NCBI GenBank assembly: GCA_035221665.1
Contig: CM069131.1
Location: 8,060,001 to 8,124,000 of the forward strand
From: Okamejei kenojei
Taxonomy: Eukaryota
Length of the DNA stretch: 64,000 nt
Direction: 5' to 3'
The notes under the pieces were generated by a model. The model was given only the letters and a program-made list of their open reading frames with translations. It was not told the origin of the DNA and searched no databases. A program made the translations under genes and the position numbers. Positions 1-64,000 of this stretch are shown one piece after another. Within the stretch, counting starts at the first letter, position 1. The number at the start of each line of letters is the position of its first letter.

Positions 1-805
1 CTGTGTCTCGGACATGGTGGTGAGCAACACAGGGGCCCCACAGGGGAGAGTCCTCTCTCCCTTCCTGTTTACCATCTAGAACTTGGAGTTCAGATATAAC
101 TCGGGCTCCTGACACCTGCAGAAGTTTTCAGATGACTCTGCCATTGTGGGCTGCATCAGTGAGGGGAGGGAAGCTGAATACAGAGGTGTAGTCAACGACT
201 TTGTTGAGTGGTGTGGGCTGAATCACCTGCAGCTCAACACCGGCAAGACTAAGGAGTTGGTGGTGGACTTTAGGAGAGGAACGCCCCTGTCCCCTGTCTC
301 CATCAATGGTGTGGATGTGCAGTTTACCAAGGAATACAAATACCCTGGAGTGTACCTGGACAGTAAACTGGACTGGTCCAGGAATGCTGAGGTCCTGTAC
401 AAGAAGGGACAGAGCCGGCTGTACTTTTTGAGAAGGCTCCGCTCCTTCAATGTCTGCAGTAAGATGCTGCAGATGTTCTGCCAGTCGGTGGTAGCCAGTG
501 GCATCTTCTTCACTGCCGTGTGCCGGGGCAGCGGGGTGAAGGCTGCGGACGCCAACAGGATCAACAAACTCATCAGGAAGGCTGGCTCCGTCCTGGGGGT
601 TGGTCTTGGAGGGGAGGATGCTCCTCAAACTGCGGAGCATCTTGGACTAACACAGCTCACCCCCTCCATGCCACACTGGTTGAGGAGCACCTTCAGCAAC
701 AGACTGGCTCCACCAAGATGCAGCACAGAACGCCACAGGAGATCCTTCTTCCCTGTGGCTATCAAACTGTACAACTCCTCCCCCATCTGTCGCGTGGTAG
801 ACTGA
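1..805 (+). mobile_element. Rex1/Babar LINE, decayed 3' part (RT C-terminus)
   Basis: Frame reads TGAPQGRVLSPFLFTI*...HLQKFSDDSAIVG...KTKELVVDFRR...KKGQSRLYFLRRLRSF...RRSFFPVAIKLYN, typical Rex1 RT motifs, with in-frame stops near 77 and 110. Confidence 0.9.
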
Positions 806-1002
806 CAAGCTTCAAAGACTATGGAGCAATAATATGGAGCTATGCTGGAAATGAACAACACCACAGACTCATGGGAATGGTGGACGAAGGAACTGCAGGT
901 GCTGGTTTACACCAAAGAGACACAAAAATGCTGGAGTAACTCAGCAGGACAGGCAACATCTCTGGAGAGAAGGAATGGGTGGTGTTTCGAGTTGGTCGGT
1001 CA

Positions 1003-1230
1003 GTTCATAAGGTCATATGGTTCATAAGTGATAGGTGAAGAATTAGGCCATTCAGCCCATCTAGTCTACTCTGCCATTCAATCATGGCTGATCTATCTCT
1101 CCCTCCCAACCCCATTCTCCTGCCTTCTCCCCACAACCCGACACACGTACTAATCAAGAATCTATCCATCTCTGCCTTAAAAATGTACATTGACTTGGCC
1201 TCCACAGCCTTCTGTTGCAATGAATTCCAG
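1003..1230 (-). mobile_element. CR1/HER1 LINE 3' tail fragment
   Basis: Minus-strand LWNSLQQKAVEAKSMYIFKAEMDRFL followed by the 3' UTR shared with other CR1 copies in the window. Confidence 0.8.
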
Positions 1231-1550
1231 AGTTTAAAATGTATAACCCCTAAAAATGGATATGGGAATTGCATTGCATAGTTCTCCCGCTCATTCACCA
1301 CACGCCAAGCAGCTTGAGAAATTGGTGCTGCCAGTTTTCCGTAACTGCTGCCTGTAGGCTGAACACTGGCCTTATCCATCAGCAGAGGCAGAGAATTCAT
1401 GCGTTGCCTTGTGCTACATTACAGCCATCTGAAACTTTTAAAGTGGATGATCACAGCGGCAGCAAGAAACATGTGGGAGGTTTGTTAGAAGAAGGAACTG
1501 CACATGCTGGCGTAAAGCGAAGATAGACACAAAACGCTGGAGTAACTCAG
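1003..1550 (+). repeat. Local duplication, copy A (CR1 tail + ~255-bp unique core + Penelope tail start)
   Basis: Colinear direct match to ~8497-9045. Confidence 0.85.
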
Positions 1551-1655
1551 CGGGACAGGCAGCATCTCTGGAGAGAAGGAATGGGTGACATTTCGGGTCG
1601 GTCAGTCCGAAGATGGGTCTCGACCCGAAACGTCACCCATGCCTTCCTACAGAGA
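1490..1655. mobile_element. Penelope-like terminal fragment, fold-back, with a degenerate hammerhead core
   Basis: Minus copy joined to a plus copy; CCGAAGATGGGTCTCGACCCGAAACGTC at 1607-1634. Confidence 0.75.
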
Positions 1656-1924
1656 TTCTACCACTGGTGGAAGGCAGTGGCGTGATGGTGGGTCGAGATA
1701 GACCAGGCTTGGATCAAGAAGTGTGCTGGAGGGAAATGCAGATGCTGGTTTACACCAAAGTTAGATACAAAATATTGGAGCAACTCAGCGGGACAGACAG
1801 CATCTTTGTAGAGGAGGAATGGGTGATGTTTTGGGTCGGGTCTGAAGAGTCTACACTCAGGCAAACATTGACAGGTTTAAAAACAATGTTATTGCAGACA
1901 AGGTTTTCAATCAAGGTGTTTTAT

Positions 1925-2103
1925 CATTAATGTTTTATTATTATTAATGTTTAGTGTTTTCTGAGTCATTCGTAACTCATTCGTAACCGAGTCATTCGTA
2001 AGTCATTCGTAACTGTATGTCATGTTGTTACTTGTGGGCGGAGCACCAAGGCAAATTCCTTGTATGTGAATACTTGGCCAATAAACCTACTTACTTGCTT
2101 ACT
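1925..2103 (+). mobile_element. Rex1-subfamily 3' UTR with (TTAC)n tail
   Basis: Reverse complement of 30300-30460, which is attached to Rex1 C-terminal coding sequence; internal GTCATTCGTAA repeats. Confidence 0.7.
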
Positions 2104-2211
2104 TAAATGCCGTTTATGAAGGATTAAATAGGAGCCTGCAGTTGGCTCTGATGGTGCGTCTCTCGACAGGATTCCCAAAATGGATCTCATCCAGTTAACC
2201 AGAATGTAATC

Positions 2212-2700
2212 TTTTTTTTTATATCAAAAAGTTTATACAATTATTAAAAATAATATTTAAAATAATATGAAACAAAACAGAACCCACCACCATAATAAAA
2301 GACAGACAAATTTACTAAATAGACCGAAGAATGGTTTCAGCCCAAAACGTTGCCTATTTCCTTCGCTCCATGGATGCTGCTGCGCCCACTGAGTTTCTCC
2401 AGCACTTTTGCCTTACTAAATTGACTACTATATAACCATGTTACAATCCTTGTCAAGGATGCATTCAACCCCCCCAGATATCCCCCAGGGCGCCCGTGGG
2501 CAGCGCGTAGTCCCTCTCTGATGCCACCCTGACGTGGGGGCAAACCCCGGAAGAGGGGGCAGGCAGCTGGCTCGGGCAGAAGAGTGTAATCTTCTTGGGT
2601 TCGATGTGGCAAAATGACAGCTCGTGTCTTCACAGTTGCCTTCCGTGCAGCAGCGAGCAAATCTTTCCAGCCTGTGTTCGCACATAAGGGCTGTACACAC
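2212..2700 (-). mobile_element. Tx1-like (L1 clade) LINE 3' end, interrupted by a Penelope tail (~2325-2410)
   Basis: Minus-strand poly-A at 2212-2220; frameshifted C-terminus CPLFRG...GVECILDKDCNMVI* resembles Tx1 ORF2 ends. Confidence 0.5.
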
Positions 2701-3461
2701 GTTCGGCATTTGTAAACTGGGGACAACCCGTATGTCCTGCAGAGGTTATAAAAGTGCTTCGTAAAGAATTGTAGCACTAATATAAAAGCGTGGGGAGAGG
2801 CATAAGCACCACAATGCAAGTTATATTCCCTTGCAATTCACTCCTAAACTGACACTCAGCACCACATCGAAGACAGACGCAAAATGCTGGAGTAACTCAG
2901 CGGGACAGGCAGCATCTTCGGCGAGAAGGACTGGGTGCCTGAAGTAGGGTCCAGACCAGAAACGTCACCCATTCATTCCATTTCATTCCAAGAGCTGCTA
3001 AGAACAAGTTCCTTTGCGATTACCATGAAAAGGTGCCAGACATGTTTTTTTCAGATTCACTGACTGAAGTTGGAACCAAAACCAGACTTCATCAGCATGA
3101 ACAAAAGCCATACGAAGAATTGAAAGAATTTGGAGCCCGTTAAAATTGCCAAACATCCTGGACTGCATCGTACATTTTACAACTGAAGCGAAGGCACAGG
3201 CATGCTAAATGCATCTGCAGCATGCATCAAACAGACACTAAAAGCTGGAATAACTCAGCGGGAAAGACAGCAACTTTGGAGAGAAGGAATGAGTGACGTT
3301 TCTGCAGTTCCTTCCCACAGTGTGCATCACCTCTACATTCAGAAAGGCCGGTCCAATTCAAATAACTTTCCTATATCACTCAAAGTTAACCATATTCAGT
3401 ATTTTTGAAACATCACACAATCAATACCGTACAATTTATAAGACAAATATAAAGAGGATTT

Positions 3462-3830
3462 AGACAATGCTCAATAGTGCAGGAGGAGGTCATTCGGCCC
3501 TTTGAGCCAGCACCGCCATTCAATGTGATCATGGCTGATTATCCCCAATCAGTACCCCATTCCTGCCTTCTCCCCATATCCCCTGACTCCGCTATCTTTA
3601 AGAGCCCTATCAAGCTCTCTCTTGAAAGTATCCAGAGAACCCGCCTCCACCGCCCTCTGAGGCAGAGAATTCCACAGACTCACAACTCTCTGTGTGAAAA
3701 AGTATTTCCTCGTCTCCGTTCTAAATGCCTTACCCCTTATTCTTAAACTGTGGCCCCTGGTTCTGGACTCCCCCAACATCGGGAACATGTTTCCTGCCTC
3801 TAGCCTGTCCAAACCCTAAATAATCTTATA
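3462..3830 (-). mobile_element. CR1/HER1 LINE 3' fragment
   Basis: ORF 3549-3812 SRTRGHSLRIRG...FFTQRVVSLWNSLPQRAVEAGSLDTFKRELD is the CR1 C-terminus; 3' UTR follows. Confidence 0.9.
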
Positions 3831-3985
3831 TAACTTATATTTATTTTTTGATTACCACACGATCAAAATTCCACAATCTCCAGGAGTTGATCCACTTTCC
3901 AAAAGACCAGGGAACACAAAATAAAAGTGAATATTTCACATAACTGACTGTGAAAAAAATTGACTAAGTATTGCTGTGGTAGCAG

Positions 3986-5016
3986 TAGGTATGTTACAAT
4001 ACTTACCTTCAGCGGCATTGCAGTTCTGCCACTGGCCGTGTGAGCGACTTTGGCGCCTTTGAGGGGGGAGGGGGAGATTAAAATGCCGTTTTCTCCTGCC
4101 TGTCCGAGATATTTTTTCTCGGGCTGCTAGCTGATGCTGAAAAATCGTTCCGACTTCCGTTCTCGGAAGTTTGAAAAAAAAATCACGGGGCAATTTAATC
4201 GCTGGAGTAAAATAAAAACGCGACTTCTAACGCCGTCAACGGGACGATTCTCACGTAGGGGACAAAACATAAGGTAAGTCGTTTATTTTACATATAAACT
4301 TGCTTCTTAGGATGACTTTAATCAACATTTCCTTGTCGAAAATGTGATTAAGGCCCCACACGAACCGGCAGTGTTTTTCCTGCCGATATAGGGTTCAAAT
4401 TCACTGCAGCCGCAATATTCCAATCGATCGCGTTCCACAAAAACCCACTCGCAAGATGATTTAAATGCCCATTAATTTACGGGAATTAAACATTAAATTC
4501 CTTCCACATGGCCTATAAATTCACGACAATGAGATTTTAAAATGTTAGATTGTGAATTCTTGTGTGATTGTTATTTGGACACTTAGGCTATTTAAAAATG
4601 TTAATCTTTTCTTAAGAAATGGATAGATGTTTAGATCTAGTCATTGAATTTTGTAATTAGCTACAATTAGGTAACTAAATAATTATATGCTTTAATTTCA
4701 GGTCATCCAAGTAAGATTGTTTCATATTTATTTCAGAATGCTTCAATCTATAATAACTGAACATTTCTTTCAGTTCTCTTAACTTTTAAGAAGTTATGGG
4801 CTTTTGACTGTCCTCGATCACAGTTTTTGTGTTAAGTCAATGGAAAAGCAATAGGGAACAAGATGCTAATTTCCGAGTATGAAAATGGCCATAACCTTTT
4901 TAATACGGAAGATATGAAAGTGAATTAGGTGTGATATTAACTTCTTTTTATGCTTTATCTGGTGGGATAAATTGCAGACTTGATTTTTTAAATCTCAAAA
5001 TTTTGGAACATTGCTA
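3986..5016. mobile_element. Non-autonomous DNA transposon with imperfect 14-bp TIRs and a 7-bp TSD
   Basis: TAGGTATGTTACAA...TTGGAACATTGCTA (11/14 match); GTAGCAG duplicated at 3979-3985 and 5017-5023. Confidence 0.7.
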
Positions 5017-5167
5017 GTAGCAGTAGAAGATCTAGGGGGTTCAGGGATTAACCGAGGGTAGGTAAGCAGGTGATTCAAGTGGCCTGAATTGTGCATCCGC
5101 TGTTCGGTCTGTTAACAACGGAAAGCAGAGACAACTTTGGGAAGATTCAGTAAAGTCCCCAGGGTCG

Positions 5168-5350
5168 GAAGGAGCTGCGGATGCTGGTTTACACCGAAGA
5201 TTGACACAAAATGCTGGAGTAACTCAGCCGGACAGGCAGCATCTCCGGAGAGAAGGAATGGGTGACGTTTCGGGTCCGAAACGTCACCTATTCCTTCTCT
5301 CCAGAGATGCTGCCCGTCCTGCTGAGTTACTCCAGCATTTTGTGTCTACT
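5168..5350. mobile_element. Penelope-like terminal fold-back
   Basis: Near-perfect inverted repeat centred on GACGTTTCGGGTCCGAAACGTC. Confidence 0.8.
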
Positions 5351-5696
5351 TTCTTAACGTGGGACTGGGTATAACCTTGCTGGAAAAGTAAACCGTTTAA
5401 AAAATATTGTTTTGCATAATTGACAAGACATTTGTTATTCTAGCATGTATTGTTGATGTACGATTAGTCTCGCTGCAGCAGATATGTTGAAGCACATGAA
5501 AGATATCAACAGCAATGTCATGCCTGCAAAATCCTCTAAATTAATTGGCAGGATAAATGAACAACATAATCAAAATGAGCATCCTATCCCTGGCCAATGT
5601 TCCCACCAGCGGGACTCTTATTAAACTCAGTTGACATCTATGCGCAGTTCCAATCAATTACATGCCTGACCCTAGACTTTAAATAAACCCCACAGG

Positions 5697-6204
5697 TAGG
5701 GTTGCCAACTGTCCCGTATTAGCCGGGACATCCCGTATATTGGGCAAACTTGGTTTGTCCCTTACGGGACCGCCCTCGTCCCGTAGTTGCTACTACTCGG
5801 GTCGAGGGGACTGTCGGGTCGGAGCGCCGCGTCCGGGCCCCGCCTCACCCGTCCCGACGTAGTGCAGCCCATGGAGTGCAGCAGCAGCAGCAGCAGCGCC
5901 TCGCCCGTGGCCCCGTCGGTCGGCAGCCCGGCCAGCTGCCCAGGCATTCGGACTTTCGCTTACCGCCGAAACCACCACCCCTCCCTCTCATGGCCGATCA
6001 TCGGTTCACGAGTTGGATGGGGCGCCGGACATTGAGCGCGACGTCGCACTGGCCAAAACTCCTCAGCTGGCCCGCCGGCTGGGCTTTGTGTGCAGTCCAG
6101 CACCCGGGCCAACTCATCATTCACCCAGCCACGGCCGAGTCAGTCAACAAATTGCCGTCGGGAATTTGATCCTTATTTGGGATTGAGAAAGTTGGCAAAC
6201 CCTA
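5697..6204 (+). mobile_element. hAT MITE, copy 1
   Basis: TIRs TAGGGTTGCCAAC / GTTGGCAAACCCTA; 8-bp TSD CCCACAGG/CCCACAGC; internal (CAG)n; homologous to 33354-33823 and 49561-50095. Confidence 0.9.
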
Positions 6205-7293
6205 CCCACAGCATTACAAGGCCTGTCAAGGGAATAGATTACCTGTTCAACAGAGGGTACAATTCAATGATGAGCTTCCTTATAAACAGAAATGCAACAT
6301 CTCTACTCAAATTACAGGAGGGGCATTTGAGATGGCATTAAGAAATTCAAAGTCCATGAATCAGAGGTACCCAGGTGCCCAGCGTAAACAACCAAAGGCG
6401 TGCACTACCTCACAAATGACCCACCCTTTCACGCACTTGCTCTCAGTGAAGAGTCCGCAAGTCCCGGGTCAGCTTCCTCAGCTGCTTCACAGACTTCAGC
6501 ATGGTTGAAGGCAGGTTATCCCGGAGGAGGGAGTCGGAACGAGGGCCAGTATGTGGAGCGGCGAGCGGGAGGCAGTGCAGGGCCTCGACGGGAGAAGAGG
6601 GCCACTGGAGGCCCACGAAGCAGCCTAGGTGCTCGGCCTAGTGGCCCAGCGAGCCGCAGCCCTATCCCAACCGCAGGCTTGGCTCACCCAGGGAGGGAAG
6701 GCCCGCCAAGCCCGACCCCTGCTCACCCCGTGGATCCGGAATTGGAGAGCAGGGCAGAGGGAGACAGCGGACGCTGGAACAAGGGCCCGATGAGAGGAAA
6801 CAGGTGGGGGGGTCTTTTACCCTCTACCTCGAGGCCCCTCCCCCCGCAGTGGGAACAAAGGGCTGAAGAGGACCCGGTGTGGAGAGCGACGTGGGATCAC
6901 ATGAAGACCGGAATGTAGGTGACGGCTCCAACGGGCTTTGTGGCCAACTACAGCTTAGACTGTAGAATCACGCTAAAATGGTGCCTATAGACTCAGTGGG
7001 CTCTTCTGTGCATACTGTACTGAGCAGGGTGATTGTCTTGCCGAGCTGTTTGCAAAAATATGATTTCACTGCCAGCAAGATCACATGCCCTGTTGATCTA
7101 TTGTGGCGGTAGGTGAATTAGCAGTAAGTCCAGATCCTTTCTATTAGTAGGCACCATATAGTACAGTGTAATATGCACCATAACCAATCTCTCAATGCAC
7201 TTATTACCTCAGGTATTAGTGGCACCAATTAGAAGTAATTGAGGCATGTTACCTTCATCTTCTCGGGCATTGATGGGAACCTTGGACCTCAGC

Positions 7294-7487
7294 CTTCTTC
7301 TTTCATGTCCATCTTGCTAGAAATGTTGACAACATCGTTGTCATCGTCCGTCCTGAAAAGGACGCAAGCATCCGGCGACAATCAATGGGAGCCACCGCTT
7401 GTCGCAATAGATGATGGCGGTAGCAGAATTTGCTCGGGATACTTCCAGTTTCCAGCCCCGCGACGTGGACGCTTCTGCTATGGGGCC
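7294..7487 (-). mobile_element. Short ribozyme-headed retroposon-like insert with (GAA)n tail
   Basis: 5' HDV-like fold, three downstream hairpins, 3' ...CATGAAAGAAGAAG; imperfect TSD GACCTCAG (7285-7292) / GAGCCTCAG (7489-7497). Confidence 0.65.
7421..7487 (-). ncRNA. HDV-like (CPEB3-like) self-cleaving ribozyme, predicted
   Basis: GGCCCC A TAGCAGAA GCG TCCACGT CGC GGGGCT GG AAACTGGAAGTATCCCGAG CAAA TTCTGCTA gives P1 (6 bp, G.U at the cleavage site), P2 (8 bp), P3 (3 bp), P1.1 CC/GG, a bulged P4 and the catalytic C at 7432. Confidence 0.85.
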
Positions 7488-8496
7488 TGAGCCTCAGTAA
7501 CAAGAGGTCAGCAAAAGATGTCAGCAAAAACTCCAGCCAGTTGGCCTGCACATGTTTTAAGAATGAGGCCAGGCCATGTCACTCACCAAGAGTTCACCCT
7601 TATGAACATTGGCCTCAGTGTCTGAAATGACAATGCTGTTGAGGGTTACGAAGTCTGAGTAGGTACGTCGATGTTTTTCCCTTTCGCACTTTGGTTTCTT
7701 TTGCATTAGTATTGTGTTTATTAACATTACATTTTTTGATTATCATATTTATCCATGTATATTGTGTTTCTGGGCCTTTCATGTTGCAACAAGGAAGAAT
7801 TCATTGCTCCATTGTCAATAAACATGACAAACGCTCTTGACTCTTGAAGTTATAAAAACAGTCTGATTTCTTTAAACTTGTTGGTCCTACCTGCCTGGGT
7901 CAGGTCTGCTTTCCGTCCCCAGAGTCAGAACGGAACATGGAGAAGCAGCGTTTAGTTTTTATGCGCCACATATATGGAACAAACCTCCAGAAAAATGAAA
8001 GGTCCGCTCCAACTCTCAGTTCTTTTAATTTGGGGCTGAAGACTTTTCTGTTTGACACTGAATGAAATTAAAGATCAAGTTGGCTTGGTTATATCAAATA
8101 CTATTTCAAATAAAAAGGTCTTGTCTTTCAATACAACTTCAAAAGAGCCAAAGTCATTCCTCTGTGACCCTGTTCAAATTTCAAAGATTCAGTTCCAGCT
8201 TGATGATCAACATGATTAATAGCTACACCTACAAAAGAGACAGAGACATTGACGGAATCAAGGTCTCCTTGTGCCCCTCGGTCAATCAGTATTGAACTAG
8301 GACATTACATTTCCAATTGACCATCTGTGCCAGCACTTTGTTTAAAGGGCTCTGTTTACTATTTTGCATAAAACCACCAGGAAAGCAGAGAAAGAGTGAA
8401 GCTGGATCAGGTAAACTTTACTTTAAAGTAATGTGTGGAGAAAAATACCTGGTAATTTTTACCTGATGCATCAAATATAATGTAGTTGGAGGACTG

Positions 8497-9045
8497 AGTT
8501 CACAAGGTCATAAGGTCGTAGGTGATAGGAGCAGAATTAGGCTATTTGGCCCATCAAGTCTACTCCGCCATTCAATCATGGCTGATCTATCTCTCCCCCC
8601 AACCCCATTCTCCTGCCTTCTCCCCATAACCCCTGACACCCGTACTAATCAAGAATCTGTCTATCTCTGCCTTAAAAATATACATTGATTACCTCCACAG
8701 CCTTCTTTGGCAATGAATTCCAGAGTTTAAAATGTATAACCCCTAAAAATGGACATGGGAATTGCATTGCATAGTTCGGCCGCTCATTCACCACACGCCA
8801 AGCAGCTTGAGAAATTGGTGCTGCCAGATTTGCGTAACTGCTGCCTGTAGGCTGAACACTGGCCTTATCCATCAGCAGAGGCGGAGAATTCATGCGTTGC
8901 CTTGTGCTACATTACAGCCATCTGAAACTTTTAAAGTGGATGATCACAGCGGCAGCAAGAAACATGGGGAGGTTTGTGCGAAGAAGGAAATGCAGATGCG
9001 AGTTTAAACCAAAGATAGACACAAAAATGCTGGAGTAACTCAGCG
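8497..9045 (+). repeat. Local duplication, copy B
   Basis: Colinear direct match to ~1003-1550. Confidence 0.85.
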
Positions 9046-9398
9046 TTTTTGGGCCCAAAACGTCACCCATTCCTTCTATCCAGACATGCTGCCTGTCCCG
9101 CCGAGTTACTCCAGCGTTTTGTGTCGATCTGAAGATTGTAAGAAAATGACTCAGTTGCAATATCTTGAGCAATAACTGAACGGGGCAGCGAGTGAGAGCA
9201 AAGATTTTCCGATGACGTTTGGAGCAAGAGGTAGAGAAGATGTAGGACATCGAGTAGCGGAAGAGTGGCTCGAGCCACTCCCTGGTAGGTGCACAGATGA
9301 TAAAGGTGTGTGGGCTCTAAGAACATAGGTGCAGTGCAGTAAGAATAGAACAACCCCACACAAATTATCAAGGTGAGCAAATCAATTTTCAAATGCTA

Positions 9399-10427
9399 CT
9401 AGACTAAGTGGGACCCATTGTGTCCCAGTTGGAGGCTTGGTCCGTCAACGCAATATTCCACCACTCACCCAGAGCCCCCAACCGCACAGGCACACCTCAG
9501 TTCCCCACATCCCTGGCACTCTCCATCCCCTTCTCTTCACTCTCCCTCTTCTTTCCCCTCTCCTCCTCCCCTACCCCTCACCTCTCCCTCCCTCTCCTTT
9601 CCCCTACCCTTAGTCACTCCCTCCCTCCCTCCCTCCCTCCCTCCATAACTCCTCTCCCCTCCCTACTCCCCTCTATGCCCTCCTCTCCCCCACTCTCCCT
9701 CCCCAGCATCTCCAGGTTGCCGCTTCTCTCCCTTCTTGCGTGCGCCGGAGGAGCATCAGCCTTCAGCGCGGATCCTCGGCTCAGCCCGGAAGCACCAGCA
9801 GCACCGGCCGCACCAGCGAGTGGACGGGGGGGGGGGTGGAGAGCTCGGAGAAAAGACGGGGGGAGAGGGGCTATCATGGGGGAGGGGGGCAGGAGCCAGC
9901 GAGGGGGATCAGAGGGGAAGGGGCTGGAGCCGAGTGGCGTTGCGATGGCGGTGCATTTGGGACTCACAGCAGGCGCTGGACGCTCTCCTCCGCTGGAATC
10001 AGATTCTCCGCTTTCCGTTTGGCGACATCTCCGACTCCGGGCCGGGTCGCTTCCGGCCCCTCTGAAAATTGTGTCCAGTTGGAGACCTCCACCGGCCACC
10101 CGCAGCGTCCCTCAGCTCCAGTAAAGATGCGATGGCGCAGGAAGGGGCGGACCGACCCGGGGAGTGACAGTAGAAGAGACCAATCCGAGCGCCGCTGACT
10201 GCCAGGGGAGGAGATCAATCTGTGCACGCGCAGTTTTTCCGATTTTTAAACCTCGCTAACTTTTACATTATACCACCGATCGGAACGAAACTTGTTGCAC
10301 TCGCAGCACAGGAGAACAGTGAGTAAGCTGGCGAAAAATCGTAGCGCTATCACGTACCGTTTTTGCGCAAATAGAAAAACCTCGCAAACTGGAAGAGCAC
10401 AAGATCAGAGTTTTAGTTATGTGTAGA
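9399..10427 (-). mobile_element. Non-autonomous Helitron
   Basis: On the minus strand it starts TC after an A and ends with a GGGAC..GTCCC hairpin + CTAG before a T; no TSD; termini shared with 12116-13247. Confidence 0.8.
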
Positions 10428-11134
10428 TTTCGCATCATCTATGCTGCTAGCCTCATGTGTGAACACCATTTTTGACCATTAAATGGCAACATTTAAGCCC
10501 AACAAGAGCCCCCCTCCACAGATCTCTAGGGGATTAATATTCAAAATTCCAGAGGGACTTTTGCTGTCTCAAGAACCAAGAGTGGCCTTTTCCCACAAAT
10601 AACAATGGTTTGGACCATTTTACTCATTAGTTGGTAGTATATCTTTAGATGTTTGTGGATTTAGATCTGATTTACCAGCCTGAATTAGATTCCCTGCATG
10701 CACTGATGGACACCAATAACTCATATTGAAAAGTACCCACAGAGAGTTTTCTATAATCAATCAAATAAAACAGCAAAGGCTCAAAATACTCTGCAGACTG
10801 ATCGATATACCCCGAAGAGCAAGCAGGTTTATTATGTGTGGCTGGTTGACAACTTTGGTGCTGGGCTCAATACCGAGTTAAGTATTTCTTTCAAAAAGTA
10901 CATCATTTTATCTGCAGCCTACTGTTTGTGTATTTACAGGTACAAATGTTCAGGCTGACAACAGACACATCCCTGCAATGCTTGGAGCAAGAACATTTGG
11001 GATTTGACATAAAGTGGAGACAAAAGGATGCTGGAATCTCGGGTGAAATGCTGGAAGAACTCAGCGGGTCAAACAGCATCTGTGGAGGGAAATTGCCAGA
11101 CAATGTTTTTTGTCGGATTATCCCTCTTCAGACT

Positions 11135-11335
11135 AAATGTGTAGGAAAAAACTGCAGATGCTTGGTTAAGTCAAAGATGAGTCCAAAAAATGCTGGAGTA
11201 ACTCAGCGGGACAGGCAGTATTTTATTTTTATTAGCACCGATGCAGTCGTCAATGTAACGGAGGTAGAGTCCGATTTTATTTTCATTAGCAGTGCTGCCC
11301 GTCCCGCTGAGTTACTCCAGCATTTTTTGTCTTCT
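11135..11335. mobile_element. Penelope-like terminal fold-back with spacer
   Basis: GCTGGAGTAACTCAGCGGGAC ... GTCCCGCTGAGTTACTCCAGC inverted pair. Confidence 0.7.
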
Positions 11336-11344
11336 TCAGACTAA

Positions 11345-11905
11345 TTGGGATTAGACATGCTTACAACACTGTTAAAATTACACGTTTTAAAAAGCAGCGA
11401 CTGGACCCTCCCCTCCGACAATGTCTACAACAACCTACCATCTAGTCGACGGCAAGCTACGGGCAAGCTACCGACAACCGGCGATCCATTAGGACGTCCG
11501 CCTACGACCACACAGGCGGCAACCTACGACAACCAACGCCAACCCACGTCCACCCGCGACAAGCTGCGACAAGCGACGACCCTGTCAGCGACAACTGAAG
11601 ACAATTCAGTCGCCGGTACCTGTCGCCGGTTGACGTAGGTGGCCGCCAATGGAATTCACCAAAGTCAGCACCCGGCGACAACCAACGTCATCCTGGCGAC
11701 ACCCTACGACAGCACCTACGTCATGAGAACACAAGCTAGGTCAAGCCCACAGTCGCAGAAAGGTTTTGAACATTTCAAAATCCAGCGGCGACCAGAAAAA
11801 AGTTACGACTCTTTAGGCGACTTGAGGGGACAACTCACGACCATACAGGCGACAGCACAGTCGCCTGCAGTCGCTGAAAAAAATCACCTAAGTGGGACAG
11901 GGGCT
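11345..11905. mobile_element. PIF/Harbinger MITE fragment (right end)
   Basis: Ends AAGTGGGACAGGGGCT followed by TAA; ACGAC-rich interior similar to 36058-36476 and 53149-53330. Confidence 0.7.
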
Positions 11906-12115
11906 TAAGTATTTTAAATTGTACATGGTCCCAGGGTGTTCCCCATGAAGATGTTAAATTCTAGATGGCATAGCTTTAAGGTGAGAGGGGCAAAGTTTAA
12001 TATAGATGCGGCTATGTTTTTTTTTACTTAGAAGATGGTGGATACATGGAACACTCTGCTGTGGGTGCTGGTGGAGGCAGATGTGACAGGCTTTTAAAAG
12101 ACTTTTAGATATGAA

Positions 12116-13247
12116 CTAGACTAAGTGGGACCCGTTGGGTCCCATGTTCACACGGGAGGGCTGGTCCCCCAACGCAATATCCCACCTCTCCACCAGTTCC
12201 AATATTGGTGGCCAGTGGGGGGGCTTTCTGGAGCGCTGGTATGGGTTCTTGGGGTGGCAGCTCAGTCCCTCAAGCCTGATGTGCTGACAGCTCACTCACG
12301 GCTGGTGGGCTGGCAGTTGACTCATGGCTATTCCTTGAAATTCCATTTCAAGCAGGGTGCAAGGCCACCAAATTCAAATGCACCTTCATACCATTTCTTG
12401 CAGGGTGCAACAACACCACCACATTCAAATGCAGTTTCATACCATTTCAAGCAGGGTGCAAGGCCACCACATTCAAATGCAGTTTCATACCATTTCAAGC
12501 AGGATGGAACCACCATAAAACCACACAAAACACCAAACTCACAGTTCAGTAGACATTCAGTGTGTTGATTCACAGCTCAGACAGAGTCATGACCTCTCCC
12601 TCCCCCATCATGCAGAGACTGAGCCACGCCCACACTTCCGGATGTTATAACCCCTCCCCCTCCCACCGGAAAAGGTGCGGCCTTCATGGCGTGATTGACA
12701 GGAGAGAGATTCTCAACATTTTTTACACCCTAATAACAATTTTATTTTTCATTGATGAGAAGAATCCTCTGCACCTGCTGAGTGCAGGGGGACTGAGTAA
12801 GATAACCAAAAATCACAGCCGTAAGTGGTAGCGTTTTATCTAAAATCAATATACAGTGCAAACAGGAAGTTACCCAAAGTACCCAAACCACAATTTGCAG
12901 TAGTGCCTTTTAACTTCAACCCAAAGCACCCAAGCCACCATTTGCAGTAGTGCCTTTTAACGTCAACCCAAAGCACCCAAACCAGACTGAGTGAGGCACA
13001 CCACTTCCGGGTTATATAGTCCCTCCCCCTCCCACCAGCAGGGGCAGCAGAGAGAATGGCAAATTTAAAAAAAACATTAATATCTCTCTGATTTTTCATC
13101 GATGGGAAAAGTCCTCCGGTCCAGGAAGGCGGAGGTTGACTCTGAGCGAGGTGGCCAAAAATGACGGACGTAGGTGGCAGCATTCTCTCGGAAATCACAG
13201 CAGAGCGAGCCAAAAGCGGTCAAGATCAGACTTTTAGTAATATAAGA
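12116..13247 (-). mobile_element. Non-autonomous Helitron with an internal ~48-bp tandem repeat
   Basis: CTAGACTAAGTGGGACCCGTTGGGTCCC 3' hairpin end and TC 5' end; repeats of CCATTTCAAGCAGGGTGCAAGGCCACC at ~12340-12510. Confidence 0.8.
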
Positions 13248-13352
13248 TAGATATGTAAGGAATGGAGGATTACATGCAGGCAGAGGGGATTAGTTCATAA
13301 GTGATAGTAGCAGAATGAGGCCATTCGGCCCATCAAGTCCCGCCGCACATAT

Positions 13353-13648
13353 GGGTCGGCACAATGGCGCAGCAGTAGAGTTGCTGCCTTGGGTTCGATC
13401 CTGACTACGGTTGCTGTCTGTACGGAGTCTGAACGTTCTCCCCGTGACCTGCGTGGGTTTTCTCCGAGTTCTCGGTTTCCTCCCACACTCCAAAGACATA
13501 CAGGTATGTAGGTGAATTGGTTTGGTAAATGTAAAAATTGTCCCTGGTGGGTATATGATAGTGTTAATGTGCAGGGGTCGCCGATCGGCGCAGACCCAGT
13601 GGGTAAGTTACTTTAGACCTCATCTCTAAAGTAAAAAACTAAACTAAG
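13353..13648 (+). mobile_element. HE1-type V-SINE
   Basis: tRNA-like A/B boxes (TGGCGCAGC, GGTTCGATCC), V-domain GTTCTCCCCGTGACCTGCGTGGG, (AAACT)n tail. Confidence 0.85.
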
Positions 13649-15009
13649 TCCACTCTGGCATTCAATCATGGGTGATCTATCTTTCCCTCCTAACCCCATT
13701 TTCCTACCTTCTCCCCAAAACTGCTAACACCACTGCATGTTCATGTGTCTATCTGAGAGCCTCTTAAACACCACTATCATTTCTGCCCCCACCACCACCC
13801 CTGGCAGCGCACTCTAGGCACCCAAAACTCCTCTGCATAAGAAATTGCCCCTCAGATCTCCTTCAAACTTTGCCCCTCTTATCTTAAAGTTATGCACTCT
13901 AATCTTTGATATTACCATCCTGGAAATGAGTTTAACGTTTGGCAGGGACATAGCATGCCGAAGAAAAGACACAAGATGCTGGAGTAACTCAGCGGGATAG
14001 GCAGCATCTCTGGAGAGAAGGAATGGGTGACGTTTCGGGTCGAGACCCTTGTGCCGAAGGGCCTGTTCCTGTACTGTTCTATGTTTTATGTTCTAAACCA
14101 TGGCTAATGATGGATTTACACCACTTGTAGCATGGCTTGTTTTATTATAGAAAACATAGTCTAAATGGCCACAGGACGGAACTCAATCCATAAGCTATTC
14201 TGAAAACATTTGCATCTGATAAGTCAGCATGGATGGTATTTCACGGCTTGCATATCCTTCTGCACTTTACACGACTATGAAACTTGAAACCTTCCTTCAG
14301 TGACCGTCTTCGTAGGTTAACATACGCTGCAACACATGCAGCTTGCAAGAGCTTTCAGTCATTGTCTCCTTTTTGCTTCTAACAAATATGAAACTTGGGA
14401 AGCCTCCTAAACAAACGCTGCTGAGAAGTGGCTGTAGAAATGGCACAAAAAACAGCACCAATTGCCACAAAAGGCAAAAAATAAAACGTCACTTGTGAGT
14501 GAATAAAATCTCACTTCCGGACAACAAACTTAATGAGTCCAAGATCCAGGTTTACGAGCCAGCCATTCAACCCAAGACTTCTAAATCCACTAATCCCCCC
14601 CAAACCCTGTAACTGCCAGGAAGTTTGCATATCCCATCTGATTGTCCTGAACAATCCCAAACTAGTTGGCTGCTCCTCGCCAGGCTTTTACTGACTGCAA
14701 TCCAACTTTGTATTCTGCAAGGCCTTCGAGCTACGGGGGATCCGTTTAGTGAAAAGCCACAGTACTGACAGGCTGGAGAAGGTGCCCACCAAAACTGCCT
14801 TCCATCTGGCCTGGGAACAGGATTTCCAATGAGGACCAATGGCTACGAGATGTGAGGCAGAATTTGGAAGCAAAGCAAGAATTTCAGGTTTTTCTCACGA
14901 ATGTTTAAGAATATTTACATTGATTATTATTATTTTTTTAATCACAATTGTCACATTGATTTTCTCCTTTAATTTCTTTTTTAATGTTTCTGTTTACCAA
15001 AGATCGAGT

Positions 15010-15608
15010 TATAGAAACATAGAAAATAGGTGCAGGAGTAGGCCATTCGGCCCTTCGAGCCTGCACCGCCATTCAATATGATCATGGCTGATCATCCAAC
15101 TCAGTATCCTGTACCTGCCTTCTCTCCATACCCCCTGATCCCTTTAGCCACAAGGGCCACATCTAACTCCCTCTTAAATATAGCCAATGAACTGGCCTCA
15201 ACTACCTTCTGTGGCAGAGAATTCCACAGATTCACCACTCTCTGTGTGAAAAAAAATCTCATCTCAGTCCTAAAAGACTCCCCCCTTATCCTTAAACTGT
15301 GACCCCTTGTTTTGGACTTCCCCAACATCGGGAACAATCTTCCTGCATCTAGCCTGTCCAACCCCTTAAGAATTTTGTAAGTTTCTATAAGATCCCCCCT
15401 CAATCTTCTAAATTCCAGCGAGTACAAGCCGAGTCTATCCAGTCTTTCCTCATATGAAAGTCCTGACATCCCAGGAATCAGTCTGGTGAACCTTCTCTGT
15501 ACAAGAATGGCAAGAATGTCTTTCCTCAGATTTGGAGACCAAAACTGTACGCAATACTCCAGGTGTGGTCTCACCAAAACCCTGTAGAACCGCCCTGCTA
15601 TACTCAAA
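15010..15608 (-). mobile_element. CR1/HER1 LINE 3' fragment
   Basis: ORF 15101-15607 LVRPHLEYCVQFWSP...SYEERLDRLGLYSLEFRRLRGDLIETYKIL...LWNSLP. Confidence 0.95.
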
Positions 15609-16026
15609 TCCTATATTATCAGCCTAGATGCCTGGATTAGATGGGGATTAATGTTGTTTTTAGGTACATTGTGAGTTAGAAGCTTTCCTGTGCCTGCATA
15701 CTCATTGCCGAACTGGAGATTTGTTACTGCGCTGTAAGAAATAATATAAAAAAAGCCTAATTCAGAAATAAACCCCGTTTTTTTTTAAACAAGCTGCTGA
15801 TTTGCACCACAATGTAGGGTTATTGTGTTATTGGGAAGCATTAACCCAGCTACAGTTTTCAAATGATTAATCTCTGAATTGCATTTTCCATTGTTCATGA
15901 ATGCATCAAAAGACGCATTTTGTGGGCAATTGGCGTTGGGGAAGGAAAGCTTCCAAGCTGCTGTTCTTTACAACCAACAACAAGGCAGTGGAGGCCAATT
16001 CACTGGATGTTTGCAAGAGAGAGTAA

Positions 16027-16589
16027 AGGGCCTGTCCCACTTGGGCGACCTAATCCGCGAGTTCTGGCGAGTTTGCCCTCGACTCATACTCGCAGCATGG
16101 TCGACACGAGGTCCTAGGAGGTCTTTGTAACTCTCCTTCATGCTCGAGAGTGGTCCCCGCGTACTCGAGGCCTCAGCTAGGTCGCGGCGTATTTGGCAAC
16201 AGGCTGAAAAAATGCCCGCGAGTTAAAAAAGGTCGCCATGGAAAAAAATCGATACTTTTTTTACTCGTATGTTTAGTCGAAGTAGGCGGTTGTAGGTTGT
16301 GGTAGGTCGGCATGTTAGTCGTAGGTAATCGAGGGTAGTCGAAGGTAGTCGTAGATAGTCTTCATCATAGTCAAAGGAGGTCGTCTTCACTCTCCACTAT
16401 TCGGTGTCCAATTTTCCCGAAGTTAGTCGTAGCTAGTCGAAGCTAGTCGAAGCTGGTCTTCAACATAGTCAAATGCGGTCGAAGGAGGTCTTCTACATAG
16501 TCGAAGGAGGTCTTCAACATGTCATTTTTTCAAACTCTCCTAAACTCTTCTAAACTCGCCTATTAGGTCGCCCAAGTGGGACAGCCCCT
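16027..16589. mobile_element. PIF/Harbinger MITE
   Basis: TIRs AGGGCCTGTCCCACTTGGGCGACCTAAT / ATTAGGTCGCCCAAGTGGGACAGCCCCT, flanked by TAA/TTA. Confidence 0.85.
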
Positions 16590-17540
16590 TTAGATATAGC
16601 TCTGAGGGCTAACGGAATCAGGGGATGCGGGAAAAAAGCTGGAACGGGGTACTGATTCTGGATGACCAGCCATGATCGTATTGAATGGCGGTGCTGGCTC
16701 AAAAGGTCGAATGGTCTACTCCTGCACCTATTATCTATGCTTCGTTTTAATAAACCCAACTGCGTTTCGCGGTGAATGGGCCACATGGATGCAGCTAGTG
16801 AGGCTGCGCACAGCATTTCTACATCAGAGGAAACAACAACCTTCATCCCATTTTTGATGCAATAATCACAGGTTGGTGTTGATTGCCGTCTTGTTACTAC
16901 AGAAACCTTCCCCTCAGTTTTTAAAATCACCTGATAGAATAATTTAGTATCACATTTTACATGGTAGCATGAAAGGGGAGGAATTCTAGTCAATTCTAAT
17001 AACATAGTGCCGACCCGATAATGGTAATGTGTGCCTATTAAGTTGTCCAGGACACTGAAACAACAGGGACTTTTTTTGGCTATCAACTAAACTCGTTCTT
17101 CTTTGTGAACTGTTTACAGTATCTGCAGCAGAGATAGATGCAAGTGAGAATCATGGAATCAATAATAAAAACTGAAAATACAGGTGCGCTACCATTTGAG
17201 AGAAAAAGCTTTACATCTGCCTGTCCCGCTGAGTTACTGCAGCTTTTTGTGTCCATCTTCGGTTTAAACCAGCATCTGCAGTTGCTTCCTACACATTTCA
17301 TCTGCTCTACTGCGAAATCTCCTCGAGATATGTCTACTATGAAGAAGTTCTCCTCCTCTCTCCGATGGGAGCTCTGCAACACCCTCTGTCGCTGCTCCCC
17401 CTCTGTAATTCCTCCTGCTCTCTGACTCTACAACTTATTTACACATCTTTCATTAATGTGTTCTATATCTCTCCACATCACTGTCTATATCTCTCGATTC
17501 CCATTCCCCGTCGCCAGCAGTTGCCTAAAAAATCACCAAC

Positions 17541-17740
17541 ACTATCCTACACACACCAGGGGCAATTTTTACATTTACCAAGTAATTTACCTGCATACCT
17601 CGGAGTGTGGAAGGAAACCGAAAATCTCGGAGAAAACCCACGTACAGCGTACAAAACTCTGTACAGACAGCACCCGTAGTTGGGATCGAACCCGGGTCTC
17701 CGGCGCAGTAAGGCAGCAGCTCTACCGCTGCGCCACCGTT
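17541..17740 (-). mobile_element. HE1-type V-SINE
   Basis: Reverse complement of the SINE head and V-domain. Confidence 0.8.
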
Positions 17741-18252
17741 CTCATCAGGAAAACACTCCTCCCCCTACTCTGACTGTCTCTCGTAAAGCCAACTTAAAGG
17801 CAGCACGCAAATATACAAACACAAAGACCAATGGCTCAAGTTATCCATGCCTACCAAATCTCCTCTCTCCTAATATGGCAACATCACATATACATTTTTT
17901 CAGGCAATCTGATGAGAAACAAACAGGCGTGCCTATAACAACAAAGGGAAATCAAGCTAAGTTGCACAAGAACATGATAATTCATCACTCGTCAACCAAC
18001 CAAGTCTCAGTCAGAATTTTTCTTTTAATTCAGCAGGTCAACTGTAAGTCCACGTCACATACTCCTAACAAGTTCCAGTAAAAAAGGATTTTACTGTAAT
18101 ACTTATACTGTACTGTGATGCCGTAGAAAGCATTTTATCAAGTCCCAGCCCAAAGTGGCAGCTGTTCATTCCACCCTGATCCGCTGAGTTCCTCCAGTAC
18201 TTTGTGTTTTGCTCAAGATTCCCGCAAAAAAAAAAAAAAAAAAAAAAAAAGC

Positions 18253-18800
18253 ATTTTATCAGGATGCACCACAGCTTGGTTTGGGAACAGCTCCATCCAA
18301 GACCACAAGAAATTGCATCGAATTGTGGACGCAGCCCAGACCAGCACGCAAACCAACCTCCCTTCCTTCCATTGGCTCCATTTATACCTCACGCTGCCTC
18401 GGCAAGGCCAGCAGCATAATCAAGGACGAGTCGCACCCTGGCCACTCCCTCTTCTCCCCTCTCCCATCGAGCACAAGGTATAAAAGTGTGAAAACGCACA
18501 CCTCCAGATTCAGGGACAGTTTCCTCCTAGTTGTTATCGGGCAACTGAACCATCCTACTGCAACTGGAGAGCGGTCCTGAACTATTATCTATCTCATTGG
18601 GAATTGTTGGACTATCTTTGATCGGACTTTACTTGCTTTATCTTGTATTAAAAATGTTATTCACCTTATTCCCTTATCATGTATCTGTATACTGTGGATG
18701 GTCGTTTGGAATCATGTATTGTTCTTCCGCTGACTGGTTAGCAGGCAACAAAGATTTTTTAGTCTACCTTGGTACACGTGACAATAAATTAAAATAACTA
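18253..18800 (+). mobile_element. Rex1 LINE 3' end (second subfamily)
   Basis: ILSGCTTAWFGN...SIIKDESHPGHSLFSPLPS...RFRDSF; 3' UTR ending GGTACACGTGACAATAAA, also seen at 39945-40080 (-) and 52530-52675 (+). Confidence 0.85.
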
Positions 18801-19374
18801 AGCAACAACTTTGAGGGAAAAAAAGATATATTCTGGCATAATAATCTACTGTTTGCTTTAGGGTTATTTTAATCTACTTTCTGCCTCAATTAACATATCC
18901 AAACGGACAAAATTCAATTTATTAACAATCTTAAAAAGTTAGGGAGTAAATATTCAACTCCCTGCTGCCACTTTTGTTGAAAATAAATAATAGCGAGCCA
19001 ACAATTGGATGTCCAGCCATTCGGATTTCATGTAGAAGATCATTTAAGTGCCAAGATCTTCTCCAAAAGGAAAGGGTTGGGGCCTTGTTAATGTATGCAA
19101 GTCAGAGATAAAAAGGGCCATTTTGACCTCAATGCTTTTACTTTGGGGAGAATGATCCTACATCCTATTCCTCAATCAGTTCATAATCTTTCAACCTATC
19201 TCAGTTAAAATACTACAAAAGAAGGGTCTCGACCCGAAACGTCACCTATTCCTTCGCTCCATAGCTGCTGCCTCACCCGCTGAGTTTCTCCAGCATTTTT
19301 GTCTACCTTCTTTTTGCACTGGATCACTTTATCAACTCAAGATAATTTTAAGGTGTGATGAAATGTGTAAGAGT

Positions 19375-19402
19375 CTGAAGAAGGGTCTCCACCCGAAACG
19401 TC
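19375..19402 (+). ncRNA. Minimal type-I hammerhead ribozyme motif in a Penelope tail
   Basis: CTGAAGA-A-GGGT CTCC ACCC-GAAA-CGTC; palindromic ACGT helix III; GTC cleavage triplet. Confidence 0.65.
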
Positions 19403-20562
19403 ACCCATTCCTTCTCTCCAGAGATGCTGCCTGTCCCGCTGAGTTACTCCAGCATTTTGTGTCTATCTTGGCACTGCACCAATTGGAGTATGTGACAATA
19501 AAATGTCCTTTGTCCTTTGTCCATCCACTGTAGGGCTGAGATAGACCAGTCTACGTCTTCCTCCATTTGTTGCTGCTCCACCTTCTTCCAGAAGGGAATC
19601 GGCTTCCATGGAGAAAGGGAAACGCCGACTTTGAGAGCCGTTGAAGAGTTAGGACAGCTGTTCTTTAAAGTTATCCGATTTGACAGAGGTTTCTGTAAAA
19701 TTTCTTGCAACAAGACCCGGGGTCTGCTCTGGCACACGTATCACAGGCAAGGATATCACTGACCCAAGATCACACTTGTCTTCTTTACCCCTCACTTCCT
19801 TCAGATTGCCACAAGGGAAATCAATACTAACCAGACTGTAATGTATGCGTCCACTACGGACAACATTCCATCAACATTCCACTCCCTGCCTGCTGCCAGA
19901 ACACTTTTTTTATCTTCCTTTCATTCGCCATTTTAAGTTATCTCACCCTTTGACCTTGCCTTGCAAATGGAAGGCTTGATGTTTTGATGACCGTGTTTCC
20001 TTTGAGTTGGGGTAATGAATTCCCCTCAGGAATCCAAGCTTAACGGCAAGGCCTCTCCACAATCAGATCGATGGTTCGAATAGATCAGACACCGAGAAAC
20101 TCAACAGATGACTCTAGGCCGGGTCGCAACGGATAGCGCACTGCAATGCAGTTCACACAGAATGATCCATCTTTCATGTCTCGGTTGCATCCCAATGTAA
20201 TCCTGTTGCATAACGGGGACAACACGTGCGGTTAGCATTGGATGAGAGGGAGAAGGTAATCGTAAAATAGCCAGGCAATGGGTCAGCTCCAAAGCTTGCT
20301 TGTAATCATCGCTCTCTGGCAGCGGGACAGCAGCTCAACACAGGCAGCTTTGGCTGCCCATTCCCAATTTTGGCGGCCCTGTTCAACATTATTCAAAATC
20401 CAGCTACCCCCAAATAAACTGCAATTGGCCAAAGACCAAATAATATTTTTCTGTCCCTTCTCACTGCAGATGGTGGGGACACCAGCCAGCAGATGAGTGG
20501 TCGTCACATGCAAAAAATTCTAATTCACTTTCTCTCCAGCCAAATTCACACCAACTAATAAT

Positions 20563-21140
20563 AGTGGTGCAGCGGTAGAGTTGTGCCTTACAGCGCTAGA
20601 GACCCGGATTCGATCCCGATTATGGGCGCCGTCTGTGTGGAGTTTGCACGTTCTCCCCGTGACCTGCGTGGGTTCTCTCCGAGGTCTTCAGTTTCCTCCT
20701 ACACCCGAAAGACGTACAGGTTTGTAGGTTAATTGGCTCAGTATAAGTGTAAAATTGTCCCTCGTCTGTGTATCATCATCACCGTTGAAAACATCAACGG
20801 GCACGCCGTGATCGCAACTTCTACTGAAGTGCGGATGGCCGTTGGCTCGCTAGAAGCAAATCCGCCCGTTGACAGGTCTTGTTTTTGGTCCTGCTGGGGG
20901 TCCACAGCCCCCTCCTCACCCGGGGAAACCAGGTGGGGGAGACGGTTTAGTCGCCGACTATCCGACCATGGAGCAGGTAGCGCGGGTTTACATGGTACCC
21001 GTGGCGTGGGGAGCTCTCCCCCCCCCCCTGACCTGAATGTGTAGGATGGTGTTAATGAGTGTGGATCGTTGGTCAGTGCGGACTCAGTGGGCCAAAGGGC
21101 CTGTTTGTGCGTTGTTTCTGTAAACTAAACCAAACTAAAC
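20563..21140 (+). mobile_element. HE1-type V-SINE split by an insertion at 20773-21037
   Basis: SINE head and V-domain to 20772; the tail resumes at 21038. Confidence 0.85.
20773..21037 (-). mobile_element. Short structured retroposon with (TGA)n tail, possibly a bipartite RTE derivative
   Basis: TSD TGTGTA (20767-20772 / 21038-21043); stem-loop CCGTTGA/TCAACGG just before the TGATGATGA tail. Confidence 0.6.
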
Positions 21141-21761
21141 AATCAACCTGTGCAAGCCCACAGTTCTCTTTACTCTACTCTAGTGGCTCGGAGAGTTGCT
21201 TCCCAGTAGTTTTGTGATAGGAGGTAATAGATGGATCCAGTGTTTCTTTTTGTACATAAAGAGATGGTGCTGTGCACAAATGATAAGAGTACATGCTGCC
21301 ACACTCGCTGAGTTACCCCAGGTTTTTGTGTCTTATCTCCGGTTGAAACCAGCAGCTGCAGTTCCTTCACAACAATACATGTCATGTGGTCGAAAAGCAA
21401 AATTTTAGAGGTACCTGTATTCGCACAGAAAAAGCACTGGATGGATCAAAGCTCACGAGACAATTAAAGTCACCAACTTCCAACAGCTTATTTTTCCACA
21501 ACTCACAGTTTCCAGGAATGGTCTGACTCACCTCGCCATTTGACAGCACAACCAACATAACTTGAAGATAGACACAAAAATCTGGGGTAACTCAGCGGGA
21601 CAGGCAGCGTCTCTGAGGAGAAGAGATGGGTGACGTTACGGGTCAAGACCCTTCTTCAGACCCGTAACCCATCTTGACCTGTAACCACACCCATTCCTTC
21701 TCTCCAGGGATGCTGCATGTCCGGCTGAGTTACTCCAGCATTTTGTGTCTATCTTCGGTTT

Positions 21762-23053
21762 TGTAGATTACTAATTAATTATTAATTCATGCCATTCATA
21801 ACCTTCACCACACAAATGTGCATGCCACCCTTTACAGGGTATTACGGTACTACACAAAGACTCTCTCTCTCTCTCTCACTCGGGCACACTAGTTAGTAAG
21901 CCAGACGCAATCAGCTGGCTGTTGAAATGCTCCAGTGTATTTGATGGAATAAAGTTGGATTTCACCATGAGTGTGTTTTTATATTTGGGCTGCCGATAGA
22001 CATGGTGTCAGAAGTGGGATTGGATAACTGACGGCGCACAAAGTTGTGGTTCTAGTATTTGCTTGGCCATCGGCAGAGTGGAGCGGGTTCGCCGTGACAT
22101 GAGCCGTTCGGCTGTAGATCCCAGGAGAGGGTCGCGTACAATGTTCCGAAGGTTGAGTAAGTCCAGATAAGCATCGGGGCCGGCCCCGTGTGAGCGTTCC
22201 ATTAGTTCTTTTGCACTTTTTACCGGGCGCTCAGCCAGGCCGTTAAGACTGCGGGTACTCGGGGCTACTGGTAAGGTGGTGAAAGTCCCAGCTTTTCACG
22301 AAATTCCTGAAGAGCTGACTGGAGAACTGAGATCCATTGTCTGAGAGTAGCTGTAGGGGGGCTCCGTGGACAGAGGGGTGGCGAGTTAGTTTCTGAATGA
22401 CCATGGCTGAGGTCGGGCTACTGAGCAGGTCGATTTCGAACCATCCTGAGTAGGAATCAACCAGAACCAGGTATTGTTGGCCTGCCGCTCGAAGATGTCG
22501 GCTGCCACTGCGGACCAGGGTAACTGCGGCGTGGGGTGTAAGAGGAGGGGTCGCTTCTGTTGGTGCGGGGTCAAGCTATTGCAGATCGGGCAGGCAGCAA
22601 CCTTCTCTAGAATGTAGCTAGCCAGGTCTGGCCAGAACACCATTCCTTTCGCATGTTGAAGGGTTATTTCTGTGGCTGATGGCCCCCATGGACAATGTCA
22701 AAGTACGAGCTGTGAAGAGACGTCGGGATGACCGCCTTGTGTCCTTTCATTATCACGCCGTCCTGAATGACCAGTTCATCACGTCCGTTGTTTGTCCGGC
22801 CAGCTGTGGCGGATGACGGTCAGCGGCCAGCGACTGTAGCGTTTTCTCTGCAGCTGTTTGCGACACTAGGATGTCTAAAGCGGCAGATGGGCGGCAGGAA
22901 ACCATCATAACCGTGTACCCCTCGTGCTCATCATCAGACAGGTGATTTTCGCAGGTTGGGCGAGGTGCCCGTGAGAGGGTGTCAGCTAAGTGCACGTCCT
23001 TGCTCCATGGAATAACCACGAGTGCGTGTTTATTATTGGGCCGCCGATAAACA
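21762..23053 (+). mobile_element. Gypsy (Mag-like) LTR retrotransposon remnant with inverted interior
   Basis: TG...CA LTR 21762-22002; tRNA-Leu PBS TGGTGTCAGAAGTGGGAT 22003-22020; 3' LTR stub ~23010-23053; 5-bp TSD GGTTT. Confidence 0.85.
22021..23000 (-). pseudogene. Gypsy pol fragment (end of RNase H and integrase), frameshifted
   Basis: LADTLSRA; CPIC zinc finger; PQLPWSAVAADIFE; SDNGSQF; TSSPEYP; LLNLRN...AERLMSRRTRSTLP. Confidence 0.9.
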
Positions 23054-24085
23054 GGTTTAAATCAGCATTTGCAGTTCCTTCCTACATAACATAACTTGAA
23101 GCACAATCAAAGGTCCATACTGATACCATCGTGAGTGAAAACAAGAATTTCAAATTTCCAATGCAGGACTGAACTACCACTGAGCTGCTTTCAGTAATCC
23201 TAGCCATATCTGTAGGGACAGCAGGCTGGAGAGCACGTCGGAGCTCGGGGACATACGTCACTTAGCGGCTCGTAACGCTAACGGCAGGTACTCAGGAAAC
23301 ACAGTAAGCTCGGGAAGACTCGTGAAGATTTTTCAACATGTTGAAAAATGTCCACGAGAGCCCCAAGTATCGTCCACGAGAGTCCCGAGCGGCCATTACC
23401 GTAATTCTCCGAGTTCGAAACTCGGGAGAACTCTTTGAATGAACTCGTAGAGTGGGACAGGGCTTTTAGAAACAGTTAGACAAGTACATGGATTGGACAA
23501 GTTTGGAGGGACATGGACCAAACGCAGGCGGGTGGGACGAGTGCAGCTGGGACATGTTGGCCGGTGTGGGCAAGTCGGGCCGAAGGGCCTGTTTTCACAC
23601 AGTATCACTCTATGAGTCGTACAGGGATGTGCCAAAGGGACGTGCAGTGGTGCCAGATGTTACCTCCACAGGTGAACACCCTCTCCAGTGTTACCTGCAG
23701 GGTGTCAAGACAAATCACTCAAATCGGCAAATGCAGAATATTGTAATCACGTATCGTCTTTTCAATGACTGGATTGCACACAACACACAAGCTTTTCTCT
23801 GTATCCAAGTTCACGAGGCAATAATGATAAACTGAACTAAACTATTCCTGTCACGCTCTGAGATGCTGTGCAGTTTCCTCACTCAAATGGGTGAGAGATA
23901 CATTAAACTTACAAGAACATTGGAAACGGGACCATAAATACTAGTCACACAAGAGATGGCTAAGCTTTCAAGAGTATAATTTCATGATAATCGGAGAGTT
24001 GTGCCATCTTCATGGTAACGTCAACTTCAAGATGACAAGGCACAGTGTTGTTCTAACAGTCATTCAATTATATCTTTATTACCTT

Positions 24086-48399: not shown

Positions 48400-50680
48400 G
48401 TTGGGGGAGGGGGTGACCTGGGTGTGGCTGAACAACGGGAATCTCGGATCCGTTCCCCGGCATACTTCTAGTTAACATTCAATCACTCAGGAATAGCTTG
48501 AAGAAGCTACGAACAAGGCTGCTGTTTCAAAGAGAGAACAGAGCCTGCTATGTTCTTTGTTTCACCAAAACATGGCTCACCCCTGACTGGCCTGACCCTG
48601 CGATCCAACCTAAGGGTTTCGCAATTCATCACATGGACGGCAAGGAATCTTCAGGGAAAGGGGGAGCATCTGCTCTTTGGTCAACGTTTCAAGTTGTCCT
48701 CAGGCGACGATCTTTGCTAAATTCTGCCCTCTGACATGGAATAACCCTTTTATCAAATGGCAAGCCTTTTATCCACATAGGAAACGCAACTACTAATCCT
48801 ATTCCTGATCTACGACGATCCCAAGCCAATGCCAAGGTGGCGATGGACAAATTACACATGGCCATCAACTCCCTCAAGGCAACAAACCGTACCTTTAGTC
48901 AGAAGACGAGGGGGAATTTCTTCAGTCAGAGGGTGGTGAATCTGTGGACTTCATTGCCACAGACAGCTGAAAGGGGCCAAGTGTAAGGGTTTTTTTGAAT
49001 GCGGAGATTGATAGATTCCTCATTTGTACGGGTGTCAGGGGTTATGGGGAGAAGGCAGGAGAATGGGGTTGAGAGGGAAAGTTAGATCGGACATGATTGA
49101 ATGGCGGAGTGGACTTGATGGGGCGAATGGCCTAATTCTGCTCCTATCACTTCTGAACGTATGAACAAATCCTGATGTGCTGTTCGTCGTGGCCAGCGAG
49201 CTCATTTCAGGAACACACCCCCATTACCATCAGCATGTCTCTTGTCCCACACACGTTCTTAATGCTCTAGACTACTTCTACATCGCCATCAAGAAAGCCT
49301 ACCATTCTATCCCTCGCCATTACTCCAGCCAGTCTGGTCATCAGTTGGTGCTGCTCCGTGCTGGTCAGTTCACAGACTGATTCAGTCAAGGCAAGTCAAC
49401 TCACTTTTACCTCTATAGCACATTTAAAAAACAACTCTCATTGGCCAAAGTGCTTTACAATTGGTGGAGGTACTAACGTTATCCAACATTGGTTCTTAAC
49501 ATTAATCGCAAGATAGCAGGAAAAAGAGCAATGTAGAGATAGCCTGAGGAGATTGAGGGTTAGGGTTGCCAACTTTCTCACTCCCAAATAAGGGACAAAA
49601 AGTGAAAATGTGCAAGACAAATTCCCGACGGCAATTCGTTGACCGACTCGGCCGTGGCTGGGTGGAATGATGAGTTGGCCCGGGTGCTGGACTGCACACA
49701 AAGCCCAGCCGGCGGGCCAGCTGAGGAGTTTTGGCCCCGGGGGGCCGCGCGCAAAGACCGGCGCCCCATCCAACTCATGAACCGATGATCGGCCGTGAGG
49801 AGGAGGGGTGGTGGTGTCGGCGGTAAGCGAAGGCCCGAAGGTCGGACAGCCGGCCGGGCTGCTGTCCGACGGGGCCACGGGCGAGGCGTTGCTGCTGCTG
49901 CTGCTGCTGCACTCCATGGGCTGCACTACGTCGGGACGGGTGAGGCGGGGCCGGACGCGGCAGCTCCGACCCGACAGTCCCCTCGACCCGAGCAGTAGCA
50001 GTCAAATACGGGACAGGGGCGGTCCCGTATGGGACAAACCAATTTAGCCCAATATACGGGATGTCCCGGCTAATACGGGACAGTTGGCAACTCTATTGAG
50101 GGTCCACTTCAGGACCGCCTTAAGTCAGTGGATTGGAACATGCCCATGAACACTTCATCCAGCCTGAAGCCTGTTATCACTGGTTTATCAATAACGGTGC
50201 TGACGACTCCATTCTGTCCCAGACGATTATGGTTTAGCCCAACCAGTAATGGTGGATGAACAGGGAGAATCACTCTCCACAAAAGCCCCGTTCCAAAGCT
50301 CTCAAGAAAGACGACACCACTCTGTACCAGAAGTCATGGAGTCGCAGAGTGATACAGAGTGGAAACAGGCCCTTCTGGCCCAACTCGCCCACACACCGGC
50401 CAACAATGTCCCCTCTGCACTAGTCCCACCTGCCAGCATTTGGTCCATGTCCCTCCAAACCTGTCCAATCCAGGTCATGGACAAGTATAATCCACCAGGG
50501 CTATTAGGGATGTCAGGAGAGAATTCCAAAACAAAGCAGAGGTTCCACTCAATCAAGTGGATGCCAGGTGACCGTGTCAAGGGTTGAGCGTAACTCCGCA
50601 ATGATAAAGTGATCTGTTTCGGCAACTGCAGCTCAGTAGCTCTAACTTCAACCATGATGAAGCACTTTGAAATAATGATG
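48400..50680 (+). mobile_element. Old Rex1 LINE (APE endonuclease to start of RT) split by several insertions
   Basis: PGILLVNIQSLRN..LCFTKTWL; HQHVSCPT..LDYFY; LQDRLKSVDW; VALTSTMMKHFE occur in colinear order. Confidence 0.8.
49561..50095 (-). mobile_element. hAT MITE, copy 3
   Basis: TIRs TAGGGTTGCCAAC / GTTGGCAACTCTA; perfect 8-bp TSD TTGAGGGT (49553-49560, 50096-50103). Confidence 0.92.
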
Positions 50681-51585
50681 ACAGCCCCACAACTGTGACG
50701 GTCATCTGAACAATCCAGCTTTATTACATAGAATTACAATGCGATCCAGTTAAAAGTTAATGAACCACCACTGTTATTCCCCAACTTGGTCTAAGATTTT
50801 CCACTTAGACAGGGTTAACGTAGTCCTGCCAGAGCTCCCCCGGGAATGTCTACACCTGTAACCACACGAGTAGTTCACAACTCATTGCCTGATGAGCCTT
50901 TTGAAGCTCATGGAATTTTTGTGATGCCACGACTCACAGTGCATAATGCGGGAAGAAGGCAGTGATCGGGTCAGACGACCGGAATGCTGAGCATCGACAG
51001 GCAACGCAGGGCTGCTGGAAGCCTTTTGAGCCACTTCAACCACAATGACGCCTTTCTTTCTTTCCCTGCTCAACTGAAGACCAAAGAAGCAACAGGAAGG
51101 GACGAATAATAGACTGATTGTAAGTTAAAGTCTGGCCTGGAGGCAAAGAGATTTCTTGTCGCCGGTCGTCTTCTCTCTCAGTGACTGCAGTGTCACCTTT
51201 CATGAGGAGGACCTACATTTTATATAATTCAGGGAGATATTTGTGTAGCCTGAACCCAAAGTTGGAATACGTCACTCTCAGACCAGTTGCGTGATTGTAA
51301 CGAGACACAGAGACTGCTTCAAAGTTTCCTGATGTTAACGAGGGTTGGCGTATGACACAGGTTGGCACAGATAGTGAACTTATTGCATTTTAAGGGTGCA
51401 AGTGCCCACATGTCATCAGGCATTGAAAAAAAAATGTAACAAACTAAAGTTTTGATCGTGTATGGAGGGCCCCGTTTCATGTTGCAGTGATGGTACTGTG
51501 ACTTTCCTTAAAAGCAAAGAAACATCGTCAAGACAGACATAGCAGGCAGAAAATTCTTTCACATCCAGACTCATTGCCAGGCAGT

Positions 51586-51614
51586 CTGAAGAAGGGGTCT
51601 CGACCCGAAACGTC
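51586..51614 (+). ncRNA. Minimal type-I hammerhead ribozyme motif
   Basis: CTGAAGAAGGGGTCTCGACCCGAAACGTC in a Penelope tail. Confidence 0.6.
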
Positions 51615-51999
51615 ACCGGAGATGCTGCCTGTCCCGCTGAGTTACTCCAGCACTTTGCGTCCATCTTCGGTGCGGACCAGCATCTGCAGTTCCTTCCCAC
51701 ATACCCATCAGAGCCTGGGTAGCATCAGGGCGAATCTTACAAGCAGGGTGTTAATCGTAATTAATTCACCCAGCTGGAAACTCTCAGAATCTGCAAAATC
51801 CAGATTCAGAGCACTGAACATAGAACAGTACAGTGTAGGAAGAAGGGTCTCGACCCGAAACGTCGCCTATCTCCTTCGCTCCTTAGATGCTGCTGCACCC
51901 GCTGAGTTTCTCCAGCCTTTTGTGTACCCTCGGTTCTCCAGCATCTGCAGTTCCTTCTTTAACACAGTGTAGGAACTTGCCCTGCAGCCCACAATATCG

Positions 52000-52500
52000 G
52001 TGCCAAACATGCTGCCACGTTAAACAAAACTCCTCTGCCTGCACGTGGTTCATATCCCCCCCCATTCCCTGCATATCAAAAAGCTTCTAAAAACCCTCTT
52101 AAACGCCACTATCTCATCAGAACCACCCCTGGCACTGCATTGCAGGGACCTACTACTCTCCGTGTAAAAGACTTGCTCACATATACCGTTTGAAATTTAC
52201 CCCTCTGACATTGAAGCTCTGCCTTCCGGGTCTTTGAAATTTTCATCATGGGAAAATGGATCTGTCTGTTCATTGTACTTATGCCTTTCATAACTTCATT
52301 AACTTCAATCAGATCTCCCTTCAAACTCAAAGCTCCAGCTTAAACAATCCAAGTTTGTCCAAGCACTCCTTTAGCTATTACTCTGTAATGCAGGCACGTT
52401 CCGGTAAAACCACTTCTGCACCTTCCCCAAAGCCTCCGTATCGCCCCTGTAATGGGGAGAGCAGAACAGAACTGCACACAACACTCCAAATGTGGCAGGA
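52000..52500 (-). mobile_element. Old CR1 LINE 3' fragment
   Basis: PHLECCVQFCS; LKGDLIEVNEVMKG; FTRRVVGPCNAVP. Confidence 0.75.
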
Positions 52501-53799
52501 CGTTGCTGGCTTGACCTTGCACTAAACGTCATTCCCTTGTCATGAATCTGTACACTGTAAATGGATCGATTGGAATCATGTATTGCCTTTCTGCTGGCTG
52601 GTTAGCACGCAACGAAAGCTTTTCACTGTACCTCGGTACACGTGACAATAAGCTAAACTGAACTGAAATGAACTGATAATAAAAAGTTTTATAAACCTGC
52701 AGCATGATTTCCTGACACCTACACGCAACATCTCGACTGATGAAGGCAAGCATGCCATGTGCCTTGTTACCACTCTACCAACTTGTGCTGTTGTCACTTT
52801 CAGGGATTTATCAAGTTGGACGACAATATCTCTCTGTGCCTCAATGCTGTTTGGGGTCTTGCCATTAACTGTATACTTTCCCCGTTACATTCGCCCCCCC
52901 AAAGTGGAGGGATTGCTCGGATTAAGTTCAATCTGCCATTTCTCCGCCCATAACTGTAACTGCTGAAGCAAAGCAAGAATGTCATTGTCCTATCAGGGAC
53001 ACACGACAATAAACTCTCTTGAATCTTGAACACGTTTGGCCGAAGATAGACAAATGACGGTGGAGTAACTCGGCGGGACAGGCAACATCTCTGGATGAAA
53101 GGAACGGGTGACATTTTGGGAGGAGACCCTTCTTCAGACTGAGCGTTATGGGCCTGTCCCACTTAGGCGACTCTTAGGCGACTGCCAGGGACTAGTTTTA
53201 ATGGAATTCACCTACGACATCTAGCGACAACCTACGACAGCACCTATGACAACCTACGACAGCAAAAATTGCGACAGCACTGTTGCTGAAAAATTTTCGA
53301 CGTTCAAAATTTTCAACAGCCTGTAGTCGCCCAAACAACCGCCAATAGGGGAGAAGGAGACACTGAGATAAGGAAAGGTAAGGTGTGAAAACGAGACATT
53401 AAAAGAGATGCAGCTCAGGGAAAATGTAGAATAGATCATTGTGAGCGAGGAGAAGTGGACAACAAAGCAAACAGAGATAAAATGTAATCGGGGACAGTTA
53501 GTCGGGGAAGGATGGAGAGAGAGGGAAAGCAAGGGATTACTTGAAGTTAGATAAGTCTATATTCATACTGTTGGTGTCGCCAGTCATCAGGTGTTCCTCT
53601 CTTGCCTCTCCAAATAACCTGGGATAGATTCAGTCAGACGCTGGAGATTTATCCCCCTTAGTGCTTTTTAAAAAACCCAACACCACTTCCTTCTAGATCT
53701 CACACTTCCCTCACCAATTAGAATATCCCACACTGTCCTCTCTGTCCTCCATGCCCTTCTCCTTGGTGAAGACAGGTGCAAAGTGCTCATGGGTCGGGA

Positions 53800-54005
53800 G
53801 GAACTGCAGATGCTGCTCGAAACCAAAGACTGACACAAAAAGCTGGAGCAACTCAGCGGGCCAGGCAGCATCTCTGGAGAAAAGGAATGGGTGACGTTTT
53901 GGGTCGAGACGGTCGGGTCTGAAGGAGGGTCTCGACCCAAAAACGTCACCCATTCCTTCTCTCCAGAGATGCTGTCTGTCCCACTGAGTTACTCCCGCTT
54001 TTTGT
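53800..54005. mobile_element. Penelope-like terminal fold-back
   Basis: Inverted tails joined at the hammerhead region; a similar one lies at 54388-54590. Confidence 0.8.
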
Positions 54006-57000
54006 GCCTAATTTCATGCAAAGTGCTAATTTAGTACCTGGCCTACATCCTCTGACTCATGGCACAAATTCCCTCCTTTACACTTGAGTTGTCCTTCTTT
54101 TCCCAACTTGCCTCTTGTTTTTAATGTACATATCAAAAGCCTTGGGATTTTCTTTAATCCAAGTTGACAATCATATCCCATGGCCTTTTTGGCCATTCTA
54201 ACTGTCTGCTTGAGTTATTTCCTACTTGCTTTATATTTCTCAAAGGCCCTGTCTGATTTAATTTGCCTAAACCTTACAAAGGCTTTCTTTTCAAAAAGAA
54301 AATTACAACCACTGATAACCTAAGGTTCCCTTGCCTTGCCTTCCCATCTCTATCCCTTCTCCTCACTGGAACATGCTCGTCCTGAATGTGCAGGAAGGAA
54401 CTGCAGCCTCTAGTTTAAACCAAAGGTAGACACAAAATGCTGGAGTAACTCAGCAGGACAGGCAGCATCTCTGGAGAGAAGGAATGGGTGACGATTCGGG
54501 TCCGGAAGGGTCTGAAGAAGGGTCTCGACCCAAAACGTCATCCATTCCTTCTTTCCAGAGAAGCTGCCTGACCCGCTGAGTTACCCCAGCATTACGCTGG
54601 TACTGAACTCTGATCAGCTGCGCTTTAAAGGACTCCCACATATCTGTTGTGGATTTACCCAATAAAACCCGTCTCATGGTTTTCACTCGCGGTAATGACG
54701 TACAATTAACGTAGCGGGAACGTCGGAACTTGCGGACACAACTTAGCGACTCGTGGCGCTAACGGCAGGTACCCGTGAAACTTGTTAACTCTTGAAAAAA
54801 TTCAAACATGTTTAAAGTTTTCCACGAGTCAAACATTTAAACTCGGTGTAAGAACGTAGTGGCCCGTGCGTTTACCGTAGTGACTCGTGAGTCTACCGTG
54901 GGCACTCTTTAACTCAGCGGGCAGGCAGCATCTCTGGAGAGAAGGATTGGGTGACGGGATGACGTTTCCAAATTTCTGCTGCGTCTTTGTGTAACTCCAG
55001 CACCGTGTGTTCACTTTTTGTCAACCAGCATCTGCCGTTTCTTGTGTATGACATTATTTGTATTTGTGGCAGTTGATTGTCGCTCCCTTCAGTTTCCCAG
55101 GGGGTCGGGACGGGACTGGAGTTGCTAGGGAATGGTGGGGGGGGGAGGAGGGAGGGGTGGGGGGGTGGGTGGGCGGGGGAGGAGGGAGGGGAGGGGGGGG
55201 GGGGGGGTTGGGGTGACTTTGTACGGAAGACAAGTGTACTGACTGTGTGAGCAGACACTTTGGTAGTGATTGCCCATGGGGTTCACTGTCGAGGACTTCA
55301 TAATGCAGAGAGCATTATAAACAGTGGAGCGATTAACCCTGGAAAGGGGGGAGACTTCTCTCTGAGTTGGACCCAGGAAACTGAAGCAGGAATTTTCTTG
55401 AGGTTATTAACGACAGATAAATGGATGGGAAGGGTTTAGAGGGCTGTGGGCCACATGCAGGCAAATAGGACTACCCCAAGATGCCAACTTGGATGGCACG
55501 GCCAAGCTGGGCCGAAGGACCTGTTTCCATGTTGTACAGCACCATGACTAAGGCCTATCCAGTGGGATTGACATGTTTTGTATTTTTCCTTTCTAAAGAT
55601 GCAGTGTATTTTGGTGACTATTGCACACTGCAGACCAGAAGCGCCTTCAATACCCAGAGAGAAGGGATGGGCGGGTTAGGTGAGCAGGAGAGTGGGGTTG
55701 TTTGCAGTTGCAGAGGGAGGGGGCAAGGGCGGTACAGTTCCCAGTCTCAGCTCCTGTTCCACCGAGCGTGTGGACGTGGACGGGTGGCTTGGTTGGCGGC
55801 GGCCCATGGCGTGGCAGAGCCGGCGTGCCAGCTGACTCCCATCCCCTTGCCCCCCCCCCCCCACCGGTCCGTGGCCACTGAGAGAGAGCCCTCAAGCACC
55901 TGCCCCGGGGCGAAGGCACTGACCTGCCCGACGTGAAGACCCCCGCGCCCGGTGCAATGGGCGGGGAGCTGGAGAGGGGAGGAAGGGGTCACACACATGG
56001 CCGGGAAGCAGAGGGGTGGGGGGTGGGCGACAGACAGGGCCAACAATGAGATGGAGACAGACAGAAACACCGACGTGCAAAGGAGACCTACAATAGCGCA
56101 TGATCTCTCTCGCGTTATGGTGGGTGATTGTCGCCTGCCCGCTGTTTCTGACGCTAAAGCCTTGGGACCGCTGCCCTTCGTGTTGGCGTGGAGGGGGAGG
56201 GGGTTATTGTGCTGTTTGATCGCCCCCTGCTATCCCAGGGACCGGGAGACACAGCGGCTTTTGAGACTGGTGGGCAATCACTACCAAAGTGTCTGCCCAC
56301 ACAGTCAGTACACCTCTCCTACACTTGTCTCCCGCACTAAGATCATCCCGCAGAGAATGATCCCAGCCTAACCCAAGAGCCTTGTCACCCCAGACAGATT
56401 AATGACCCCTGCGCACCCCCCCCCCCCCCCCCAAACCCAACCTCCCTCCACCTCAACTTACGCCTGGGCACCAAAGCAGCTCAGGAGGCGAACCCTGAGC
56501 TCCGTCTCCCAACAATCTGATGTGCAACTGATGTGAAAGAACAGTGGCTGGGTCTTCTCACACCCTCACACATGAAAAGTGTGTGCGAATAAACAAAAAT
56601 AAGGAATAAAACCAAAGCCCGGCTTGAAAGGCAACTAAAAATATATTCCGCTTAGAACGAGCAGGCGCGGAGATATCCGTCCACATTCAAAGATTTCATC
56701 TCCCGTCTCCCCGCAGTGTGTAGACCTGGCAGTATATTAAATTAAAATATAACAAACCTCCGCCCGCTGGTCTTCAAACTACGTTATGTGTGTTTCAAAC
56801 AAATCATAAGTATAATTGCTCTGGCACAGGACGGTGCGCATTTTCCCTTTGCAGGTCATATCAATAGATGCGGCCGCGCTGAATTCTATCTTTAACTCAA
56901 AGCAGCAGGATGGAGATGTCTTCTTTAACACTGTTGCTTATTAAAACAGACCTTCATTCACGGTTGGCTCAAGAGTAACTCGGGAGAGGAACTTGGTAAC

Positions 57001-57547
57001 TCGGGAGAGGAACTTGGAACATCGCAGAAATGACATACCGGTGGGAACTCGGTTAAACACTTGAACATAAACTTGGAATCTCGTACACAACCCCGAGTCT
57101 GTTTTTTTTCTTTCACACGGGGTCACTCGTGGTTGGACTCGCACCGTGAGACGGGGCCATAACAGCAACTCCCATTCATGCTCTGTAGTTCCTGCTTAAT
57201 CATTTTGTCATCTGTTTTATCCCAATACAGTACTCTCCCCACCCACGGTCCAAACTTGTCCTTTAATGCTTCTGAAATTCACTCACTGTCTCCTTGAATG
57301 CCACACAAAATTGAGTGGAGTTAAAAGCCAGTGTTGCACCCAATCCTGTTAATTTCCTGGCCTCCAGGTTTTGGTGGCCCACTCAGTCCTGCAGTCATAT
57401 TCTCATTAGCGCAAAGCAGACAGGGACATCGCTCCAGTACCTACTTTTCCTAATCCCATAAAAATTCCAGCAAAATTACACGCCAGGAGGTTTTTACAAA
57501 GTCTACTTTCCTTCACCCTCAACAAGGAGACCATGATGGCTCAATCT

Positions 57548-57966
57548 GAATTCCAACACCTCCGCTCGGTCCGCACTAACCAACCTGATCTCCCGGTGGC
57601 TCAGCACTTCAACTCCCCCTCCCATTCCGAATCCGACCTTTCTGTCCTGGGCCTCCTCCGTGGCCAGAGTGAGTCCCACCGCAAATTGGAGGAGCAGCAC
57701 CTCATATTGCGCTTAGGTAATTCACACCCCAGCGGTATGAACATTGACTTCTCTAATTTCAGATAGTCCTTGCTTTCTCCCTCCTTCCCTTCCCCCTTCC
57801 GAGCTCTCGCACAGGCCTAATGTCTCTGCCTCTTCCTTTCTTCCCCCCCCCCCCCCCCCCCCCCCCCCCCCGACATCAGTCTGAAGAAGGGTCTTGACCT
57901 GAACGATCCCCTATTCCTTCTCTCCATGGATGCTGCCTCACCCGCTGAGTTCATCCAGCATTTTTG
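57548..57966 (+). mobile_element. Penelope-like element 3' part (GIY-YIG C-terminus and terminal repeat)
   Basis: HLRSVRTNQPDLPVAQHFNSPSHSESDLSVLGL..RKLEEQHLILRLG..PSGMNIDF, followed by a decayed hammerhead at ~57881. Confidence 0.9.
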
Positions 57967-60789
57967 GCTCCCTTCTAATGGAATAGAGGTAATTAATGGC
58001 CAAGAATCGTCAATTCTCACCATGCGACTGTTGGCAAATATTAAGTGTGTCCTGGTTATGGATCAGATTGCAGGTATCCATGGCTCGGGCAGTTCTCAGC
58101 CCTGCCAGGTCATCACAGTCAGGTCTTCCTTTTACTGTGCACACTGTACCCTCCTGGGATAACCGGAGACCTGGAAAAATTGGTCTGAAATTGTCAAGTA
58201 CCTTCAAACTGATCAGCAATTCTCCTGCAAATATAACAGCCCCCAAATCATTTATCCATCAGAGACTCAAGCAAGGGCAGCAGAACAAAGATTGTGGAAA
58301 GACAAGAACCCGTGTCCGGGATTCTGCCAGCCGGGAATGGCTGAAGAACCTTTGAAAGAATGCAGAGCAGATTCACTCAAGTGTACCAAATTATAAAACA
58401 AAGAGCAAAGGCCAAGCTTGCACCTACGCAAAGAAAATTAAAGCTTGAAATGAAGGTTAATCGGGATGATTAAAAGAATTGAGATGATCGGGCGAAAAAA
58501 ACCAAAACATTTTTGCCAGGGGGGCCATCAATAACATCAGAGCCTTTTGTTGAAATTAAATATGGAATGTAGAGTAAGTCCTTCTTCATACAAAGGATCA
58601 TAGCAGAATGGAACTCACTGTGCAAAACACTGCAGGCCAAAGTAAAGTGAAATATTAAAATTACATAGATTGAATTTGTTCGGCAAGAAAACAAAGTATT
58701 GCAGAACCAAGTGTTAACGAAGGAACTGCAGATGCTGGAGAATCGAGGGTACACAAAAGGCTGGAGAAACTCAGCGGGTGCAGCAGCATCTAAGGAGCGA
58801 AGGAGATAGGCGACGGTTCGGGTCGAGACCCTTCTTCAGACTGGTCAGGGATCAGGGAAACGAGAGATATAGACGGTGATGTGGAGAGATAAAGAACAAT
58901 GAATGAAAGATATGCAAAAAAGTATCGATGATAAAGGGATATCTTTCATTCATTGTTCTTACGTTATTCGTAAGTCGGGAGTGTAAATTTGCAGTCGGGG
59001 CGAAGGAGAGCAAGAATAATACTTGGGCCTAAGACCTCAGGTTGTGGTCAGTATATTGCCAGATCTGCTGTGAAAAATGGTCTAGGATCATCAGAGCACT
59101 TGTGAACTTCCCTTTTTGCACAGATTCTTCTCCTTGCTTTCTCAAAAGTGCTAACAGCTCAGCGGGAGCTCAGGACTTTTCTGTATCTAAGCACGTCCCA
59201 AACAAAGCAGTCAAAAGTCAAACAAGGCAGAAGCCAAGCAGTACAATTGGGCTCGGCTTGGCTGGAACTGGAATAGCAGTCAGGCAGTCAGCTGCAACAC
59301 AAGTGGACTCCTTAAATAATAACATCTTCAATTCTGTGCCGGTGAATGGAAGTCCAACCTCACTGGTTGACCTCACATTGGCAACGTGACAACAGTGCTG
59401 CGGTCAAAGCCAGAGCCATTACATACGTGTGGATTGGCCCTTATCTGTTTACTTCATCCCCTTCTTATGCCACCCAATTTTGCAGGACGTTGCCGTTTGG
59501 CAATCCTTTATTTCTCACAACAGAGCCTGGAGATGTTTCACCATGGAGACGCACTCAGCATGCACCAAAAATAAAGGATTCTTGCAGAGGAGCCAGCCGG
59601 CTGCTGAACGGCAGCGCAAATATATTAATTCCAAATCAATGAAATATGCAGCACACAGTTTGCTGTTGGGTCACCATACAAATCCTCAATGCTGCAGTCG
59701 GATCACCCCACTGCAAGGAGATGGAGTGTAAAAAAACGCCATGGGTCTTTGTCTGCCGCAGAATTTGTCAATTATCTTTAATGTGGCTTTGAAATAATGA
59801 GTTCGTACTGGAACTAACTTCCTTTGCTCAAGTTCGAGATGAAAGCCTGGAGACTAATTGACAACAGAAGCAGGTCAGCCTGTTTGATCTGTGAATTAGT
59901 CAAGAAGAGAAGGTCATTTTCAAACTCACCCGCAGGCAGTAAGCACCATGATGGAGCAGTTCACCTGCCTGTTGTAGGATCCAGCTGATTTTTATCCTTC
60001 GTATTACCACCCAGACAGTAGAGCCAGAAATGATTGAGGTAATAATATTGTGTAGGAAGGAAGTGCAGATGCTGGTTTACACCGAAGATAGACGCAGGCA
60101 GCGTATCTAGAGAGAAGGAATGGGTGGCGTTTCGGGTCGAGATCTGAAGAAGTCTGAAGTCTGGCGTCTGAAGAAGGGTCTCGACCCCGAAACGTCACCC
60201 TGTCCTTCACTCTAGATATCCTGCCTGTCCCGCTGAGTTACTCCAGCATTTAGTGTCTACTTTCGAGGTATTAACACTACCTCAAAGCACCAAAGGACAA
60301 ACAGGGCTGGAAAAAATCCAAATACAAGTGTTTGACACCGAAACGTCACCCTGTCCTTCACTCTAGATATGCTGCCTGTCCCGCTGAGTTACTCCAGCAT
60401 TTTGTGTTTGTCAATAAACCTGGGTAAAATTTGTTTCATTCTACTCTCGTACGAGTGTTTTCGTCTTTAGATAATCAGTGGGTTTAGATTGTTATCAATA
60501 TTTCTCTTATGTATTGAGGTTGCTTTATCCATGGAGCTAAACTCCCTGCAAATCTTATTGGAATATCAGCTCTGATTGAATGCCGCTACCTGGTGTGTGA
60601 ATGTTCGCTCTCTGCATAAGTAGTGTTTGAGTTGATGAGTATTTCCAGCATGAACTATCGCTCCAAAATAAAACAATAATGCGACTGGATTGTTCTGGAC
60701 CACTCGCTACTGAACATCCATCCCCACTTACTAACATTACACAGGATTTATCTCACCAGCCCTCTGCATCACACGACAGCAGCTGCATT

Positions 60790-61140
60790 GACACGATACG
60801 ATAGAACGTTATTTATCCCAGGAGGGGAACTGGTCTGCCAACAGTCATAAAAACACAAGGTACATGAAACGTGAAATTTAAGTGACGAGTGGAAAGGATT
60901 GGGGGGGATGTGCAAAGATTGGGGAGGATGGAGTGGGGGGGGGGGGGAGTGGGTTGGGGAGGAGGGGAGTCAGTCTCAGTCTACCCCACGACAGAAGGGG
61001 GAGGGGTTGTACAGTTTGATAGCCACAGGGAAGAAGGATCCCCTGTGGCGTTCTGTGCTGCATCTTGGTGGAACCAGTCTGTTGCTGAAGGCGCTCCTCA
61101 GGTTGACCAGTGTGTCATGGAGGGGGTGAGCTGTATTGTC
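60790..61140 (-). mobile_element. Rex1 LINE 3' end
   Basis: NTAHPLHDTLVNLRSAFSNRLVPPRCSTERHRGSFFPVAIKLYN plus 3' UTR. Confidence 0.9.
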
Positions 61141-61249
61141 CAGGGAATAACATGGTAATTGATGGCAAATTGTCAAGGCTGGTGTAAAATACTCGAGCAC
61201 ACTGGAAGCAGATCTGTATTATTTAGGAAATCTACATGTCGTTTAGTTT

Positions 61250-61460
61250 AAGAAGGAACTGCAGATGCTGGAAAAATCGAAGGTAGACATAAATGCTGGA
61301 GAAACTCAGCGGGCGAGGCAGCGTCTATGGAGCGAAGGAATAGATGACGTTTCGGGTCGAGACCCTTATTCAGACTGAAGGGTCTCGACCCGAAACGTCA
61401 CCTATTCCTTCGCTCCATAGATACTGCCTCACCCACTGAGTTTCTCCAGCATTTTTGTGA
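61250..61460. mobile_element. Penelope-like terminal fold-back (subfamily B)
   Basis: Inverted tails joined at the hammerhead core. Confidence 0.8.
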
Positions 61461-61469
61461 ACTTGTCAT

Positions 61470-62080
61470 TTAGTTTAGTTTAGTTAAGATTAGCTTAGTG
61501 ATACAACGCGGAAACAGGCCCTTTGGCCCAACGGGTCCACAGTGATCCCCGCACATTAACACTATCCTACCCACTAGGGACAATTTACACTTACACCAAG
61601 AAAATTAACCTACAAACCTGTACGCCTTTGGAGTGTGGGAGGAAACCGAAGATCTCGGAGAAAACCCACGCGGTCACGGGGAGAACGTACCAACTCCGTA
61701 CAGCAGCACCCATAGTCGGGATCGAACCCGGGTCTCCGGTGCTGCATGCGCTGTAATGCCCCTGTCCCACTTAGGAAACCTGAACGGAGACGTCTGGAGA
61801 CTTTGCGCCCCACCCGAGGTTTCGGGTGCGGTTCCCGGAGGTTCCCGGAGGTTTTTGTCAGTCTCCCTAATGGTCGAAAGTGGTTTCCGTTTTAAAAATC
61901 GGTAATTTTTTAGTCGAAGCCGGTTGCAATGCTAGTTGAGGGTGGTTGCCGGAGGACAGAAACCTCCGGGAACCGCACGGAAACCTTGGGTGGGGCGCAA
62001 AGTCTCCAGAGGTTTCCGTTCAGGTTTCCTAAGTGGGACGGGGGCATTAGGCTGCTACTTTACCGTTGCGCCACCGTACC
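61470..62080 (-). mobile_element. HE1-type V-SINE split by a Harbinger MITE
   Basis: The SINE head resumes after 62046. Confidence 0.85.
61757..62046. mobile_element. PIF/Harbinger MITE with ~100-bp TIRs
   Basis: TGCCCCTGTCCCACTTAGGAAACC... / ...GGTTTCCTAAGTGGGACGGGGGCA; TAA/TTA flanks. Confidence 0.88.
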
Positions 62081-62935
62081 ATCCCAAATTATTAGTGTTA
62101 TTAGTTATAAAGTATATTTGATCAAAATCCTTTTAGTTGGGAGATACAGCACGGAAATAGGCCCTTCAGCCCACACCATCAGTCACCCGCTCACACTAGC
62201 TCGATGTTATCCCCCTTTCCCATCCACTCCCTACGCACTCGGGGAAATTTATAGTCCAATTAACCTTTAAACCCCAAGAGATGTGGGAGGAAACCAGAGC
62301 ACCCAGAGGAAACCGACGTGGTCACAGGGAGAACATGCAAACTCCACCAGAGGTCAGGATTAAGCCCAGGTCTCCAGCGCTGTGAGGCAGCAGCTCTACC
62401 CACTGCACACGGTGCCACTCCTTTAAGGGTTTTCATCATCTTTACATAATTTACCTTCCCCGCTACCGTCTAAATCTTTCTCCGCAGCGCAGGAGGATGA
62501 GGGGTGATCTTATAGAGGTGTGTAAAATCATGAGAGGAATAGATCGGGTAGACGCACAGAGTCCCTTGCCCAGAGCAGGGCAATCGAGGACCAGAGGGCA
62601 TGGGTTTCAGGTGAAGGGCGAAAGATTTAATAGGAATCTGAGGGATAACTTTTTCACCCATTATGGGTGGCGCCTACATAGAATGGCAAGAGCTGATTTC
62701 CCCACCAGCTGTTAACTTATTTATCTGTCGGCAAGCTTAAAATCCGGTCCACAGTTAAGGCTAATACGCTCTCAGCTGCACAGTACATACAATGTTGCAT
62801 ATTATTATTGGTTAATGAACCTTCCATAGGCTTTGGTGTATTGTTGGTATTAGTTTAATATCCAGTCACATCATGTTATACATGAACACAATCAACCATA
62901 TGCAGGTACAACATGTAGCGCAAATAGGGAAAATA

Positions 62936-63270
62936 CCACGGTGGCGCAGCGGGAGAGTCGCTGCCTTACAGCGAATGCAGCGCCGGAGACCCGGGTTCGA
63001 TCCCGACTACGGGCGCTGTCTGCACGGGGTCTGTACGTTCTCCCCGTGACCTGGTTTCGATCCCGATTGTCTGTACTGAGTTTGTACATTCTCCCGGTGA
63101 CCGCGTGGGTTTCCTCCCACGCTCCAAAGGCGTACAGGTTTGTAGGTTAATAGGGCTTGGTAAACGTAACAAAATTGCCCCTAGTGGGTGTAGGATGGCG
63201 GGGATCGCTGGTCGGCGCGGACCCAACGGGCCGAAGGGCCTGTTTCTAAACTAAACTAAACTAAACTAAT
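62936..63270 (+). mobile_element. HE1-type V-SINE with internal duplication
   Basis: A/B boxes; the B-box/V segment is repeated; (CTAAA)n tail. Confidence 0.85.
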
Positions 63271-63667
63271 CCAGAGGGCAGAATATAGTTACAGCATTAG
63301 TGTGTTGCACTAGCAGAGAAAAACTCCAAGGTCCGCAATGAGGTCGATTGGAAGATCCTTAGCTTAACTAAGTGGATGACCCCACAATGGTCTGGTAACA
63401 GTGGGAAAGAAGCTGTTCTGGTGGCACGTGCTCTCAAGCATTTGTATCTTTTGCCCAACAGCAGAGAGAAGGAGGAATGACTGGGGTGAAAAGGTCCTTG
63501 ATTATATTTATGCTTTGGAACTTGCACTCCGAGACTGTTTCCAATTGAGAACCATTGATGCTGATTGGAGAGTGTACAATATTTTACATGCTGAAGTTGT
63601 TAACTAACTCCTTCATCTTATTGACATTTATGGAGAGGTTGACACCATATTACTAAGCTCTCTATCT

Positions 63668-64000
63668 CATAAGGTCATAAGTGATAGGAGTAGAATTAGG
63701 CCATTTGGCCCATCGTCTACTCCGCCATTCAATTATGGCTGATCTATCTCTCCCTCCTAACCCCATTCTCCTGCCTTCTCCCCATAACCTCTCATACCTC
63801 TGCTAATCAAGAATCTATCTATCTCTGCCTTAAAATGTCCACTGACTTGGCCGCCACAGCCTTCTGTGGCAAAGAATTCCACAGATTAACCGCCCTCTGA
63901 CTAAAGAAAATTATCCTCGTCTCCTTCTTAAAAGAACATCCTTTAATTCTGATGCTATGACCTCTTACTCCTAGACTCTCCCACTAGTGGAAACATCCTC
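63668..64000 (-). mobile_element. CR1/HER1 LINE 3' fragment, truncated by the window end
   Basis: Same tail as 1003-1230 and 8497-8722, continuing into coding sequence. Confidence 0.85.

Follow-up and report, generated by a model that had tools for sequence, protein, structure and literature searches.

Does the ribozyme-like sequence in a stretch of the genome of the skate Okamejei kenojei serve its host as a single copy, as the mammalian CPEB3 ribozyme does, or is it the head of a mobile element? The question is raised by a window of 64,000 nucleotides (assembly GCA_035221665.1, contig CM069131.1, forward-strand positions 8,060,001 to 8,124,000), in which a single Rfam match was obtained, to CPEB3_ribozyme at 7422-7496 on the minus strand, with 38.6 bits against a gathering score of 35. 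A first-pass annotation, made from the letters of the window, had placed a CPEB3-like ribozyme at the head of a retroposon of about 194 nt. Our study agrees with it on both points: homology between copies runs on the minus strand from 7487 (G1) to 7294, and this 194-nt copy is one member of a family whose lengths range from 192 to 195 nt. Its features are collected in Table 1. Elsewhere in the window, positions 38141-38821 are a 681-base run of N.

Table 1. Features of the element and its surroundings, in positions of the window.
Feature	Position	Strand	Basis and remarks
Whole non-autonomous element	7294..7487	-	Inter-copy homology begins at 7487 and stops in the tail at 7294; 7487 is also where contig ends pile up in four other organisms
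HDV-like ribozyme fold	7421..7487	-	Rfam 38.6 bits; core pairs all intact in the window copy; covariation among relatives
Ribozyme P1	7487-7482 with 7459-7454	-	6 bp, G1-U wobble
Ribozyme P2	7480-7473 with 7428-7421	-	8 bp
Ribozyme P3, L3, P1.1, P4	L3 7469-7463	-	P3 3 bp; P1.1 two pairs; P4 short and weak
Candidate catalytic C	7432	-	In J4/2
Predicted ribozyme cut	directly 5' of 7487	-	
Parent 5' UTR remnant	7396..7420	-	About 50 nt lost near 7403; alignment with parent copies
First ~22 codons of parent ORF	7328..7395	-	Start codon now GTG in the window copy; parent alignment
Parent LINE 3' end with (AAG)n tail	7294..7327	-	Belongs to the short-tail subfamily, which lacks 4 nt relative to the parent end; seven parent-family loci match it at their 3' end
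Hairpin 1	7375..7405	-	Encloses the old start codon; perfect in 40/104 copies
Hairpin 2	7349..7364	-	6-bp stem, 4-nt loop; perfect in 50/104 copies
Hairpin 3	7327..7343	-	Spans the deletion junction; in 1/104 copies, made by a 3-nt insertion
Target-site duplication, G1 side	7488-7497	.	10 bp, 8/10 identical to 7283-7292; adjoins G1 directly
Target-site duplication, tail side	7283-7292	.	An additional base lies at 7293
Older host repeat, decayed reverse-transcriptase fragment	7173..7563, limits approximate	-	Paralogues without the element; RT-like translation of one paralogue; depth profile

The sequence is not single-copy. A genome search with the element yielded 2584 first-look candidates, and all 40 that were scored proved 89-100% identical over nearly the full length, on many contigs. 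Exact patterns of the 51-nt head and of the 36-nt tail of one subfamily were found in at least 71 and at least 99 copies, respectively, and their reversed controls gave 0; the genome probably contains a few thousand copies in total. In the alignment of the 30 top copies, columns 5' of G1 are unconserved and positions 1-16 are kept in 29-30 of the 30. Since these copies had been chosen by likeness, the boundary test was repeated on 30 copies chosen by their tail alone: 20 of them start at G1, 25 start within 7 nt of it, and the remaining five are 5'-truncated. The same limit is present in public contigs of four other organisms, where each run shows 216-257 contigs whose match breaks off at 7487, with unrelated flanks beyond, and it recurs in the contigs of two further organisms. 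These results bear out the expectation of the first-pass annotation that 5' ends would stack at the ribozyme G1, and homology between copies does not run past the proposed ends.

Among 128 fetched loci, 104 full-length copies were retained after the removal of nine head-selected loci in which the match ended early, ten tail-selected loci that did not start at G1, and five duplicates. Target-site duplications (score of at least 8) flank 69 of these 104 copies, compared with 2 of 600 mismatched-pair controls, so that each copy having its own duplication, as had also been proposed, is upheld at the level of the family. The duplications measure 8-13 bp, mostly 11-12, and adjoin G1 directly in 51 of the 69 cases, with an offset of one base in another 11; the targets are pyrimidine-rich, followed by A. 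The retained copies comprise 78 with a short tail, the type found in the window, and 26 with a long tail, and diagnostic changes are common to the members of subfamilies; therefore, the short form itself was copied and not re-made by repeated deletion. On average they differ from the majority sequence by 5.6%, a value biased low by the selection of copies. Three loci (L040, L172, and L175) start at G1 and stop within the body with a flanking duplication still present, a pattern that suggests internal priming of reverse transcription.

The window copy is inserted into an older repeat of the host genome, on the same strand. The flanking duplication described in the first-pass annotation as imperfect and within about 1 nt of the cleavage site does exist, and it is better read as 10 bp with two mismatches adjoining G1 directly; taken alone, it scores 4, no better than chance. 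We consider 7488-7497 and 7283-7292 to be the duplicated target because uninterrupted paralogues of the host repeat run straight through that sequence. This repeat, whose translation resembles what we take to be the Rex1/Babar clade, has 340 candidates in the genome; the element is absent from all 14 paralogues fetched, and in nine of them BLAST places left-flank homology directly upstream. These alignments provide a paralogous version of the empty site that had been called for. A clean orthologous empty site was sought in contigs of other organisms and none was obtained: in one organism a contig bridges the tail junction, and the site is filled there; in another, a contig with the unique right flank runs on for 42 letters unlike the head, which is suggestive of an empty site only; and the joints that skip the element in other organisms' contigs come from host-repeat paralogues.

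With these data, we can return to the initial question. A single-copy ribozyme with a host function, accompanied by hairpins and a flanking repeat that arose by chance, would agree with the assignment of the Rfam match to the CPEB3 family, with the unremarkable duplication of the window copy, and with an equally unremarkable fold score: in a program without pseudoknots, folding of the complete 194-nt sequence shows no advantage over its shuffles (z -1.39; 15 of 200 shuffles as good). The thousands of candidates, the empty paralogous sites, and the parent LINE described below refute this explanation as the origin of the sequence, and we assign it next to no probability.

Alignments with longer elements identify the sequence as a non-coding element that arose by internal deletion from a Vingi-type LINE present in the same genome, whose two ends it joins. 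Read in frame, the body of the element resembles what is presumably the start of a Vingi ORF, and this was the lead to the parent. The parent copy L125 is full-length, at about 3.1 kb, carries the same first base G1 and the same tail as the short element, and is flanked by a perfect 12-bp duplication; a LINE partner with both termini in common, as had been predicted, is thus present. In terms of this parent, the short element consists of the ribozyme, the 5' UTR minus about 50 nt, about 22 codons, and the last 34-38 nt. Positions 1-157 of the short element are 85-92% identical to L125 and sister copies in two blocks, and the last 34-38 nt are 81-95% identical to seven loci of the parent family. 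The remaining ORF-start segment of the window copy shares 13 of 21 residues with the N-terminus of a sea-urchin protein (P0004; E 3e-07); no coding capacity is left in the short element, in which no Pfam match was found. The start of the L125 ORF is matched by only eight loci, so the parent is rare in comparison with its derivative, and every parent copy observed is broken. Given this and copies that lie about 5-6% from the majority sequence, the family now looks inactive.

The parent has the form of a decayed LINE with a single ORF for an endonuclease and a reverse transcriptase (RT). In a broken parent copy, Pfam gives a strong RT match and a weak endonuclease match (E 0.011), and intact relatives carry both domains. 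RNase H was found in none of the 120 relatives listed, nor in three full-length relatives. RTE elements are not known to carry RNase H either. We classify the parent as Vingi type for its compact single ORF with an APE endonuclease and an RT and without RNase H, which fits the definition in the available portion of PMC13708176; the RT tree includes no named Vingi or RTE protein. A comparison by eye with the 5' end of Repbase Vingi-2_Gav (3128 nt), taken from the accessible part of the PMC5786205 supplement, shows agreement with the head in 21 of 22 core positions and in 10 of 10 positions at the P2 end.

Two other routes to the parent failed: none of 68 exact-head copies ran on into a LINE ORF, and all 30 loci fetched in a genome search with PF14529 belonged to a different LINE family. 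The latter (L063-L092, L074) is abundant and young-looking, has a PF14529 endonuclease and open frames of up to 1276 aa, and is unrelated to the element. Two heads of a sister LINE family, the second Vingi-like family of this genome, came from a motif search. One of them belongs to a decayed full-length copy (L093:347-3444) with a head of 52.8 bits that lies closer to CPEB3, an AAG tail, and a 10-bp duplication; its RT piece gave 150 matches in several families, one of which has both ends in common with the short element. According to the RT tree, at least five Vingi-like families coexist in this genome.

Among the matches listed, the named proteins closest to the parent protein come from sea urchin, with 70-74% identity (L125 and L146-L148 against P0002 and P0004), which places the parent nearer to them than to other Vingi-like families in the skate genome. 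The same sea-urchin proteins are about 42-52% identical to the other Vingi-like families of this skate genome. The RT tree (34 rows, midpoint root) joins the parent with the sea-urchin sequences with a support of 96/90, and horizontal transfer between the two lineages appears likely from these comparisons.

A structural descriptor reads the 67 nt of the window copy as a complete HDV-like fold and found none in 71 control windows. The head contains the nested double pseudoknot of this class (P1, P1.1, P2, P3, and P4), with a P1 of 6 bp and a weak P4, and all key positions are present: the C in J4/2, the U-G in L3, and the G1 wobble, each of which has a functional role in HDV-like ribozymes. Across nine heads, which we picked as ribozyme-like, 93% of the alignment cells are paired and 10 of the 16 pairs are altered on both sides, a result reached in none of 500 shuffles and from which slid controls also fell far short. 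This covariation indicates that the fold is selected at the level of the lineage. Once inserted, copies decay: the core is perfect in 6 of 20 tail-selected, and thus unbiased, copies of the short family, and non-CpG changes in head and body show no clear difference (52/1142 and 70/1297), that is, no sign of selection on inserted copies.

Similar heads occur more widely. Sister heads have a P1 of 7 bp. Relatives from metagenomes (61 loci) bear like heads; of the 17 that were scanned, five match the CPEB3 family, two of these above the Rfam threshold with 55.6 and 43.3 bits, and one gives a sub-threshold match to a different HDV family. Two Vingi-like heads (L234:89-200 and L236:5-111) show a variant HDV-like fold in which P1 is broken by an inserted hairpin.

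An RNA cut at G1 is predicted from this fold and by analogy with NARTc and R2 SIDEs, since the heads of NARTco and of R2 SIDEs cleave in vitro, according to the parts of PMC4035085 and PMC3414825 available to us. The short P1, the weak P4, and the seemingly neutral decay of copies could also be taken as signs that the ribozyme of the short element had ceased to work or to matter, in which case the element would have spread by virtue of its shortness and its LINE tail alone. We regard this as very improbable: the deletion removed 2.9 kb together with about 50 nt of UTR, yet the entire fold was kept in all subfamilies; an identical 6-bp P1 is present in the parent LINE; and the 5' ends are exact.

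The three hairpins that the first-pass annotation placed behind the ribozyme have a different status. Their named sequences are in place and all three appear in the predicted fold of the window copy, but they do not form a purpose-built module, as the body derives from the 5' UTR, first codons, and tail of a LINE; the copy counts in Table 1 rule out a three-hairpin module as a feature of the family, given hairpin 3 in a single copy and a perfect hairpin 1 in a minority. The inner stem of hairpin 1 comes from the parent; the outer pairs were gained in one subfamily once the UTR deletion had occurred, and in another subfamily the hairpin is broken. The distance between hairpin 2 and the endonuclease start is the same in both families of this genome and across the 6 of 16 listed, distinct metagenome ORF starts that have the hairpin, even with differing encoded residues (L093:497-512, L247:497-512, L248:3484-3499, L262:388-403, L263:137-152, L276:124-139, and window 7349-7364); the hairpin is absent from another Vingi-like subgroup. 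In nine rows selected because they contain the hairpin, pairing covers 96% of cells and three of six pairs are changed on both sides (equalled in 1 of 500 shuffles for pairing and 14 of 500 for pair count). We regard hairpin 2 as a conserved cis element in part of the clade, probably a protein-binding site. With the histone stem-loop model, whose threshold is 34, relatives' versions reach 14-33.6 bits, a likeness that we consider a weak lead. As an actual histone mRNA 3' stem-loop (RF00032), hairpin 2 was rejected: the window copy has no match at E 10, and it sits at an ORF start, not at a 3' end.

How did such an element spread? The two-part origin, the ends in common with a LINE, the duplications, the exact G1 boundary, and the conserved fold can be brought together in one account of an element of same-genome Vingi origin, which we hold with fairly good confidence. 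Host or self-started transcripts would carry the element; the predicted HDV-like ribozyme would trim them to G1; and the parent protein would recognise the 34-38 nt tail and prime reverse transcription at a nick, copying the RNA into a new site. Tail recognition and nick priming are adopted here because they are established non-LTR biology, and mobilisation in trans by the parent protein is suggested by the common ends and similar duplications. The lack of a tRNA-like Pol III head, which the first-pass annotation had pointed out, was corroborated: no A box, B box, or tRNA was found in 104 copies, and no small-RNA head in the Rfam scan, so the element is not a SINE of the tRNA, 7SL, or 5S type. 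A scan for bacterial promoters, which has no relevance for this element, found nothing.

The first-pass annotation's reading of the element as promoter-less is borne out as far as Pol III boxes go. It is important to consider that an internal promoter starting at G1 would also give a precise 5' end. The same origin and mobilisation could thus be combined with a head whose main role is that of an internal Pol II promoter, or one that unites promoter and ribozyme, its fold protecting the 5' end or being a passenger. There is a precedent in Pr77, promoter and ribozyme in L1Tc/NARTc (PMC4035085, in the part available), and Pol II very probably transcribes bipartite LINEs, as stated in the accessible text of PMC5786205. 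The bases in the 11 one-base offsets (5 G, 4 T, and 2 C) point in the same direction, as the extra G before G1, present in 5 of the 69 duplication-bearing copies, could be a copied cap. Two facts make this explanation rather unlikely. First, 51 of the 69 duplications adjoin G1 without any extra base. Second, catalytic-core positions and pairing are kept over distant lineages, which a promoter alone would not need. We therefore retain trimming by the predicted ribozyme as the preferred source of the 5' end.

The kind of element to which this family belongs is already established by NARTc, RIME, R2 SIDEs, and the Vingi-1_EE derivatives. It has the attributes of a bipartite non-autonomous LINE, or SIDE: a 5' part and a 3' part from one LINE, duplications, and no coding capacity. 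According to the available text of PMC5786205, such elements derive from RTE, Ingi, Vingi, and R2, and the six LINE clades given there as having 5' ribozymes do not include Vingi. NARTc, RIME, and SIDER of trypanosomatids (L1Tc/ingi clade; PMC4035085, in part) are likewise short derivatives of Ingi-group LINEs that kept a 5' HDV-like head and the 3' end; our element differs in its vertebrate genome, its parent without RNase H, its 6-bp P1, and a cleavage that is predicted from sequence. The R2 SIDEs of Drosophila (PMC3414825, same limitation) share the internal deletion and the ribozyme head, along with release from co-transcripts and trans mobilisation, both of which are proposed here; they are site-specific in 28S rDNA and longer (R2Dwi_SIDE, 529 bp), whereas this family is dispersed, with duplications of 8-13 bp and an APE-type parent. 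The bipartite non-autonomous Vingi derivatives, namely the Vingi-1_EE derivatives, SINE2-1_ACar, and SINE2-1_AMi (PMC5786205, as far as accessible), belong to the same clade and have the same internal-deletion route, a nearly identical head core, and a similar tail motif; our element lacks a tRNA head.

The resemblance to the mammalian CPEB3 ribozyme (RF00622) remains to be placed. Both have the same fold, with an almost identical sequence in P2, P3, and L3; with the CPEB3 model, sister heads reach 52.8 (L093) and 55.6 bits (metagenome). CPEB3 is a single conserved intronic copy with a 7-bp P1, a one-pair P1.1, and a long P4, whereas this element is multi-copy and decaying, with a reversed P1 sequence (6-bp P1, two-pair P1.1, and weak P4). 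Leaving out the P4 tip, a comparison by eye of human CPEB3 (a primer sequence in the available part of PMC5984629) with the head of the crocodilian Vingi-2_Gav gives identity at 51 of 54 positions, made up of 37 among the first 40 and all of the last 14. Because other heads of the clade have a like fold with a quite different sequence, descent is more probable than convergence. On these comparisons, Vingi LINEs and their miniatures probably supply animal genomes widely with active HDV-like ribozymes and move between them horizontally, and the mammalian CPEB3 ribozyme is probably one domesticated Vingi head. Our literature search found no statement of a ribozyme on Vingi, of its near-identity to the CPEB3 ribozyme, or of the sea-urchin sister lineage, and no link of CPEB3 with Vingi or Ingi, nor of the histone stem-loop with non-LTR elements, including in the accessible part of the CPEB3-origin text PMC10919898; the novelty of these points is therefore provisional.

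With this family, Vingi joins the LINE clades known for a 5' HDV-like ribozyme, here a predicted one. Its natural deletion defines a minimal set of cis signals, namely a 67-nt head, a short ORF-start segment, and a 34-38 nt tail, in a clade that is now in use as a platform for RNA-templated gene writing (PMC13708176, in the part available). If the proposed spread of active Vingi ribozymes, with CPEB3 as one of them, is true, this genome would contain hundreds to thousands of ribozymes still able to cleave, from which similar exaptation could draw. The family also offers a testable origin for the memory-linked CPEB3 ribozyme.
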